Source of the DNA: Escherichia coli
GTDB taxonomy: Bacteria; Pseudomonadota; Gammaproteobacteria; Enterobacterales; Enterobacteriaceae
NCBI RefSeq assembly: GCF_050320075.1
Contig: NZ_CP190018.1
Direction: 5' to 3' (one strand)
Length of the DNA: 64,000 nucleotides
The position numbers and the translations under genes were made by a program. How positions within the stretch are numbered: position 1 is the first letter of the stretch; every line of letters starts with the position of its first letter. Under the pieces are notes generated by a model that was given only the letters and a program-made list of their open reading frames with translations, was not told the origin of the DNA and did no database searches. Positions 1 to 64,000 of the stretch are shown here, one piece after another.

Positions 1-2011
1 CATTGTGGAATTTGCTGGTGATGATGAGGCGCTGATTGACGAGCGAGTTAATGCACTCTGTGTGCGGCTTGATGAGCTGATTGCCAGCCAACAGGCGGGG
101 GTGATTGGCTGGCAGGTGTGCCGCGATCTGGCGGGTGTTGAACGTATCTATGCGATGCGCAAAAAAGCTGTCGGCCTGCTCGGTAATGCCAAAGGAGCAG
201 CCAAGCCAATTCCGTTTGCTGAGGATACCTGCGTACCGCCGGAACATCTGGCCGATTATATTGCTGAATTTCGCGCGCTGCTCGACAGCCACGGCTTAAG
301 CTACGGTATGTTCGGTCACGTCGACGCAGGTGTCTTGCACGTCCGTCCTGCGCTGGATATGTGCGATCCGCAACAAGAGATTTTGATGAAGCAAATCTCT
401 GATGACGTAGTGGCGCTTACCGCGAAATACGGTGGTTTGTTGTGGGGCGAGCACGGCAAAGGTTTTCGCGCTGAATACAGCCCGGCGTTTTTCGGTGAGG
501 AACTTTTTGCAGAACTGCGCAAAGTGAAAGCGGCATTTGACCCGCATAACCGACTCAACCCAGGGAAGATTTGCCCGCCAGAAGGTCTCGATGCGCCGAT
601 GATGAAAGTGGACGCGGTGAAGCGCGGTACATTCGATCGGCAGATCCCCATTGCGGTACGCCAGCAGTGGCGCGGTGCGATGGAGTGTAACGGCAACGGT
701 TTATGCTTCAACTTTGATGTCCGTAGTCCGATGTGTCCGTCGATGAAGATCACCCAGAACCGGATTCATTCACCGAAAGGGCGCGCAACGCTGGTGCGTG
801 AATGGCTGCGCTTGTTGGCGGATCGCGGCGTTGACCCACTCAAACTAGAACAAGAACTGCCTGAATCCGGCGTCAGTTTGCGGACGTTAATTGCCCGCAC
901 GCGCAATAGCTGGCATGCGAATAAAGGCGAATACGACTTCTCACACGAAGTCAAAGAGGCAATGTCGGGCTGTCTGGCCTGTAAAGCGTGTTCGACCCAG
1001 TGCCCCATCAAAATTGATGTGCCGGAGTTTCGCTCTCGTTTTCTGCAGCTCTATCACACCCGTTATTTACGCCCGCTTCGCGACCACCTCGTTGCTACGG
1101 TCGAGAGCTACGCACCGCTGATGGCACGCGCGCCGAAAACCTTTAACTTCTTCATTAACCAGCCGCTGGTGCGCAAACTCTCGGAAAAACATATCGGCAT
1201 GGTTGATTTGCCACTGCTGTCAGTCCCCTCGCTACAACAACAAATGGTGGGGCATCGCTCGGCGAATATGACGCTGGAACAGCTTGAAGCTCTCAATGCA
1301 GAGCAGAAAGCGCGCACGGTGTTGGTGGTGCAGGACCCCTTTACCAGCTATTACGATGCACAAGTGCTGGCGGATTTTGTCCGTCTGGTTGAAAAATTAG
1401 GATTCCAGCCTGTGTTACTGCCATTTTCGCCAAATGGCAAAGCCCAGCATATCAAAGGCTTTCTTAATCGTTTTGCGAAGACGGCGAAAAAGACGGCGGA
1501 TTTCCTCAACCGTATGGCGAAGCTGGGGATGCCAATGGTGGGCGTCGATCCGGCGCTGGTACTTTGTTATCGCGATGAATATAAACTGGCGCTGGGCGAG
1601 GAACGTGGCGAGTTTAACGTCTTACTGGCGAATGAATGGCTGGCAAGCGCACTTGAGTCACAGCCAGTGGCTACAGTCAGCGGTGAATCATGGTATTTCT
1701 TTGGTCACTGTACCGAAGTTACCGCTTTGCCGGGCGCGCCAGCACAATGGGCCGCGATATTTGCCCGTTTTGGCGCGAAACTGGAAAATGTCAGCGTGGG
1801 TTGCTGCGGCATGGCAGGGACTTACGGACATGAAGCGAAAAACCATAAAAATTCGCTCGGGATCTATGAGTTATCCTGGCATCAGGCGATGCAGCGACTG
1901 CCGCGTAATCGCTGTCTGGCGACCGGATATTCCTGCCGTAGCCAGGTAAAACGGGTCGAAGGCACGGGGGTACGCCATCCTGTGCAGGCTTTACTGGAGA
2001 TTATTAAATGA
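1..2011 (+). CDS. ydiJ: FAD-linked oxidoreductase YdiJ, C-terminal part only (5' end lies upstream of the window)
   Basis: ORF open from window edge to stop at 2009-2011; CxxCxxCxxxCP 4Fe-4S motif (CLACKACSTQCP); ATGA overlap with next gene. Confidence 0.85.
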   Translation, partial: IVEFAGDDEALIDERVNALCVRLDELIASQQAGVIGWQVCRDLAGVERIYAMRKKAVGLLGNAKGAAKPIPFAEDTCVPPEHLADYIAEFRALLDSHGLSYGMFGHVDAGVLHVRPALDMCDPQQEILMKQISDDVVALTAKYGGLLWGEHGKGFRAEYSPAFFGEELFAELRKVKAAFDPHNRLNPGKICPPEGLDAPMMKVDAVKRGTFDRQIPIAVRQQWRGAMECNGNGLCFNFDVRSPMCPSMKITQNRIHSPKGRATLVREWLRLLADRGVDPLKLEQELPESGVSLRTLIARTRNSWHANKGEYDFSHEVKEAMSGCLACKACSTQCPIKIDVPEFRSRFLQLYHTRYLRPLRDHLVATVESYAPLMARAPKTFNFFINQPLVRKLSEKHIGMVDLPLLSVPSLQQQMVGHRSANMTLEQLEALNAEQKARTVLVVQDPFTSYYDAQVLADFVRLVEKLGFQPVLLPFSPNGKAQHIKGFLNRFAKTAKKTADFLNRMAKLGMPMVGVDPALVLCYRDEYKLALGEERGEFNVLLANEWLASALESQPVATVSGESWYFFGHCTEVTALPGAPAQWAAIFARFGAKLENVSVGCCGMAGTYGHEAKNHKNSLGIYELSWHQAMQRLPRNRCLATGYSCRSQVKRVEGTGVRHPVQALLEIIK

Positions 2012-2418
2012 TATGGAAACGAAAAATCACCCTGGAAGCACTGAATGCCATGGGTGAAGGAAACATGGTGGGGTTGCTGGATATTCGCTTTGAACATATT
2101 GGTGATGACACCCTTGAAGCGACAATGCCAGTAGACTCGCGGACAAAGCAGCCTTTCGGGTTGCTGCATGGAGGGGCATCCGTGGTACTGGCCGAAAGTA
2201 TCGGTTCCGTTGCCGGTTATTTATGTACCGAAGGTGAGCAAAAGGTGGTTGGTCTGGAAATCAATGCTAACCACGTCCGCTCGGCACGAGAAGGGCGGGT
2301 GCGCGGCGTATGCAAACCGTTGCATCTCGGTTCGCGTCACCAGGTCTGGCAGATTGAAATCTTCGATGAGAAAGGGCGTTTGTGCTGTTCGGCACGATTG
2401 ACGACCGCCATTTTGTGA
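2008..2418 (+). CDS. menI: 1,4-dihydroxy-2-naphthoyl-CoA thioesterase (hotdog fold), 136 aa
   Basis: 136-aa ORF recognised as MenI/YdiI; start overlaps ydiJ stop. Confidence 0.9.
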   Translation: MIWKRKITLEALNAMGEGNMVGLLDIRFEHIGDDTLEATMPVDSRTKQPFGLLHGGASVVLAESIGSVAGYLCTEGEQKVVGLEINANHVRSAREGRVRGVCKPLHLGSRHQVWQIEIFDEKGRLCCSARLTTAIL

Positions 2419-2517
2419 CGTTGTCACCAGAAAAGTGTGACGCATATTGCTTTTGGTCATTATCTGCACAGTAAACGGTGGTATACTGTGCAGGTCTTGT
2501 CTAAAAGCGAGGATGCT

Positions 2518-2706
2518 ATGTCTACTCAACTTGATCCCACCCAGCTGGCCATTGAATTTTTACGCCGTGACCAAAGCAATCTTTCACCTGCCCAATATCT
2601 CAAACGTCTGAAACAACTAGAACTTGAATTTGCTGACCTGCTTACTCTCTCTTCTGCTGAATTAAAAGAAGAAATCTACTTTGCCTGGCGTCTGGGCGTG
2701 CATTGA
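2518..2706 (+). CDS. ydiH: small protein YdiH, 62 aa
   Basis: Internal ATG at 2518 of track ORF 2437..2706 gives the 62-aa protein MSTQLDPTQLAIEF...; position between menI and sufA. Confidence 0.7.
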   Translation: MSTQLDPTQLAIEFLRRDQSNLSPAQYLKRLKQLELEFADLLTLSSAELKEEIYFAWRLGVH

Positions 2707-2899
2707 TCCTGACTTGATGCCGCAATTTCGCCAAATCGACCTTGATTAACCTCCGTCCAGGTTCGATGGCCTTCTTAATACTGCTTATCTACCCGCCTGA
2801 TATTGTTCAAAAATAATACTAATCGCAGTTTGTGTTAAAACGGCGGGTTAGCTTTATGAGATTATTCTTATCGCCCCTTCAAGAGCTAAGCCACTGAGA

Positions 2900-2972
2900 G
2901 TGCCGGAGATAAGCGCCGGATGGGGTAGAAACCCTTAAGCCTGTGTCGCACAGACTTAAGGGTTTTCTTATT
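2900..2972 (+). ncRNA. candidate small RNA ending at an intrinsic terminator in the ydiH-sufA spacer; possibly RydB; 5' end not determined
   Basis: Orphan hairpin plus U-tract about 220 bp downstream of ydiH with no ORF; an sRNA is known in this spacer in K-12 but I cannot recall its sequence. Confidence 0.3.
2930..2972 (+). terminator. Rho-independent terminator: 10-bp perfect stem AACCCTTAAG/CTTAAGGGTT followed by TTTTCTTATTT
   Basis: Inverted repeat 2930-2939 / 2955-2964 then T-rich tract, read directly. Confidence 0.6.
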
Positions 2973-3189
2973 TCTGAACGCTGCACTTTTTTACCTATCT
3001 CTTAAATAGTCATTTTCAATACAACTTTTTCTTTTTCATCACAGCCTTAATGCTCCTTAGATAATAATCATTATCTAACAATGAGATACCTAATTCTTAG
3101 CGTGCCTGTTAACCCACACATCAGGGTCTATGCTTATTAAAAGCAGGAAAAAAGCATGTTTTACGGTAAAGCCCCTGCGTTTGCTGGGT

Positions 3190-3210
3190 TGAACTGATAA
3201 TCATTATCAC
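3190..3210 (+). promoter_or_regulatory. Fur box in the sufA promoter region
   Basis: GATAATCATTATC at 3196-3208 matches the 3' 13 nt of Fur consensus GATAATGATAATCATTATC; about 45 bp upstream of sufA ATG. Confidence 0.7.
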
Positions 3211-3254
3211 TAACATGCTGTTATACGCTGAAAGCGATGAAGTGAGGTAAATCG

Positions 3255-3623
3255 ATGGACATGCATTCAGGAACCTTTAATCCACAGGATTTCGCCTGGC
3301 AGGGCTTAACGCTGACACCCGCAGCCGCTGTCCACATCCGCGAGCTGGTGGCAAAGCAGCCGGGTATGGTCGGCGTGCGCTTAGGCGTGAAGCAAACGGG
3401 CTGCGCGGGCTTTGGCTATGTGCTCGACAGTGTTAGCGAGCCGGACAAAGACGATCTGCTGTTTGAACACGACGGCGCGAAGCTGTTTGTCCCGCTGCAA
3501 GCGATGCCGTTTATTGATGGCACGGAAGTCGATTTTGTTCGTGAAGGACTTAATCAGATATTCAAATTTCACAACCCTAAAGCCCAGAATGAATGTGGCT
3601 GTGGCGAAAGCTTTGGGGTATAG
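3255..3623 (+). CDS. sufA: Fe-S cluster A-type carrier SufA, 122 aa
   Basis: 122-aa ORF with C-terminal CGCGESF motif; first gene of suf cluster. Confidence 0.95.
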
Positions 3624-3631
3624 GCGGTACT

Positions 3632-5119
3632 ATGTCTCGTAATACTGAAGCAACTGACGATGTCAAAACCTGGACCGGCGGCCCGCTGAATTATAAAGAA
3701 GGATTCTTCACCCAGTTAGCCACCGATGAGCTGGCAAAGGGGATAAACGAAGAGGTGGTGCGCGCAATTTCGGCGAAGCGTAATGAGCCGGAGTGGATGC
3801 TGGAGTTTCGTCTCAACGCCTATCGCGCATGGCTGGAGATGGAAGAACCGCACTGGTTGAAAGCGCACTACAACAAGCTGAATTATCAGGATTACAGCTA
3901 CTACTCAGCACCATCGTGCGGTAATTGTGACGACACTTGTGCGTCTGAACCCGGCGTGGTGCAGCAAACTGGCGCGAACGCCTTTTTAAGTAAAGAGGTG
4001 GAGGCGGCGTTTGAGCAGTTGGGCGTTCCCGTGCGGGAAGGCAAAGAGGTGGCGGTGGACGCCATTTTCGACTCTGTTTCGGTTGCCACCACTTATCGCG
4101 AAAAACTGGCGGAGCAGGGAATTATTTTCTGTTCCTTTGGCGAGGCGATCCACGATCACCCGGAACTGGTGCGTAAATATCTCGGCACCGTGGTGCCGGG
4201 GAATGACAACTTCTTTGCCGCACTTAATGCGGCGGTAGCCTCTGACGGTACGTTTATTTATGTGCCTAAAGGCGTGCGCTGCCCGATGGAACTTTCCACC
4301 TATTTTCGTATTAACGCGGAAAAAACCGGGCAGTTTGAGCGCACCATTCTGGTGGCCGACGAAGACAGCTACGTTAGCTACATTGAAGGCTGTTCCGCTC
4401 CGGTGCGTGACAGCTATCAGTTACACGCGGCGGTGGTGGAAGTCATCATCCATAAAAACGCCGAGGTGAAATATTCCACGGTACAAAACTGGTTCCCTGG
4501 CGATAACAACACCGGCGGTATTCTCAACTTCGTCACCAAGCGTGCTTTGTGCGAAGGCGAAAACAGCAAAATGTCATGGACGCAATCAGAAACCGGGTCA
4601 GCGATTACGTGGAAATATCCCAGCTGTATTTTGCGCGGCGATAACTCCATTGGTGAGTTTTACTCAGTGGCGCTGACCAGCGGTCATCAGCAAGCGGATA
4701 CCGGCACCAAGATGATCCACATCGGTAAAAACACTAAATCGACCATTATCTCGAAAGGGATCTCTGCCGGACATAGTCAGAACAGTTATCGCGGCTTAGT
4801 GAAAATCATGCCGACGGCAACCAATGCGCGCAATTTCACTCAGTGCGACTCAATGCTGATTGGCGCTAATTGTGGGGCGCATACCTTCCCGTATGTCGAA
4901 TGTCGCAATAACAGCGCACAACTGGAGCACGAGGCAACAACATCACGTATTGGTGAAGATCAACTGTTTTACTGCCTGCAACGCGGGATCAGCGAAGAAG
5001 ACGCCATCTCGATGATTGTTAACGGTTTCTGCAAAGACGTGTTCTCAGAACTGCCGCTGGAATTTGCCGTTGAAGCACAAAAACTCCTCGCCATCAGTCT
5101 TGAACACAGCGTCGGATAA
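3632..5119 (+). CDS. sufB: Fe-S cluster assembly scaffold SufB, 495 aa
   Basis: Internal ATG at 3632 ([10 protein letters not shown]...) gives 495 aa; track ORF extends 13 codons upstream into sufA. Confidence 0.92.
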
Positions 5120-5128
5120 GGAATAAAC

Positions 5129-5875
5129 ATGTTAAGTATTAAAGATTTACACGTCAGCGTGGAAGATAAAGCTATCCTGCGTGGATTAAGCCTCGACGTT
5201 CGTCCCGGCGAAGTTCACGCCATTATGGGGCCAAACGGTTCTGGCAAAAGTACCTTATCGGCAACGCTTGCCGGGCGAGAAGATTATGAGGTGACGGGCG
5301 GCACGGTTGAGTTCAAAGGCAAAGATTTGCTTGCGCTGTCGCCGGAAGATCGTGCAGGTGAAGGCATCTTTATGGCCTTCCAGTATCCGGTGGAAATTCC
5401 CGGCGTCAGTAACCAGTTTTTCCTGCAAACGGCACTTAATGCGGTGCGCAGCTATCGCGGCCAGGAAACGCTCGACCGCTTTGATTTTCAGGATTTGATG
5501 GAAGAGAAAATCGCTCTCCTGAAGATGCCGGAAGATTTATTAACCCGTTCGGTAAACGTTGGTTTTTCCGGCGGCGAGAAAAAGCGCAACGATATTTTTC
5601 AAATGGCGGTGCTGGAACCGGAGTTATGCATTCTTGATGAGTCGGACTCCGGGCTGGATATTGACGCATTAAAAGTGGTTGCCGATGGCGTGAACTCGCT
5701 GCGTGACGGCAAGCGCTCATTCATCATTGTTACGCACTACCAACGCATTCTCGACTACATCAAGCCTGATTACGTCCATGTGCTGTATCAGGGACGAATT
5801 GTGAAATCCGGAGATTTCACGTTGGTCAAACAACTGGAGGAGCAGGGTTATGGCTGGCTTACCGAACAGCAGTAA
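5129..5875 (+). CDS. sufC: Fe-S cluster assembly ATPase SufC, 248 aa
   Basis: Walker A GPNGSGKST; ABC signature FSGGEKKR. Confidence 0.95.
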   Translation: MLSIKDLHVSVEDKAILRGLSLDVRPGEVHAIMGPNGSGKSTLSATLAGREDYEVTGGTVEFKGKDLLALSPEDRAGEGIFMAFQYPVEIPGVSNQFFLQTALNAVRSYRGQETLDRFDFQDLMEEKIALLKMPEDLLTRSVNVGFSGGEKKRNDIFQMAVLEPELCILDESDSGLDIDALKVVADGVNSLRDGKRSFIIVTHYQRILDYIKPDYVHVLYQGRIVKSGDFTLVKQLEEQGYGWLTEQQ

Positions 5876-7121
5876 CGCGCTGCAACAGTGGCATCACTTG
5901 TTTGAAGCTGAAGGGACAAAACGCTCACCGCAAGCACAGCAGCATTTACAACAATTGCTGCGTACCGGACTGCCGACACGGAAACATGAAAACTGGAAAT
6001 ATACGCCGCTGGAAGGGCTGACCAATAGCCAGTTTGTCAGCATTGCGGGAGAGATATCCCCACAGCAGCGTGATGCCTTAGCGTTAACGTTAGACGCCGT
6101 GCGGCTGGTGTTTGTTGATGGACGTTACGTGCCCGCGCTGAGCGATGCAACTGAAGGCAGCGGATATGAAGTGAGCATTAACGACGACCGTCAGGGGTTA
6201 CCCGACGCTATTCAGGCGGAAGTGTTTCTGCATTTGACGGAAAGCCTGGCACAAAGCGTGACGCATATCGCCGTGAAGCGCGGTCAACGACCGGCAAAGC
6301 CATTGCTGTTAATGCATATAACCCAGGGCGTGGCAGGTGAAGAGGTGAACACTGCCCATTACCGACATCATCTGGATCTGGCGGAAGGTGCCGAAGCAAC
6401 GGTGATCGAACATTTTGTCAGCCTTAATGATGCTCGTCATTTTACTGGGGCACGGTTCACTATCAATGTCGCAGCGAACGCCCACTTGCAGCATATCAAG
6501 CTGGCGTTTGAAAACCCGCTCAGTCACCACTTTGCCCATAACGATTTGTTGCTGGCAGACGATGCCACCGCATTTAGCCACAGTTACCTGCTGGGTGGCG
6601 CAGTGTTACGACACAACACCAGTTCGCAACTCAATGGCGAAAACAGCACGCTGCGGATCAATAGCCTGGCGATGCCGGTGAAAAACGAGGTGTGTGATAC
6701 CCGTACCTGGCTGGAACACAATAAAGGTTTTTGTAACAGCCGACAGTTGCACAAAACTATCGTCAGCGACAAAGGCCGCGCGGTATTTAACGGTTTGATC
6801 AACGTCGCGCAGCACGCCATCAAAACGGATGGTCAGATGACCAACAATAATCTGCTGATGGGCAAACTGGCGGAAGTGGATACGAAACCACAGCTGGAAA
6901 TCTATGCAGATGATGTGAAATGCAGCCACGGCGCGACGGTGGGGCGTATTGATGACGAACAGATGTTTTATCTGCGCTCGCGCGGGATCAATCAGCAAGA
7001 TGCCCAGCAGATGATCATCTACGCCTTTGCTGCTGAACTGACGGAAGCACTGCGTGATGAGGGGCTTAAACAGCAGGTGCTGGCCCGAATCGGTCAACGA
7101 CTGCCAGGAGGTGCAAGATGA
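5850..7121 (+). CDS. sufD: Fe-S cluster assembly protein SufD, 423 aa
   Basis: 423-aa ORF overlapping sufC 3' end by 26 nt; suf operon context. Confidence 0.93.
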
Positions 7122-8338
7122 CTTTTTCCGTCGACAAAGTGCGGGCCGACTTTCCGGTGCTTTCGCGTGAGGTAAACGGTTTGCCGCTGGCTTATCTCGA
7201 CAGCGCCGCCAGTGCACAGAAACCGAGCCAGGTGATTGACGCCGAGGCCGAGTTTTATCGTCATGGCTACGCGGCGGTGCATCGCGGTATTCATACCTTA
7301 AGCGCCCAGGCGACCGAGAAAATGGAGAACGTGCGCAAGCGGGCATCGCTGTTTATTAATGCCCGTTCGGCGGAAGAGCTGGTGTTCGTCCGCGGCACGA
7401 CGGAAGGGATCAATCTGGTCGCCAATAGCTGGGGTAACAGCAATGTGCGGGCGGGCGATAACATCATCATCAGTCAGATGGAGCACCACGCTAACATTGT
7501 TCCCTGGCAGATGCTTTGCGCACGCGTTGGCGCAGAGCTGCGTGTGATCCCGCTCAATCCCGACGGTACGTTGCAACTGGAGACGCTACCTACGCTGTTT
7601 GATGAGAAAACTCGCCTGCTGGCAATTACTCATGTCTCCAACGTGCTGGGAACGGAAAATCCGCTGGCGGAAATGATCACGCTTGCGCATCAGCATGGCA
7701 CAAAAGTACTGGTGGATGGCGCTCAGGCGGTGATGCATCATCCGGTGGACGTTCAGGCGCTGGATTGCGATTTTTACGTGTTCTCCGGGCATAAACTGTA
7801 TGGCCCCACTGGGATTGGCATTCTTTATGTCAAAGAAGCCTTGTTGCAGGAGATGCCGCCGTGGGAAGGGGGCGGTTCTATGATCGCCACCGTCAGCCTG
7901 AGTGAAGGCACTACCTGGACCAAAGCACCTTGGCGGTTTGAAGCCGGTACACCCAATACCGGGGGCATCATTGGTCTTGGCGCGGCGCTGGAGTATGTGT
8001 CGGCGCTGGGGCTTAATAATATAGCCGAGTATGAACAGAATCTGATGCACTACGCGCTATCACAGCTGGAATCTGTACCGGATCTCACTCTCTATGGTCC
8101 CCAGAACAGACTTGGCGTTATTGCTTTTAATCTTGGTAAACACCACGCCTATGATGTTGGCAGTTTTCTCGATAATTACGGCATTGCTGTGCGTACCGGA
8201 CATCACTGCGCTATGCCATTAATGGCCTATTACAACGTTCCTGCCATGTGTCGGGCGTCGCTGGCTATGTATAACACCCATGAAGAAGTGGATCGTCTGG
8301 TGACCGGCCTGCAACGTATTCACCGTCTGCTGGGATAA
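7118..8338 (+). CDS. sufS: cysteine desulfurase SufS (PLP-dependent), 406 aa
   Basis: 406-aa aminotransferase class V protein; ATGA overlap with sufD. Confidence 0.95.
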
Positions 8339-8350
8339 CAGGGAGGCACT

Positions 8351-8767
8351 ATGGCTTTATTGCCGGATAAAGAAAAATTGCTGCGTAATTTTTTACGCTG
8401 CGCCAACTGGGAAGAGAAATATCTCTACATTATTGAGCTGGGCCAGCGTCTGCCAGAATTACGCGACGAAGACAGAAGCTCACAAAATAGCATTCAGGGC
8501 TGCCAGAGTCAGGTGTGGATTGTCATGCGCCAGAATGCGCAGGGAATTATTGAATTGCAGGGCGACAGCGATGCGGCGATTGTGAAAGGGCTTATTGCGG
8601 TCGTCTTTATTCTCTACGATCAGATGACGCCGCAGGATATTGTCAATTTCGATGTGCGTCCGTGGTTTGAAAAAATGGCGCTCACTCAACATCTCACCCC
8701 ATCTCGTTCACAAGGTCTGGAAGCGATGATTCGCGCAATTCGCGCCAAAGCCGCTGCACTTAGCTAA
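8351..8767 (+). CDS. sufE: sulfur acceptor SufE, 138 aa
   Basis: 138-aa ORF directly after sufS. Confidence 0.93.
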
Positions 8768-8915
8768 ACTAAAGGAACAGCTTTCATCCGGTTGGCTCAC
8801 ATTGCCGGATGGTCAATGTTTACACTGACCTGCACAGGAGTGTTTTGGTTTCAGGTGAACATAAGCGCCATCCGACGTTTCAGCGTGAGTCTCCGGCAAA
8901 TACAGGAGGTTTACA

Positions 8916-9920
8916 ATGAAACGCGCGTCTTTGCTTACACTCACGCTTATCGGCGCTTTTAGCGCCATCCAGGCTGCCTGGGCGGTTGATTATCCGCTAC
9001 CTCCAACCGGAAGCCGACTGGTTGGGCAAAATCAAACGTATACGGTGCAAGAAGGGGATAAAAACCTTCAGGCCATCGCCCGACGTTTTGATACTGCGGC
9101 AATGTTGATCCTTGAAGCCAATAACACTATCGCCCCGGTGCCAAAACCTGGTACGACGATAACTATTCCTTCGCAACTGTTATTACCTGATGCGCCGCGT
9201 CAGGGGATTATCGTTAACCTGGCAGAGCTGCGCCTTTATTATTATCCGCCGGGAGAAAATATCGTGCAGGTCTATCCGATAGGTATTGGTTTGCAGGGGC
9301 TGGAAACGCCAGTGATGGAAACGCGTGTGGGGCAGAAAATCCCTAACCCAACCTGGACGCCTACGGCGGGCATTCGTCAGCGTTCGCTGGAGCGTGGCAT
9401 TAAATTACCGCCAGTCGTTCCTGCCGGGCCAAATAACCCGCTAGGACGTTACGCACTGCGCCTCGCGCATGGTAATGGCGAATACCTCATTCATGGCACC
9501 AGTGCGCCGGACAGCGTCGGTTTGCGCGTCAGTTCGGGCTGTATTCGCATGAATGCGCCGGATATTAAAGCCTTATTCTCCAGCGTGCGGACGGGAACGC
9601 CGGTGAAAGTGATCAACGAACCGGTGAAATATTCCGTGGAACCGAACGGGATGCGTTATGTTGAAGTACATCGACCACTATCAGCAGAAGAACAGCAGAA
9701 CGTTCAGACAATGCCATACACACTGCCAGCAGGCTTTACGCAATTTAAAGACAATAAGGGTGTAGATCAGAAATTAGTCGATAAAGCGTTGTATCGTCGG
9801 GCAGGGTATCCGGTTGCGGTGAGCAGTGGAGCAACTCCCGCAGCCAGCAATGCGCCTTCAGTAGAGTCAGCGCAGAATGGTGAACCAGAGCAAGGGAATA
9901 TGTTACGCGCGACGCAGTAG
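8916..9920 (+). CDS. ldtE: L,D-transpeptidase LdtE (YnhG), 334 aa, signal peptide
   Basis: N-terminal signal peptide [20 protein letters not shown]; YkuD catalytic motif [20 protein letters not shown]. Confidence 0.9.
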
Positions 9921-9934
9921 CGGTAAATGGCAGG

Positions 9935-9966
9935 CAAAAAAATGGCGCACAATGTGCGCCATTTTT
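9935..9966. terminator. bidirectional intrinsic terminator shared by ldtE (+) and lpp (-)
   Basis: AAAAAAATGGCGCACAATGTGCGCCATTTTT: palindromic stem flanked by A-tract and T-tract. Confidence 0.8.
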
Positions 9967-9982
9967 CACTTCACAGGTACTA

Positions 9983-10231
<249 letters not shown>

Positions 10232-10264
10232 CTAGATTGAGTTAATCTCCATGTAGCGTTACAA

Positions 10265-10293
10265 GTATTACACAAACTTTTTTATGTTGAGAA
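10265..10293 (-). promoter_or_regulatory. lpp promoter: -35 TTCTCA, 17-bp spacer, -10 TAATAC (minus strand)
   Basis: Reverse complement of 10288-10293 is TTCTCA and of 10265-10270 is TAATAC; matches my memory of the lpp promoter. Confidence 0.65.
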
Positions 10294-10473
10294 TATTTTT
10301 TTGATGGGAAGGCACTTATTTTTGATCGTTCGCTCAAAGAAGCATCGAACGCTGGGTTTTAGATAAAAAAATTGAGAGAAAACAGGATGCTTCCATCGGA
10401 TTCATCTTAGATAAAGTGAGATTATATAGTGAAATCCGATTTGATTTTTTATTGCTTCTGGTTATCGATTAAA

Positions 10474-10500
10474 TAAAAAAAGCGCCCATCAGGGCGCTTC
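10474..10500 (-). terminator. pykF intrinsic terminator
   Basis: Minus strand reads GCGCCC-TGAT-GGGCGC followed by TTTTTTT, about 30 bp after the pykF stop. Confidence 0.8.
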
Positions 10501-10529
10501 GATATACAAATTAATTCACAAAAGCAATA

Positions 10530-11942
10530 TTACAGGACGTGAACAGATGCGGTGTTAGTAGTGCCGCTCGGTACCAGTGCACCAGAAACCATAACTACGA
10601 CGTCACCTTTGTGTGCCAGACCGCTCTGCAGAGCCAGTTCTTTACCCAGACGGTAGAAATCATCAGTAGAAGTGATCTCTTTAACCAGCTGCGGCACAAC
10701 GCCTTTGCTCAGTACCAACTGATGAGCCGTTTTTTCGTTGGTGGTCAGTGCCAGGATGGTGGCATCCGGGAAGTATTTACGTACTGCGCGAGCAGATTTA
10801 CCGCCCTGGGTAGCAACCACGATCAGCGGGGCATCCAGTTTTTCAGCAGTTTCAACGGCACCACGGCATACCGCTTCGGTAATGCGCAGTTTACGGTTGT
10901 CATTGTTGAACTCGAGACGGCTGTTCATCACGCGGTCGGTACGTTCGCAGATGGTCGCCATGATAGAAACCGCTTCCAGCGGGTATTTACCTTTTGCGGA
11001 TTCACCAGACAGCATCACTGCGTCAGTACCGTCGAGGATGGCGTTTGCAACGTCACCGGCTTCTGCGCGAGTCGGGCGTGGGTTTTTGATCATGGAATCC
11101 AGCATCTGGGTCGCAGTGATAACGACTTTACGTGCACGGATACATTTTTCGATCATCATCTTCTGGGCGAAGATAACTTCTTCTACCGGGATTTCTACAC
11201 CCAGGTCGCCACGCGCAACCATGATGCCGTCAGAGGCTTCGAGGATTTCGTCGAAGTTGTTGAGGCCTTCCTGGTTTTCGATTTTGGAGATGATGTGGAT
11301 GTTTTCGCCGCCGTGCGCTTTCAGGTGCTCACGGATTTCGATAACGTCAGAACGCTTACGAATAAAGGAAGCAGCGACAAAGTCTACGCCTTGTTCGCAA
11401 CCAAAGATCAGGTCCTGTTTGTCTTTTTCAGCCAGTGCTGGCAGGGCAATGGAAACGCCAGGCAGGTTCACACCTTTGTTTTCACCCAGGTCGCCGTTGT
11501 TCAGCACTTTACAGATAACTTTGTTACCTTCAATGGCAGTAACTTCCATACCGATCAGACCATCGTCAACCAGTACGGTGTTGCCAACAGACAGGTCAGT
11601 AGTGAAACCTTCATACGTTACCGCAACCATTTCGCTGTTGCCGATAACAGATTTATCAGTGGTGAAAGTAAAGGTCTGACCCGCTTTCAGAGAAACGTCG
11701 TTACCGCCTTCCAGTTTCATGGTGCGGATTTCCGGACCTTTGGTATCAAGCAGGATAGCGGCGGTTTTACCAGTTTTGCTCATCACGTTGCGCAGATTCT
11801 GAATGCGCTGACCGTGTTCTGCATAGTCACCATGAGAGAAGTTCAGACGCATAACGTTCATGCCAGCGTCCAGCATTTTAGCTAACATCTCTTCAGATTC
11901 GGTTTTCGGTCCGATGGTGCAAACAATTTTGGTCTTTTTCAT
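10530..11942 (-). CDS. pykF: pyruvate kinase I (FBP-activated), 470 aa
   Basis: Internal ATG at 11942 ([20 protein letters not shown]...) gives 470 aa; track ORF is extended upstream to 542 aa. Confidence 0.95.
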
Positions 11943-12498
11943 GACAGTCTTAGTCTTTAAGTTGAGAAGGATGGGAGAAACTTGCTTTCTGGGCGCACTG
12001 CCGGAAAGCGAATCCGGTATTACGAAAGTGGTGGTGCCTCGCTCTAAGGATAGGTGACATCGAAAAAGCGTGCAGAGGAATGTGTGCTTGTGTCTCAGCC
12101 CAACGTGAGTGCCTGTTTTTGAGTCGTTGAGTTCTACAGTCCAAAGTGCTGAAACCATTCAAGAGTCAATTGGCGCGCATTATACGCTGAAATTAATCCA
12201 AAAGGAAAACAAAAACAGCGTTTCAAAAAATATACAACTTGTAAGACAATAAATTGTTATCAAAGATTTAACGTTCCAGGGAAAAGGTTACGCAAAAACT
12301 TCGCTGTTTGCGCAACGTCTGGTGCCGGGGTTGTCACTGTGAAGATAAGTGAAAGTTCATCCGGTGTATAAATACATCATCGCTCAATTGCTACAGTTAA
12401 AATAATTTATCGCGTTATTTGTCTGATTTTGTTTGATTTTTGTCTAATTGGTTAGATTGATATATGCTGATAGTTGGCATGATAAATAGGTATAAAGA

Positions 12499-12708
12499 AT
12501 GGGAAATCGGACAAAAGAGGATGAACTGTACCGAGAAATGTGCAGAGTTGTCGGTAAAGTTGTGCTGGAAATGCGCGATCTGGGGCAGGAACCAAAGCAT
12601 ATTGTTATCGCAGGCGTATTACGTACAGCATTAGCCAATAAACGCATTCAGCGCAGTGAGCTGGAAAAGCAGGCGATGGAAACCGTCATTAACGCACTGG
12701 TAAAATGA
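12499..12708 (+). CDS. fumD: small protein YdhZ (fumarase D), 69 aa
   Basis: 69-aa ORF MGNRTKEDELYREMCRVVGK... between pykF and ydhY. Confidence 0.8.
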   Translation: MGNRTKEDELYREMCRVVGKVVLEMRDLGQEPKHIVIAGVLRTALANKRIQRSELEKQAMETVINALVK

Positions 12709-12948
12709 CCATTCAGGATGAGGCGATAAGCTTCATCCTGATATTCTTGCTTCAGTTGCGGTCCAGTTAATCATTCTAAATAACAACTGCTGAAATTATA
12801 CGAATTTCGGTATGTATTTTAATTTATAGCGATAATGTTATTTTTATTTTCTGCAATGAACGTCACAAATAATTGTCGCTTAAGTTAAATTTATTTCAAA
12901 TGATAATAAATATCAGTTCACTTATAATTTCTTGCTTTGTAATTTTAA

Positions 12949-12962
12949 TTGATAACGATCAA
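12949..12962 (+). promoter_or_regulatory. FNR box TTGAT-AACG-ATCAA upstream of ydhY
   Basis: Perfect match to FNR consensus TTGAT-N4-ATCAA, about 200 bp upstream of ydhY ATG in an AT-rich region. Confidence 0.75.
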
Positions 12963-13163
12963 TGTTAAGGGCTCAGAATAATCACATTATTTTTTCTCCT
13001 AATCATAAAGGATTAGTTTATCGGCGTTAAATCTTTTCTCATACACTATCGGGTTAGGGAAAATATCTGGTGTTGGGGACAGAGTCAGCAGCGTATTAGT
13101 TGAATGCTTAATATCAGACTGCTGAATTGTCAGCACTGTGTTTGCGAAGAGGATGCGAAATAA

Positions 13164-15913
<2,750 letters not shown>

Positions 15914-15916
15914 GGA

Positions 15917-16564
15917 ATGGGTGAGATGAACCATCAGGATGAATTGCCGTTAGCGAAAGTCAGCGAAGTTGATGAGGCGAAGCGGCAATGGTTGCAGGGG
16001 ATGCGTCACCCCGTTGATACGGTAACCGAACCAGAACCTGCTGAAATCCTGGCAGAGTTCATTCGTCAGCATTCTGCGGCTGGGCAGCTGGTGGCGCGCG
16101 CCGTGTTTCTTTCGCCACCCTATTCGGTTGCAGAAGAGGAACTGTCAGTTTTGCTGGAAAGCATTAAGCAGAACGGAGACCACGCGGATATCGCTTGTTT
16201 GACGGGAAGCCAGGATGATTACTATTACTCAACTCAGGCCATGAGTGAAAACTACGCGGCGATGTCTTTGCAAGTTGTGGAGCAGGACATTTGTCGCGCC
16301 ATTGCACACGCCGTTCGTTTTGAGTGCCAGACGTATCCTCGTCCTTACAAAGTCGCCATGCTGATGCAAGCGCCATATTACTTCCAGGAAGCGCAGATCG
16401 AATCCGCGATCGCCGCGATGGATATTGCACCTGAATATGCTGATATACGGCAGGTGGAGTCATCGACGGCGGTGTTGTACTTGTTTAGCGAGCGATTTAT
16501 GACCTATGGCAAGGCGTATGGCTTATGCGAATGGTTCGAGGTAGAGCAGTTTCAGAACCCCTGA
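15917..16564 (+). CDS. ydhW: uncharacterised protein YdhW, 215 aa
   Basis: 215-aa ORF within ydhYVWXUT. Confidence 0.85.
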   Translation: MGEMNHQDELPLAKVSEVDEAKRQWLQGMRHPVDTVTEPEPAEILAEFIRQHSAAGQLVARAVFLSPPYSVAEEELSVLLESIKQNGDHADIACLTGSQDDYYYSTQAMSENYAAMSLQVVEQDICRAIAHAVRFECQTYPRPYKVAMLMQAPYYFQEAQIESAIAAMDIAPEYADIRQVESSTAVLYLFSERFMTYGKAYGLCEWFEVEQFQNP

Positions 16565-16627
16565 AATTTCAGGGAGATGTCATGGATAGGGTGGACAGTT
16601 GCAGCCACTGCATTAGGGGATAATCAG

Positions 16628-17296
16628 ATGTCCTTCACTCGACGCAAATTTGTTCTGGGGATGGGAACAGTAATCTTTTTTACTGGTTCTGCGTCTTCTC
16701 TGTTAGCGAACACGAGGCAAGAAAAGAAAGTTCGGTATGCCATGATTCATGACGAGTCACGGTGCAATGGCTGTAATATTTGCGCCCGCGCATGCCGTAA
16801 AACTAACCACGTCCCCGCTCAGGGAAGCCGTTTATCGATAGCACACATTCCAGTCACCGATAACGACAACGAAACGCAGTATCACTATTTTCGCCAGTCA
16901 TGCCAGCACTGTGAAGATGCTCCTTGCATCGACGTATGCCCGACAGGGGCGTCGTGGCGTGATGAGCAGGGGATCGTGCGGGTAGAAAAATCGCAGTGCA
17001 TCGGCTGCAGTTATTGCATTGGCGCTTGTCCTTACCAGGTTCGCTACCTTAACCCTGTCACTAAAGTGGCAGATAAATGTGATTTCTGCGCTGAGTCCCG
17101 ACTGGCAAAAGGCTTTCCGCCCATTTGCGTCAGCGCCTGTCCGGAACACGCATTGATCTTTGGTCGCGAAGATAGCCCAGAAATTCAGGCGTGGTTGCAG
17201 GAAAATAAATACTATCAATATCAGCTACCTGGTGCCGGGAAACCGCACCTGTATCGCCGGTTCGGTCAACATTTGATTAAAAAGGAAAATGTATGA
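16628..17296 (+). CDS. ydhX: Tat-signal ferredoxin-like 4Fe-4S protein YdhX, 222 aa
   Basis: Internal ATG at 16628; twin-arginine motif MSFTRRKFVLGMG; multiple CxxCxxCxxxCP motifs. Confidence 0.88.
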   Translation: MSFTRRKFVLGMGTVIFFTGSASSLLANTRQEKKVRYAMIHDESRCNGCNICARACRKTNHVPAQGSRLSIAHIPVTDNDNETQYHYFRQSCQHCEDAPCIDVCPTGASWRDEQGIVRVEKSQCIGCSYCIGACPYQVRYLNPVTKVADKCDFCAESRLAKGFPPICVSACPEHALIFGREDSPEIQAWLQENKYYQYQLPGAGKPHLYRRFGQHLIKKENV

Positions 17297-18078
17297 ACCC
17301 GTCGCAACATGCTGAACAGTTTCAGAGCCAGTTGGCGAACTATGTGCCACAGTTCACTCCCCAATTTTGGCCGGTGTGGTTGATCATTGCCGGACTATTG
17401 CTGGTAGGGATGTGGTTTGTGCTGGGGCTGCATGCCTTGCTTCGTGCTCGTGGCGTGAAGAAATCAGCCACCGACCATGGTGAGAAGGTTTATCTTTACA
17501 GCAAAGCGGTCAGATTATGGCACTGGTCGAATGCGTTACTCTTTGTATTGTTGCTGGCAAGTGGGCTGATAAATCACTTTGCGCTGGTGGGCGCAACTGC
17601 GGTTAAAAGTCTGGTTGCGGTGCATGAAGTTTGCGGATTTTTGTTACTGGCATGTTGGCTCGGCTTTGTTCTGATCAATGCCGTTGGGGGTAATGGTCAC
17701 CATTATCGCATTCGTCGTCAGGGGTGGCTGGAGCGAGCGGCAAAACAAACGCGATTCTATTTGTTTGGCATTATGCAGGGGGAAGAACATCCTTTCCCGG
17801 CAACAACACAGTCTAAATTTAATCCCTTACAGCAGGTTGCCTATATTGGTGTCATGTATGGATTGCTGCCGTTGTTACTATTGACGGGGCTGCTGTGTCT
17901 CTATCCGCAAGCCGTGGGAGATGTGTTTCCTGGCGTAAGATACTGGTTATTGCAGGCGCATTTTGCTCTGGCATTTATAAGCCTCTTTTTTATCTTCGGT
18001 CATCTTTATCTTTGCACCACGGGGCGTACGCCACACGAAACCTTTAAAAGCATGGTCGATGGCTATCACCGGCACTAA
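17293..18078 (+). CDS. ydhU: PhsC/cytochrome b-like membrane subunit YdhU, 261 aa
   Basis: 261-aa polytopic membrane protein; ATGA overlap with ydhX. Confidence 0.88.
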   Translation: MNPSQHAEQFQSQLANYVPQFTPQFWPVWLIIAGLLLVGMWFVLGLHALLRARGVKKSATDHGEKVYLYSKAVRLWHWSNALLFVLLLASGLINHFALVGATAVKSLVAVHEVCGFLLLACWLGFVLINAVGGNGHHYRIRRQGWLERAAKQTRFYLFGIMQGEEHPFPATTQSKFNPLQQVAYIGVMYGLLPLLLLTGLLCLYPQAVGDVFPGVRYWLLQAHFALAFISLFFIFGHLYLCTTGRTPHETFKSMVDGYHRH

Positions 18079-18081
18079 CGA

Positions 18082-18894
18082 ATGATCATTACACGAGCAG
18101 ACCTGCGAGAATGGCGTATCGGAGCGGTGATGTATCGCTGGTTCCTGCGCCATTTCCCACGCGGCGGTAGTTATGCCGATATTCATCATGCACTGATTGA
18201 GGAAGGATATACGGACTGGGCGGAGAGTCTGGTTGAGTATGCGTGGAAAAAATGGCTGGCGGATGAAAACTTCGCGCATCAGGAAGTTTCCTCTATGCAA
18301 AAATTGGCCACAGATCCCGGAGAGAGACCATTTTGCAGTCAGTTTGCCCGCAGCGACGATCATGCTCGCATCGGCTGTTGTGAGGATAATGCCAGAATCG
18401 CAACCGCTGGGTATGCCGCGCAAATTGCCAGTATGGGTTATAGCGTGCGGATTGGAAGTGTCGGCTTTAACAGTCACATTGGCAGCTCCGGTGAACGCGC
18501 ACGGGTTGCTGTAACCGGTAATTCTTCGCGGATAAGCAGCGCTGGAGATAGTAGTCGGATTGCGAATACCGGAATGCGAGTACGCGTTTGTACATTGGGT
18601 GAACGGTGTCATGTCGCCAGTAATGGTGACCTGGTGCAAATCGCCAGCTTTGGCGCAAACGCCAGAATTGCCAACAGCGGCGACAATGTACACATCATTG
18701 CCAGCGGTGAAGATTCAACAATAGTGAGCACGGGCGTGGTCGACTCAATTATTCTCGGGCCAGGGGGAAGCGCCGCACTGGCATATCATGACGGCGAAAG
18801 AGTTCGCTTCGCCGTCGCCATTGAAGGTGAAAACAATATTCGAGCCGGAGTCCGCTATCGTCTTAATGAACAGCATCAGTTTGTTGAGTGCTGA
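18082..18894 (+). CDS. ydhT: uncharacterised protein YdhT, 270 aa, central nonapeptide repeat region
   Basis: 270-aa ORF; periodic I-A-S-x-G-x-x-x-R repeats in the central region. Confidence 0.85.
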   Translation: MIITRADLREWRIGAVMYRWFLRHFPRGGSYADIHHALIEEGYTDWAESLVEYAWKKWLADENFAHQEVSSMQKLATDPGERPFCSQFARSDDHARIGCCEDNARIATAGYAAQIASMGYSVRIGSVGFNSHIGSSGERARVAVTGNSSRISSAGDSSRIANTGMRVRVCTLGERCHVASNGDLVQIASFGANARIANSGDNVHIIASGEDSTIVSTGVVDSIILGPGGSAALAYHDGERVRFAVAIEGENNIRAGVRYRLNEQHQFVEC

Positions 18895-18905
18895 TAGCTT
18901 TACCT

Positions 18906-20510
18906 TTAATCAAACGAAAGACGCCTACGTGCACGGGAGGCAGGTTTTACGACAGCCCGAGCCATCGCCTCACCAATTTCTGCACATGCCGTAAGTCCCT
19001 GAACGAAAGGCTGGTCGTGCATTAACCAGGGCAACGCGCCGAACGCTACGCGCCCACGAATATCTTCGGGTTGCTGTAACGTATAATCTTCGCCAACATC
19101 AGGGTTTTTATCCCCTGTTTTCTGTAATTGTTCGCGTAGTCCAGGGAAAGGAATATCTTTCACTTTAAGCGGACGCTGCCCACGGGCATCAATAAAAACG
19201 TCAAACGAGTAGCTGTTGTCTTCCGTTTTCAGGACGGTGCGCGACTCATTAATTTCCATTTCGTAGTCTTCACCGAGGGCGAGAATATGAATGATTCCCG
19301 CTTCACGTAAGGCCAGTAGTCGACGAATAGACTCTGAAGGGATTGCCGCATAATTATCGATGAAAACCCGGGCAAGGCCTTTACTGAACCGTTTATGGTC
19401 GTGTTCATTCAGATGTGGAACAATTTCCTGTACTGCTTCATGCAGGCGCAGAATGACATAACGCCAGGGAACAGTATGTTTTTCTCGTTTATTGCGTTCG
19501 ACTTCCTGGAGATTTTTTTCTGCCCAGTCAAATGGGTCGCGTTGTTTGCGCTCGGCAAACCAGGCTTGAGCAAAGGAATCGACATTCAGGCTCTCTAAGG
19601 CTATGCGTTGGCTCCAGCCTGGATCAGCAAACTTGATTTCCTCTACTATCAATCTAAATACCCGATCCAAAAGGCCATATTCGCCTTTTTGAATCTCAGC
19701 ATTTAATGCTTGATCAGTGACGATGTGTAAGGGCTCGTAGGGAATAGGGCAATAGAAATCGGCTTCGGGTAAAATACCCGTGCGCGACATTAACGTAATA
19801 TTTAGCTTTTCACTTGCGTTATCGCGGTGAAAAATGACGTGTTGTTTATCATCTTCAATGAACGAACCATGCTGAATAGCCACTGCCATTGCCGCATCCA
19901 GTCCGCTCAAGGATGTTCCCATAATACCCACGTTACACGCATCGACCTTTGCTTCCATCAGGCCTGACCACGGGCTGGGAAAGTACGTTCTGGTTGCTTC
20001 TTCTTCATCAGGCCAGACGTGACCCGTGGCAATCACCGCTAAATCAAACGTCTCGCTGGGTAAATCCTGATTTGTAGCGAGCATGACGCCAGCATTTGTA
20101 ATTTGCAGATCGGTAACCTGGCATGATTCATAAACAGCCACCGCAAATTTTTGCTGTCGTGCCTGGTCTACTAATCGTAAAAATTGATCGCGGAAATATT
20201 CGCCCAGCAGAATTCGCGGTAAAAACTGACGATCGTGCAAGGTTTCTTTTTTAACGCCATAACGCTGGAGATGGCTGGCTTCTTGCTTTTGTAGCCATTC
20301 GAGATACGTACAATAAATCGGCGGTATTTCAATACTGGCAATATTTGCCAGCATCAGTTTTGAGTTTTCCTCATCACTGTATGGCATCCCGACACCGGCT
20401 TCGTCAGCCTGCTCGAAGATAGAAATAGAAAGTGGAGTTTGTTGCTGTAGAAGCGAGAATAAGGTGTAGATCCCCGTAGGCCCGGCACCCACAATAGCAA
20501 TTTTTTTCAT
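18906..20510 (-). CDS. ydhS: FAD/NAD(P)-binding protein YdhS, 534 aa
   Basis: N-terminal Rossmann motif IAIVGAGPTG. Confidence 0.88.
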   Translation of the reverse strand: MKKIAIVGAGPTGIYTLFSLLQQQTPLSISIFEQADEAGVGMPYSDEENSKLMLANIASIEIPPIYCTYLEWLQKQEASHLQRYGVKKETLHDRQFLPRILLGEYFRDQFLRLVDQARQQKFAVAVYESCQVTDLQITNAGVMLATNQDLPSETFDLAVIATGHVWPDEEEATRTYFPSPWSGLMEAKVDACNVGIMGTSLSGLDAAMAVAIQHGSFIEDDKQHVIFHRDNASEKLNITLMSRTGILPEADFYCPIPYEPLHIVTDQALNAEIQKGEYGLLDRVFRLIVEEIKFADPGWSQRIALESLNVDSFAQAWFAERKQRDPFDWAEKNLQEVERNKREKHTVPWRYVILRLHEAVQEIVPHLNEHDHKRFSKGLARVFIDNYAAIPSESIRRLLALREAGIIHILALGEDYEMEINESRTVLKTEDNSYSFDVFIDARGQRPLKVKDIPFPGLREQLQKTGDKNPDVGEDYTLQQPEDIRGRVAFGALPWLMHDQPFVQGLTACAEIGEAMARAVVKPASRARRRLSFD

Positions 20511-20597
20511 TGTTACTTACCTGTACGCATTCTTTCGAATTTAGTGTTATCAGATAAGTTTGGTTGAAATTTTTAGAATTTGAGAAATTTCAGACAG

Positions 20598-20623
20598 GGA
20601 TGAAAAGGGCGCTAACCGCCCTT
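20598..20623 (-). terminator. probable ydhR terminator
   Basis: Hairpin AAGGGCG-CTAAC-CGCCCTT; minus strand followed by TTTTC. Confidence 0.4.
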
Positions 20624-20635
20624 GGTTAAAATCTG

Positions 20636-20941
20636 TCAGGCGAGTTTTGCCTGATTGATTTGACTCAGTGGCTCATTGACATCGAAAACTTTGGCGACAA
20701 CTTCCTCAACGCCGAGATTTTTCAGTCGGGCAGTATGTTTTTCCAGATAGGCAAGGGCGCTTTTTTCATCAGTGAAAAGGTAGATCCCACCGGCTTCGTG
20801 GTTCTTTTCACTTTCTGTCCATACCTTCCACAGAAAACCAGGTTCCTGATTAATCGACTCAGCAAGCGGTTCAAGCTGCTCAGCCATTGCGTCGCCAAAT
20901 GGGCCATTAAAAGCAAAATGAAGTTGTAACAAAGTTGCCAT
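20636..20941 (-). CDS. ydhR: putative monooxygenase YdhR, 101 aa
   Basis: 101-aa ORF adjacent to the tRNA-Val pair. Confidence 0.85.
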
Positions 20942-21048
20942 AGCGATTCTCCTTCTGATAACGCATACGAAGACAGTGTAAATCTTTTAATGTATTGGAT
21001 ACAGAGAAGAAACAGAGGGAAAAAGGAGAAGACCAGATTAAGAAAATC

Positions 21049-21125
21049 TGGTGCGTCCGAGTGGACTCGAACCACCGACCCCCACCATGTCAAGGTGGTG
21101 CTCTAACCAACTGAGCTACGGACGC
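21049..21125 (-). tRNA. valW: tRNA-Val (anticodon GAC), 77 nt with encoded CCA
   Basis: Reverse complement reads GCGTCCGTAGCTCAGTTGGTTAGAGCACCACCTTGACATGGTGGGGGTCGGTGGTTCGAGTCCACTCGGACGCACCA; anticodon loop TTGACAT. Confidence 0.95.
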
Positions 21126-21129
21126 AGGA

Positions 21130-21206
21130 TGGTGCGTTCAATTGGACTCGAACCAACGACCCCCACCATGTCAAGGTGGTGCTCTAACCAACTGAGCTAT
21201 GAACGC
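21130..21206 (-). tRNA. valV: tRNA-Val (anticodon GAC), 77 nt with encoded CCA
   Basis: Reverse complement reads GCGTTCATAGCTCAGTTGGTTAGAGCACCACCTTGACATGGTGGGGGTCGTTGGTTCGAGTCCAATTGAACGCACCA; 4-bp spacer to the other copy. Confidence 0.95.
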
Positions 21207-21513
21207 AACGTTGTAGGTGACAACGGGGACGAATATTAGCGGCAGAGTGGGAAGGTGGCAAGAGGCAAAACGTATTTTTCTGCGGTATTTCGACCGTTTG
21301 CAGAGCTTTTAAGCAAATTGGCTATATTTTGTTGATTTGCAAGGGCGATTTTTATTCAGGATCGCATTTACATCTGACACAACCCAATAATCTGTGTATC
21401 AGAGTTTAAACAGAGTTGTTTGCCACCATCTCAAATCTGTCGTGGATAAATCCTTCGTAGCCTTTACACTTAGGTAGCAATAAAGGCACACAGATGCAGC
21501 AAAGGAATAAATC

Positions 21514-22770
21514 ATGGGATCTGATGCGAAAAACTTGATGAGCGACGGGAACGTGCAAATTGTTAAGACCGGCGAGGTCATTGGCGTGACGCAACTTACT
21601 GAAGGTGAGTTAATTGTTGAAGCTGGCGGAAGAGCCGAAAATACCGTGGTCACGGGGGCTGGCTGGTTGAAAGTGGCAACCGGTGGGATCGCCAAATGCA
21701 CACAGTACGGCAACAATGGCACGCTATCGGTCAGCGACGGTGCCATTGCCACAGATATTGTTCAGTCCGAGGGAGGCGCAATTAGTCTCTCTACGCTCGC
21801 TACGGTTAATGGCCGCCATCCCGAAGGTGAATTCAGCGTTGATAAAGGTTATGCCTGCGGTTTGTTGCTGGAAAATGGCGGTAACCTGCGTGTACTGGAA
21901 GGCCATCGCGCGGAAAAAATTATTCTCGATCAAGAGGGTGGCCTGTTGGTCAATGGGACAACCTCAGCGGTCGTGGTAGATGAAGGTGGTGAATTGTTGG
22001 TGTATCCAGGTGGGGAAGCCAGCAATTGTGAGATTAATCAGGGCGGCGTTTTTATGCTGGCGGGGAAAGCCAGTGATACATTGCTTGCTGGTGGCACCAT
22101 GAATAATCTCGGTGGTGAAGACTCTGACACTATTGTTGAGAATGGATCCACTTATCGTCTGGGGACGGATGGTCTTCAGCTCTACAGTTCCGGTAAGACG
22201 CAAAACCTGTCCGTTAATGTGGGTGGTCGGGCTGAAGTGCATGCCGGTACGCTGGAAAATGCGGTAATACAAGGTGGGACAGTGATCCTGTTGTCACCCA
22301 CCAGCGCGGACGAAAATTTTGTCGTAGAGGAAGATCGCGTACCGGTTGAACTGACCGGTAGTGTTGCATTACTGGACGGCGCTTCAATGATTATTGGCTA
22401 TGGCGCAGATCTGCAACAATCAACGATTACTGTACAGCAGGGCGGTGTGTTGATTCTCGACGGCAGTACGGTAAAAGGTGACAGTGTCACTTTCAGTGTT
22501 GGTAACATCAATCTCAATGGCGGAAAACTGTGGCTGATCACTGATGCGGCAACGCAGGTGCATCTGAAAGTGAAACGCCTGCGTGGAGAGGGAGCCATTT
22601 GCCTGCAAACCAGTGCGAAAGAAATTTCACCTGACTTCATCAATGTGAAAGGGGAAGTTACCGGGGATATACACGTTGAGATAACAGATGCCAGTCGGCA
22701 AACTCTGTGTAACGCACTGAAACTACAGCCAGACGAAGACGGGATTGGCGCAACGCTCCAGCCTGCGTAA
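21514..22770 (+). CDS. ydhQ: autotransporter-adhesin-related beta-helix repeat protein YdhQ, 418 aa
   Basis: 418-aa Gly/Thr/Val-rich repeat protein; no N-terminal signal peptide or C-terminal beta-barrel evident. Confidence 0.85.
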   Translation: MGSDAKNLMSDGNVQIVKTGEVIGVTQLTEGELIVEAGGRAENTVVTGAGWLKVATGGIAKCTQYGNNGTLSVSDGAIATDIVQSEGGAISLSTLATVNGRHPEGEFSVDKGYACGLLLENGGNLRVLEGHRAEKIILDQEGGLLVNGTTSAVVVDEGGELLVYPGGEASNCEINQGGVFMLAGKASDTLLAGGTMNNLGGEDSDTIVENGSTYRLGTDGLQLYSSGKTQNLSVNVGGRAEVHAGTLENAVIQGGTVILLSPTSADENFVVEEDRVPVELTGSVALLDGASMIIGYGADLQQSTITVQQGGVLILDGSTVKGDSVTFSVGNINLNGGKLWLITDAATQVHLKVKRLRGEGAICLQTSAKEISPDFINVKGEVTGDIHVEITDASRQTLCNALKLQPDEDGIGATLQPA

Positions 22771-22776
22771 AAACAC

Positions 22777-22810
22777 AGGCGCAACCCGTGAAGGTTGCGC
22801 CTTGTCTTTA
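22777..22810. terminator. bidirectional terminator between convergent ydhQ and mdtK
   Basis: AGGCGCAACC-CGTGAA-GGTTGCGCCT followed by TGTCTTTA on plus; A-rich upstream gives a T-tract on minus. Confidence 0.7.
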
Positions 22811-24205
<1,395 letters not shown>

Positions 24206-24398
24206 TTATATGAGAGACTAAAAAGCCGCCTGAATGGGCAGCAAAAAGAAGAAGCAGGGGAAATTCAGTCTATTGTAGCGAGGATTTATTAATTCTCCAG
24301 TGAAAAAATAGCCATTCTTGCCCCTTCACTGGTAAGGGCGTTTTCCACCTGCTATTGTGCTGAACAGAATGTCTTAACTGATTTCAGGAGTTGTAAGT

Positions 24399-25040
24399 AT
24401 GTTTACGGGGATTGTACAGGGCACCGCAAAACTGGTGTCGATTGACGAGAAACCAAATTTTCGCACGCATGTGGTGGAGTTACCCGACCACATGCTGGAC
24501 GGCCTGGAAACCGGTGCGTCCGTGGCGCATAACGGTTGCTGCCTGACCGTAACGGAAATTAACGGCAACCATGTCAGTTTTGACCTCATGAAAGAAACGT
24601 TACGCATTACCAATCTTGGCGATTTAAAAGTGGGGGATTGGGTAAACGTTGAGCGTGCGGCGAAATTCAGCGATGAAATTGGCGGACACTTAATGTCAGG
24701 TCATATTATGACCACCGCTGAAGTCGCGAAAATATTAACCTCGGAAAATAATCGCCAGATCTGGTTTAAAGTCCAGGATAGTCAGTTGATGAAATATATC
24801 CTGTACAAAGGATTTATTGGCATCGACGGTATTAGCCTGACCGTCGGCGAAGTCACGCCAACGCGTTTTTGCGTCCATTTAATTCCGGAAACACTGGAAC
24901 GCACGACTCTTGGGAAGAAAAAACTCGGCGCACGCGTCAACATTGAAATCGATCCACAAACTCAGGCAGTGGTAGATACGGTAGAACGAGTGCTGGCGGC
25001 ACGAGAAAATGCCATGAATCAACCAGGTACAGAAGCCTGA
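24399..25040 (+). CDS. ribC: riboflavin synthase alpha chain, 213 aa (ribC in E. coli nomenclature, ribE elsewhere)
   Basis: [21 protein letters not shown]...; two lumazine-binding repeats. Confidence 0.93.
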
Positions 25041-25046
25041 TCTGAA

Positions 25047-25069
25047 ATCGCCCCCGGAGAGGGGGCGAT
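25047..25069. terminator. hairpin between convergent ribC and cfa (weak, no clear U-tract)
   Basis: ATCGCCCCC-GGAGA-GGGGGCGAT inverted repeat. Confidence 0.4.
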
Positions 25070-25079
25070 AGAATAGCCT

Positions 25080-26228
25080 TTAGCGAGCCACTCGAAGGCC
25101 GTTTTCAACACCGCGTGAGAACACGACCTGCCAGAGCTGAATATCACGGGCGCGGAAAGCACCTGCACAGGCATTCAGATAATAGGTAAACATCCGTTTA
25201 AAGCGTTCACTGTAGTTATCCGCAATTTCTGGCCATGCGGCGAGGAATCGTTCATACCACGCCATCAACGTAGTATCGTAATCAGCACCGAAGTTATGCC
25301 AGTCTTCCATCACAAAGTGGGGTTCGCTGGACTGAGCAATCTGGCGTACAGAGGGCAGGCAACCGTTCGGAAAAATATATTTATTAATCCAGGGATCAAC
25401 ATTCAGATCGGTTTTTTTCGAACCGATAGTATGGAGCAGGAATATGCCTTCCGGTTTCAAATTACGATCCACCACCGCAAAATAAGTATCGTAATTTTTC
25501 GGTCCGACGTGCTCGAACATCCCCACAGAAACAATACGATCAAACTGGTCGTTCAGGTCACGATAATCTTGCAGCAAAATGGTGACATCCAGGCCTTCGC
25601 AGCGTTCCTGAGCCATTTTTTGCTGTTCGGCAGAAATGGTGACGCCAACCACGCTTACGTCATAATTAGATGCCATGTAGTGCGCCAGTCCGCCCCAGCC
25701 GCAGCCAATATCCAGTACGCGCATCCCTGGTTTTAACTGCAATTTTTCACAAATCATTTTGAGCTTCGCCTGCTGGGCAGATTCCAGATTATCGGCATCT
25801 TTCCAGTAAGCGCAGGAATATTGCATGAAGGGATCAAGCATGCGGCTGAACAAGTCATTACCCAAATCGTAATGCTCTTTGCCGACTATCCAGGCACGTT
25901 TTTTACTCTGCAGATTGAAGAGACGAGCGCCGGCAATACGCAGCGTGTCTTTGAAATGATGGGGGAGTTGGTTCTCGAGACCTGCGCGTAAGACTTTGCT
26001 AAAAAACATATCCAGTCGGTCACATTCCCACCAGCCATCCATATAACTTTCGCCTAACCCCAACGATCCTTCCTGCAGAACGCGTTTAAAAAAATCGGGG
26101 TTTTTCACATGAATATCCGCCGGGGCAGAACCGTTAATGGCTATACCGGCACGGCTAAGTAATTCGTTGGCGATACGGTACCAGTTGTCATCCGGTACAC
26201 TGACTTCTTCTATACACGATGAACTCAT
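25080..26228 (-). CDS. cfa: cyclopropane-fatty-acyl-phospholipid synthase, 382 aa
   Basis: SAM-binding motif VLDIGCGWGG. Confidence 0.95.
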   Translation of the reverse strand: MSSSCIEEVSVPDDNWYRIANELLSRAGIAINGSAPADIHVKNPDFFKRVLQEGSLGLGESYMDGWWECDRLDMFFSKVLRAGLENQLPHHFKDTLRIAGARLFNLQSKKRAWIVGKEHYDLGNDLFSRMLDPFMQYSCAYWKDADNLESAQQAKLKMICEKLQLKPGMRVLDIGCGWGGLAHYMASNYDVSVVGVTISAEQQKMAQERCEGLDVTILLQDYRDLNDQFDRIVSVGMFEHVGPKNYDTYFAVVDRNLKPEGIFLLHTIGSKKTDLNVDPWINKYIFPNGCLPSVRQIAQSSEPHFVMEDWHNFGADYDTTLMAWYERFLAAWPEIADNYSERFKRMFTYYLNACAGAFRARDIQLWQVVFSRGVENGLRVAR

Positions 26229-26518
26229 AGTTTCTCCATCACTGGTCGGTGATCAGAACCTTAAAACAGCGTAGACGCTTTTTGGGCTTTGTGAGAAATC
26301 TCGCAGAAAAAACCGCGAGTCTATAATCCGACGTAGAACAGAGGGAAAGGAGGAACCCTTGCCGAAATGACCATCCATAGCGAGTCGGGAACGATCCTGT
26401 CCCCGTAAAAACATAATATTTATCGTAGCTTTAACAACTCGAAATTAGTATAGGCCGCTAATTTCAATCATACAACAAAATTTTGTTAGCAGCCTAAGTA
26501 TAAGCATATCGATATAGA

Positions 26519-27730
26519 TCAGTGTGATTCGCTATGAGCGACTTCGGCATTGCCATGATTCTGGCAGTCTACTTCTTCACAACGTTGCATCATGTAACCC
26601 AGAGCAACCAGCACTACTGTTGATAACATCACGCTGGTGGTGGTGAGCAATGGCGTGCTGATACTGATAAGCCAGGAAACTACCAGACTTGCGAGGAAGC
26701 ACAGACCCAGTTGTAGAGTGTTCTGCAACGCTGCGGCGCGACCAGTTGCATGTGGGAAGGGACGCAGCGCCTGGGCGACAACAATCGGGTAGATCGCGCC
26801 ATTGGCAATCGCCATCACACAGAATGGGATCAGGATTTCGACTAGCGACACATGGCTAATGAAGCCCGCAGCCCAGGTCGCAATGACGCTGACAGCAAAC
26901 AGTACCAGCAACCACGGTAATAACTGCTTGCCTTGCCATTTCTGCAGTGCGGCGCGACAGCCATAACCACCAATCAGAAACGCGATAGTTTGCGGGACAT
27001 AACTTAAACCAATAACTGCCGGGCTGTAGCCCATTTCACTAAGGATGAACGGTGAGCCGGTCAGCCATGCAAAAAAACTGGCTGAACAGGCCGCATATAT
27101 CAGCACGTTGCCGCGATAGGTTTTAGAACGTAGCAGGTCGGTAAAGGTCAGACCATCCTGACTATTGTTACGGGCCTTCGTCGTGGGTTTGAGCCAGAAA
27201 ATAGGCAGAATCAGCACCACGGTAATGGCAAACAGGGTGGCGAAAATCGCCTGCCAGGAAAAATGGACCAGCAGCCAGCTTCCTAACAGAGGAGCCAGTG
27301 CCGGAGATAGACCCACCAGCGGCATGATGGTCGCAAAAATACGGTTAACTTTCTGTGAAGGATAATAATCCGTCACTAACGCTTGCCAGATAACCGCCGC
27401 GGCGCAGACACCCACAGCCTGTACAAAACGCAATACCAGCAGCGTAGCGGCGTTTTCTACCCACAGCATCCCCAGACTACCTAACGCAAAAATTGTCAGG
27501 CCGATTAATAATACCGGTTTACGACCATAACGGTCGGAGAGCGGCCCCCACAGAAGCTGGGCTGCGGCAAAACCGGCAAGGAACAGACTAAGGCTGGCAC
27601 TGACAGCAGACGCAGGCGTTTGCAGGTCGGCCTGTATGGCGGCGAAAGCAGGCAGATACATATCGGTTGCCAGAAAACCGAGTACGCTCAAACCCGCCAG
27701 CCAGACTAAAAATCTTTTCCCAGGTTGCAT
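26519..27730 (-). CDS. punC: MFS transporter PunC (YdhC), 403 aa
   Basis: 403-aa 12-TM MFS protein divergent from a LysR regulator. Confidence 0.88.
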
Positions 27731-27842
27731 GTATATTCTCTAAATCTCTCAATTAAACACCGCCGCAAAGTGTAGGGAGTGAAATTAGTGTTGTGAAACG
27801 GTAATATTTGATGACTGGTTTCAAAAATTTTGCAGGCAGACT

Positions 27843-28775
27843 ATGTGGTCAGAATATTCACTCGAAGTTGTTGATGCGGTAGCGCGTAATGGTAGTTTTA
27901 GCGCTGCGGCACAGGAGTTGCATCGCGTTCCTTCTGCGGTCAGCTATACCGTGCGTCAGCTGGAAGAGTGGCTGGCGGTGCCGCTGTTTGAACGACGTCA
28001 CCGTGATGTGGAACTGACCGCTGCCGGGGCGTGGTTTCTCAAAGAAGGGCGCTCTGTTGTCAAAAAAATGCAGATCACCCGGCAGCAATGTCAGCAGATA
28101 GCGAACGGCTGGCGCGGTCAGTTAGCTATCGCAGTGGATAATATTGTCAGGCCGGAACGTACACGGCAGATGATCGTTGATTTTTATCGCCATTTTGATG
28201 ATGTCGAACTCCTTGTCTTTCAGGAAGTGTTCAACGGTGTCTGGGATGCGCTTTCCGACGGGCGCGTGGAACTGGCGATTGGCGCAACACGCGCGATTCC
28301 GGTAGGCGGTCGTTATGCCTTCCGCGATATGGGGATGCTAAGCTGGAGTTGCGTTGTTGCCAGTCACCACCCGCTGGCGTTGATGGATGGCCCGTTCAGC
28401 GATGATACGTTGCGCAACTGGCCGTCGTTGGTGCGCGAAGACACCTCGCGAACGCTACCTAAACGTATTACCTGGTTGCTGGATAACCAAAAAAGACTTG
28501 TCGTGCCTGACTGGGAATCATCGGCAACCTGTATCTCTGCAGGATTATGCATAGGGATGGTGCCAACACATTTCGCCAAACCGTGGCTTAATGAGGGGAA
28601 GTGGGTGGCACTAGAACTGGAAAACCCCTTCCCGGATTCGGCATGTTGTCTGACATGGCAGCAAAATGATATGTCGCCTGCGTTAACCTGGTTGCTTGAG
28701 TATCTCGGCGATAGTGAGACGCTGAATAAGGAGTGGCTGCGGGAGCCGGAAGAGACTCCCGCAACGGGTGATTAA
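27843..28775 (+). CDS. punR: LysR-family transcriptional regulator PunR (YdhB), 310 aa
   Basis: N-terminal [36 protein letters not shown]; 3' end overlaps purR stop by 4 nt. Confidence 0.88.
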
Positions 28776-29797
28776 CGACGATAGTCGCGGAACGGGCCGT
28801 CAGCCACGGAGCGGCGTTCAATCAACCGCGGATGCACTTCAATGGATTGCGGTTCTTCGCGTTTATTGACGATACGATCCAACAGCATATTGAACGCAGT
28901 TTCGCCCAGCGAATCTTTTGGCTGATGGATCGTGGTCAGCGCCGGCGTAAAATAGCGGGCGTTGCGCACGTTATCATACCCGATCAGCGAAACATCCTGC
29001 GGGACGCGCAGACCCATTTCATCAGCAGCACAAAGTGCGCCCATTGCCATGATATCGCCACCACAGAAGACGGCAGTAGGGCGATGCGGCTGCGACAGGA
29101 TTTGCTGCATGGCGCGATAACCGGATTCAGGTTCAAAGTCACCCTGCACAATCCAGCTTTCCGGCACTTTGATCATCGCTTCTTCCATCGCCTTCATAAA
29201 ACCGGCAAGGCGGCCTGCGCCGGTGTTACGTTCCAGTGGGCCAGGGATAACGCCGATTTCGCGGTGACCGCGTTCAATCAGATAACGCCCGGCCATGTAG
29301 CCGCCTTCGAACGCGTTATCAATGACCGCATCGGTGAAGTCAGCTTTTGCTTCACCCCAGTCCATCACCACCATCGGGATATGGCGATACTCTTCCAGCA
29401 TCGCCAGCAACGGCTCTGGGTACTCAGAACACATCACCAGCAGACCATCGACGCGTTTTTGCGCCATCATCGACAGATAAGCCCGCTGTTTCTCAAGATT
29501 GTTCCACGCATTGCCCAGAATCAGGGTGTAACCTTTCTGGAAGCAATTTTTTTCAACCGCTTCAATGATCTCGGCAAAATAGGCCGCTTCGCTGCTGGTC
29601 GCCAGCAAACCGATAGACTTGGTGTGGTTAACCTTCAGACTACGCGCCACCGCGCTAGGGGAGTAGTGTAATTCTTTGATCGCTGCCCACACGGCGTTGC
29701 GCGTTTCTTCAGCGACGAAACGTGTTTTGTTGATCACGTGTGACACAGTTGTAGTGGAAACGTTTGCTCGTTTCGCTACATCTTTTATTGTTGCCAT
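28772..29797 (-). CDS. purR: purine repressor PurR (LacI family), 341 aa
   Basis: [55 protein letters not shown]... Confidence 0.97.
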
Positions 29798-29841
29798 TCC
29801 ATTTCACTCCAGACCCTAACTTCAGCTCCTGCAAAATCGCA

Positions 29842-29857
29842 AGGTAAACGTTTGCCT
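29842..29857 (-). promoter_or_regulatory. PurR operator (PUR box) in the purR leader
   Basis: Minus strand reads AGGCAAACGTTTACCT, matching ANGCAAACGTTTNCNT; 45-60 bp upstream of purR ATG. Confidence 0.6.
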
Positions 29858-30066
29858 TTACACACCTTACGCACAACAAAAGTGTTGCGGTACGCCGGAA
29901 AAACGACACGGAGCGTCAGGAAGGGGTCAATGGCCAGTACGCAAATAGTGTAAGCGTGGAATTTTGGCCGATCTTGACGAAAAGGGGAAGTGGTAAAAAC
30001 ACTTATCATTATAAATGACGGGAGATTTTTTCATCACAGTGTGTAAAAATGCGTAATATCACTTTT

Positions 30067-30075
30067 TGTGTGGTA
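30067..30075. repeat. IS1 target-site duplication, left copy TGTGTGGTA
   Basis: Identical 9-mer directly flanks both ends of the element. Confidence 0.9.
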
Positions 30076-30098
30076 GGTGATGCTGCCAACTTACTGAT
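30076..30098. repeat. IS1 left terminal inverted repeat
   Basis: GGTGATGCTGCCAACTTACTGAT. Confidence 0.9.
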
Positions 30099-30130
30099 TT
30101 AGTGTATGATGGTGTTTTTGAGGTGCTCCA

Positions 30131-30406
30131 GTGGCTTCTGTTTCTATCAGCTGTCCCTCCTGTTCAGCTACTGACGGGGTGGTGCGTAACGGCAAAAGCA
30201 CCGCCGGACATCAGCGCTATCTCTGCTCTCACTGCCGTAAAACATGGCAACTGCAGTTCACTTACACCGCTTCTCAACCCGGTACGCACCAGAAAATCAT
30301 TGATATGGCCATGAATGGCGTTGGATGCCGGGCAACTGCCCGCATTATGGGCGTTGGCCTCAACACGATTTTCCGCCATTTAAAAAACTCAGGCCGCAGT
30401 CGGTAA
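30131..30406 (+). CDS. insA: IS1 InsA (DNA-binding inhibitor; N-terminal part of InsAB' transposase), 91 aa
   Basis: [43 protein letters not shown]... zinc-finger and HTH. Confidence 0.97.
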
Positions 30407-30828
30407 CCTCGCGCATACAGCCGGGCAGTGACGTCATCGTCTGCGCGGAAATGGACGAACAGTGGGGATACGTCGGGGCTAAATCGCGCCAGCGCTGGCT
30501 GTTTTACGCGTATGACAGGCTCCGGAAGACGGTTGTTGCGCACGTATTCGGTGAACGCACTATGGCGACGCTGGGGCGTCTTATGAGCCTGCTGTCACCC
30601 TTTGACGTGGTGATATGGATGACGGATGGCTGGCCGCTGTATGAATCCCGCCTGAAGGGAAAGCTGCACGTAATCAGCAAGCGATATACGCAGCGAATTG
30701 AGCGGCATAACCTGAATCTGAGGCAGCACCTGGCACGGCTGGGACGGAAGTCGCTGTCGTTCTCAAAATCGGTGGAGCTGCATGACAAAGTCATCGGGCA
30801 TTATCTGAACATAAAACACTATCAATAA
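30325..30828 (+). CDS. insB: IS1 InsB reading frame, 167 aa; expressed as InsAB' by -1 frameshift
   Basis: [16 protein letters not shown]...; overlaps insA in the -1 frame. Confidence 0.95.
30382..30388 (+). other. IS1 programmed -1 ribosomal frameshift slippery site AAAAAAC
   Basis: A6C heptamer in the insA/insB overlap, read directly. Confidence 0.85.
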
Positions 30829-30843
30829 GTTGGAGTCATTACC
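30821..30843. repeat. IS1 right terminal inverted repeat
   Basis: Reverse complement GGTAATGACTCCAACTTATTGAT is an imperfect match to the left repeat. Confidence 0.9.
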
Positions 30844-30852
30844 TGTGTGGTA
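30844..30852. repeat. IS1 target-site duplication, right copy TGTGTGGTA
   Basis: Identical to 30067-30075. Confidence 0.9.
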
Positions 30853-30872
30853 ATAAAAAAGGAGAAAACTTG

Positions 30873-30962
30873 ATGAGCACCGACCTTAAATTTTCACTGG
30901 TAACAACGATTATCGTCCTCGGTTTGATCGTGGCCGTGGGTTTGACTGCCGCGCTGCACTGA
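30873..30962 (+). CDS. ynhF: small hydrophobic protein YnhF, 29 aa
   Basis: ATG at 30873 preceded by GGAG; single-TM peptide MSTDLKFSLVTTIIVLGLIVAVGLTAALH; not in the ORF track because it is shorter than the track cut-off. Confidence 0.7.
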   Translation: MSTDLKFSLVTTIIVLGLIVAVGLTAALH

Positions 30963-31127
30963 TTTCCTCTCGAGGGAGCGCGTTCTCCCTCGCATCTCCT
31001 TCCTGTTTGTTAGCAAAATGGCAAAAGTGTTTTCTCTTTTTGTTATTTTCATTTTTTTGTGATTGCTGTCATGCTTTCGCCACTTTAATGAATATCGCGT
31101 AATGACGCGAAGAGGTGGAGATAAGGC

Positions 31128-32297
31128 ATGAAAATTAACTATCCGTTGCTGGCGCTGGCGATTGGCGCGTTTGGTATCGGGACAACGGAGTTCTCGCCAA
31201 TGGGCTTGTTGCCCGTCATTGCGCGCGGTGTGGATGTCTCGATTCCCGCTGCCGGAATGTTAATCAGTGCCTATGCAGTTGGCGTAATGGTTGGCGCGCC
31301 GCTGATGACGCTTCTACTTTCTCATCGTGCCCGCCGCAGTGCGTTGATTTTCCTGATGGCGATTTTCACGCTCGGCAATGTACTTTCCGCCATCGCGCCG
31401 GATTATATGACTCTGATGCTTTCACGCATTTTGACCAGCCTGAATCACGGAGCATTTTTTGGTTTGGGTTCAGTTGTGGCCGCAAGCGTGGTGCCAAAAC
31501 ATAAACAGGCCAGCGCAGTTGCCACTATGTTTATGGGGTTAACCCTGGCAAATATCGGTGGCGTGCCGGCGGCGACCTGGTTGGGTGAAACCATCGGCTG
31601 GCGGATGTCATTTCTGGCAACGGCGGGGCTGGGAGTGATTTCAATGGTAAGTCTGTTCTTCTCATTACCTAAAGGTGGCGCAGGGGCGCGACCTGAAGTG
31701 AAAAAAGAGCTGGCGGTATTAATGCGTCCGCAGGTGCTGTCTGCATTGCTGACGACGGTACTGGGAGCTGGTGCAATGTTTACCCTCTACACCTATATCT
31801 CTCCGGTACTGCAAAGTATTACCCACGCAACGCCGGTGTTCGTTACGGCAATGCTGGTGCTGATTGGTGTCGGATTCTCTATTGGTAACTATCTCGGCGG
31901 CAAACTGGCAGATCGTTCAGTTAACGGCACGTTGAAAGGCTTTTTGTTGCTGCTGATGGTGATTATGCTGGCAATCCCGTTCCTGGCCCGCAATGAGTTC
32001 GGCGCAGCTATTAGCATGGTGGTGTGGGGCGCTGCAACCTTTGCGGTCGTACCGCCGTTACAGATGCGCGTGATGCGTGTCGCCAGTGAAGCGCCAGGTC
32101 TGTCTTCATCAGTCAATATTGGTGCCTTTAATCTTGGAAATGCGCTGGGAGCAGCTGCTGGTGGTGCGGTAATTTCCGCTGGGCTGGGATACAGTTTTGT
32201 GCCGGTGATGGGGGCGATAGTCGCGGGACTGGCATTATTGCTGGTGTTTATGTCAGCCAGAAAACAACCTGAGGCAGTTTGCGTTGCCAACAGCTAA
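31128..32297 (+). CDS. ydhP: MFS transporter YdhP, 389 aa
   Basis: 389-aa 12-TM MFS protein. Confidence 0.9.
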   Translation: MKINYPLLALAIGAFGIGTTEFSPMGLLPVIARGVDVSIPAAGMLISAYAVGVMVGAPLMTLLLSHRARRSALIFLMAIFTLGNVLSAIAPDYMTLMLSRILTSLNHGAFFGLGSVVAASVVPKHKQASAVATMFMGLTLANIGGVPAATWLGETIGWRMSFLATAGLGVISMVSLFFSLPKGGAGARPEVKKELAVLMRPQVLSALLTTVLGAGAMFTLYTYISPVLQSITHATPVFVTAMLVLIGVGFSIGNYLGGKLADRSVNGTLKGFLLLLMVIMLAIPFLARNEFGAAISMVVWGAATFAVVPPLQMRVMRVASEAPGLSSSVNIGAFNLGNALGAAAGGAVISAGLGYSFVPVMGAIVAGLALLLVFMSARKQPEAVCVANS

Positions 32298-32298
32298 T

Positions 32299-32331
32299 TA
32301 AACAAAAACGCAGAAGGATAACCTTCTGCGT
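32299..32331. terminator. intrinsic terminator between convergent ydhP and sodB; T-tract on the sodB (minus) side
   Basis: ACGCAGAAGG-ATAA-CCTTCTGCGT; minus strand continues TTTTTGTTTAATT. Confidence 0.7.
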
Positions 32332-32442
32332 TACAGTTGCTGGCAACGTGCGATTTATCTTGCCGGATGCGGTGTTAACGCTTCATCCGAGTTGGCATGG
32401 TAAGCGAAGCGCATCAGGCAATGTTGCATTTGCCATCAGTTA

Positions 32443-33024
32443 TTATGCAGCGAGGTTTTTTGCTACGAATTCCCAGTTCACCAGCGCCCAGAAGTGCTCC
32501 AGATAGCCAGGACGTGCATTGCGATAGTCGATGTAATAAGCGTGTTCCCAGACATCAACGGTCAGCAGTGGAGTCGCATCGGTGGTCAGCGGAGTACCCG
32601 CGTTAGAGGTTGAAACGATAGCCAGTTTGCCATCGCTGTTTTTCACCAGCCAGGTCCAGCCAGAACCAAAGTTTTTGATTGCTGCATCAGTAAACTGTGC
32701 TTTGAAATCGGCAAAGCTGCCAAAAGATGCGGCGATAGCTTCAGCGACTTTTCCAGTCGGTTCGCCACCCGCGTTCGGTGCCAGGCAGTTCCAGTAGAAA
32801 GTATGGTTCCAGACCTGAGCTGCGTTGTTGAATACGCCACCTTCAGAGCTGCGAATAATCTCTTCCAGTGATTTACCTTCAAACGCGGTACCTTTAATCA
32901 GGTTGTTCAGGTTAGTGACATAAGTCTGATGATGCTTGCCGTAGTGATACTCGATAGTTTCCGCAGAAATGTGCGGTGCCAGAGCATCTTTAGCATATGG
33001 TAGTGCAGGTAATTCGAATGACAT
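32443..33024 (-). CDS. sodB: iron superoxide dismutase SodB, 193 aa
   Basis: [40 protein letters not shown]... Confidence 0.97.
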
Positions 33025-33151
33025 TGCTACTCTCCTTTATTATTAATTTGCATACGTACAATAGCCTTATTGTGCGTATGGATAGGGTAGCAAATTAAAA
33101 GGTGAGACAAAAGATGAACTTACCCTGTTGCCGTAACAACAGGGTAAAGTT

Positions 33152-33979
33152 TTAGCGAAGTGTTTTTGGAGTCATTACCCGGCGAGCGCCAACATAGTGG
33201 CGCTGCCAGTAGTCTTCACTGAGAGAAGTGATTTGAATTTCCTGACCCGTACGCGGTGACTGAATAAATTTGCCGTTGCCGACATACACGCCGACATGAT
33301 CGGCTGTACCGCGTCCCTGAGTACGGAAGAAGACCAGGTCGCCGTTTTTCAGCTCACTACGTTCGATAGGTGCTGCATCACGCAGGTGATACATTTCATT
33401 CGCCGTACGCGGAATACGAATTTTCACCAAATCTTTATAAGCGTAATAAACCAGGCCGCTGCAATCAAAACCGGTACGCGGTGAGCTGCCACCCCAACGA
33501 TATGGCTTACCAATTTGCTGCATCAGTTTATTCATTGCCACTTTTGTGGCTTTTTGCACCTTCGCTTTGTGTGCGTCGGCAAGGGTTCCTGACGCGGCAT
33601 TTTTGACTTTCACACAATGCGATTTATAGCCCTTACGTTTGGTACACTTTTCGGTAAAGCTGGCTGAGGCCGTTTTATTGACGGCGTGTTTGCTGCGAGT
33701 TTTGGCGTTTTTAGAAGCGGTAATGGAAGATTTTTTAACGGAAGAAGCGGTTTTGCTTTTGGTCGTACTTTTACTGGCGGCTTTTTTCGCTGTTTTCTGG
33801 CTGGCTTTCTGGGTCTTTTTGGTGGTTGCCGTGCTTTTCTTTTTATCTGCTTTTTTGGTGATATGAGTGGTAGCAGAACTCTCCCTGGCTTGCTTTGAAG
33901 CATGGGCCATAGGTGTTAAAGGCAGGGTGGTAAAAAGTAAAGCACAGAGCGTGATCGAAATACGGTTTATCCGCACCAC
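33152..33979 (-). CDS. mepH: NlpC/P60 peptidoglycan endopeptidase MepH (YdhO); start codon uncertain
   Basis: Signal peptide, Lys/Thr/Ser-rich linker, C-terminal NlpC/P60 domain (FDCSGLVYYAY, H near C-terminus). Confidence 0.85.
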   Translation of the reverse strand: MVRINRISITLCALLFTTLPLTPMAHASKQARESSATTHITKKADKKKSTATTKKTQKASQKTAKKAASKSTTKSKTASSVKKSSITASKNAKTRSKHAVNKTASASFTEKCTKRKGYKSHCVKVKNAASGTLADAHKAKVQKATKVAMNKLMQQIGKPYRWGGSSPRTGFDCSGLVYYAYKDLVKIRIPRTANEMYHLRDAAPIERSELKNGDLVFFRTQGRGTADHVGVYVGNGKFIQSPRTGQEIQITSLSEDYWQRHYVGARRVMTPKTLR

Positions 33980-34313
33980 TGAGCGTCCCTCTGTTAAGGC
34001 AGGTCTATCATGCCTGCGTCTGATTTACAAAACTTGATGATTCTAATGCATAGAAGAAGAGAAAGTTAATAGCTTTTATTGTTAAAAAATACGTTTCGTC
34101 GGCGAGCGCAAAAAAATGCAGCAGTGAAAGCTAAAAATGGTTATAAATACGCCAGTTTGCCGTGCATAAGGGAAGAAACGAATATTTGAAATGCAACAAA
34201 TAGAGCAAAGGGATAAAATAGCAAAAGCGTGATGAAAATGTTATTTTCCGATGCCGCACTGACCCGCTACAATGTCAGATTACTGCCGTAAAGAAGTTTG
34301 AGGAAGCAAGACA

Positions 34314-34661
34314 ATGAGCACCACTATCGAAAAAATCCAACGCCAGATTGCTGAAAACCCGATCCTGCTGTACATGAAAGGTTCACCGAAACTGCCGAGC
34401 TGCGGTTTCTCTGCCCAGGCAGTCCAGGCGCTTGCCGCATGTGGCGAACGTTTTGCCTATGTTGATATTCTGCAGAATCCGGACATTCGTGCGGAACTGC
34501 CGAAATATGCTAACTGGCCGACTTTCCCGCAACTGTGGGTTGACGGCGAGCTGGTCGGCGGTTGTGATATCGTGATCGAAATGTATCAGCGTGGCGAACT
34601 GCAGCAGCTGATCAAAGAAACTGCCGCTAAATACAAGTCTGAAGAGCCGGACGCGGAATAA
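34314..34661 (+). CDS. grxD: monothiol glutaredoxin Grx4, 115 aa
   Basis: CGFS active site in ...PKLPSCGFSAQAV... Confidence 0.95.
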   Translation: MSTTIEKIQRQIAENPILLYMKGSPKLPSCGFSAQAVQALAACGERFAYVDILQNPDIRAELPKYANWPTFPQLWVDGELVGGCDIVIEMYQRGELQQLIKETAAKYKSEEPDAE

Positions 34662-34677
34662 TCCGTCCTGCAGTACT

Positions 34678-34710
34678 GACGGATGCGAACGGGCATCCGT
34701 CAGTTCTTTA
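34678..34710 (+). terminator. probable grxD terminator
   Basis: GACGGATGC-GAACGG-GCATCCGTC followed by AGTTCTTTATC. Confidence 0.5.
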
Positions 34711-34711
34711 T

Positions 34712-37700
34712 CTATCCCCAATCCAGCCCTTGTGGCGAACTTGAAAATCCCGCCTCACGCAGCAGCGTAAACATCGGCGTTTGCCGGACCGGTAGATCAT
34801 TCACTTCTGTTAGCGTAAAGCGCAGCCGTGGTTCGCGACGCAGTGCGGTGGTCAGCGCCTGGAAAATCTCTGGGGCGAGTAATTCATCTTTTTCCTGCCA
34901 GACCAGCATTTTTTTGCCGCCTTGCGCCAGATAGAGTAACAATTTGCCGCCAGAAACGACCACCAGCGCACCCGCCCGACGCGTTGGAACCAGCGTTGCC
35001 GGATGTGCAGGCCAGGGCAGAAGATTTCCCCACACATTAGCCGGATCGTTGGCGGAGAGCGCCACTGGTGTATAGTGGCGCGTTTGCGTGGCTTGTGTCG
35101 CCAGATCGCGCAATCGGTCAATAGTCAGACGTTCAGCGAATTGCGCACCCCCCAGACCTTCTACAAAACGACCTCGCATAATTCGCCCGGAGTCTTCCAT
35201 ACTTCGACAAAGCGTTTGCATCGATGGAAACCCGCCAGGGATATTTTCGGCTATCACCGCCTGACGACTGATGATGCCGTAGCGGTCGAGCATATTTTCC
35301 GCCAGCGCCAGCATCCTTTCGGTATCGTTTAGTGGCTCCACCTGCAATAACGACCAGCGTCCAGCAAGATTTGGTGTGTTGTAAGATACCCGTGGCGAGA
35401 CGGGTTGTGCATAGACAGGACGCCCACGACGAGCCCGGTGACTGCGGCGAGTCGAGGTGCGTGCGTTGGAACTGCTGCGGGTGAGGGCGCGTAACGGTGC
35501 CCAAATGTCGCTGGTGATGACGCCTTGCCAGACCAGCGCCCATAACGCCTCTTGCATGGCTGAGGGATCAACCGATTCGCCGATTTTATCGCGTATCCGT
35601 TGGCTGATTTGTTGTGCAAACCAGGCTCCTCCGTCAGCCAGAACAGCGATTATCGCTTGCTGCAGCGCCGAACGATTCGCCTGATCTGCTTCGGCGGGAG
35701 TGAACGATTCTGCGGCATATTCCTGTAGATGCAGTGCCACCAGACCGTCATCTTCACCCAGCTTTTTTTGCCCCGACCAGATAACCGCACCGGTTGCCAG
35801 TAATTCATCGAGCATTTCTGGCGAATAGTCGCGTACGCGGGCAGGCAGGATCTGGCTTTCCCAGAGTGAGGCGGGTAAACCAACGCCAGCAAGCTGTTCG
35901 ATCACCCGCATCACGCCATCCACGCCCTCATAAACGCCTGGCGATGTTGAGGCAAAGAGTGCCGGGCTACCATCGGTGGCGGGTAATACGCCCTGACGTT
36001 CCAGCAGCAATCGCGCATAGGTCGTGGCCGCAACGGGACGTGTCGCTTCTCTGGCGGCTTGCAGCGAGCGCAAACGCAGACGACGAAATACTTCATCGCT
36101 CACCCAGATGTCTTGTTGCAGATTCATCACCAGCCCCTGTTCGCGCAGTTGCTGAAGTTGCTCTTCGACAATGGCAATACCGAGACTAAACTCATGAGCC
36201 AGTTGTTCAGACGTGACCAGAGCATGAGCCCGGAGATAGCGCAGAAAGAGGTCGCGAAGCGGGTAACTGACTCGGTGCAAATAAATCTCTGGCAGTGACT
36301 CTGGTAGTCGTACGCCGAGAGCATCGCGCAGCCTGGCGGCATCATCCATACAGGCAAGACGCTCCTGCCCGCTAATCATGGTCGGGAAGATTCGTTTTAC
36401 TGCAAGAAGATTTTCCAGATACGACGCAATCTCTTCACTGCTGCCTGTATGTCGTTGCGCCAGGTCTTCAACGGTCATTGGCCCCAGTTCGCGCAGCAGG
36501 TCGAACAATCCTTCTTCACCTTTCGCTCTTCTGCCAGGAGCCAGTCGTTGCAACTCTTCTTCCACCTGGCGAATGACCTGCGGGTCGAGTAATTCCCCCG
36601 GATCGACCTGTCCGAGTAGATTGCGCAGTAACTCGCTGTCCAGCGACAGTACGGATGCCCGGCGCTCTGCCAGCGGGGCGTCGCTCTGGTACATAAATTC
36701 CGCGACATAGCCGAACAATAAACTGGCGGCGAAAGGCGAAGGCGTAGTGGTCGTTACATCGGATATTTGAATTTCGCCACCGTTCAGGCGACGCATCAAA
36801 CGTTCCAGCGCGGGAAGATCATAAACATCTTGCAGACATTCGCGTAGTGTTTCGAGAATGACCGGAAAATCCGGATATCCCTGAGCGATTTCCAGCAACT
36901 GACTGGCGCGCAGCCGTTGTTGCCAGAGCGGGGTGCGATGGCCCGGCGTGCGGCCCGGCATTAATAATGCCCGCGCGGAGCATTCGCGAAAACGGGCGGC
37001 GAAAAGTGCCGAGCTGCCTACCGCCTCGCGGACAATTTGCAGCAACTTTTCTGGTTCAAACAAAAAAATCGCGGCATCAGGCAATTTACCATCGGTGTCA
37101 GGAATGCGCGCAACAATGCCGTCATCACTGGCAACCACAGACGCGTCAGCGCCCCATAGTGCATGTATTCGCCCGGCAATCGCCAGCGCCCAGGGTTCAT
37201 GCACCCGTCTTCCATAGGGAGAGTGCAAAATAATACGCCAGTCACCAATTTCATCACGGCACCGTTCGAGGACCAGATGACGACTACCTGGAACGATGCC
37301 CGTCGCGTTGCGCTGCTCGTCAATCAACCCCTGAATATTGGCGATCGTATTTTCTTCTGCCAACCACGGGGGAATAGTCCCGGAAAAGAACGCGCCATCC
37401 GCCAGTAAATGGAGAAAATCGCCGATCATCTCGCCTAATTCTGCCGGACGTCCGTTACCTTCACCACGCCAGAAGGGAAGGCGGGCAGAACGACCTGGAG
37501 CAGGAGTCACAATCACCTGATCGCGGGTGATTTGCTGGATCCGCCATGAGGTAGCGCCGAGAGTGATAATGTCGTTCACCCGCGACTCATATACCATCTC
37601 CTCATCCAGTTCACCCACCCGCCGCGAACCGGCCTGTTCTTCACCTTCGGGTAATAACACGCTATACATGCCACGATCCGGAATGGTGCCGCCGCTGGTA

Positions 37701-39326
37701 ACCGCCAACAATTGAGCGCCAGGTCGGGCGGTCAATATCCCGGTCTCCCGGTTCCAGACCAGTTTGGGGCGAAAAGCAGAAAAATCGCCAGAGGGATAGC
37801 GCCCGGAAAGCATATCCAGCGTGGCGTCAAAAACACGTCTTGGCAGATCTTTCCACGGTGCGGCACGGCGTACGCGGGAGTACCATTCGTCTACCTGTAA
37901 TGCATCCATCGCCGCGGCGGCAACGGTTTGCTGCGCAAGGACGTCGAGTGGATTATGCGGCGGTGTCAGGTTTTCCAGCCTGCCTGCGAACATACACTCT
38001 ACAATGACTGCGGAATCGACTAAGTCACGCCTGGTTCGGGGGAAAAAAAGCCCTTTGGAGATACCACCTACCTGGTGTCCGGCACGTCCAATGCGTTGTA
38101 ACCCACTGGCAACAGAAAGCGGCGTTGCCACCTGAATCACCAGATCCACCGCGCCCATATCAATCCCCAGTTCGAGACTGGAGGTTGCGACCACGCAGCG
38201 TAATTCACCCGATTTCAGCGCCTGTTCGGTGATTGCTCGTTGTTCTTTAGAGACGGAGCCGTGGTGTGAGCGGGCAATAAAAATGTCGCTATTTTGTACA
38301 CGGTTAGAGGTTGCGCCGGAGGTCGACTCGAAATGGACCGCATCAACGGCGATAGACGGGGAACGCTGTAAGCGTGCGGCGTAAAGCTCATTCAATCGTG
38401 CCGTCAGTTTTTCCGCCAGCCCGCGTGAATTAGTAAAGACAATGGTCGAGCGATGGCGCAAAACTTCATCAAGGATACCCGTTTCAATATATGGCCAGAT
38501 GGAGCCTTCCCGGCCGGCATGGCTGTCTTCGCCGGTGCCGCTGGCGACCGATGAGACATCATCCATATTGGCGACCGGTACGACAATCCGTATCTGCGGA
38601 TGGCGCATTGCGGGCGGGTTGACTACCGTAACCGGGCGATCGCCGCCAAGAAATGCTGCCACATCGCTGGCTGAACGCACAGTGGCAGAAAGGCCAATTC
38701 GCTGTGCTGAGGTGTGGAGCTGCGCATCGAGCCGCTCCAGACTTAACGCCAGATGCGCACCACGTTTACTGCCTGCTACCGCGTGGACTTCATCAATAAT
38801 TACCGTTTCGACGCCGCGTAGCGTTTCGCGCGCGGGAGGTCAGCATCAGATAGAGTGATTCGGGTGTGGTGATCAGAATATCCGGCGGATTACGGGTGAG
38901 TTTGCTGCGTTCCTGTGCAGGCGTATCGCCAGTACGGATCCCCACGCGAAGATTGACTTCCGTTTCGCCGCGCCGCCGCCGTTCATCGGCAATACCCTGT
39001 AACGGGATCTGCAAGTTGCGCTGAACGTCGGTGCCCAGAGCTTTGATCGGTGAAATATAGAGGATGCGTGAGGTTTTACGCTTATGCGCCTCGCGGGTAT
39101 CTTCGCCGCCTTCGCGGAAGAGCTGATCGAGGGCGTAGAGAAATGCTGCCAGCGTTTTCCCGGAGCCAGTCGGTGCAATCACCAGCGCATGTTCGCCTCG
39201 CGCCGCCACATGCCAGGTTTGCGACTGGACAGCGGTCGGCTGTTTAAAGGCGCGAAGAAACCAGTCGCGGGTCGCCGGTGAAAACACGTCCGGCAGGGGC
39301 GATGAAGGGTTTAGATTATCTGCCAT
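34712..39326 (-). pseudogene. lhr: lhr (large ATP-dependent helicase) interrupted by a frameshift: N-terminal 177-codon ORF 38793..39326, remainder open in another frame from about 38839 to 34712
   Basis: Walker A APTGSGKT in the upstream ORF; DEVH motif II and the rest of the helicase in a different frame; junction in CGCGCGCG at 38827-38834. Confidence 0.75.
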
Positions 39327-39418
39327 TAACGCTATTCCCCGTGAATATCATGCATGATGCGTGGAATAGCCTCACTATAGATGCCTGAATCATTGCATGT
39401 CATCAGGCATCGACTCGA

Positions 39419-40066
39419 TTACACCTCTTCGGCGGCAGGTAGCGGCCAGCCTCCCAGACGTTTCCAGCGGTTGACGATTTCACAAAACAGCACAGCAGTG
39501 CGTTCGGTGTCGTACAGCGCGGAGTGCGCCTGGGTGCTGTCGAAGTCCATGCCAGCGGTCTGGCAAGCCTTTGACAATACGGTTTGTCCGAGTGCCAGCC
39601 CGGCAAGTGCAGCAGTGTCAAAAGTGGCGAAAGGGTGGAACGGGTTACGTTTCAGTGAGGCGCGTTCTGCGGCGGCCATCATAAAGCTGTGATCGAAATT
39701 GGCGTTGTGCGCCACCATAATGGCGCGGTTACAGCCGCTCGCTTTAATGCCTTTACGTACAACTTTAAAAATTTCGTGCAGCGCCTCGTATTCGCTGACC
39801 GCGCCGCGATCGGGATCGTTCGGGTCAATGCCGTTGAAGGCGAGGGCCTCTGGCTGCAAATTTGCGCCGACAAATGGTTCGACGTGGAAATGTAATGTGG
39901 TGTCCGGCATCAGCCAGCCTTGTTCATCCATTTTCAGGGTGATGGCGGCAATCTCAAGCAGCGCATCGGTTTTGGCGTTAAATCCGGCTGTTTCAACATC
40001 GATCACAACAGGATAAAAACCACGAAAACGGTCGCACAGACCGGTAAGTTGAGCGTTATCGGACAT
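39419..40066 (-). CDS. rnt: ribonuclease T, 215 aa
   Basis: DEDDh exonuclease motifs (VIDVETAGF...). Confidence 0.95.
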
Positions 40067-40168
40067 CTGATTCTCTTAATACGGATAAATTGCAGCGCGC
40101 ATTATGACAAATATTACTTGTCGATGCAGTAAAGATGCGGGCGCGAGGAGTTCACGCCCGGCAGGAGA

Positions 40169-40576
40169 TTAGTTGCCCAGACCGCGACCGGCGTCTTTCT
40201 CTTCGATTAACTCAATTTTGTAACCGTCCGGATCTTCCACAAACGCGATAACCGTAGTACCGCCTTTTACCGGACCCGCTTCACGGGTGACGTTACCCCC
40301 GTTTTGACGGATTTTTTCGCACGCTTCAGCGGCGTTATCAACGCTAAGCGCGATGTGACCATAAGCAGTGCCGAGTTCGTATTTATCCACGCCCCAGTTG
40401 TAGGTCAGTTCAATCACCGCTTCTTCGGTTTCCGGGCCGTAGCCAACAAACGCCAGTGAGTATTTGTATTCCGGGTTTTCGCTGGTACGCAGCAGTTTCA
40501 TGCCCAGCACTTTGGTATAAAAATCGATGGAGCGTTGCAAATCGCCAACGCGCAGCATGGTATGAAGAAGACGCAT
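40169..40576 (-). CDS. gloA: glyoxalase I (lactoylglutathione lyase), 135 aa
   Basis: [30 protein letters not shown]... Confidence 0.95.
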
Positions 40577-40656
40577 CTTTATATCCTCAAAATGGCTAAC
40601 AGATTCAAAATGTTGTTTTAGTATAGCGGCGGCTTTGCGCCGCTCGCAATGTTGGA

Positions 40657-41754
40657 TTACAGCGTCGGGTAATCCGTGTAGCCTTCCGCACCGCCGCCAT
40701 AGAAACTTTCAGCACGCTGTGGATTAAGCTCAGCTTTGCGCTGCAAGCGGGCGACCAGATCCGGGTTCGCAATCCAGTCACGACCAAATGCCACCGCATC
40801 AATTAACCCTTTGCCAATCAGCGTTTCGGCTTTTTCTACCGTGTATGCACCTGCGCCGATAATCGGACCGTGGAAACGGGCGCGTACTTTTTCGCGGAAC
40901 GCATCAGTATACGGTTCACCTCCCGCCCAATCTGGTTCTGACATATGCAGATAAGCAATGCCGCGTTTACCCAGTTGTTCAATCAGATACAGTGCATCGG
41001 CTTCTTCATTCGGGCCGTTATCCGTGTTCTGGAAAGTACCGATTGGCGAAACGCGAATGCCAATGCGATCGGCCCCCCATTCTTCAATCCCTGCATCGAC
41101 CACTTCCAGCACCAGACGTGCGCGATTTTCCACGCTGCCGCCGTACTGATCGGTACGATGGTTTGAAGAAGGAGAAAGGAACTGATGCAGCAAATAACCA
41201 TGAGCAGAGTGGAGCTCTACCAGATCAAAACCGGCTTCACGCGCGTTAGCAATGGCCTGACGGAAATCATTGACGATACCCGGAATCTCTTCCAGTTCAA
41301 GCGCACGCGGCATGGATGTTTCAACACGGATCGCCTGACCATTTTCATCGCGCAGAGAAGTACGTGTTCCCGCGCTAAGTGCGGAAGGCGCTACCGGTGC
41401 CTGACCGCCAGGTTGCAGGCTGGCGTGAGAAATGCGTCCGGTGTGCCACAGCTGTACGGCCATATGACCATTTTCAGCATGAACGCCAGCGGTAATTTTT
41501 TTCCATGCGGCAATTTGTTCCGGACTATGGATGCCAGGTGCACCAGCATACCCTTTTGCCTGGGCAGAAATTTGCGTGGCTTCGCTAATAATCAAACCGG
41601 CACTGGCACGTTGGCGATAGTATTCCGCCATCAACGGGGTAGGGATGTCACCCGGTTCAATACTGCGCAGACGCGTCAGCGGTGCCATAAAAATACGGTT
41701 TGCCGCCGTGATCGCGCCCACTTTCAGTGGGGAATACAGTTTTTCAGATGACAT
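40657..41754 (-). CDS. nemA: N-ethylmaleimide reductase (Old Yellow Enzyme family, FMN), 365 aa
   Basis: 365-aa OYE-family protein immediately downstream of nemR. Confidence 0.95.
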
Positions 41755-41790
41755 AAAGGCTCCCGGTCGTCTGGTGATAAAAAATGCCTG

Positions 41791-42390
41791 CTAAACGGCA
41801 GGCGTCGCAATAATGGTTTTTACATGTGCCAGCGCGTTTTCCAGTGGCTCGGAATTGCGCGAAATTTTGGCCTGCAGATTCGCACCCAGCCATAGTGCGT
41901 AAAGCACTTGTGCCTGTTGCAGCGGTTCGCCACAAAAGGTTAAACAATGGCTATCACGGCCATTTTCCAGCGCCTGCGAGAGCAGAACGATCACGCCGCG
42001 AGCGCCTTTATCCATCGCGCTACGCATATCTTCTGACAGATCGCACACTTCGGCAGAGAGTTTTACTGTCAGGCAACCACTGATGGTTCCATGTTGGCAA
42101 AACTGGTTCAGTGTTTGCTGGTAATAAGCCAGTATGCGGTCGCGGTAGTTACCTTCGCCGGATTGCAGCAACTCAGTCAGTCGCTGGTGATATGCGGCGT
42201 AATGGCGCTCAAGCATGGCAACGCCAAACGCTTCTTTAGAGCGAAAGTAGTGATAGAAGGACCCTTTCGGCACTTCAGCAGTTTTTAGTAATTCGCTTAG
42301 CCCCATCCCGGTGAATCCACGTTGCAGGCAAAGTTGCTCGCCCGTCGCCAGGAGATGTTCGCGAGTATCATGTTCGGTGTGTTTGTTCAT
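41791..42390 (-). CDS. nemR: TetR-family electrophile-sensing repressor NemR, 199 aa
   Basis: N-terminal TetR HTH; operator palindrome directly upstream. Confidence 0.93.
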   Translation of the reverse strand: MNKHTEHDTREHLLATGEQLCLQRGFTGMGLSELLKTAEVPKGSFYHYFRSKEAFGVAMLERHYAAYHQRLTELLQSGEGNYRDRILAYYQQTLNQFCQHGTISGCLTVKLSAEVCDLSEDMRSAMDKGARGVIVLLSQALENGRDSHCLTFCGEPLQQAQVLYALWLGANLQAKISRNSEPLENALAHVKTIIATPAV

Positions 42391-42404
42391 GCGTTGGAGT
42401 GTAG

Positions 42405-42420
42405 TAGACCAGTCGGTCTA
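42405..42420. promoter_or_regulatory. NemR operator palindrome TAGACC-N4-GGTCTA
   Basis: TAGACCAGTCGGTCTA, perfect 6-bp inverted arms, 15-30 bp upstream of nemR ATG. Confidence 0.8.
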
Positions 42421-42492
42421 GTGCAAGCAAAGTTGCTACTTTGGGCATTAACAGCTTCAATAATGGTAATAATCTTATTTGAGGAGGGCGAA

Positions 42493-42732
42493 GTGGCGGA
42501 GCAATTAGAGTTTTTTCCCGTCCAGAGCCCGTGCCGGGGAATTTGCCAGTCTGACGAACGCGGGTTTTGTCGCGGCTGTTTTCGTAGTCGGGATGAGCGT
42601 TTTAACTGGAATAAAATGAGCGATGGCGAAAAACAAGAGGTGCTGCGCCTTTGTCGGCAGCGATTAATGCGCAAATTACGCGCAAATAAGCCAGCGTCAT
42701 CAGACGAACCGGAGCAACCATCACTCTTTTGA
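42493..42732 (+). CDS. ydhL: DUF1289 Cys-rich small protein YdhL, 79 aa, probable GTG start
   Basis: GTG at 42493 gives MAEQLEFFPVQSPCRGICQSDERGFCRGCFRS...; track ORF is extended upstream. Confidence 0.7.
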   Translation: MAEQLEFFPVQSPCRGICQSDERGFCRGCFRSRDERFNWNKMSDGEKQEVLRLCRQRLMRKLRANKPASSDEPEQPSLF

Positions 42733-42780
42733 GCCTAATCTTGCGTATACTCCTCTCATATCTGATAAGAGGAAGCGATT

Positions 42781-43677
42781 ATGGTTCAGCGTATTACTAT
42801 TGCGCCGCAAGGCCCGGAGTTTTCCCGTTTTGTGATGGGCTACTGGCGATTGATGGACTGGAATATGTCCGCCCGCCAGCTGGTCAGTTTTATTGAAGAG
42901 CATCTGGATCTCGGCGTGACCACCGTGGACCATGCTGATATTTATGGTGGCTATCAGTGCGAAGCGGCGTTTGGCGAGGCACTGAAACTGGCACCTCACC
43001 TGCGTGAACGGATGGAAATCGTCAGTAAATGCGGTATCGCGACGACCGCGCGTGAAGAAAACGTCATTGGTCATTACATCACTGACCGCGATCACATCAT
43101 TAAGAGCGCCGAACAGTCGCTAATTAATCTCGCGACCGATCATCTGGATCTGCTGTTAATCCACCGACCAGACCCGTTAATGGATGCCGATGAAGTGGCG
43201 GACGCGTTTAAACATCTGCATCAGAGCGGCAAAGTGCGTCATTTTGGCGTATCGAACTTTACGCCTGCGCAATTTGCGCTTTTGCAATCACGCCTGCCGT
43301 TTACCCTTGCCACTAATCAGGTGGAAATATCCCCGGTACATCAGCCGTTACTGTTGGATGGCACGCTCGACCAACTGCAACAACTGCGTGTTCGTCCGAT
43401 GGCGTGGTCCTGCCTTGGTGGTGGTCGTCTGTTTAATGATGATTATTTCCAGCCGCTGCGTGATGAACTGGCTGTGGTGGCGGAGGAGTTAAACGCGGGC
43501 TCGATTGAACAGGTGGTTTACGCCTGGGTATTACGTTTACCGTCGCAGCCGCTGCCAATTATCGGCTCAGGTAAAATTGAGCGCGTACGGGCAGCTGTCG
43601 AAGCTGAAACACTGAAAATGACCCGTCAACAATGGTTCCGTATCCGTAAAGCGGCATTGGGTTACGACGTACCGTAA
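42781..43677 (+). CDS. ydhF: aldo-keto reductase-family oxidoreductase YdhF, 298 aa
   Basis: 298-aa ORF with AKR-type fold. Confidence 0.9.
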   Translation: MVQRITIAPQGPEFSRFVMGYWRLMDWNMSARQLVSFIEEHLDLGVTTVDHADIYGGYQCEAAFGEALKLAPHLRERMEIVSKCGIATTAREENVIGHYITDRDHIIKSAEQSLINLATDHLDLLLIHRPDPLMDADEVADAFKHLHQSGKVRHFGVSNFTPAQFALLQSRLPFTLATNQVEISPVHQPLLLDGTLDQLQQLRVRPMAWSCLGGGRLFNDDYFQPLRDELAVVAEELNAGSIEQVVYAWVLRLPSQPLPIIGSGKIERVRAAVEAETLKMTRQQWFRIRKAALGYDVP

Positions 43678-43757
43678 GCACTTTTAGGAATAGCCGCCGT
43701 TCAAAAATGTGTCACTGGTTTACACTTATTCAGGAATGCACAATGAACGGAGGTCCT

Positions 43758-44279
43758 ATGAAACGTTTTAGTCTGGCCATTCTGGCGCTGGTTGTTGCGA
43801 CCGGCGCACAAGCTGCCAGTGAAAAAGTCGAGATGAACCTCGTCACGTCGCAAGGGGTTGGGCAGTCAATTGGTAGCGTCACCATTACTGAAACCGATAA
43901 AGGTCTGGAGTTTTCGCCCGATCTGAAAGCATTACCCCCCGGTGAACATGGCTTCCATATTCATGCCAAAGGAAGCTGCCAGCCAGCCACCAAAGATGGC
44001 AAAGCCAGCGCCGCGGAATCCGCAGGCGGGCATCTTGATCCACAAAATACCGGTAAACATGAAGGGCCAGAAGGTGCCGGGCATTTAGGCGATCTGCCTG
44101 CACTGGTCGTCAATAATGACGGCAAAGCTACCGATGCCGTCATCGCACCTCGTCTGAAATCACTGGATGAAGTCAAAGACAAAGCACTGATGGTCCATGT
44201 TGGCGGCGATAATATGTCCGATCAACCTAAACCGCTGGGCGGTGGCGGTGAACGCTATGCCTGTGGTGTAATTAAGTAA
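43758..44279 (+). CDS. sodC: periplasmic Cu,Zn superoxide dismutase SodC, 173 aa
   Basis: Internal ATG at 43758 (MKRFSLAILALVVATGAQA signal peptide); His-rich metal ligands. Confidence 0.93.
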   Translation: MKRFSLAILALVVATGAQAASEKVEMNLVTSQGVGQSIGSVTITETDKGLEFSPDLKALPPGEHGFHIHAKGSCQPATKDGKASAAESAGGHLDPQNTGKHEGPEGAGHLGDLPALVVNNDGKATDAVIAPRLKSLDEVKDKALMVHVGGDNMSDQPKPLGGGGERYACGVIK

Positions 44280-46292
44280 TTAAGAGGCCAGCGTACCTTG
44301 CGGTGGTGCTTGCTCAAGTTGCGAAAGCGAGCAGTACAGCCGCCAGACAATTGCCGCCAGCTCACGGGCGGCAGGTTGATGATGGCGGGCAAGGCTGTCG
44401 CAAATCCGCTGTAATTCTTCAAGTGTGGCCGCCAGTGATTTTTGCTGAACGCCACGCTCACTCATCACTCCGCGCAACAGTGAAATACAGTTATCCCGTA
44501 CTCGTGATAACGGATCGGAACGCGATTCCCAGTCGCGTAATTGCCAGACAACATGAGAACAGTTCAGCAGCACTACACCCCAGCGTAATAACCAACGGCG
44601 AGCCAGCGCATCCTGGCTGTTACTCAACTGACTGACGTGATGATAAGTGAGCGATTCAAATTCGCTTTCACTCAGTGTTGGATGGCGGCTTAGCTGATCG
44701 ACAAAATCCCGGCGCAGCGCGCGAATATGACGACGGCTTTTACGAGCACCCGACCCTGGACGCAAAATGGCGAACGCTAACCACGCCAGCGCAACGCCAA
44801 CGATTTTTGCCAGATTATCGTTAAGAAAATCAGCAAAATCATACACCGGGGGATTAGTGACAGCGATAAACGAACCCATAAAAACAATCAGTTGCCCCCA
44901 CAGTGCGGCAAATTTGGGCATCTGCAATTTAAGAAGCTGCATTGTCGCCAGCAGTGGAAAGAGAAACAGTAAAAATTGCCACAGATCGCTAATCTGGACC
45001 ATCAGGCCAAATTTGACCACAAAGCTGAATAGCGAAAGTAACACCAGAGTGCGCATCAGTAGTGACAACGACTTAAACGGTGCTGCGACGGCGGAGTAGA
45101 GTACGCAGCTAATTGCTGCCAGCGTTAATGCATTGGCACCGGCATCCCATTGCGAAGCAATACTCCATGCGCCAATCATCATCAACGTACAAAATGTACG
45201 CAGTCCGCTCCACATAGCTTCGGCGTTATCGGTATGACGAGCCAGGCCGGATGTCCGTGGGAGTCTGGTATGATCATCCACACCGCTTTGCAGACGATGT
45301 AATTCCTGACTACTTTGCAGATAAAGGCGGCAAAAATAACGTAGTCGCTGCCAGAAGGCGACGTGCCGGTAGTCGGCGACGTTGGTCGGGCGTAGCGGGG
45401 CGATAATACGTGCGACGGTGTAAACATCTGTTTGCGAACTGGCGAGCGCCGTCAGCAGCTGTTCGAGAATTTCTCGTGTGGCACATGGCGGTGAGGGCCA
45501 GTTGAGCAACATACGTCGCAGGCTGGAGATGACACTGGTCATACGTAATTGCTGGTGGAGCAGCGCATTAAGGCGTGCGTTTTGCTGGCGAAAACGATAG
45601 TGGCTCCAGAAAGCCTGGATACGGAGCAAATTCATGGTCAGTATCTGTCCAATCACCCCCTCATGTGCTGCACGAATGGCATCGGTTGTTTCAGGCTGCC
45701 AGAGTAAACTGGCATGTTCCAGTAATCGGGCGTGCATGTTTTTCAATGCGGTTAAAAGGGCAGTAGCATCGGAACTGCTCGGCAGGATCATCATCATCAT
45801 GCCGCCGCACAAAATACCGACAATCACCTCGCAAACGCGCGCCTGAGCGATATCCCACAGCTGGCTGGCCTCAGTAATATTAACCATCGGAAAGGCGATG
45901 ATGGCAGCCGTGTAGCCCGCCAGTTGAAATGCATACGCGACATTATTCGTGAAGTGCGCACAGGCCCAGGTACAAAAGCCAAGCCACGCCGCCATGCTCA
46001 AAAGAAAAAACCACGGCTCATTGAGCGTATGTCCGGCAAGAAGCAGTGCCGCAATGGCTCCGAGCAAACTGCCAGCGATGCGTCCGAGGCTTTTGCTGAT
46101 GACACCGCCAACGGTGGGAAAGCTAACCACGGCAGCCGAGGTCATCGCCCAATAGGGTTCATCCAGATTTAAATAATAGGCAACCGTCAGCGCCAGACAC
46201 ATGGCAATGGTATTGCGTAACGCATAACGCCATTGCGCCAGCGTGGCCCTGAACCAGGGCAAATTGCGCAAGGACCATGACGATGCGTTCAT
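44280..46292 (-). CDS. ydhK: FUSC-family inner membrane protein YdhK, 670 aa
   Basis: 670-aa polytopic membrane protein; 1-nt overlap with ydhJ. Confidence 0.9.
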
Positions 46293-47149
46293 TATTGACC
46301 TACGGCAATGCTACAGGTGGTGCCCGACACCAGCGTGACATCGCCTGGGACTTTATCCAGCGCAAAGCGGACGGGAACGCGTTGGGCAAGTCGAACCCAG
46401 GGGACGTTAGGTTTCACATCCGGAATAAGGCTTGAGTCACTTTCAACGCTCTGATCATAAATCGCCCGACCGATACTGGAAACGTGACCCTGTAACGTTT
46501 TGTTATCACTATAGAGGGTAATTTGTGCTGGTGCACCTTCGCGGATATGGCGCAACTTGGTTTCTTCAAAATAACCAATGACGTAAAACGAGTGGCTGTC
46601 GACAAGGGCAAACAGCGGTTTCCCGGTGTCAGCGTAATCGCCGATGCGGGTAGTGAGGTTAGTCACCCATCCACTCACCGGGGCGCGAATTTCCGTTTGC
46701 GCCAGTTGCCATTGTGCCTGTTTCAGCGTCGCCTGTGCGGCATCAACACTGGCCTGCATCGCTTTAACATTGAGGTTAGCGGTATCGAGTTCTTCGGCAG
46801 AAATAAAATTTTGTGAGAGATGACGACGACGATTCGCTTCGTTATTGGCTTTTGCGAGGTCAGATTGCGCTTTCGCCAGCTGAGCCTGTGCGTTCAGCTC
46901 AGCGATCTGAAAGGGCGTTTTATCGATCGTGAGCAGAAGATCCCCCGCGTTAACCAGTTGGTTGTCTTTTATATTCAGCTCAACAATACGTCCCGACACC
47001 TGAGGGGTGATAGAAACCTGTTCAGCGCGTATTTTCCCGTCGCGTGTCCACGGAGATTGCATGTAATAATTCCACAGCCACCATCCGGCAAGAACCGCAA
47101 CTACCGCTACAATGATTGTTGAGAAATACTTAATTGTTTTAATTGACAT
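46292..47149 (-). CDS. ydhJ: HlyD-family membrane fusion protein YdhJ, 285 aa
   Basis: Internal ATG at 47149 ([25 protein letters not shown]...); coiled-coil and biotinyl-lipoyl-like region. Confidence 0.88.
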
Positions 47150-47151
47150 AG

Positions 47152-47388
47152 TTACCACGCAATCAGTATTGCCAGGGCAAGGCAAACGCAAATCGCAAAC
47201 AGCGATAAATCCATTAACAAGGGATGCCAGATGTCACCGGCGTAGATCCAGCCACGAAGCAGGCGGTGTACGACAAGCCAGATGACGAATCCAAACGCGA
47301 AGGCTTTGAAAAACGGAGGAAAGTAGACGGACGCACCGAACACCAGATCTTGTAAGGGCAATCCTGTTGCATTGAGCATAAACTTCAC
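47152..47388 (-). CDS. ydhI: DUF1656 small membrane protein YdhI, 78 aa
   Basis: 78-aa two-TM protein upstream of ydhJK. Confidence 0.88.
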
Positions 47389-47560
47389 AAAGTAGATTCC
47401 TTTACGACCGAATATATTGCGTTAGATTAATAAATATTCTTTAAGTGCGAAAAATTTACGCGCAATTTCTGAAAAATATGTCTGACGGTAACCAAATGCA
47501 GCAATACATTTGTTTTAGCAATACAATTGCTGCACACTATTCTAAAAGCCGCATAATATC

Positions 47561-47572
47561 TTAGCAAGCTAA
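47561..47572. promoter_or_regulatory. SlyA binding palindrome TTAGCAAGCTAA
   Basis: Exact 12-bp palindrome about 10 bp upstream of the slyA start. Confidence 0.75.
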
Positions 47573-47582
47573 TTATAAGGAG

Positions 47583-48023
47583 ATGAAATTGGAATCGCCA
47601 CTAGGTTCTGATCTGGCACGGTTGGTGCGCATATGGCGTGCTCTGATAGACCATCGCCTGAAACCGCTGGAGTTAACACAAACCCATTGGGTTACGTTAC
47701 ACAATATCCATCAGTTACCTCCAGACCAGTCGCAAATTCAACTGGCAAAAGCGATTGGCATCGAGCAGCCATCACTGGTCCGTACTCTGGACCAACTGGA
47801 AGAAAAAGGGTTAATTTCGCGTCAAACTTGTGCCAGCGATCGTCGGGCTAAACGTATTAAACTGACGGAAAAGGCAGAGCCGCTGATCAGCGAAATGGAA
47901 GCTGTTATTAACAAAACCCGCGCGGAAATTTTACATGGCATCTCCGCAGAGGAACTGGAACAACTGATTAAGCTCATCGCAAAACTTGAGCATAATATCA
48001 TTGAGTTACAGGCCAAAGGGTGA
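47583..48023 (+). CDS. slyA: MarR-family regulator SlyA (ATG at 47583; alternative TTG at 47589)
   Basis: [43 protein letters not shown]... Confidence 0.93.
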
Positions 48024-48034
48024 AATGAAGGGGG

Positions 48035-48060
48035 CGTGTGGTCAGTAACCTGACCACACG
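48035..48060. terminator. bidirectional hairpin between convergent slyA and slyB
   Basis: CGTGTGGTCAG-TAAC-CTGACCACACG, 11-bp perfect stem. Confidence 0.6.
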
Positions 48061-48069
48061 CAAACTTAT

Positions 48070-48537
48070 TTAGCGCGGGGAAACGGTCACCTGACTGCCA
48101 TTGCTGGCCAGTACGACACGTTGGCCCGGAGAGAAACGAGTGTTGCCTTGTTTCTGTACCACCATGATGGTATTACCATCGTCTTTACGAATTTCCAGCT
48201 CGACACCCTGCGTTTTGTTCATTGCACTCTGTACGCCCTGACCGGCTACGCCACCTGCAACAGCACCTGCTGCAGTAGCCAGAGAACGCCCGGTTCCGCC
48301 ACCAACAGTATTCCCCAGGAAACCACCAAGAACAGCACCGCCAATTGCGCCGATAACGTTGGAATCATCACCGCCCTGAATCTGTACCGGACGTACGTTA
48401 ACGATGGTGCCATAGCTGACATTCTGTACTTGTTTCGCTTCAGAAGCGGTATAAACATCCCCTGACAGGGTGTCGTTATTAACACAACCGACAAGAGACA
48501 GACCTACCATTGAAACAACCAATACGCGTTTAATCAT
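48070..48537 (-). CDS. slyB: outer membrane lipoprotein SlyB, 155 aa
   Basis: Lipobox LVGC; Gly-rich glycine-zipper region. Confidence 0.93.
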   Translation of the reverse strand: MIKRVLVVSMVGLSLVGCVNNDTLSGDVYTASEAKQVQNVSYGTIVNVRPVQIQGGDDSNVIGAIGGAVLGGFLGNTVGGGTGRSLATAAGAVAGGVAGQGVQSAMNKTQGVELEIRKDDGNTIMVVQKQGNTRFSPGQRVVLASNGSQVTVSPR

Positions 48538-48810
48538 TGAAAAATCTCCTGTTCACCATGAAACGCCACGCAAGCATCCCTCATGGTCAAAGTATATGGC
48601 ATATGTGAATCCATGGTTACATGTTCTACCAAATATGAGCAAATCATAATGAAAGTAGGATCAACCAATTATAAACAAAATATTCATGATGATTATTGAT
48701 TTGAAGATAATGTTTTACTACCAACGGTAAAAATCGGTCATTCCGCATAGTATTCACGAAAAGTTTATGTTTGAGTGGTGCGCAAACGTCAGATTGAAAA
48801 AGGATGAACT

Positions 48811-49920
48811 ATGAAATCGGGCCGCTTTATTGGCGTTATGTCAGGCACCAGCCTTGATGGTGTTGATGTTGTGTTGGCGACAATTGATGAACACCGGGTC
48901 GCACAGCTGGCAAGTTTGAGCTGGCCGATCCCGGTGTCTCTGAAACAGGCTGTACTGGATATTTGCCAGGGCCAGCAGCTTACACTTTCGCAGTTTGGAC
49001 AGCTTGATACTCAACTCGGGCGACTTTTTGCTGATGCGGTCAATGCCTTGCTTAAGGAACAAAACCTGCAGGCGAGAGATATCGTTGCGATCGGCTGTCA
49101 CGGTCAAACCGTCTGGCATGAACCGACGGGCGTGGCACCACACACTTTACAGATTGGCGATAACAATCAAATTGTGGCACGCACCGGAATTACGGTTGTC
49201 GGTGATTTTCGCCGTCGCGATATTGCCTTGGGAGGACAAGGCGCACCGCTGGTACCTGCGTTCCATCATGCGCTGCTGGCTCACCCAACCGAGCGACGAA
49301 TGGTGCTCAATATTGGCGGCATCGCAAATCTGTCACTGCTCATTCCTGGGCAGCCGGTTGGGGGCTACGATACCGGTCCTGGTAACATGCTGATGGATGC
49401 CTGGATCTGGCGTCAGGCAGGTAAACCTTACGATAAAGATGCCGAGTGGGCACGGGCGGGTAAAGTCATTCTCCCACTGCTGCAAAATATGCTTAGCGAC
49501 CCGTATTTCTCGCAACCTGCACCGAAAAGTACCGGACGCGAATACTTTAACTACGGCTGGCTGGAGCGCCATTTGCGCCATTTTCCGGGTGTTGATCCCC
49601 GAGATGTACAGGCGACACTGGCAGAACTCACCGCCGTGACCATTTCTGAACAAGTTTTGTTGAGCGGTGGCTGCGAACGATTGATGGTATGTGGTGGAGG
49701 AAGTCGTAATCCGCTACTCATGGCGCGTCTGGCGGCATTACTGCCAGGCACAGAAGTCACCACCACCGATGCCGTTGGCATTAGTGGCGATGACATGGAA
49801 GCATTGGCTTTCGCCTGGCTTGCCTGGCGGACGCTGGCGGGATTACCAGGAAATCTGCCTTCCGTCACTGGCGCAAGCCAGGAGACGGTACTCGGGGCTA
49901 TTTTCCCCGCTAACCCGTGA
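48811..49920 (+). CDS. anmK: anhydro-N-acetylmuramic acid kinase, 369 aa
   Basis: [23 protein letters not shown]... Confidence 0.93.
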
Positions 49921-50017
49921 TATCAGAGTTAACTGAATTTTTCTTACCGCGTCTGCCGTTACACTTGGAACGTTAGGGAGGGCGTATTGCCCTCCAGACC
50001 AGGAAAGTCTTCGGGAT

Positions 50018-50347
50018 ATGTCTATGAAAAAACTGTTACTGATCTGTTTGCCGGTCCTTCTCACCGGCTGTAGCGCGTTCAATCAACTGGTTGAGCGCAT
50101 GCAAACCGATACGCTGGAATACCAGTGTGATGAAAAACCGTTGACGGTCAAACTGAATAATCCGCGCCAGGAAGTCAGTTTTGTTTACGATAATCAACTA
50201 CTGCATCTCAAACAGGGCATTTCTGCGTCTGGTGCACGTTACACCGACGGGATCTATGTTTTCTGGTCGAAAGGCGAGGAAGCGACTGTCTATAAACGCG
50301 ACCGCATCGTCTTGAATAACTGTCAGTTACAAAATCCACAGCGTTGA
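50018..50347 (+). CDS. mliC: membrane-bound lysozyme inhibitor of C-type lysozyme, 109 aa
   Basis: Lipoprotein signal LTGCSAF. Confidence 0.9.
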
Positions 50348-50405
50348 GATTTTTCCAGGGGCGGCGCACAATAGCGTCACCCACTGACAATCCGTAAAGA
50401 AAACC

Positions 50406-51062
50406 ATGTCTGATAACGACGAATTGCAGCAAATCGCGCATCTGCGCCGTGAATACACCAAAGGCGGATTACGCCGCCGCGATCTTCCCGCCGATCCATT
50501 AACCCTTTTTGAACGCTGGCTCTCTCAGGCGTGTGAAGCCAAACTGGCGGACCCTACCGCGATGGTGGTCGCTACCGTGGATGAACATGGTCAGCCTTAT
50601 CAGCGCATCGTTTTACTCAAACATTACGACGAAAAAGGCATGGTGTTTTACACCAACCTCGGCAGCCGTAAAGCACATCAAATCGAAAATAATCCGCGCG
50701 TTAGCCTGCTGTTCCCGTGGCATACCCTTGAGCGCCAGGTGATGGTGATCGGTAAAGCGGAACGACTTTCGACTCTCGAAGTGATGAAATATTTTCATAG
50801 TCGTCCCCGTGATAGCCAGATTGGTGCATGGGTTTCGAAGCAGTCCAGTCGCATTTCTGCCCGCGGTATCCTTGAAAGTAAATTCCTGGAGCTGAAGCAG
50901 AAGTTTCAACAGGGCGAAGTGCCATTGCCGAGTTTTTGGGGCGGTTTTCGCGTCAGCCTTGAACAGATTGAGTTCTGGCAGGGCGGTGAGCATCGCCTGC
51001 ATGACCGCTTTTTGTACCAGCGTGAAAATGATGCGTGGAAGATTGATCGTCTTGCCCCCTGA
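50406..51062 (+). CDS. pdxH: pyridoxine/pyridoxamine 5'-phosphate oxidase, 218 aa
   Basis: 218-aa FMN-binding split-barrel protein. Confidence 0.95.
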
Positions 51063-51190
51063 AAAGATGCAAAAATCTTGCTTTAATCGCTGGTACTCCT
51101 GATTCTGGCACTTTATTCTATGTCTCTTTCGCATCTGGCGAAAAGTCGTGTACCGGCAAAGGTGCAGTCGTTATATACATGGAGATTTTG

Positions 51191-52465
51191 ATGGCAAGCA
51201 GTAACTTGATTAAACAATTGCAAGAGCGGGGGCTGGTAGCCCAGGTGACGGACGAGGAAGCGTTAGCAGAGCGACTGGCGCAAGGCCCGATCGCGCTCTA
51301 TTGCGGCTTCGATCCTACCGCTGACAGCTTGCATTTGGGGCATCTTGTTCCATTGTTATGCCTGAAACGCTTCCAGCAGGCGGGCCACAAGCCGGTTGCG
51401 CTGGTAGGCGGCGCGACGGGTCTGATTGGCGACCCGAGCTTCAAAGCTGCTGAGCGTAAGCTGAACACCGAAGAAACTGTTCAGGAATGGGTGGACAAAA
51501 TCCGCAAGCAGGTTGCCCCGTTCCTCGATTTCGACTGTGGAGAAAACTCTGCTATCGCGGCGAACAACTATGACTGGTTCGGCAATATGAATGTGCTGAC
51601 CTTCCTGCGCGATATTGGCAAACACTTCTCCGTTAACCAGATGATCAACAAAGAAGCGGTTAAGCAGCGTCTCAACCGTGAAGATCAGGGGATTTCGTTC
51701 ACTGAGTTTTCCTACAACCTGTTGCAGGGTTATGACTTCGCCTGTCTGAACAAACAGTACGGTGTGGTGCTGCAAATTGGTGGTTCTGACCAGTGGGGTA
51801 ACATCACTTCTGGTATCGACCTGACCCGTCGTCTGCATCAGAATCAGGTGTTTGGCCTGACCGTTCCGCTGATCACCAAAGCAGACGGCACCAAATTTGG
51901 TAAAACTGAAGGCGGCGCAGTCTGGTTGGATCCGAAGAAAACCAGCCCGTACAAATTCTACCAGTTCTGGATCAACACTGCGGATGCCGACGTTTACCGC
52001 TTCCTGAAGTTCTTCACCTTTATGAGCATTGAAGAGATCAACGCCCTGGAAGAAGAAGATAAAAACAGCGGTAAAGCACCGCGCGCCCAGTATGTACTGG
52101 CGGAGCAGGTGACTCGTCTGGTTCACGGTGAAGAAGGTTTACAGGCGGCAAAACGTATTACCGAATGCCTGTTCAGCGGTTCCTTGAGTGCGCTGAGTGA
52201 AGCGGACTTCGAACAGCTGGCGCAGGACGGCGTACCGATGGTTGAGATGGAAAAAGGCGCAGACCTGATGCAGGCGCTGGTCGATTCTGAACTGCAACCT
52301 TCCCGTGGTCAGGCGCGTAAAACTATCGCCTCCAATGCCATCACCATTAACGGTGAAAAACAATCCGATCCTGAATACTTCTTTAAAGAAGAAGATCGTC
52401 TGTTTGGTCGTTTTACCTTACTGCGTCGCGGCAAAAAGAATTACTGTCTGATTTGCTGGAAATAA
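51191..52465 (+). CDS. tyrS: tyrosyl-tRNA synthetase, 424 aa
   Basis: Internal ATG at 51191 ([15 protein letters not shown]...); HIGH motif as HLGH; KMSKS-type KFGKT. Confidence 0.95.
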
Positions 52466-52480
52466 TGCATTAAGTGGAAA

Positions 52481-52513
52481 GGGGGAGTGAGAAATCACTC
52501 CCCCTGGTTTTTA
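52481..52513 (+). terminator. tyrS intrinsic terminator
   Basis: GGGGGAGTGA-GAAA-TCACTCCCCC followed by TGGTTTTTA. Confidence 0.85.
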
Positions 52514-52523
52514 TACAGGGAAC

Positions 52524-53387
52524 ATGATGAAAAATATTCTCGCTATCCAGTCTCACGTTGTTTATGGTCATGCGGGTAACAGTGCGGCAGAGTTTCCGAT
52601 GCGCCGCCTGGGCGCGAACGTCTGGCCGCTGAACACCGTTCAATTTTCTAATCACACCCAATACGGCAAATGGACTGGCTGCGTGATGCCGCCCAGCCAT
52701 TTAACCGAAATTGTGCAAGGCATTGCCGCCATTGATAAATTACACACCTGTGATGCCGTATTAAGTGGCTATCTGGGTTCGGCGGAGCAGGGTGAACATA
52801 TTCTCGGTATCGTTCGTCAGGTGAAAGCAGCAAATCCGCAGGCGAAATATTTTTGCGATCCGGTAATGGGTCATCCGGAAAAAGGCTGTATCGTTGCACC
52901 GGGTGTCGCAGAGTTTCATGTGCGGCACGGTTTGCCTGCCAGCGATATCATTGCGCCGAATCTGGTTGAGCTGGAGATACTCTGTGAGCATCCGGTAAAT
53001 AACGTCGAAGAAGCGGTTCTGGCAGCGCGTGAACTCATTGCGCAAGGGCCACAAATTGTGTTGGTTAAACACCTGGCGCGGGCTGGCTACAGCCGTGACC
53101 GTTTTGAAATGCTGCTGGTTACCGCCGATGAAGCCTGGCATATCAGCCGTCCGCTGGTGGATTTTGGTATGCGCCAGCCGGTAGGTGTTGGTGATGTGAC
53201 GAGCGGTTTACTGCTGGTGAAACTGCTTCAGGGGGCAACGCTGCAGGAGGCCCTGGAACATGTGACCGCTGCAGTATACGAAATCATGGTGACCACCAAA
53301 GCAATGCAGGAATATGAGCTGCAAGTGGTTGCTGCTCAGGATCGTATTGCCAAACCAGAACATTATTTCAGCGCAACAAAGCTCTGA
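52524..53387 (+). CDS. pdxY: pyridoxal kinase 2, 287 aa
   Basis: [30 protein letters not shown]... Confidence 0.93.
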
Positions 53388-53399
53388 AATATCTCATTT

Positions 53400-53423
53400 C
53401 GGCCCACAACGACCTGTGGGCCG
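53400..53423. terminator. hairpin between convergent pdxY and gstA
   Basis: CGGCCCACA-ACGACC-TGTGGGCCG. Confidence 0.45.
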
Positions 53424-53430
53424 ATGGCTA

Positions 53431-54036
53431 TTACTTTAAGCCTTCCGCTGACAGCGCGTCTTGTACTTCCGGACGTTCAGCCATACGTTGCATAAATGCC
53501 GCAATGTGCTCTAACCCTTCCAGATTCAGTTTCACCGCGTATGCCCAGCGCAGAACCGTAAACAGATAGGCATCAGCAATTGTAAATCGTTGCCCGCAGA
53601 TCCAGTGCTCATCCTTCAGAGCATCGTTCACATATTGCAGCTTCTTCTCCAGCTGCGCGCGAACTGTTGGTTTGTACTCTTCCGGTGTATCAGGGCGAAA
53701 CAGAGGTGTGAAGCCTTTATGCAGCTCGGTGGCGATGTAATTCAGCCATTCGATGGTTTTATAGCGGGAAATACTGTTTACCGGTGCCAGCAACTGGCGG
53801 TCGGGGACGCTGTCGGCAAGATACTGCATAATCGCTACGCCTTCCGTCAGCAAAGTACCATCGTCCAGCAGCAATGCAGGTACCTGTCCCTTAGGGTTAA
53901 CGGCAAAGTAATCGTCACCGTTTTCGAGACGTTTTTTCATTAAATCCACACTGACGAGCGTAAAATCCTTTCCGCTCTCACGCAGGGTGATATGGGAAGC
54001 GAGAGAGCAGGCGCCCGGTTTGTAGAACAATTTCAT
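53431..54036 (-). CDS. gstA: glutathione S-transferase, 201 aa
   Basis: [27 protein letters not shown]... Confidence 0.95.
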
Positions 54037-54083
54037 CGGTAACTCCTTTTGTCTGTGGTTTAAAGTATGGTAGTGCGTTGCTG

Positions 54084-54120
54084 AACAAAAAAAAAGCCGC
54101 TAACGAAAAGTTAGCGGCTT
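54084..54120 (-). terminator. dtpA intrinsic terminator
   Basis: Minus strand reads AAGCCGCTAAC-TTTTC-GTTAGCGGCTT followed by TTTTTTTTTG. Confidence 0.85.
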
Positions 54121-54141
54121 GTAAAAGAGTTTCCCTGAATT

Positions 54142-55644
54142 TTACGCTACAGCAGCTTTCGCCGCTTTGTCTGCAGCGTCATCCTGCGTCATGCGGTGCA
54201 GTTTCGGCGCGGTCAGCAGCATCAGTACAGCAATAACGGCAGTAGCGACACCAATCTGCAAGAATACGCGACCATAGACTTCCAGTGACATCAGCGGATC
54301 GGTAACGTTATCCGGCACAGCCATCATACCCGCAACATAACCACCAATCAGGTTTGCACCGGCAGTGGTCAGGAACCAGCTACCCATAATGAAGCCCATC
54401 AGACGCTGCGGAACGAGTTGTGCAACCATTGCCAGACCCAGACCAGAGATCATAAGTTCCCCGATACTCTGCAGGCCATAGCTTGCGACCAGCCAGCTTA
54501 CAGACACGATACCTGCGTCAGACGCGAATTTTGCACCCAGCGGCAGAATCAGGAACGCACCAGAACACATCACCATACCGATTGCAAACTTAGTTGGCAT
54601 CGGCAGGGTATCGCCCATCTTGTTATAGATAGCGGCCAGAATCGGGCTACCAATGATGATCCAGAACGGGTTCAGTGCCTGATACTGCTCAGGTTCTACG
54701 GCCAGGCCCAGAATGGTGTGTTCAACGTTACGAATCGCAAAGAAGTTCAGTGACGTTGGCATCTGGCTGTACAGCACGAAGAAGATAATGGCTTCGAGCA
54801 TCAGGATGAAGGCAACGATCATTTTACGACGCGCAGCACCTTTCATCGCGAAGGCTTCTTTACCGAAGATAACCACAATACCGAAGGCAACAACGCCCAG
54901 CGCCATACGCGCAACTTCCTGATTGTGCAGCAGCCAGGTGGCGATAGCGATCAGTGCCACAACACCAATAATGGTCAGCAGCAGGTTACGGTAGTTGATA
55001 GGCTCGAAGTCTGGTTTTGAACCGTACTGTTTAACCCAGCGTTGGCAGAAGGCGAAGTTAACGATAGTGATCAGCAGGCCTACAACGCTCAACGCAAACG
55101 CAACACTCCAGCCGTATTTCGCGGCCAGCCACGGGGTGGCGATCATAGAGAAGAAAGAGCCGATGTTGACGGACATGTAGTACATGGTGAATGCACCGTC
55201 CAGACGCGGGTCGTTTTTCTCATAGCATGTAGAAAGCAGAGAAGACGGGTTAGCTTTAAACAGGCCGTTACCGACCGCAATAGCCGCCATACCCATATAA
55301 ACGATACCGGCGTCGTGACCAGACCAGGCAACCAGAGCATAACCAATCGCCAGCACAATAGCGCCAAGCATAATTACGCGTTTAGTACCCAGTACCTTGT
55401 CACCTAACCAGCCGCCGATAGCGACCAGACCATAAACCAGGGCACTAAAGGAAGAGAAAAGGGTGATTGAATCCGCTTCAGACATACCCAGTTGTTTAAC
55501 CAGGTAAACAGCCATAATTCCTTGTAGGCCGTAATAACCAAAACGTTCCCATAACTCAATCGAGAAGATGAGATAGAACGCCTTCGGTTGTTTGAAAGCG
55601 TTCAAACTGACGCTTTCAGTTGGTTTTTGGTTTGCAGTGGACAC
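54142..55644 (-). CDS. dtpA: proton-dependent di/tripeptide permease DtpA (TppB/YdgR), 500 aa
   Basis: 500-aa POT/PTR2-family transporter. Confidence 0.93.
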
Positions 55645-56254
55645 TTTTACCTCTTTTTTTACATCCCATATTAACGGGGGTGCTTTCTCGCGTTATGCCT
55701 AAAAAACATACGCGCAATTGTTATAGTGGGAGGGGAAACGGCAGGTAATGTTCACTATCTTGCACTTTCAGACAAGTCCTTTGTAATAATCTGTTACATA
55801 TAACTGAGGCGGGGAATTCAACCATTCCGGGAAATGTTATCCAGCGTTAAATTTTTCAAAAAACGTAACGGCAGATTTTTTCACTACCCTGAGAGGGGGA
55901 TGATGGCTTAACGGCGATATGTTCTGCTATTTAGCGTTTTTCCTAGTGAGATAGTCCAGTTTCTGAAAAATAGCCAGTGTAATGTTTTGTAGGTCAATAT
56001 TTGTTGCGTGTGTAAATTTAAATGATTTTAACCTAGTTCTTGCAATGTTTTTACATTGCCACAGCATCGTGATCTTGATCACGAATGAATAGAAAATTTC
56101 GCTATTAAAAAAACAATTAACCTGCATTTTTGGTTAGCCACAAACGGATTACCTGATGATAACGCTAAGCAATGGCATCATTGACGTTAAAAAGATGTTT
56201 TAAAAGAGGATAAAGAAAGGTTATCAATGGGGTAATCGGTGTTACCCCTTTTCT

Positions 56255-56890
56255 TCAGATGTCAACTTTCTCTTTGTATTCACAAAGATCTTCAATAATA
56301 CAAGAGCCACAGCGAGGCTTGCGGGCAATACAGGTATAACGCCCGTGCAGGATCAACCAATGGTGGCAGTCGACTTTAAACTCTGCCGGAACCACTTTCA
56401 GTAGCTTTTCTTCTACCTGTTCGACGTTTTTCCCCGGCGCAAATTGAGTACGATTACAAACGCGGAAAATGTGCGTGTCGACAGCAATAGTCGGCCAGCC
56501 GAATGCAGTGTTTAATACGACGTTGGCTGTTTTACGACCTACACCAGGCAGGGCTTCAAGCGCAGCACGATCTTCCGGAACCTCGCCATTATGCTGTTCC
56601 AGTAAGATACGGCAGGTTCTGATGATATTTTCTGCTTTGCTGTTATAAAGCCCAATGGTTTTGATATAGGTTTTCACCCCTTCGACGCCCAGTTCAAGCA
56701 TCGCTGCAGGTGTATTAGCCACCGGGTAGAGTTTCGCCGTCGCCTTATTAACACTGACATCGGTCGCCTGAGCGGAAAGCAGTACGGCAATCAGCAATTC
56801 AAAAGGCGAACTGAAATTAAGCTCGGTGGTGGGATGAGGATTGTTCTCACGCAGGCGAGTGAGGATCTCCAGGCGTTTTGCTTTGTTCAT
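56255..56890 (-). CDS. nth: endonuclease III (HhH-GPD DNA glycosylase, 4Fe-4S), 211 aa
   Basis: C-terminal Cys cluster C-x6-C-x2-C-x5-C; 1-nt overlap with rsxE. Confidence 0.95.
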   Translation of the reverse strand: MNKAKRLEILTRLRENNPHPTTELNFSSPFELLIAVLLSAQATDVSVNKATAKLYPVANTPAAMLELGVEGVKTYIKTIGLYNSKAENIIRTCRILLEQHNGEVPEDRAALEALPGVGRKTANVVLNTAFGWPTIAVDTHIFRVCNRTQFAPGKNVEQVEEKLLKVVPAEFKVDCHHWLILHGRYTCIARKPRCGSCIIEDLCEYKEKVDI

Positions 56891-57585
56891 CAGACATTCC
56901 CTGTTTCACCGTTTGGCAATGCACGTTCGGCAGCTGCTTCAGTACGGCGCTTTTTCATTCTTTCATCAATCAGGTATTTCCCTGCCAGCATCAGTCCCAG
57001 GCCAATAAATGCACCTGGTGGCAGCATCGCCAGCAGGAAAGGGGAGTCGGTGTGGAAAATTTCCACGCGTAATACTTTTGCCCAGCTACCTAACAGCGCA
57101 TCTGCACCGTCAAACAACGTGCCATTGCCGATAATTTCGCGTAGTGAACCCAGCACGAACATGGCGCAGGTTGCGCCCATACCAATTGAAAAGCCGTCCA
57201 GTGCCGAAAGCGCCGGACCTTTTTTGGCGGCGAAGGCTTCAGCGCGGCCCACAACGATACAGTTAGTGACAATCAGCGGAATAAAAATCCCTAATGATTG
57301 ATACAGGCCAAAGGCGTAGGCGTTGATCAGCATCTGTACAGCGCTGACCACCGAGGCGATGATCATCACGTAAATGGGAATGCGGATCTCGGCTGGCGTC
57401 CAGTGACGCAGCGTCGAAATGGTCAAGTTGGTCAGCGTCAGTACCAGCGTAGTCGCAAGTCCTAAACCCAGAGCGTTAGTGGCAGTGGACGTGACCGCCA
57501 ATAGCGGACAGAGGCCGAGCAGCTGGACCAGCGCAGAGTTGTTTTTCCACAACCCCTGAACAATAACGTCTTTAATTTCGCTCAC
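56890..57585 (-). CDS. rsxE: Rsx/Rnf electron transport complex subunit E, 231 aa
   Basis: 231-aa membrane protein in rsxABCDGE context. Confidence 0.93.
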
Positions 57586-57588
57586 GCT

Positions 57589-58209
57589 TTATTCTCCACA
57601 GGCAGGAAGTTGAGAAAGTTGTGACGGTAACGTCTGAGCGTACAATCCGGCGCGTTTTACCGCATTAACCACCGCGCGCGGAGTAATCGTCGCGCCGGTG
57701 AACTGGTCGAAATCACCACCATCTTTCTTCACCGCCCAGTGCGCATCATCCGCACCACTGATTTTTTTACCCGCAAAATGGGTGATCCAGTCAGAAAGGC
57801 GCAGTTCGATTTTATCGCCAAGCCCTGGCGTTTCGTGGTGCTCTGTCACGCGCGTGCCAAGTACCGTGCCGTTAAAATCGGCTCCCACCAGCAGCTGAAT
57901 CGCACCGGAATAGCCATCTGGCGCGGTTGTTTCCAGAACGGCGGCTACCGGTTTGTCATCCTGTTTGGCGATGTAAACCCGATGCTCACCTTTACCTAAC
58001 TCTGGCGCAGTTACCAGATAGCAACTCTGTGCCAGCGCATTGTTATAGCGTTCGGCTGGCAGCACCTGATCAAATAACGCTTTTTGTTGCAGACTGGCCT
58101 GTTCAGCAATCGTCGTTTTGGTCATCTGGTTGATGGCCGCAGTTAACCCTGTAGAACCCGCTGCAAATAGTGCCAACGTAATGCCGTGTTTTCGGATAGT
58201 TTTCAGCAT
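57589..58209 (-). CDS. rsxG: Rsx/Rnf complex subunit G (FMN-binding), 206 aa
   Basis: 206-aa ORF with N-terminal membrane anchor. Confidence 0.93.
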
Positions 58210-58212
58210 GGT

Positions 58213-59271
58213 TTACCCTTTGCGATGGCCGTAGACGCGCGGACGCGTGTAGTAATCGATCAGAGGAACCGTGATGTTCGCCAGCAGGACGGCAAAAGCC
58301 ACGCCGTCAGGATAGCCGCCGAAACTGCGGATCAACCAGACTAATAAGCCCGCCAGCGCGCCGAAAATAAGACGACCACGATTGGTCGTAGAAGCGGTAA
58401 CCGGGTCAGTCAAAATAAAGAATGCGCCGAGCATAGTCGCACCAGACAGCAGATGAATTTGGGGTGATGCCAGTGTTTCTGGTGAGAACAACCAGCCCAA
58501 CGTTGCGCATAACGCCAGCGTTACTAAGAAGCTGAGGGGAATATGCCAGCGAATCGCTTTCTGCCATAGCAACCACACGCCGCCAGCCAGCCAGGCGAGA
58601 TTTACCCATTGCCAACCAGCGCCCGCCAGAATACCGCTGTAGATCGGATATTGCATAATCTGTTCAACCGAATGACCGGCACGGACAGAGGTTTTAAATG
58701 TATCCAACGGTGTCGCCTGACTAATGCCATCAATACCTAAGCGTAGCGTGTTCATATCACCACCACTGGGGGTATGTCCGCTGAAAATAACCTGTATGGC
58801 GTCGATAAAACCAGGGATGTTGACCGCAATTTCATGTGGCGGTAACCAGCTGGTCATCTGCACCGGGAAGGAGATCAGTAAGACCACATAACCAATCATT
58901 GCCGGATTAAACGGGTTTTGCCCCAGACCGCCATACAACTGTTTAGCGATGATCACCGCAAACACCGTACCCAGTACGACCATCCACCATGGCGCGAGGG
59001 GGGGAATACTTACCGCCAGCAATAAGCCTGTCAGCAATGCTGAGTTATCTTTCAACGTTGCGGCTACCGACTGCTTGCGTAGTTTGAGTACGAGAGCTTC
59101 GGCTAACAGAGCACTGACCGACGCCAACAGGATCTGAACGAGAGTACCCCAACCAAAAAACCACAGTTGCGCTGCGATTCCTGGCACGGCTGCGAGCAAC
59201 ACCAACAGCATAATGCGCGATGTCTGGCGCTGGTTATGGGTATAAGGGGAGCTAGCTATTCTGAATACCAT
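58213..59271 (-). CDS. rsxD: Rsx/Rnf complex subunit D, 352 aa
   Basis: 352-aa polytopic membrane protein. Confidence 0.93.
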
Positions 59272-61968
<2,697 letters not shown>

Positions 61969-61969
<1 letters not shown>

Positions 61970-62550
61970 TACAACTTCACCAAACCACTAAAGCCCATAA
62001 AGGCCAGAGACATAAGACCTGCGGTAATTAACGCAATGGCATTACCGCGAAAAGGTGCCGGGACATCAGCCACAGCAAGGCGTTCGCGGATGGCGGCGAA
62101 GAGCACCATCACCAGCGAGAAACCGACAGCGGCGGAAAAACCGTACAGCGCCGACTGCAAGAAATTGTGCCCGAGATTGATATTCAGCAACGCCACGCCG
62201 AGCACTGCACAGTTGGTGGTGATAAGCGGCAAAAAAATCCCCAGCAGACGGTAAAGCACCGGGCTGGTTTTGCGCACCACCATCTCGGTGAACTGCACAA
62301 CCACAGCAATCACCAGAATAAACGCCAGGGTGCGCAGGTAAATCAGATTAAGCGGGATCAAAATCCACGTATCGATAAGCCAGGCGCAAATAGACGCCAG
62401 CGTCATCACAAACGTTGTTGCCAGCCCCATGCCCATCGCGGTTTCCAGCTTTTTGGAAACTCCCATAAACGGACAGAGACCGAGAAACTTGACCAGTACA
62501 AAGTTATTGACCAGTACAGTTCCGACAAACAGTAACAGGTAGTCAGTCAT
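61969..62550 (-). CDS. rsxA: Rsx/Rnf complex subunit A, 193 aa
   Basis: 193-aa membrane protein; 1-nt overlap with rsxB. Confidence 0.93.
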
Positions 62551-62626
62551 TTTTCGGCCTGAAATAAAAAAGCCGCCTATTATCCGTTAATCCAGAGCAG
62601 GCGACAACAGGTTAACTGTAAGGTTA

Positions 62627-63067
62627 TTACGGATTCACAAACGTCGCTTTCACCCGCGACGAGCGTTTAAAATAGGGGACGATCAATGCGGTTGCCAACA
62701 AAGTAAACAGTAACTGGCGAACGGCTATGCCATCTTCCACGGGTGAAAAAGCGAACGCTTTTACTGCCAGCAATACGGAAATAAGCAGCCAGATAATATA
62801 GTGTTTAGGAACACAACGCCGACGTTTAAAGAAAGCGATGGTCAACCACAGTGTGTAATACCACATGGCGATAGCGGTAATAAAAGAAACGCCCCATAAG
62901 ATTTGTGTCGTCAGTGCTTGTTCGCCGAGCGTTTGAAATGTTTGCGGAGAAGATAACGCAGCGGTATACAGCAACAACGCCAGCGTCGTACTTAACAGAG
63001 CGACTAAAAGCCAGGCCAATGGGCCAAGCAACCAGCCTCCAATACGTTGTGGCGTTGTGGTGGTCAT
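62627..63067 (-). CDS. ydgK: inner membrane protein YdgK, 146 aa
   Basis: Internal ATG at 63067 (MTTTTPQRIGGWLLGPLAWLL...). Confidence 0.8.
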   Translation of the reverse strand: MTTTTPQRIGGWLLGPLAWLLVALLSTTLALLLYTAALSSPQTFQTLGEQALTTQILWGVSFITAIAMWYYTLWLTIAFFKRRRCVPKHYIIWLLISVLLAVKAFAFSPVEDGIAVRQLLFTLLATALIVPYFKRSSRVKATFVNP

Positions 63068-63152
63068 AGGTTCTCCAGAATAGCGACGCAAACAGGCAAA
63101 TCTAATTTTTGGGGCGTTATTATAAGGCTTTTATAACCGATCGCTACTTTCT

Positions 63153-63368
63153 TTATTGGACATAGTGCCAGACGGACTTCGGTACCTGGCCGAGGTCAAA
63201 CAAACGCCCGCCAGAAACCAGCTCTGCGCGACGGTGATCGGCAGCACGATACATATTGATCAGTTCCTGATCGTCCGTCAGGGTGTAATTAAGATGGTCG
63301 TAGAGTTTTTCCAGACTTTCGAGTGAACTGATTTTGCGAAATTTTAATAAGTAGTCCTGAACAGTCAT
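63153..63368 (-). CDS. cnu: Hha-family nucleoid-associated protein Cnu (YdgT), 71 aa
   Basis: [58 protein letters not shown]... Confidence 0.9.
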
Positions 63369-63640
63369 AAAAGGTCCATAAAATAATTAATACCAAAGGG
63401 GTAGGTATTATTAGTGATGATAAAATTTCACCAAAAGTGAACGCTTGTGTTATTACAATAATAAGAATGCGCTGATGGCAAATATTCAGGGATGAAAAAC
63501 TGCTCTGAAAAGAGTAACGCGCTTTACTATCTCTGACAATCACCAACAACATCGAACAAGATAATAAATTCCTGGTTTAATATCCGACAAGTGAAAACAT
63601 GCACCCGGACGGGCAGCATGTCGCTCTACAAGCACAGAGC

Positions 63641-63766
63641 TTACTTGTGTTGTACCGTAGTACTCTGTTCAGGTGGCTGATAGTTGTCAATGTGACTCGC
63701 CACGCCAAGAAGAATGACTGAAACGACAAGAACGATCCAACCTGTTAATTCAATAAGACGATTCAT
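63641..63766 (-). CDS. blr: small membrane protein Blr, 41 aa
   Basis: Internal ATG at 63766 gives MNRLIELTGWIVLVVSVILLGVASHIDNYQPPEQS..., single TM. Confidence 0.65.
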   Translation of the reverse strand: MNRLIELTGWIVLVVSVILLGVASHIDNYQPPEQSTTVQHK

Positions 63767-64000
63767 TACAGCCCACATCTCTGTTGATTGATCCATTAAC
63801 TTCAGGGGGTAAATGTTACTTAGCAATAATAGCTCCAGCAAGATTTTTACTGAGGTTTTTGCGATATTTAGCTTTTGTCGTTGGAAAATTCGCTATTTTT
63901 TTGACTTAAGTTAAACAACATCCCTTATTGCTGGCAGGTTATTAAACTGTTGAGCGAGGGTAAAGGATAGTGTCAAATAGCCATCATACTTCAATGAGAG

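Follow-up and report, generated by a model that had tools for sequence, protein, structure and literature searches.

An IS1 insertion private to Escherichia coli YZLc1-3 parts cydH from its conserved upstream region

The chromosome of Escherichia coli YZLc1-3 carries a complete IS1 element between purR and cydH (ynhF), and the insertion is recent and private to this one strain. The element was analysed within a stretch of 64,000 nucleotides of chromosomal DNA (the window), and we hold, with a probability of roughly 90%, that an intact plasmid-type IS1 recently moved by simple transposition into the AT-rich DNA between purR and cydH in YZLc1-3. The event is a routine textbook insertion, and this instance of it is already annotated in RefSeq. 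What is added here is that the insertion is strain-private, that the site is empty in the close relatives, and that cydH has been parted from its conserved upstream region without the formation of a fusion promoter. Knowledge of IS1, of transposition and of cytochrome bd is unchanged by the finding, and its practical value is modest. The features of the locus are listed in Table 1.

Table 1. Features of the purR-cydH locus and of the IS1 inserted in it; positions are counted from the first nucleotide of the window.
Feature	Position	Strand	Basis or remark
purR, divergent neighbour, intact	28772..29797	-	ORF list, RefSeq
Genuine 5' part of RF02081 (STnc550), corresponding to the purR-cydH intergenic region	29798..30075	+	Remainder at 30853-30962; IS1 splits the family
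Conserved cydH upstream blocks, now cut off	30025..30075	+	Alignment, hexamer scoring, pair counts; promoter role putative
ATTTTT block	30025-30030		Conserved across Enterobacteriaceae
TGTGTAAAAATG = TGTGYAAAAATG block, candidate extended -10 TGnAAAAAT	30040-30051		Conserved across Enterobacteriaceae
TAATAT, alternative -10	30054-30059		E. coli hexamer
CTCACTTTT/GTGGG block	30058-30072		Conserved; contains small hairpin CAC-TTTTT-GTG (30060-30070)
Left target-site duplication copy TGTGTGGTA	30067..30075	.	Sequence; single copy at the empty site of relatives
Complete IS1, 768 bp, IS1B/IS1R-type isoform	30076..30843	+	insA-insB reads towards cydH
IRL, left terminal inverted repeat	30076..30098	+	Pairs with IRR at 18/23 positions
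Promoter-like CTGCCA-16-TATGAT, in or beside IRL, upstream of insA	30083..30110	+	Sole sigma-70-like match on the + strand, 29750-31150
insA ORF, 91 aa, GTG start	30131..30406	+	NCBIfam IS1 transposase N-terminal part and Zn-binding domain
insB frame	30325..30828	+	With insA encodes the InsAB' transposase (30131-30828, -1 frameshift)
A6C (AAAAAAC), programmed -1 frameshift site	30382..30388	+	Sequence script
IRR, right terminal inverted repeat, cydH-adjacent	30821..30843	+	Comparison of ends
Right target-site duplication copy TGTGTGGTA	30844..30852	.	Sequence
cydH (ynhF), 29-aa accessory subunit of cytochrome bd-I, intact	30873..30962	+	NF033411, 50.2 bits; RefSeq cydH

The strain was isolated from chicken faeces in Yangzhou, and the window corresponds to about 2,447,049-2,511,048 of its chromosome record (NZ_CP123240.1). 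No account of strain YZLc1-3 was found in the main text of the literature. The window is ordinary core chromosome, running from ydiJ/suf through purR, cydH and sodB to rsx, with the standard gene order on both sides of the element. Comparison of the window with the RefSeq record showed three differences, all of which lie outside the IS1 region. The stretch from 29476 to 31443 is identical in both, and the finding is therefore independent of the assembly version.

A sequence-only reading of the window had described an IS1 of 768 bp at this position, with both terminal inverted repeats, insA, insB and the A6C slippery site, and each of these was confirmed by reading of the sequence and by script. 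The outer ends of the element (GGTGATGCTGCCAACTTACTGAT... on the left and ...ATCAATAAGTTGGAGTCATTACC on the right) pair as inverted repeats at 18 of 23 positions, in agreement with the length of about 768 bp and the imperfect ends of about 23 bp (GGTGATGCTGCCAAC... and GGTAATGACTCCAAC...) that define the IS1 family. The two reading frames and the frameshift site are likewise those of IS1; on conceptual translation, a -1 slip at A6C gives an uninterrupted InsAB' of 232 aa. This fusion scored 243.8 bits against the NCBIfam IS1 family transposase profile (NF033558, cut-off of 100 bits) and covered profile positions 1-199 of 199, and the separate insA and insB ORFs each matched one half of the IS1 transposase profile.

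The element differs from IS1R of plasmid R100/NR1 by 1 nt (99.9% identical), from IS1B/IS1C of K-12 by 3 nt (99.6% identical) and from IS1A by 7 nt, with phenylalanine at InsA position 81 where IS1A has leucine. InsA shows one amino acid difference from InsA1 of K-12. Conjugative plasmids of hosts such as E. coli, Klebsiella and Salmonella bear thousands of further copies that also differ from the element by a single nucleotide. The reference elements IS1B/IS1C and IS1R share its 768 bp, 23-bp ends, insA/insB' organisation with A6C and 9-bp target duplication; the differences are a few point changes and the insertion site, which no other complete genome shares. The element is thus an ordinary plasmid-type IS1, a member of IS1 in all tested respects, and the RefSeq entry for the purR-cydH interval is an 'IS1-like element IS1B family transposase' that includes a programmed frameshift. 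Because its ORFs and ends are intact, this copy is expected to be competent for transposition. The promoter-like string at its left end occupies what we take to be the position of IS1's own promoter, that of insA.

The perfect 9-bp target-site duplication described in the sequence-only reading was borne out. The copies of TGTGTGGTA that abut the two ends of the element are identical, and a script that counted both strands of the 64-kb window found only these two occurrences. The identity stops at exactly 9 bp, with T and C as the preceding bases and G and A as the following bases of the left and right copies, respectively. Simple arithmetic gives a chance of about 4^-9, or 4e-6, that an element is flanked by identical 9-mers. 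When the flanks were joined with one 9-mer removed, the result was an exact match of 1,191 bp to the uninterrupted locus of strain 746. In Ec-U3 and MG1655, the site holds a single TGTGTGGTA, and IS1 ends are absent. A 9-bp direct duplication together with a matching empty site (in 746, Ec-U3 and MG1655) is what an IS1 insertion leaves behind, and the claims that the insertion is a simple one and that K-12 MG1655 lacks it both hold. The alignment to reference genomes that the sequence-only reading had proposed gave the result it had anticipated, namely, absence of the 768 bp and a single TGTGTGGTA at the empty site.

The synthesis of InsAB' by frameshifting, its binding to the ends and the staggered 9-bp cleavage of the target are established for IS1. 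In the present case, InsAB' would have been produced through the -1 frameshift at A6C and would have joined the two IS1 termini to target DNA cut at TGTGTGGTA with a 9-bp stagger, and repair of the stagger would have given rise to the flanking direct repeats. The AT content within 25 bp on either side of the target is 71%, compared with 49% for the whole window, which fits the preference of IS1 for AT-rich targets (Zerbib 1985, as cited in PMC9330008).

The distribution of the insertion was analysed with a query of 1,968 bp, comprising IS1 and 600 bp of flank on each side, against 5,426 complete E. coli genomes. Full coverage of the query was seen in one genome, that of YZLc1-3. The flanks matched over 1,191 bp in the remaining genomes, corresponding to 1,200 bp minus the 9 bp of the duplication. 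The empty form of the 298-bp purR-cydH intergenic region was found without interruption in each of the 5,423 other genomes that possess it, with YZLc1-3 ranking last; this second comparison is blind to insertions within about 28 nt of the ends of the query, such as those just before the cydH ATG. Six strains (Ec-U3, 746, SCU-109, CE2050, ECamp083 and MS14384) are approximately 100% identical to YZLc1-3 over 25 kb of neighbouring chromosome, and the site is empty in all six, as it is in K-12. The possibility, raised in the sequence-only reading, that genomes of the same lineage might share the element is answered by these six relatives, and its proposal that the element is a strain marker stands. 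Close relatives exist and are empty and the filled site is present in 1 of 5,426 genomes; the insertion is thus recent and private to YZLc1-3. Both junctions can serve as a unique PCR or k-mer marker for the strain among the 5,426 complete genomes. A search of metagenome contigs for the exact IRR-cydH junction returned no match, and no IS1 ends were found in 120 purR loci of other species. The region was also considered as a hotspot for insertion sequences, and this was rejected on the basis of these purR loci and of the intergenic region, which, outside those approximately 28 nt, is uninterrupted in every other genome that has it.

Three features show a simple transposition: the 9-bp duplication is intact, the empty site matches exactly, and gene order is normal to the left and right of the element. 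They argue against a product of IS1-IS1 recombination or an adjacent deletion. An element ancestral to the lineage, a recombination product or an assembly artefact would be conceivable in principle, since about 21 further places on the YZLc1-3 chromosome contain IS1 and could promote recombination or mis-assembly; this reading is largely refuted and retains next to no probability in the face of the perfect duplication with an exact empty site in relatives, the filled site in 0 of 5,425 other genomes, the identity of the region in two assembly versions that differ elsewhere, and the standard gene order around the element.

With respect to IS1 load, 22 IS1-containing places were counted on the YZLc1-3 chromosome and 27 on that of its closest relative, Ec-U3 (human urine, Burkina Faso). 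The five other near-identical relatives have 1-2 IS1-containing places, equal to 0-1 IS1 copies. The comparison suggests an IS1 burst in one sublineage (YZLc1-3/Ec-U3), possibly seeded by a plasmid.

The sequence-only reading had placed the element 29 bp from the ynhF start and about 280 bp from purR, and both distances are correct, the latter being 278 bp, counted from 29797, where the purR start codon begins on the minus strand. The purR operators were located at approximately 29843-29858 in the leader and 29758-29771 in the coding sequence, and their sequences match the list of PurR boxes in PMC5110547. The purR operators and leader lie 220-320 bp from IS1, and the leader operators and probable promoter are more than 100 bp away. 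At these distances, the expression of purR is probably unaffected.

The cydH reading frame is itself intact; its profile match exceeds the NF033411 cut-off of 30 bits. The Shine-Dalgarno sequence GGAG (30861-30864) is also intact, and the ATG at 30873 is separated from IS1 by the 29 bp from 30844 to 30872. CydH/YnhF is the fourth subunit of cytochrome bd-I and is made at low oxygen (PMC6853902). It is encoded apart from cydABX and blocks one gas channel of the enzyme (PMC6853902, PMC8951039, PMC12648545). Indirect mentions of ynhF in the literature indicate that a transcription start site exists and that RNase G trims the 5' end. The position of the cydH/ynhF transcription start was not found in the full-text literature, including the supplements of Conway 2014 and Romero 2014.

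The upstream region of cydH was therefore examined by phylogenetic footprinting. The purR loci of other Enterobacterales were fetched, most of which have cydH beside purR, and 170 nt upstream of cydH were aligned from 30 Enterobacteriaceae. All of the conserved upstream blocks lie to the left of IS1, and the Shine-Dalgarno region alone stays with cydH. An E. coli-specific TTCATC-18-TAATAT at 30030-30059 likewise lies to the left of the insertion point. Each of the two candidate -10 elements has a weakness, as other genera do not conserve TAATAT, and TGnAAAAAT, though conserved, matches the hexamer at only 4 of 6 positions. Under either candidate promoter, we infer a start site at about 30056-30067, so that the short leader would now hold IS1, with 777 bp between promoter and gene. 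The footprint thus supports the claim of the sequence-only reading that the element may separate ynhF from its native promoter. No low-oxygen regulator of cydH was evident in the conserved upstream region.

The small hairpin that overlaps the target was also considered as a conserved structure and tested for covariation. The form CTCAC-TTTTY-GTGGG showed a few compensatory changes (in Kluyvera, Siccibacter and Shimwellia), and 3-11 of the 22 distinct rows were unpaired for each pair, which is too many for such a claim. Downstream of the gene, on the cydH side of the purR-cydH locus, a perfect 8-bp inverted repeat (CGAGGGAG/CTCCCTCG) directly follows the cydH stop codon, at 30963-31000. This repeat is likely to be the cydH terminator, although its T-run is weak and the terminator scan made no call. 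Its position suggests that cydH is monocistronic and that ydhP has its own promoter.

On balance, we expect the expression of cydH to be reduced or deregulated in YZLc1-3. Because the conserved blocks lie beyond IS1, which stands between them and the cydH Shine-Dalgarno sequence, the native low-oxygen-responsive transcription of the gene would be lost. Expression would then be weak and would come only from read-through of IS1, driven by the weak InsA-repressed promoter of the element and by the displaced native promoter, and this read-through towards cydH would be subject to the classical polarity of IS1. IS1 is classically polar whichever way it is oriented, and entry at IRL is repressed by InsA. 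The insA frame stops at 30406 and leaves about 420 nt mostly untranslated.

A neutral effect, in which a normal level of cydH is maintained by read-through or by a promoter within the attached 29 bp, is a rather unlikely outcome. The scan detected nothing resembling an intrinsic terminator on the + strand of IS1, and some read-through is therefore possible and could give appreciable cydH expression, given also that IS1 and cydH read in the same direction. Furthermore, the duplicated 9-mer and the bases that follow it hold TGn-TAATAA, an extended -10-like string. However, the string TAATAA, which does not end in the conserved T, is not shared across genera, and by counting, a start driven from it would fall inside the Shine-Dalgarno GGAG. 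Read-through, for its part, would have to contend with the textbook polarity of IS1 and the repression by InsA at IRL, and every conserved block remains beyond the element.

The sequence-only reading had also suggested that the element could supply outward-reading promoter activity, and this was not upheld, as there is no usable -10 at the right spacing at either junction. A hybrid promoter, in which an outward -35 in an inverted repeat is combined with a -10 in the flank, could raise cydH through IRR or purR through IRL. Outward -35-like hexamers are indeed present (TTGGAG in IRR, 3/6; TTGGCA in IRL, 5/6), and hybrid promoters formed by IS1 are documented (Prentki 1986, as cited in PMC9330008; afaA, PMC8764528). 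However, the hexamers at a spacing of 16-18 bp on the cydH side (AATAAA, ATAAAA and TAAAAA) match at no more than 4 of 6 positions, none with the final T, and the best -10 on the purR side is AAAAGT, with 3 of 6. A consensus promoter scan gave no match at either junction, and counting places a cydH-side start at or after the Shine-Dalgarno sequence, which would leave an untranslatable leader. IS1-borne and hybrid promoters were accordingly rejected at both junctions because of the quality of the hexamers, their spacing and where the implied start would lie with respect to the Shine-Dalgarno sequence, and we regard an increase in cydH or purR by this route as improbable.

The insertions described in ST131 offer a comparison, as they too are promoter-proximal intergenic copies of IS1. 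An upstream IS1 raised afaA, lowered osmB and left ugd unchanged, the last being a precedent for a neutral effect, and the outcome was set by whether a -10 was suitably spaced from the outward -35 of the inverted repeat (PMC8764528). As there is no good -10 at the junction, the purR-cydH locus resembles osmB or ugd in sequence and is unlike afaA.

With cydH parted from its conserved upstream region, YZLc1-3 carries a possible natural regulatory allele of the gene, which could be used to probe the role of CydH in cytochrome bd-I in vivo. It is highly improbable that selection in the chicken intestine favoured the insertion as an adaptive regulatory allele that alters the loading of CydH in cytochrome bd-I; if true, the uncoupling of cydH from low-oxygen control would change the access of oxygen or ligands to bd-I in a gut commensal.

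The insertion also splits the Rfam family STnc550 (RF02081). A cmscan of the window reported this family at 29798-30177 with 261.4 bits, above its gathering score of 48 bits. Only positions up to about 275 (from position 1) are genuinely aligned, and from about 276 on, some 110 model positions are forced onto IS1 sequence. A further fragment of 23.6 bits at 30836-30879 corresponds to model positions 260-302. In comparison, the empty locus of strain 746 (823-1213 of the fetched locus) matched all 388 positions with 396.1 bits, ending just past the cydH stop codon. The empty purR-cydH locus therefore matches the family at full length, whereas the window copy is split at about model position 275. 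This represents an annotation pitfall, as Rfam reports a 'full-length' STnc550 even though IS1 accounts for one third of the match.

In Sittka et al. 2008, STnc550 is a candidate only, with coordinates that equal the whole purR/sodB intergenic region. It was represented there by 6 control reads and 10 Hfq co-IP reads (1.7-fold), the Northern result was given as 'nd', and the probe used maps within the coding sequence of ynhF (Sittka et al. 2008). No mention of STnc550 was found in the main texts of the literature. As the Northern was 'nd', the probe lies in ynhF and the model includes the cydH ORF, RF02081 is the cydH mRNA locus (intergenic region and cydH ORF), and its status as an sRNA is only that of a candidate.

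Further observations were made elsewhere in the window. The first of the three differences from NZ_CP123240.1 is at 5599 in sufC, where the window has T and the record has G, such that residue 157 of SufC is phenylalanine in the window and leucine in the record. The second is in the ldtE-lpp spacer at 9929-9935, with A7 in the window and A8 in the record. The third is at 38826 in lhr (minus strand, about 34712-39326), where 2 bp (CG) of a CGCGCGCG run are missing from the window; as a result, only the window has a frameshift, near codon 170, in lhr, which encodes a 1,538-aa helicase. The window is probably an earlier or unpolished version of the assembly.

A match to Rfam HPnc0260 ('bacterial antisense RNA') was identified at 20925-21087 on the + strand, with 112 bits. 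It lies opposite two tRNA-Val genes (21052-21125 and 21133-21206, minus strand) and the end of ydhR, and the family was probably built on sequence antisense to tRNA. Finally, rsxC contains internal direct repeats at 59319-59745, with an offset of approximately 96 bp and an identity of 88-92%, which probably represent the repetitive linker region of RsxC.

Follow-up and report, generated by a model that had tools for sequence, protein, structure and literature searches.

The 29-codon open reading frame at positions 30873–30962 (+ strand) of the window, the 64-kb stretch of Escherichia coli DNA analyzed here, is cydH; its coding sequence and its ribosome-binding site are both intact in the source strain YZLc1-3, and an IS1 element has inserted within its leader, leaving the whole of the native promoter on the far side of the element. 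We regard as very probable the reading that combines these features, namely that of a known subunit gene of cytochrome bd-I with IS1 in its leader, which would now be expressed by read-through across the element and likely at a reduced level. Neither the gene nor its function is new, and the arrangement is a commonplace IS insertion polymorphism without novelty of kind; it is modestly interesting in that cydH is uncoupled from its promoter and a copy of IS1 comes to lie directly 3' of a low-oxygen-induced promoter.

The identity of the frame is established by several independent comparisons. Reading of the sequence together with a program-made list of open reading frames gives an ATG start at 30873, a TGA stop at 30960–30962 and the product MSTDLKFSLVTTIIVLGLIVAVGLTAALH. 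The list itself opens the frame one codon before this ATG, at an in-frame TTG (30870), giving 30 aa; the 29-aa ATG form is the chain found in the solved structure. Across its 29 residues the peptide shows 100% identity with PDB 6RKO chain H and with chains in 7 other entries, the matching chains being titled [quoted passage not shown], and against the NCBIfam equivalog NF033411 (“cytochrome bd-I oxidase subunit CydH”) it scores 50.2 bits over residues 1–29 of 29, the curated cutoff being 30 bits. A Pfam search with the peptide recovered no family. RefSeq/PGAP places a cydH CDS at identical coordinates in E. coli YZLc1-3, which comes from chicken faeces from Yangzhou (NZ_CP123240.1). The gene order, purR–(IS1)–cydH–ydhP–sodB, puts the gene in the same position as in K-12, as an orphan that is flanked by purR and ydhP and is not part of the cydABX operon. 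A Shine-Dalgarno sequence, AAGGAG (30859–30864, + strand), was read 8 nt 5' of the ATG and stands in conserved upper case in the consensus of the Rfam family STnc550 (see below).

The gene agrees with the CydH/CydY/YnhF of bd-I (6RKO chain H) in its 29-aa sequence, its purR–ydhP position, its Shine-Dalgarno and its stop codon. Relative to the cydH of K-12 MG1655 it has a single difference, a G instead of an A at 30932, which is synonymous in codon 20 (GTG vs. GTA); beyond this, the two differ in the 5'UTR, which is split by IS1 in YZLc1-3 only. On every count that can be tested from its sequence, the product is a member of the CydH/YnhF family. A first-pass annotation, made from the letters alone, had called this frame ynhF and described it as a 29-aa gene at 30873–30962 with a Shine-Dalgarno and a single-transmembrane product. 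The name (now cydH), the coordinates, the translation and the ribosome-binding site are all borne out, and the single transmembrane segment agrees both with the one helix seen in the bd-I cryo-EM structures and with a mean Kyte–Doolittle hydropathy of 2.45 over residues 7–28. Its remark that ORF calling misses the gene is true of naive length thresholds but not of RefSeq/PGAP, which annotates it.

In the cytochrome bd-I quinol oxidase of E. coli, CydH is the fourth subunit, a single transmembrane helix that was an unexpected find in the cryo-EM structures of the enzyme; seated in the cleft between helices 1 and 9 of CydA, it screens heme b595 off from the membrane, and since access to this heme is thereby blocked, O2 reaches heme d via a separate narrow channel (PMC6853902, PMC8951039, PMC12648545, PMC8585947). 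The protein is also described, second-hand in PMC6853902, as being made at low oxygen and as retaining its formyl-Met. As the role of CydH as a bd-I subunit is known, there is no need to show its translation again.

The same locus is matched, on the same strand as cydH, by the Rfam family RF02081 (“STnc550”), at 29798–30177 and 30836–30879. Here the match is split by IS1, and its left part scores 261.4 bits vs. 396.5 bits for the uninterrupted K-12 locus, the gathering threshold being 48 bits. Its 5' part covers the purR–cydH divergent intergenic region left of IS1 (29798–30075, + strand), which contains the purR start at 29955 on the minus strand. Although the family is labelled an enterobacterial sRNA, its 388-nt model comprises the entire purR–cydH intergenic region plus the cydH ORF (29798–30075 and 30853–30965 in the window), and in its consensus across enterobacteria every third base is variable through the ORF; this variation at the third codon position points to coding constraint on cydH. 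The label appears to be wrong, and the family to represent the mRNA of a small protein together with its promoter region. Bit scores far above the gathering threshold, both here and in K-12, could be read as meaning that the locus acts as the non-coding sRNA STnc550 and not as an mRNA. We consider this highly improbable, given the composition of the model, the coding signature of its third-base variation, the physical presence of the protein in solved bd-I structures and a mapped transcription start that gives a short leader of 38 nt. None of the papers searched mentions STnc550. A length of 29 codons is statistically unremarkable in itself, since the 4-kb stretch around cydH is overlapped by 73 ORFs with a length of 20 aa or more; the ORF is real because identity to a solved chain, the equivalog HMM match and the third-codon-position variation in the enterobacterial Rfam consensus all speak for it.

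The element upstream is an intact IS1 of the IS1B type (768 bp, 30076–30843, + strand), co-oriented with cydH. It contains insA (30131–30406), an insB' frame that runs to 30828, the frameshift motif AAAAAAC at 30382, and the ends GGTGATGCTGCCAACTTACTGAT ... ATCAATAAGTTGGAGTCATTACC, which are canonical and carry terminal inverted repeats of ~23 bp. The encoded Pfam domains are the InsA zinc-ribbon and HTH (PF03811, PF12759) and DDE_Tnp_IS1 (PF03400), and RefSeq labels the element [quoted passage not shown]. It is bounded by a perfect 9-bp direct repeat, the target-site duplication TGTGTGGTA, the left copy of which (30067–30075) covers what are nucleotides +10 to +18 in the native cydH transcript, while the right copy occupies 30844–30852. 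Judged by its length, ends, frames, A6C −1 frameshift site, domains and duplication, this is a canonical IS1 by all tests. It is the only copy of IS1 in the 64-kb window. In NZ_CP123240.1, 22 places match an IS1-containing query vs. a median of 11 places per genome, which suggests that the IS1 load of the source chromosome is above average. The junction between IS1 and cydH reads GTTGGAGTCATTACCTGTGTGGTAATAAAAAAGG; a short inverted repeat, TTACC-TGTGT-GGTAA (30839–30853), spans the tip of IS1 and the duplicated target, and in a read-through RNA it is predicted to fold into a hairpin just 5' of the cydH Shine-Dalgarno without occluding it.

Deletion of IS1 with one copy of TGTGTGGTA rebuilds the universal empty site. 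The frequency of the two alleles was determined over the complete E. coli genomes (n = 5,426). The IS1 allele, sought with a 1.5-kb query spanning purR–IS1–cydH–ydhP at a coverage of at least 80%, is found in just one of the 5,426, the source strain, and the reconstructed empty site is uninterrupted in 5,423, in nearly all of them at an identity of at least 99%. Once IS1 and one copy of the duplication are removed, the start codons of purR and ydhP delimit 553 bp with one synonymous mismatch to K-12. By these comparisons the insertion is a genuine transposition that is private to YZLc1-3 among the genomes searched, and it is probably recent. As short ORFs are common by chance and the IS1 allele is a singleton, one could suspect a chance small ORF, or an assembly artefact at the IS1 junction; either is barely credible in the face of the solved-chain identity and the match to a curated equivalog HMM on the one hand, and, on the other, of the perfect 9-bp duplication and the exact rebuilding of the empty site, which are the signature of real transposition.

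The position of the insertion relative to the native promoter follows from a published map. Table S1 of Kim et al. 2012 (PMC3415461) gives a start for ynhF at 1735607 on the minus strand of NC_000913.2 (94 reads, 38-nt 5'UTR), with a −50 to +1 sequence that ends in ...TGTGTAAAAATGCGTAATA. By coordinate mapping this start, measured in K-12, falls at 30058 in the window, 18 bp left of the left end of IS1. In our scan the best −10 match at the right distance from it was the extended −10 TGTAAAAAT (30042–30050), and the −10 motif TGTGTAAAAATG is strongly conserved in the enterobacterial Rfam consensus; the native core promoter of cydH is thus placed at 30042–30058 (+ strand). Since the start is at 30058 and the duplication spans +10 to +18, IS1 separates +18 from +19 in the 38-nt 5'UTR. 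The distance from the native start to the ATG, formerly 38 nt, is now 815 nt, a shift of 777 bp that is made up of the 768-bp IS1 and the duplicated 9 bp. The first-pass annotation had set the IS1 end 29 bp from the ATG, which is exact for the right end of the element, and had the native upstream promoter DNA displaced by 768 bp. The displacement stands, while its size has to be raised to 777 bp to count the duplicated bases, and the promoter has been separated from the gene by an insertion within the 5'UTR and not upstream of the promoter itself.

Scans of the cydH region with ArcA and CRP motifs returned no good site, and a scan for FNR returned only weak FNR-like sites with 2–3 mismatches. 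Counted from the cydH ATG, their centres lie at +3.5 and +26.5 (TTGATGAGCACCGA, with 2 mismatches and overlapping the start codon, and TTCACTGGTAACAA, with 3 mismatches). The FNR ChIP-seq/chip peak “ynhF/purR” of Myers 2013 (~1735542 and 1735575 in.2 coordinates) maps to the first codons of cydH, at 30870–30906 in the window. The FNR-like sites at the start of cydH now lie across IS1, 777 bp further from the cydH and purR promoters. Neither ynhF nor ydhP is mentioned in the ArcA ChIP supplements of PMC3798270. In Table S11 of the FNR supplement, ydhP appears solely as a gene that depends on oxygen in an hns/stpA mutant, which is uninformative on cydH; in a Salmonella study, MarA/RamA were found to bind the purR<>ynhF intergenic region.

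With its promoter beyond the element, cydH would be transcribed mainly as the last cistron of a read-through RNA that crosses insA–insB'. Two promoters would give rise to such an RNA: the native one, whose start lies 18 bp before the left end of IS1, and one within that end. A consensus scan finds there a promoter-like CTGCCA-16-TATGAT in the left inverted repeat (30083–30110, + strand; the −10-like hexamer TATGAT at 30105–30110), which reads towards insA and cydH and which we take to be the known IS1 transposase promoter that is repressed by InsA. InsA binds the left inverted repeat of IS1; bound there it would act as an obstruction, and cydH would probably be partly uncoupled from its normal control. 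Reporter fusions at the right end of IS1 pick up transcription that originates at the IS1 promoter as well as at host promoters further upstream (PMC12428005). The terminator scan found no intrinsic-terminator-like site on the + strand between 30058 and 30962. The insB' region has no C-rich, G-poor stretch, and because it is rich in G and not in C it does not resemble a rut site. Translation would still start from the cydH Shine-Dalgarno itself, for which the predicted unpaired probability is 0.58 in the IS1 read-through RNA vs. 0.39 in the native leader. Read-through is plausible because IS1 is co-oriented with the gene, no terminator is predicted, insB' is not C-rich, fusions detect transcription and the Shine-Dalgarno is accessible. 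The resulting expression of cydH would probably be below normal. On balance we lean towards an allele in which expression is kept but reduced and partly deregulated; we think it unlikely that expression is unchanged, unlikely to the same degree that the gene is essentially silent, and quite unlikely that expression has increased.

IS1 insertions are classically called polar, and a terminator inside the element has been reported; if this is true, so little read-through could occur that cydH would in effect be silent. Under such a scenario the polar IS1 would block the displaced promoter and bd-I would be assembled without CydH. The promoter is indeed 815 nt off, InsA would, by established IS1 biology, bind the left inverted repeat directly 3' of the native start, and the osmB transcript offers a published precedent, being ~4-fold lower with IS1 upstream. 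Moreover, untranslated RNA favours Rho action, and most of insB' is untranslated. Silencing nonetheless appears to us a minority outcome: the + strand of IS1 is devoid of a predicted intrinsic terminator, insB' is rich in G and not in C, and the reporter fusions measure transcription that does arrive at the right end of the element (PMC12428005). Published cases of IS1 upstream of genes include downstream transcripts that are raised, lowered or unchanged (PMC8764528).

A raised transcript would be expected if IS1 activated cydH, with an outward −35 in the element and a −10 in the flank joining into a hybrid promoter that drives the gene constitutively. A −35-like box facing outward is present in the inverted repeats of IS1, and blaTEM, acrEF and afaA are published cases of hybrid promoters of this kind. 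At the present junction a weak candidate can be drawn at 30830–30859 (+ strand): the outward TTGGAG of the right inverted repeat (30830–30835) is 8 bp away from the tip of IS1, a TG motif (TGGTAATAAAAA) occurs in the flank, which is AT-rich, and the possible −10 hexamers AATAAA, ATAAAA and TAAAAA fall at 30852–30859. However, TTGGAG matches TTGACA at just 3/6 positions, and all three hexamers, at spacings of 16–18 bp, are without the conserved final T. A standard promoter scan gave nothing at 30830–30859, and the best nearby hit of a relaxed scan was TGGAGT-17-TAAAAA, with a score of 7. Further, the predicted starts (~30863–30867) would lie inside or after the Shine-Dalgarno, leaving a leader of at most 10 nt with no ribosome-binding site, and according to the published afaA study activation requires an optimally placed −10. 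At the sequence level, the combination of an outward −35, a functional −10 at 16–18 bp and a usable leader was not found at this junction. The hybrid promoter route is unlikely, and activation of cydH by IS1 seems to us very improbable.

Set beside the genes known to be affected by IS1 (blaTEM, acrEF, afaA, osmB and ugd), cydH likewise is itself intact and directly preceded by an intact IS1 whose inverted repeat carries a −35-like box facing outward. It differs from the activating case of afaA in lacking a well-spaced −10 and in that the predicted start would remove the ribosome-binding site. The present case is thus closer to osmB (reduced) or ugd (unchanged) than to afaA (activated).

The preferred reading of reduced expression by read-through can be extended, tentatively and with considerable doubt, to a two-way rewiring, in which the low-oxygen cydH promoter would read into insA–insB' and cydH would become the distal cistron of an InsA-gated IS1 transcript. 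If this were true, the transposase expression of this IS1 copy would become oxygen-responsive, and YZLc1-3 would be a naturally occurring CydH hypomorph, suited to reading out what the bd-I subunit does physiologically. The chicken isolate provides a natural allele with cydH cut off from its promoter, which is usable to gauge the share of CydH in bd-I function and fitness, and to ask whether an IS1 copy changes in activity when a host promoter reads into it. Beyond the correct annotation the significance is small, CydH being established and IS1 insertions near genes being common.

Downstream of the gene, 9 nt 3' of the cydH stop, we noticed an inverted repeat, CGAGGGAG-CGCGTT-CTCCCTCG (30971–30992, + strand), which may be a terminator or a stabilising hairpin. 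The fold of 30955–31015 has −15.8 kcal/mol and a z of −1.57, which is not significant, and the terminator scan made no call at the repeat (30971–30992); as a terminator, the post-stop hairpin is without statistical support.

The insertion may also bear on both neighbouring genes. For purR, Kim 2012 (PMC3415461) gives a start at 1735710 with a 158-nt 5'UTR, which maps to 29955 on the minus strand of the window, 121 bp from IS1. Lying at this distance upstream of the purR start, IS1 could alter the upstream regulatory input to purR. A PurR-box-like palindrome, AGGTAAACGTTTGCCT, is present in the purR 5'UTR at ~29843–29858 (in the region 29840–29960, minus strand). On the other side, the cydH–ydhP spacer of 165 bp is T-rich (30995–31127) and has a promoter-like match on the minus strand only (31072–31045). 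Two very weak starts that Kim 2012 (PMC3415461) assigns to ydhP lie 6 nt and 32 nt past the first base of the cydH ATG, that is, at 30879 and 30905 in the window. The two genes may be partly co-transcribed, in which case IS1 would affect ydhP too.

Follow-up and report, generated by a model that had tools for sequence, protein, structure and literature searches.

When a stretch of DNA is open to translation in several frames at once, does it encode several proteins, or do the additional frames only mirror the one protein that the gene is built to make? The mepH gene of Escherichia coli raises this question in a particularly compact form. In the 64,000-nucleotide stretch of DNA analyzed here (the window), codons 28-110 of mepH lie on the minus strand at 33650..33898 and encode a tract rich in lysine, threonine, serine and alanine, and long open reading frames (ORFs) run through the same DNA in other frames and on the opposite strand. 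An answer has to account for these ORFs, for the protein tract whose codons they share, and for a set of database proteins in which the tract has been read in the wrong frame.

The window is E. coli chromosome, and the locus is close to universal in the species: a 951-nt query around the tract finds a match in 5,425 of 5,426 complete E. coli genomes (at least 80% of the query is covered in 5,423 of them) and is 100% identical to strain YZLc1-3 (NZ_CP123240.1). The gene order that PGAP annotates in NZ_CP123240.1, lhr, grxD, mepH, sodB and ydhP, is also that of the window, and its mepH spans exactly the window ORF at 33152..33979 on the minus strand, with the same GTG start. This ORF (mepH, also named ydhO) specifies a periplasmic NlpC/P60 peptidoglycan DD-endopeptidase of 275 amino acids, and near-identity together with the flanking genes, grxD upstream and sodB downstream, places it in the MepH/YdhO orthologue group. 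Since NCBIfam returned no MepH-specific model above its cut-off, the name mepH rests on this identity and synteny. Upstream of the GTG start codon is a well-placed GAGGG motif with an anti-Shine-Dalgarno (anti-SD) pairing energy of -6.3 kcal/mol; the sole promoter-like site found by a consensus scan of 33050..34320 is on the mepH strand, upstream of the gene; and right behind the stop codon the scan finds a putative terminator-like hairpin of 13 bp followed by a T-run (33119..33148, minus strand). An E-value scan of 32300..34800 against Rfam gave only sub-threshold matches, all outside the tract, the best being the SodB 5' UTR thermometer at 31 bits against a gathering score of 98.

An earlier note on this DNA had listed three ORFs in other frames, with lysine/proline-rich or phenylalanine/leucine-rich products, and all three appear at exactly those coordinates in the program-made ORF list, with computed compositions that make the description a fair one. 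ORF A (33610..33903, minus strand) occupies the +1 frame of the sense strand, starts with ATG and encodes 97 amino acids (P 21%, K 19%, L 13%, R 11%). Its ATG arises from the His-Ala codons (CAT GCT) of the Ala-His-Ala cleavage motif at the end of the MepH signal peptide. ORF B (33639..33866, plus strand) is antisense to mepH, in the frame whose third codon positions coincide with those of mepH; it starts with TTG and encodes 75 amino acids (L 27%, V 19%, A 16%, F 15%). ORF C (33686..33898, plus strand) is antisense in the codon-aligned frame, starts with GTG and encodes 70 amino acids (F 24%, G 21%, R 10%, L 10%). Its two boundaries are set by the two TCA serine codons of mepH, those of S28 and S105.

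Why are these frames open? Lysine, threonine, serine and alanine are written here mainly in A/C/G-rich codons (AAA/AAG, ACN, AGC/TCN and GCN), so that T makes up only 13% of the tract's sense strand, compared with 24% for the window, and A makes up 42%; for A on the plus strand, the tract ranks at the 0.7th percentile of the window. Because stop codons on either strand (TAA, TAG and TGA, or TTA, CTA and TCA when read from the sense strand) require T, a sequence so poor in T has few of them in the +1 frame of its sense strand or in two of its antisense frames. More specifically, a stop in the +1 frame requires NTA followed by a purine or NTG followed by A, that is, a leucine, isoleucine, valine or methionine codon, of which the tract has almost none; a stop in the codon-aligned antisense frame requires a TTA, CTA or TCA codon in the mepH frame; and a stop in the ORF B frame requires TAN after a codon ending in T or C, or CAN after a codon ending in T, both of which are rare in the tract.

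Four null models that keep the MepH protein unchanged, built by synonymous-codon shuffling, by redrawing codons from the usage of the window and by permutation within the tract, put numbers on this account. With codons shuffled over the whole gene, or redrawn at the frequencies of the window, the +1 sense frame has a median open run of 78 codons against an observed 101, with 0.21-0.24 of the recodings reaching at least the observed length. The two antisense frames lie nearer still to their nulls: 76 codons against medians of 70-84 for the codon-aligned frame of ORF C (P = 0.42-0.60), and 78 codons against medians of 78-91 for the ORF B frame with shared third positions (P = 0.53-0.61). At least three alternative frames are open for at least 70 codons in 19-28% of recodings. 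With permutation confined to the codons of the tract itself (nulls A2 and C), the +1 frame is open for 101 codons in 100% of replicates, and its openness is thus forced by the amino-acid sequence. The lengths of the ORFs are no more than the composition of the protein predicts, and none shows the excess over the prediction from the host protein that would be expected of an overlapping gene (P = 0.2-0.6). Nor is the arrangement singular in the window, where at least four of the six frames are open for at least 70 codons at 6.7% of positions, in 14 segments of at least 100 nt, the mepH tract segment (33668..33863) being one of the 14.

The reading that these results bear on most directly is that of a genuine overlapping gene, with one or more of the alternative-frame ORFs being translated, for example the Lys/Arg/Pro-rich +1 ORF or the hydrophobic peptide of ORF B. 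The ORFs are 70-97 codons long and have canonical or near-canonical starts, and translation of some embedded antisense ORFs, as well as the existence of out-of-frame internal starts, has been argued for in E. coli (10.1101/520783). Their lengths, however, are fully expected from the MepH protein sequence, and the signals that initiation would need are lacking: anti-SD pairing is only -1.5 kcal/mol for ORF A and 0 for ORF B, the SD-like match of ORF C (-5.6 kcal/mol) is 16-24 nt ahead of its start, where a spacing of 5-10 nt would be expected, and so too distant to be usable, and the scan of 33050..34320 found no promoter-like site on the plus strand. Neither Pfam nor NCBIfam returned any match for the products of ORFs A, B and C. 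Codon usage speaks against ORF A, with a score of -0.28 and 14% rare codons. The antisense ORFs score +0.27 and +0.18, as gene-like as mepH itself (+0.24), but this is expected, as a common codon often has another common codon for its complement; we therefore dropped the codon-usage log-odds as evidence against the antisense ORFs, and use it only for the +1 ORF, where it discriminates. In the literature, neither a survey of antisense overlapping genes nor a ribosome-profiling study of small ORFs lists ydhO, mepH or b1655 in the supplements searched, and the E. coli small-ORF, Ribo-RET and antisense-overlap papers searched do not mention them, which is absence of evidence only.

Comparison of the mepH DNA of E. 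albertii, Citrobacter amalonaticus, Salmonella, Kosakonia and Leclercia bears on the same reading. The tract is T-poor (11-15%) and 65-80% K/T/S/A in all compared species, and every orthologue has two to four alternative frames open for at least 70 codons, with differences in which frames these are and where they end. Conservation of any one ORF under purifying selection, as expected of an overlapping gene, is not what we find: Escherichia and Citrobacter have +1 open runs of 101-120 codons, but the run is broken in the other three genera (58 codons in Salmonella, 46 in Kosakonia and 53 in Leclercia), and ORF boundaries differ everywhere. E. albertii and Citrobacter keep the ATG of ORF A, but only because it falls within the codons of the Ala-His-Ala signal-peptidase motif. 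The ORF B frame is open for at least 74 codons in seven of the seven genes examined; an antisense frame with the same third positions as the sense frame is, however, known to behave in this way. Of the 19 tract substitutions that separate E. coli from E. albertii, 12 fall at mepH third positions; together the 19 alter 7 residues in the mepH frame and 9-15 in the other five frames. The ORF B frame, at 9 changes, comes near to mepH in these small counts, and it shares its third positions with mepH. Though the sample is small, it points the expected way and suggests that only the mepH frame is under constraint at the protein level. An overlapping gene is thus a very improbable reading of this locus, and we hold with high confidence that all three ORFs are passive shadow ORFs rather than genes, with MepH as the sole product of the region. 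The earlier proposal that they are phantoms of the tract's composition has in this way stood up to recoding nulls, initiation signals, protein-family searches and conservation alike.

The shadow in the +1 frame nonetheless has consequences for databases, in which the tract of several proteins recorded as MepH is read in this frame. Four of them (P0032, P0127, P0042 and P0047) start with MLQSKPGRVLLPLISPKKQIKRK..., which corresponds to the phantom ATG at 33903, and rejoin the MepH frame at three different junctions. In P0032 the junction is an insertion that turns an A6 run into A7 (GTT AAA AAA TCT; 33731..33736, minus strand). Independent samples contribute the 36 contigs on which this A7 allele occurs, among them an NCBI record and Illumina-based assemblies of four different runs; samples that carry the allele include ERR13763722, ERR13763582, SRR27638975 and SRR27535746. 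No complete E. coli genome among the best matches drawn from 5,426 is 100% identical to it, the best being 99.6% identical and one base shorter. Two further proteins, P0013 and P0025, keep the native start, shift to +1 through loss of one base from a second A6 run (ACC AAA AAA GCA; 33851..33856, minus strand) and shift back downstream. In both of these assemblies, the NCTC assembly GCA_900448615.1 and GCA_052953275.1, the adjoining grxD is called shorter than its usual 115 amino acids, or split, which suggests sequencing error, and the double frameshifts are likely homopolymer errors of assembly.

A simple route leads from such alleles to the database entries. The low complexity of the tract, its short direct repeats and its A5-A6 runs favor in-frame indels and occasional frameshifts; a gene finder confronted with a frameshifted mepH then takes the longest ORF, fusing the phantom +1 peptide to the catalytic domain and leaving out the signal peptide. 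Records of the P0032 type are frameshifted mepH genes and provide no evidence for alternative-frame translation. The phantom +1 ORF explains the recurring mis-called proteins that start with MLQSKPGRVLLPLISPKKQIKRK... and are named 'putative exported hydrolase': they are frameshifted mepH pseudogenes or assembly errors, and lack a signal peptide.

Could the A5-A6 runs instead act as a contingency switch, making mepH phase-variable, or let ribosomes or RNA polymerase slip into the open +1 frame? The tract has six A runs of 5-6 nt within 250 nt, the A7 allele recurs in independent samples, public proteins show at least three different frameshift junctions, and a shifted ribosome would not stop at once in an open +1 frame. 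Runs of six are, however, shorter than the tracts usual for phase variation or for ribosome sliding on poly(A). The longest run here is A6, Tandem Repeats Finder (TRF) reports no simple sequence repeat, and the best matches from the 5,426 complete genomes include no full A7 match. A +1 shift ends at 33610 before the catalytic domain is reached and so amounts to simple loss of function, and the 'restored' double-frameshift proteins come from the assemblies with a short or split grxD. Moreover, mepH is dispensable in some strains, being deleted from TUM2805 and truncated in ST2747, so that sporadic mepH pseudogenes are expected by drift. We consider a switch or programmed slippage extremely unlikely, and read the frameshifted records as pseudogenes or assembly errors.

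If MepH is the sole product, what is the tract within it? Residues 1-27 (MVRINRISITLCALLFTTLPLTPMAHA; 33899..33979, minus strand) look like a Sec signal peptide, with an A-H-A/S cleavage motif conserved in orthologues, no lipobox, and a cleavage site that would fall after Ala-His-Ala. The tract itself (residues 28-110; 33650..33898, minus strand) has a net charge of about +20. It is followed by residues 111-156 (33512..33649, minus strand), for which the orthologue alignment and a low-confidence AlphaFold model suggest a hairpin containing Cys112 and Cys122, both invariant in 57 orthologues, and then a helix leading into the catalytic domain. The catalytic domain (residues 157-267; 33179..33511, minus strand) is the single Pfam domain of MepH, PF00877 NlpC/P60 (E = 8.2e-37), scoring 125.8 bits against a cut-off of 23 and covering all of profile positions 1-105 of 105, which places the protein firmly in the family. 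NlpC/P60 (PF00877) corresponds to family C40 of peptidase clan CA. The conserved cysteine and histidine of the family are present as C173 (GFDCSG) and H228 (ADHVGVY), invariant in the 57 orthologues, and are presumably the catalytic residues, by analogy to MepS. The E. coli enzyme has DD-endopeptidase activity on 4-3 cross-links, according to literature cited in PMC11211486. Sequence matches of MepH to PDB chains (MepS/Spr and other NlpC/P60 proteins) start at residue 126 or later, and the tract is not covered by solved structures, with the exception in both cases of one long LytE alignment. The tract does lie between signal peptide and NlpC/P60 domain, as the earlier note had placed it and as Pfam and the PGAP identity confirm; yet after signal-peptide cleavage it would form the N-terminal tail of mature MepH rather than a linker between two domains.

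This tail appears to be defined by what it is made of. Lysine (25%), serine (19%), threonine (18%) and alanine (17%) together make up 80% of residues 28-110, and across 101 full-length cluster representatives the hydrophobic fraction of the tract is about 0.08. An AlphaFold model of MepH built on the 57 orthologues is poor overall (mean pLDDT 49); within it, residues 18-111 have a pLDDT of 26-36 and no secondary structure or DSSP elements, and the first predicted elements, again at low confidence, are strands at 109-113 and 121-125 and a helix at 133-156. Across genera, the tract is only 25-50% identical to that of E. coli, compared with 87-96% for the catalytic domain, while K, T, S and A continue to make up a fraction of 0.58-0.82. 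With its biased composition, low hydrophobicity, absence of predicted secondary structure, and composition kept where sequence is not, the tract has the marks of a disordered low-complexity region, and the composition together with the weak structural model suggests that mature MepH probably carries it in the periplasm as a disordered, polycationic tail at the N-terminus.

The length of the tract had been expected to vary between strains, and it does, at three scales. The first is a 12-bp dimorphism within E. coli, in which four residues (QKAS; 33801..33812, minus strand) lie between 7-bp direct repeats, CCAGAAA. The window carries the insertion and hence the 275-residue allele, with V2 instead of A2, and K-12, BL21, O157:H7 and UTI89 lack it and have the 271-residue allele; a 200-nt query centered on the indel assigns the long form to 1,878 complete E. 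coli genomes and the short form to 3,546. As the longer form is kept in E. albertii and Citrobacter, the short K-12 allele would most simply be a deletion between the CCAGAAA repeats. The second scale is that of rare E. coli and Shigella alleles, in which larger in-frame deletions leave a tract of about 48-71 residues instead of 80 or 84. The third is that between genera: across the 101 representatives the tract is 48-99 residues long (median 83). Within each E. coli length class it is at least 99% identical at the nucleotide level, and it is thus not hypervariable within the species. Net charge across the representatives ranges from +9 to +23, which corresponds to a narrow band of 0.19-0.28 per residue. 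Selection appears to act on the composition, charge and approximate length of the tract, not on its exact sequence.

An origin of the tract in tandem repeats can be set aside, as TRF reports none and a repeat search found only one weak 15-nt pair of direct repeats. We likewise give almost no credence to the idea that the tract is a degenerate repeat or a folded binding module whose exact sequence matters: tract length does cluster tightly (74-91 residues in most genera, around the median of 83) and a KKK motif near position 46-48 is almost invariant, but the repeat searches, the 25-50% identity and many indels across genera, the existence of E. coli alleles shorter by 10-32 residues, a pLDDT of about 28 with no secondary structure, and a hydrophobic content of about 8% all argue for the disordered tail.

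What might such a tail do? The MepH literature searched describes no role for the N-terminal tract. A lysine-rich tail could serve as an electrostatic or flexible aid for engaging the anionic sacculus, or it may provide the point at which NlpI/Prc-dependent turnover takes hold, as the disordered N-terminus of MepS would suggest. Degradation through Prc/NlpI controls MepH levels (PMC8996183), and NlpI binds MepS at that protein's disordered N-terminus (PMC11211486). In the light of both observations the MepH tract could plausibly help to engage substrate or adaptor, although our confidence in this functional proposal is moderate at best.

The open +1 frame adds a further twist. Read in +1, the tract has a net charge of about +25 over 69 residues, is proline-rich and is probably disordered as well, so that a frameshift in one A-run, if compensated at a subsequent run or indel, might still yield a secreted, active MepH with a Lys/Arg/Pro tail. 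That the tail is in this sense 'frameshift-robust' is an idea we find very doubtful. Compensated-frameshift sequences do exist in databases (P0013, P0025 and P0067), and if these are real alleles, the tract would be a natural case in which charge and disorder are selected and the reading frame is not. More speculatively still, low-level slippage into +1, or independent translation, could yield a Lys/Arg/Pro-rich peptide.

The shadow ORFs themselves carry little biological weight, and their interest is mainly one of annotation hygiene: gene calls should exclude all three, and the frameshifted records illustrate how phantom ORFs can enter protein databases. Three points about the tract go unmentioned in the MepH literature searched, namely that the K-12 allele is apparently a 12-bp deletion of a longer form, that the loss of up to about 32 tract residues is tolerated in rare alleles, and that a charge density of +0.19 to +0.28 per residue is conserved across Enterobacteriaceae. 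Work on the way MepH makes contact with the sacculus or with NlpI/Prc could take these observations on length and charge as a guide.

Set against known systems, the window's gene is closest to MepH (YdhO) of E. coli K-12, which has the same locus, signal peptide, tract and domain and is 99% identical apart from the indel. In LytE and other Gram-positive NlpC/P60 hydrolases, the linkers join wall-binding domains such as LysM. A phmmer alignment to LytE (8i2e) does reach into the MepH tract (residues 57-267), and both proteins have low-complexity sequence upstream of a C-terminal NlpC/P60 domain, but Pfam recognizes no binding domain in MepH, whose tract is moreover lysine-rich as well as Ser/Thr-rich. 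Another comparison is with MepS (Spr), a paralogous NlpC/P60 endopeptidase (PDB 2k1g and 8xud; E of about 1e-20 over the MepH catalytic domain). Both proteins have a disordered segment, predicted in the case of MepH, N-terminal to the domain, and both are under NlpI/Prc control (PMC8996183 and PMC11211486). They differ in that MepS is a lipoprotein, judging from its PDB name, whereas MepH has no lipobox, and in the nature of the segment: that of MepS comprises about the first 36 mature residues, folds on binding NlpI and is not described as lysine-rich in the passages of PMC11211486 consulted, whereas that of MepH is about 83 residues long, strongly cationic and of low complexity, and the NlpI interaction has been mapped in MepS and not in the MepH tract.

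The alternative frames, for their part, have a long-established counterpart. Long antisense ORFs overlapping coding sequences are a long-known observation (Mir et al. 2012, PMC3454372), and in the shadow ORFs described there, as in mepH, it is the codons of the coding frame that determine how few stops the other frames contain. That study makes the case that, genome-wide, long shadow ORFs are in excess for reasons not yet explained; the mepH ORFs, by comparison, have lengths that fall within the null set by their own protein, with no excess. The alternative ORFs of mepH are textbook shadow ORFs, an ordinary feature and already known biology.

The low-complexity tract of MepH, which is rich in Lys, Thr, Ser and Ala (residues 28-110; 33650..33898, minus strand), is encoded by DNA that contains short homopolymer runs, and a one-base change in one of these is enough to draw annotation into a phantom frame. 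A frameshifted mepH is present in a small share of E. coli samples, on 36 contigs that include the Logan assemblies ERR13763722, ERR13763582, SRR27638975 and SRR27535746 (our comparison loci L007-L010); its cause is a single-base insertion that converts A6 to A7 at the position matching 33731..33736 (minus strand) in the window. As a result of this frameshift, gene callers begin the coding sequence at the phantom ATG (window 33903), and the called product is a 246-aa protein that lacks a signal peptide and is named 'putative exported hydrolase' (database protein P0032, STG18834.1). When 5,426 complete RefSeq genomes were searched, none of the best matches carried the A7 allele.

Two further assemblies, GCA_900448615.1 (UGAW01000002.1; L011) and GCA_052953275.1 (L012), have indels in the homopolymer runs of mepH that compensate for one another, with the result that the tract is read in the +1 frame in their database proteins, P0013 and P0025. 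Because the adjoining grxD call is also split or below its usual 115 aa in both, our data suggest that these indels are not genuine alleles but errors made in assembling homopolymers.

Shadow ORFs are common in the window, as illustrated by a TTG-initiated ORF of 112 aa (34386..34721, minus strand) that runs antisense to grxD (34314..34661), covers almost all of that gene, and exceeds every mepH phantom ORF in length. In the grxD-mepH spacer, the BL21 RefSeq annotation includes a 50-aa hypothetical protein, WP_001299740.1. The window's version of this ORF (34079..34189, plus strand; counterpart at 120-272 of comparison locus L002) encodes only 36 aa and departs from the BL21 sequence after ...YKYASLP, as though through an indel. 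The ORF is unannotated in YZLc1-3, a strain with the identical allele, and WP_001299740.1 is probably a spurious gene call.

The window's mepH begins with two adjacent in-frame GTG codons (Met-Val, the second at 33976), and other E. coli alleles examined begin GTG GCG (Met-Ala). The region's sole sigma-70-like consensus match, TTAACT-18-TAGAAT (34040..34069, minus strand), precedes this start codon by about 60 nt. Directly 3' of the mepH stop codon, a 13-bp hairpin followed by a T-run (33119..33148, minus strand), likewise recognized by consensus match only, may act as an intrinsic terminator ahead of sodB (32443..33024). A candidate SodB 5' UTR thermometer (RF02775; 32995..33099, minus strand) immediately upstream of sodB spans the full Rfam model at sub-threshold strength, scoring 31 bits (E = 0.003) where the gathering score is 98.

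Deleted and truncated forms of mepH also occur: E. coli TUM2805 (NZ_CP128950.1; L005) retains only a 114-nt 3' remnant, annotated as a pseudogene, after near-total deletion, and ST2747 (NZ_CP007394.1; L006) carries a 5'-truncated gene missing the N-terminus. These cases would fit a model in which mepH is dispensable through redundancy with MepS and MepM.

Follow-up and report, generated by a model that had tools for sequence, protein, structure and literature searches.

The lhr gene in the 64,000-nucleotide stretch of Escherichia coli DNA analyzed here (hereafter the window) is broken as written: one CG unit is missing from a run that reads (CG)5 in intact lhr. Because the reading frame is restored only by an added CG, lhr as written is a pseudogene of the Lhr family and not a functional member of it. 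The same 2-bp loss is found in other E. coli lineages, and the run is a recurrent natural −2 slippage hot spot. In the window itself, we lean, with limited confidence, toward a consensus error, left uncorrected in a long-read assembly, as the source of the missing CG, in which case the chromosome would carry (CG)5 and an intact lhr encoding 1538 amino acids.

Structure of the lhr locus and position of the break

The lhr gene lies directly downstream of rnt on the same strand and is convergent with grxD (Table 1). Its N-terminal open reading frame (ORF) begins with the ATG at 39326 and reads MADNLNPSS...VIAPTGSGKT...LYLMLTSRAR, followed by the out-of-frame residues NATRRRNGNY. The +1 frame opens ...PPARETLRGVETVIIDEVH, and in it the remainder of the helicase reads ...ARETLRGVETVIIDEVHAVAG... 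up to the native C-terminus. The two frames overlap over 44 nt that include CGCGCGCG at 38827-38834. A single continuous frame of about 1538 codons is not present in the window, as the frame breaks after codon 167 and reaches a stop at codon 178. The (CG)5 tract, which is the species state, encodes Ser-Arg-Ala-Arg-Glu.

Table 1. Features of the lhr region, given as positions in the window
Feature	Position	Strand	Remarks
lhr locus, frameshifted as written	34712..39326	-	4615 nt vs 4617 if intact; one 2-nt gap vs NZ_CP123240.1
N-terminal ORF: 167 native Lhr codons + 10 out-of-frame codons (NATRRRNGNY) + TGA	38793..39326	-	Pfam DEAD (PF00270) recorded for the identical product
Helicase motif I / Walker A, APTGSGKT, residues 51-58	39153..39176	-	Read directly from the sequence
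(CG)4 run, (CG)5 in intact lhr	38827..38834		Site of the 2-bp loss; codons S-R-A-R(-E)
Premature TGA in the shifted frame	38793..38795	-	Second TGA at 38790-38792
Motif II DEVH codons	38783..38794	-	Readable solely in the downstream (+1) frame
Rest of lhr, +1 frame	34712..38839	-	Runs to the native stop at 34712-34714
+1-frame domains: motif II, Helicase_C, winged-helix, DEAD_assoc, C-terminal domain	34712..38839		Pfam recorded for the identical product
rnt (RNase T)	39419..40066	-	Directly upstream of lhr; 92-nt spacer

An initial annotation of this DNA had described a 177-codon ORF carrying APTGSGKT, an apparent 2-bp loss in the CG run that separates motif I and motif II into different frames, and a continuous reading upon insertion of one CG. 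All of its coordinates (the ORF, the TGA at 38793-38795, the second frame and the overlap) are correct. The ORF can be refined into 167 native codons plus 10 out of frame, and the two motifs do lie in different frames, with VIAPTGSGKT upstream and DEVH (38783-38794) downstream. The 2-bp loss holds against every comparator that we used, since (CG)5 is the state in 4,378 of the 4,382 complete E. coli genomes that carry lhr. Putting back one CG yields a 1538-aa ORF with no amino acid differences from Lhr of E. coli YZLc1-3, the nearest complete genome. The sole lesion relative to both YZLc1-3 and strain 746 is the 2-nt gap, and the repaired ORF has no substitutions, as is characteristic of a single-lesion frameshifted pseudogene.

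By its sequence, the repaired protein is a bona fide long-form Lhr. The repaired or intact protein matches the mycobacterial Lhr structures 7LHL (E = 0, residues 8-1478) and 5V9X (E = 2.9e-293). The elements of a superfamily 2 (SF2) helicase core are all there: GSGKT, DEVH, Helicase_C, the Lhr winged-helix domain and DEAD_assoc (PF00270, PF00271, PF19306, PF08494). The downstream product also carries the C-terminal domain, which spans about 650 aa and contains winged-helix modules in tandem (PF23236, PF23235, PF23234). Of these families, PF00271, PF19306, PF08494, PF23236, PF23235 and PF23234 are Pfam records for the identical downstream product, and the records for intact Lhr comprise DEAD, Helicase_C, WHD_Lhr, DEAD_assoc and the second to fourth Lhr winged-helix domains.

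With one CG unit missing between motifs I and II, translation would end after 177 codons. The remaining 1,371 codons would be stranded in the +1 frame without a usable start, and no functional Lhr would be made if the sequence is true. The first in-frame start in the +1 frame is the GTG at 38680 (1322 aa), and no Shine-Dalgarno-like motif precedes it or any other in-frame ATG, GTG or TTG in the first 640 nt of the downstream frame. A protein made by re-initiation would be without motifs I to II. A polar effect on another gene is not expected, because nothing follows lhr on its strand.

Tract length across complete E. coli genomes

Among the 4,382 complete E. coli genomes with lhr, only four deviate from (CG)5, all of them having (CG)4, and no (CG)3 or (CG)6 alleles were found at ≥99% identity. 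The (CG)4 alleles were counted using a 44-nt junction query that seeds only on the (CG)4 allele, and 4 of 5,426 complete genomes were matched. The (CG)6 and (CG)3 alleles were searched for with queries of 77 to 83 nt that have long flanks, and the identity bands were read, because a short (CG)6 junction query is prone to low-complexity masking. The best matches of the (CG)3 query were the same four (CG)4 genomes. Because the frequency of (CG)4 stays low (~0.1% of complete genomes), there is no sign of a sweep of this allele.

These counts bear on whether the break is bypassed or put to use, be it by a programmed +1/−2 frameshift, by re-initiation that gives a functional C-terminal protein, or by (CG)n phase variation. 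The lesion lies in a simple repeat, is the sole lesion in every (CG)4 allele, recurs on several backgrounds and could in principle revert, but we consider a bypass or a switch highly improbable. With 4,378 of the 4,382 orthologues in frame, there is no conserved recoding. The 44-nt overlap holds no slippery site, and UAU-UGA at the stop cannot re-pair in the +1 frame. We rejected a programmed ribosomal frameshift on the basis of the single-frame orthologues and the lack of a slippery motif in the overlap, and re-initiation on the basis of the scan for starts in the +1 frame, in which the in-frame starts of the first 640 nt are not preceded by a Shine-Dalgarno-like motif and the product would be devoid of motifs I to II. 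Phase variation is countered by the existence of one alternative length only, at ~0.1%; neither (CG)3 nor (CG)6 was seen. For a contingency repeat, five units are also few, and with 4,378 (CG)5 genomes against four (CG)4 genomes, and all sisters of the window at (CG)5, lhr does not behave as a phase-variable contingency gene. It is likewise unlikely that the loss from (CG)5 reflects selection for switching Lhr off, which would make the tract a low-frequency, contingency-like switch in a DNA-repair gene. Such selection would act, for example, where the helicase-glycosylase is costly; the recurrence is observed, whereas selection and reversibility would be hypothetical.

Recurrence of the (CG)4 allele on other backgrounds

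The four complete genomes with (CG)4 are EcPF16 (USA, urine), KFu022 (Japan, river), PSS-12 (Ecuador, faeces) and MB06233 (Galapagos, seawater). The four cluster tightly in a single clade, with 0 to 13 SNPs per 12 kb, and PGAP (RefSeq) labels lhr as "frameshifted" in all four. Because the (CG)4 allele is inherited in this clade, in four genomes from three continents, it is real there. The frameshift allele is thus of an already known kind: an ordinary single-lesion pseudogene that RefSeq annotates in other genomes.

Beyond the complete genomes, the exact 177-aa product is found on at least 10 contigs, which come from Logan run assemblies (presumed short-read) and, in one case, from an ENA metagenome scaffold. 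The Logan carriers are SRR3987667, ERR15395451 (and four similar places), SRR31121722 and SRR30093162. All of these contigs have (CG)4, and they differ by 46 to 189 SNPs per 12.5 kb from the window and from each other, except for contigs L005 and L006, which represent one lineage. One (CG)4 lineage is found in at least six samples. Besides the EcPF16 clade, the Logan runs and the metagenome scaffold place (CG)4 on at least four haplotypes. Overall, the haplotypes with (CG)4 number at least six and are separated by 46 to 241 SNPs over 12 kb, and three different N-terminal protein haplotypes share the out-of-frame tail. The 2-bp loss is the sole lesion in all ten (CG)4 alleles.

Three of the contigs, L005, L007 and L008, have (CG)5 twins among the complete genomes, from which, over 3 kb, they differ only by the 2-nt gap (3001 vs 3003 bases, equal bit score). 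Contig L007 shares the lhr haplotype of the window yet lies outside its subclade, as it has the ancestral C at 33975, no IS1 and a block of 45 SNPs relative to the window at 40816-44813. For contig L004, no exact twin was found among the complete genomes, and its independence is judged from haplotype distance only.

Because (CG)4 is present on several haplotypes, three of them with (CG)5 twins, we conclude that the CG run of lhr is a recurrent natural −2 slippage hot spot. A single origin spread by recombination was rejected for L005, L007 and L008, each of which has its (CG)5 twin, and also for the window, as YZLc1-3 is 0 SNPs away and has (CG)5. Moreover, the other carriers differ from the window within 53 bp, at 38774, which argues against recombinational spread to the window. 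Recurrence at one site fits what is established for alternating GC runs in E. coli, where −2 frameshifts arise at hot spots via slipped intermediates (PMC3338768). The independent recurrence of the exact 2-bp loss in wild E. coli is a minor new point and makes the (CG)5 tract of lhr a natural example of a −2 hot spot in an alternating GC run.

Two other variants at this locus were observed. At position 6587 of the L005/L006 locus, which corresponds to position 38740 of the window, the downstream fragment is called 20 codons earlier (1342 vs 1322 aa); a SNP at this position, where the window reads CTG, probably makes a start codon. Additionally, a 167-aa protein (P0013) on five Logan contigs is a truncated Lhr that ends ...TSRAR and then a stop, at about position 38826 of the window. 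It carries a different lesion, and a GAA-to-TAA change at the codon after the CG run would explain the stop.

Comparison of the window with its nearest relatives

All 64,000 bases of the window align to YZLc1-3 (NZ_CP123240.1; chicken, China) with one mismatch and two gaps. The lhr gene of that genome (record 2481760-2486376; WP_001595820.1, 1538 aa) reads CGCGCGCGCG where the window reads CGCGCGCG. In the comparison of lhr with closely related strains that the initial annotation had proposed as a check, YZLc1-3 shows this difference only.

Relative to YZLc1-3, the window has (CG)4 in place of (CG)5 in lhr, A7 in place of A8 at 9936-9942, and TTTTT where YZLc1-3 has TTTTG at 5599; these are the only three differences. 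At all three sites the window has the rare state: (CG)4 in 4 of 4,382 complete genomes, A7 in 3 of 5,425 (on the same 200-bp haplotype) and T in sufC in 0 of 5,416. The A run lies in the spacer between ldtE and lpp and adjoins the hairpin GGCGCACAATGTGCGCC; it is A8 in YZLc1-3 and in nearly all genomes and, on the lpp strand, looks like the U-tract of an apparent lpp terminator. The substitution at 5599 (plus strand, codon 157 of sufC) is a private G-to-T change (TTG to TTT) that replaces leucine with phenylalanine (SufC L157F); the residue lies after the ABC signature FSGGEKKR and before the Walker B sequence ILDE. Among the 5,416 complete E. coli genomes with a match to the segment, none carries the T allele, and the L157F protein was found once elsewhere, in the Logan run ERR5976865, which belongs to an unrelated lineage (98.2% identity). 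This change in SufC may be either a genuine missense mutation or an error in the consensus.

An IS1 element at about 30131-30828, between purR and cydH/ynhF, marks a narrow subclade. The element, whose transposase coding sequence has a programmed frameshift, is common to the window, YZLc1-3 and GCA_054461465.1 (L017), and it is absent in strain 746, L015, L016 and SRR31121722. Because the window runs through this IS1, of which the genome has many copies, the source assembly must be long-read or hybrid. Elsewhere in the window, at 59319-59743 in rsxC, we observed self-matches of ~92% and ~88% identity at offsets of ~96 and ~192 nt, which indicate an imperfect tandem repeat array.

Consensus error or real mutation

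We lean toward a consensus error because, within its subclade, (CG)4 is known from the window alone and is accompanied by a second repeat-shortening difference. The homologous 64 kb of YZLc1-3 contains just one 5-unit dinucleotide repeat and just one 8-base homopolymer, and both are shorter in the window. Hence, two of the three differences shorten the sole (CG)5 and the sole A8. The subclade members L015 to L017, in turn, differ from the window by 1 to 2 SNPs per 14.8 kb and by no indels, and all have (CG)5 and intact Lhr. We also counted in favor of a consensus error that the YZLc1-3 assembly is a version 2, so that a superseded earlier version exists. Speculatively, the window may be that earlier version or may come from a sister isolate. 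As a general point, frameshifts seen in a single genome are often sequencing errors (Touchon et al. 2009, PMC2617782). The case is circumstantial and draws on three differences. The lesion itself, its restriction to the window within the subclade and the way in which the window departs from the nearest genome are all observed, and from them we infer that a consensus error, and not a mutation, lies behind the pattern.

Several observations run counter to a consensus error. An identical allele is real elsewhere, so the site does mutate in this way. None of the 4,382 complete genomes has a singleton (CG)4, (CG)3 or (CG)6, and because of this lack of singleton length variants, consensus errors at the tract are not common. 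At the third site the window differs by a substitution, a kind of change less expected from consensus errors in repeat length. Additionally, YZLc1-3, if it was polished against related genomes, could itself have been "corrected" toward the species consensus.

A real private mutation, in which slippage or slipped translesion synthesis within (CG)5 dropped one unit and gave rise to a young lhr null, is in our estimate somewhat less probable than a consensus error. The same −2 event has repeated in nature: (CG)4 is carried by at least six haplotypes, the (CG)5 twins of L005, L007 and L008 include one on the window's own lhr haplotype (that of L007), and none of the ten (CG)4 alleles has a second lesion. 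The run is also of the alternating GC kind known for −2 events in E. coli (PMC3338768), and loss of lhr is tolerated, as Δlhr is viable (PMC10953399) and ~19% of genomes have lost nearly the whole gene. Set against this, the allele of the window is a singleton that has no support from independent data. In look-ups of four exact proteins (the 177-aa product, SufC L157F, the lineage-specific MepH and the 1322-aa downstream product), no independent data set combined (CG)4 with the markers of the window's subclade. Moreover, a second repeat-shortening indel falls within the same 64 kb of near-zero divergence, in a clone that otherwise diverges by SNPs. A mismatch-repair mutator background is disfavored as the source of both indels, as the sole substitution is a G-to-T transversion. 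From the known spectra of mismatch-repair mutators, we estimate that two indels in specific repeats should be accompanied by a large number of transitions, far more than the single G-to-T change seen.

The initial annotation had offered two readings, a slippage mutation or a sequencing or assembly indel; the evidence supports this division, with no other live options, and the consensus error is the one toward which we lean. For annotation, a (CG)4 call in lhr marks a position to be verified against reads before a pseudogene is declared.

Dispensability of lhr and consequences of its loss

The proposal that lhr is non-essential is supported both by laboratory deletion and by natural loss. In E. 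coli K-12, a Δlhr strain is viable, with mild sensitivity to AZT and 10- to 100-fold sensitivity to hydrogen peroxide (PMC10953399). In ~1,044 of 5,425 complete genomes (19%), the interval between rnt and grxD is 1,465 bp, vs 5,853 bp elsewhere. The lhr remnant in those genomes is ~230 bp (e.g., NZ_CP063515.1, positions 511916-512144), and PGAP calls partial genes there, one as an "endonuclease" and one as an "ATP-dependent helicase." Because ~19% of complete genomes lack it, lhr is dispensable. This fraction fits the report by Touchon et al. 2009 (PMC2617782) that lhr is one of the genes specifically missing from phylogroup B2.

If the mutation in the window is real, the strain would be without the Lhr helicase and its uracil-DNA glycosylase activity. 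Such a natural lhr null is expected, by analogy with K-12, to be viable and more sensitive to AZT and peroxide. The finding matters little for biology, as a whole phylogroup is already without lhr.

Comparison with known systems

E. coli Lhr (large helicase-related) combines a helicase with a uracil-DNA glycosylase at its C-terminus (PMC10953399). The intact E. coli protein WP_001595820.1, an SF2 3′-5′ DNA translocase/helicase plus glycosylase, is encoded at the same locus and in the same synteny (rnt-lhr, with grxD convergent). Relative to this allele, lhr of the window is 100% identical apart from the 2-nt gap, and its repaired translation is identical over 1538 aa. Unlike intact Lhr, the gene in the window keeps only residues 1-167 in frame, which include motif I and nothing from motif II onward.

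The lhr genes of EcPF16, KFu022, PSS-12 and MB06233 have the same (CG)5-to-(CG)4 lesion as the window, in the same codons, with the same truncation at 177 codons and the same out-of-frame tail. Their lhr haplotype, however, differs from that of the window by ~240 SNPs per 12 kb. Furthermore, the allele is common to the four genomes of that clade, whereas in the window it is a singleton among intact sister genomes.

The near-complete deletion of lhr is, like the allele of the window, a natural loss of Lhr function. In that deletion ~4.4 kb are gone and the loss is fixed in a major clade, while in the window 2 bp are lost and the rest of the gene is intact.

The closest mutational parallel is the NarI-type hot spot, in which GGCGCC becomes GGCC. 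As there, lhr loses exactly one GC/CG unit from an alternating run, and the event recurs at one site on independent backgrounds with −2 products only. At the classical NarI hot spot, guanine-C8 adducts trigger the event and Pol II is required, whereas the lhr event is known from its sequence outcome alone.

Follow-up and report, generated by a model that had tools for sequence, protein, structure and literature searches.

The closest described system is the NemR box of the nemRA-gloA operon of Escherichia coli K-12, which we take to be exactly the 16-mer considered here. The locus and the gene order are the same, and nothing in the operator region is different. Binding and footprinting work on the K-12 box is reportedly found in Umezawa 2008, Gray 2013 and Lee 2013. 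Binding of NemR to DNA and its loss upon exposure to electrophiles or bleach are described as published results in the secondary literature, and mutants of nemR and of the operator have been shown to be derepressed. The NemR box at nemR is already known, and it is found here at its known place.

Other operators of TetR-family repressors are similar in part. The tetO operator of the TetR system of Tn10 resembles the NemR box in being a short palindrome for a single dimer of a TetR-family repressor that is encoded next to it and regulates itself, in being vacated upon induction, and in overlapping a core promoter, the overlap being predicted in the case considered here. However, tetO serves both divergent genes, whereas the NemR box overlaps a predicted promoter on the nemR side only. 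The modes of induction are also different: NemR is freed by covalent modification of its cysteines, and TetR by reversible binding of a ligand. Finally, the length of the NemR box is even, 16 bp, whereas tetO has 15 bp.

The RutR box, too, is a palindrome of 16 bp and shares the GACC...GGTC core, but it has T and A at positions 2 and 15, where the NemR box has A and T. AltR of Pantoea ananatis, a homolog of NemR, is an autoregulated cysteine-dependent repressor of the TetR family with an inverted-repeat operator on its own promoter. However, both the sequence and the spacing of the AltR operator, CAATCTAC-N6-GTAGATTG, differ from those of the NemR box, and AltR responds to thiosulfinates rather than to N-ethylmaleimide or diamide.

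We analysed the nemR locus in a stretch of 64,000 nucleotides of E. coli DNA, below called the window. The segment 41700-42800 was matched in 5425 of 5426 complete E. coli genomes, several of the matches being 100% identical. The genes were identified by Pfam and PDB matches and from the annotation that RefSeq gives for an E. coli record with 100% identity. In this record, rnt, gloA, nemA and nemR are encoded on the minus strand, and the plus strand carries ydhL, ydhF and sodC.

The gene adjoining the box, nemR (41791-42390, minus strand; annotation, Pfam, PDB 4YZE), encodes NemR itself, the TetR-family repressor that senses electrophiles and bleach. The product has 199 amino acids, contains the Pfam domains TetR_N and TetR_C_13, and matches the PDB entry 4YZE, 'HTH-type transcriptional repressor NemR', with E=4e-123. 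The sensing cysteines are present: the protein has Cys21, Cys98, Cys106, Cys116, Cys149 and Cys153, as well as Lys175, and these six cysteines and K175 are the residues published for electrophile and bleach sensing. Downstream of nemR and co-transcribed with it is nemA (40657-41754, minus strand), encoding N-ethylmaleimide reductase (annotation; NCBIfam NF007899, 764 bits). It is followed by the glyoxalase I gene gloA (40169-40576, minus strand; open reading frame and annotation), whose expression starts from the nemR promoter and is reached by read-through. Deletion of nemR raises nemA 15-fold and gloA 5-fold (PMC3739934). Divergent from nemR is ydhL (42493-42732, plus strand), which starts with GTG and encodes a 79-aa DUF1289 protein (annotation; Pfam PF06945).

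The palindrome TAGACCAGTCGGTCTA occupies exactly positions 42405-42420 of the window and reads TAGACCGACTGGTCTA on the strand of nemR. It is formed by two 6-bp arms, TAGACC and GGTCTA, which are perfect reverse complements of each other, around a 4-nt centre, AGTC, without self-complementarity. Extension of the arms is impossible, the flanking bases being G and G. Counted from the ATG of nemR, whose A is at 42390, the palindrome spans -15 to -30; on the other side, 72 nt separate it from the GTG start codon of ydhL at 42493.

Among the complete E. coli genomes, the 32-nt block around the box (42397-42428) is essentially unchanged in 5213 of 5426; an exact or near-exact copy of it is missing in about 212. 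Between K-12 and the window there is no difference from the start of nemR to the end of the palindrome, and only two bases differ further along the intergenic region; in genomes of the O157:H7/O55:H7 type the intergenic region is 100% identical to that of the window. In E. coli FDAARGOS_1258 (locus L082, 2440-2585) about 100 bp are deleted between imperfect direct repeats TGCA[G/A]GCAAAGTTGCT, which correspond to positions 42323-42338 and 42423-42438 of the window. The deletion takes out the 5' end of nemR, the predicted -10 hexamer and the operator in its entirety, and the annotation of this strain lists nemR as a pseudogene.

A scan of representative genomes for NemR produced 80 loci. For phylogenetic footprinting, 36 orthologous loci from Enterobacterales were aligned with the palindrome as the anchor; they range from Escherichia, Citrobacter, Enterobacter and Kluyvera to Yersinia, Serratia, Hafnia, Budvicia and Providencia. 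Each of the 36 has the palindrome or a sequence close to it, and in almost all of them nemA is directly downstream of nemR. The arms are nearly invariant, with 1.78 and 1.94 bits of information per position, the centre has 1.08 bits, and the flanks, taken as 14 nt on the upstream and 7 nt on the downstream side, have 0.16-0.21 bits per position. The 4-nt centre follows the pattern R-A-n-Y. In Erwinia both outermost bases have changed symmetrically, yielding CAGACC-GATC-GGTCTG. The gap between the box and the start of nemR is 14-16 nt in most orthologs; larger gaps in the tblastn results for Erwinia, Serratia and Hafnia arise where the match begins inside the gene. Fixed arms combined with a drifting centre and drifting flanks make a textbook case of a phylogenetic footprint, with the pattern of a dimer-binding site.

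A related element was found upstream of more distant NemR homologs (39-49% identity; loci L036-L081) from Burkholderia, Vibrio, Photobacterium, Thauera, Pseudomonas, Lysobacter, Rhodobacteraceae and other taxa. A box TAGAC-N5-GTCTA, mostly TAGACGACYGGTCTA, is present in 35 of 44 such loci, about 13-47 nt upstream of the start of the gene. Its length, 15 bp, is one base less than the 16 bp of the enterobacterial box. A -10-like hexamer follows the 15-bp box in many of these loci, about 7-8 nt before the ATG.

The enterobacterial box is embedded in a candidate promoter of nemR. In the window, a predicted -35 hexamer, TTGCAC (42421-42426, minus strand), directly abuts the palindrome, and a predicted -10 hexamer, TACACT (42398-42403, minus strand), lies 1 nt downstream of it and 7 nt from the ATG. 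The register is fixed among the orthologs. Upstream of the box there is an invariant TTG, within TTGCAT, TTGCAC or TTGACC, and one base downstream of the box an invariant TAnnnT, within TACACT, TAGAGT, TACAGT, TATGCT and other hexamers. In 36 of 36 orthologs the box plus one nucleotide makes the 17-bp spacer of this predicted promoter of the sigma-70 type. A generic promoter scan with a threshold of 9/12 called no site in the region 42300-42600; the pair of hexamers escaped the scan because it scores 7/12 when counted by hand.

The distance between the predicted -10 hexamer and the start codon, which is ATG in all 36 orthologs, is 6-10 nt, and the bases in this interval are not conserved. No Shine-Dalgarno box was observed before the nemR ATG in these 36 loci. 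The starts of the two divergent genes are different in this respect: an ATG without a Shine-Dalgarno box in nemR versus, in ydhL, mostly GTG with a strong GGAGG. The nemR gene looks leaderless (window 42390-42403, minus strand; loci L002-L035, L037 and L050), and transcription would start at the ATG or within a few bases of it. A published mutation in the 'ribosome binding site' of nemR fits the leaderless model poorly.

This arrangement suggests how the box most likely works. One dimer of NemR would bind two half-sites TAGAC(C), whose centres are about 10 bp apart and would thus face the same side of the helix. Since the box and one additional base fill the entire 17-bp spacer between the predicted -35 and -10 hexamers, bound NemR would be expected to exclude RNA polymerase by promoter occlusion and to hold the expression of the operon, nemR included, at a low base. 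Cysteines of NemR are modified by electrophiles, namely N-ethylmaleimide, methylglyoxal, glyoxal and quinones, and by reactive chlorine; this lowers the affinity of NemR for DNA and would free the promoter. The levels of nemR and NemA would then rise, and that of GloA would follow by read-through. The nemR hexamers themselves are predicted, and occlusion is the mechanism of repression that their position points to.

Mutations selected in laboratory evolution map to the box. Every K-12 isolate adapted to Manuka or Medihoney, which are methylglyoxal-rich honeys, has a lesion in or beside nemR (PMC8127710). Four of the isolates carry a G to A substitution at -84 from ydhL and -19 from nemR, and the remaining seven have mutations in the nemR coding region (PMC8127710). 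As K-12 and the window agree in this part, the substitution listed in Table S2 of PMC8127710 can be placed at position 42409 (minus strand). Read on the nemR strand, this base is G12 of the box, so that GGTCTA becomes GATCTA. None of the 36 orthologs has another base here, and neither does any box found upstream of the distant homologs. The simplest reading of the substitution is that it is an operator-constitutive mutation. A mutation within NemR's binding site that confers resistance to glyoxal has also been published, according to a review, and suppressor mutations in the nemR promoter have been described in published work as 'predicted to eliminate repression by NemR'. One more candidate, the 'nemR promoter' SNP of NCM4300 (1,684,163), was considered and dropped: its coordinates are assembly-specific, the strain anchors disagree by about 30 nt, and the reported 'G141S' does not match residue 141 of NemR here.

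The palindrome is very probably the NemR operator of nemR-nemA-gloA. The first-pass annotation had described a perfect palindrome with 6-bp arms at 42405-42420, lying 15-30 bp upstream of nemR and about 70 bp upstream of ydhL; the sequence matches exactly and the measured distances agree with it. Its further claim, that this is a NemR operator through which nemR-nemA-gloA is autoregulated, is supported by the literature, by the conservation of the box and by the mapped operator mutation. The exact position of the box, its deep conservation and its fixed register with the predicted promoter elements come from the present comparison.

The first-pass annotation also suggested that NemR might co-regulate ydhL. 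On this reading, the NemR-bound palindrome would be a shared bidirectional operator that also represses or sets ydhL, as tetO does for its divergent genes. The hints in favour of such a link are weak. A candidate ydhL promoter (42433-42461, plus strand) is formed by the -35 hexamer TTGCTA (42433-42438) and the -10 hexamer TTCAAT (42456-42461), and only 12 nt separate its -35 hexamer from the box. The predicted -35 hexamers of nemR and ydhL are back to back, 6 bp apart in E. coli. In the literature, over-expressed ydhL was recovered in screens for resistance to H2O2 and HOCl. Moreover, a ChIP-chip region in which RNA polymerase is raised by methylglyoxal covers 60% of ydhL, the resolution being about 0.5 kb; however, this region ends inside ydhL, short of ydhF.

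The comparison of genomes points the other way. Of the 19 genomes where ydhL is adjacent to nemR, 18 have kept the pattern TTGCnn-17-TTCAAT at a distance of 27-32 nt before the start codon of ydhL, which is itself preceded by the Shine-Dalgarno sequence GGAGG. In Escherichia albertii (L003) an insertion of about 120 bp separates the ydhL -10 hexamer from the start, the distance being 151 nt versus about 30 nt elsewhere. In all 19 genomes the box is upstream of the ydhL -35 hexamer and does not overlap the conserved core promoter, its centre being at about -55 from the predicted start of ydhL transcription. The gap between the box and the ydhL -35 hexamer takes nine different values in different genera (9, 12, 20, 23, 30, 31, 37, 38 and 53 nt), and thus there is no conserved helical phase between the box and the ydhL promoter.

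Further, ydhL is displaced or was not found within 3 kb in 16 or more of the 36 orthologous loci, all of which fully retain the box and the nemR promoter. The distance to ydhL is about 1.8-2 kb in Enterobacter, Cedecea, Erwinia, Mangrovibacter and Yersinia, whereas a search within 3 kb of nemR found no such gene in Providencia, Budvicia, Serratia and some others. In the loci of Enterobacter, Yersinia and Serratia that were examined, the place of ydhL is taken by an eptA-like phosphoethanolamine transferase gene, which has the same direction as nemR and ends just upstream of the box (L006 1324-2973, L032 1242-2885 and L034 1230-2873; NCBIfam EptA, 893 bits). As the box keeps its fixed register relative to nemR where ydhL is displaced or absent, it travels with nemR and not with ydhL. 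The open-access papers examined that mention both NemR and ydhL report no expression link between them. Given the separate ydhL promoter, the gap varying from 9 to 53 nt, and the retention of the box where ydhL is not adjacent, co-regulation of ydhL by NemR is unsupported, and we consider a shared operator unlikely. In E. coli itself, with the two predicted -35 hexamers only 6 bp apart, co-regulation keeps some small probability. If it did exist, YdhL would join the electrophile and bleach regulon.

A looser coupling, limited to Escherichia and Citrobacter, may also be imagined. Release of NemR and loading of polymerase at nemR might alter the expression of ydhL by competition for polymerase or via supercoiling. 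This, too, we regard as a doubtful proposition; if true, the DUF1289 protein YdhL would be an unrecognised lineage-specific member of the electrophile and bleach response. A further published element in this region is CTGGTTCAGTGTTTGCT, at 42103-42119 on the plus strand, antisense inside nemR. It is listed as the sigma-54 binding site IA14, pointing to ydhL at a distance of 363 bp (PMC4591121). Any transcript from this site would have to run through both the NemR box and the promoter of nemR.

Another candidate for binding to the palindrome is RutR, which would tie nemRA-gloA to the control of pyrimidine catabolism. The RutR consensus TTGACCAnnTGGTCAA specifies 14 positions, and the box agrees with it at 11 of them; among these is the A/T pair at -5/+5, which has been called the most conserved one. 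A review places RutR binding upstream of nemRA-gloA, with no regulatory effect reported, and the RutR ChIP-chip paper (PMC2475637) contains the exact 16-mer. In addition, mutations in nemR and in the nemR promoter are known from the literature to suppress the loss of RutE. However, A2 and T15, which deviate from the RutR consensus, are retained in most orthologs and in all boxes found upstream of the distant homologs; the box travels with genes of the nemR family; and the operator mutation has the same resistance phenotype as the loss of nemR. That the palindrome is mainly a RutR box is thus improbable, and the match looks like a known case of cross-recognition, the boxes of these two TetR-family proteins being similar.

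By itself, the symmetry of the element means little. The window contains 28 perfect inverted repeats of the 6-4-6 type, compared to about 15.6 expected in a random sequence. The motif TAGACCN4GGTCTA occurs in the window once, and no further copies with at most two mismatches were found there besides 42405-42420, but at least one match at this level was observed in 57 of 100 shuffles. Neither the symmetry alone nor a motif match in a single window is significant. The significance of the palindrome follows from its position, its conservation in different species and the mutational data. The least plausible reading, a chance palindrome or an RNA hairpin or terminator with no role in protein binding, is contradicted by the pattern of fixed arms with free centre and flanks, which is that of a dimer site, by the selected phenotype of a point mutation in the palindrome, by the position of the palindrome upstream of both transcripts as judged by the predicted promoters, and by the absence of a T-run after it on either strand and of a terminator call at 42405-42420 in the scan; it was ruled out by the conservation pattern together with the absent terminator call, and we assign it a vanishingly small probability.

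Since the site has been characterised before, its recovery is mainly a positive control. What the present analysis contributes to the known NemR system is modest: a comparative definition of the box together with the predicted promoter around it, reasons to place ydhL probably outside the conserved regulon, and a hint that nemR is leaderless. Leaderless mRNAs of nemR and of the wider family would, if true, be a smaller novelty. Via NemA and glyoxalase I, the NemR box is the switch for the inducible defence of E. coli against reactive electrophiles and bleach, and tolerance of methylglyoxal, glyoxal and medical honey has repeatedly been selected through changes of single bases in this box.
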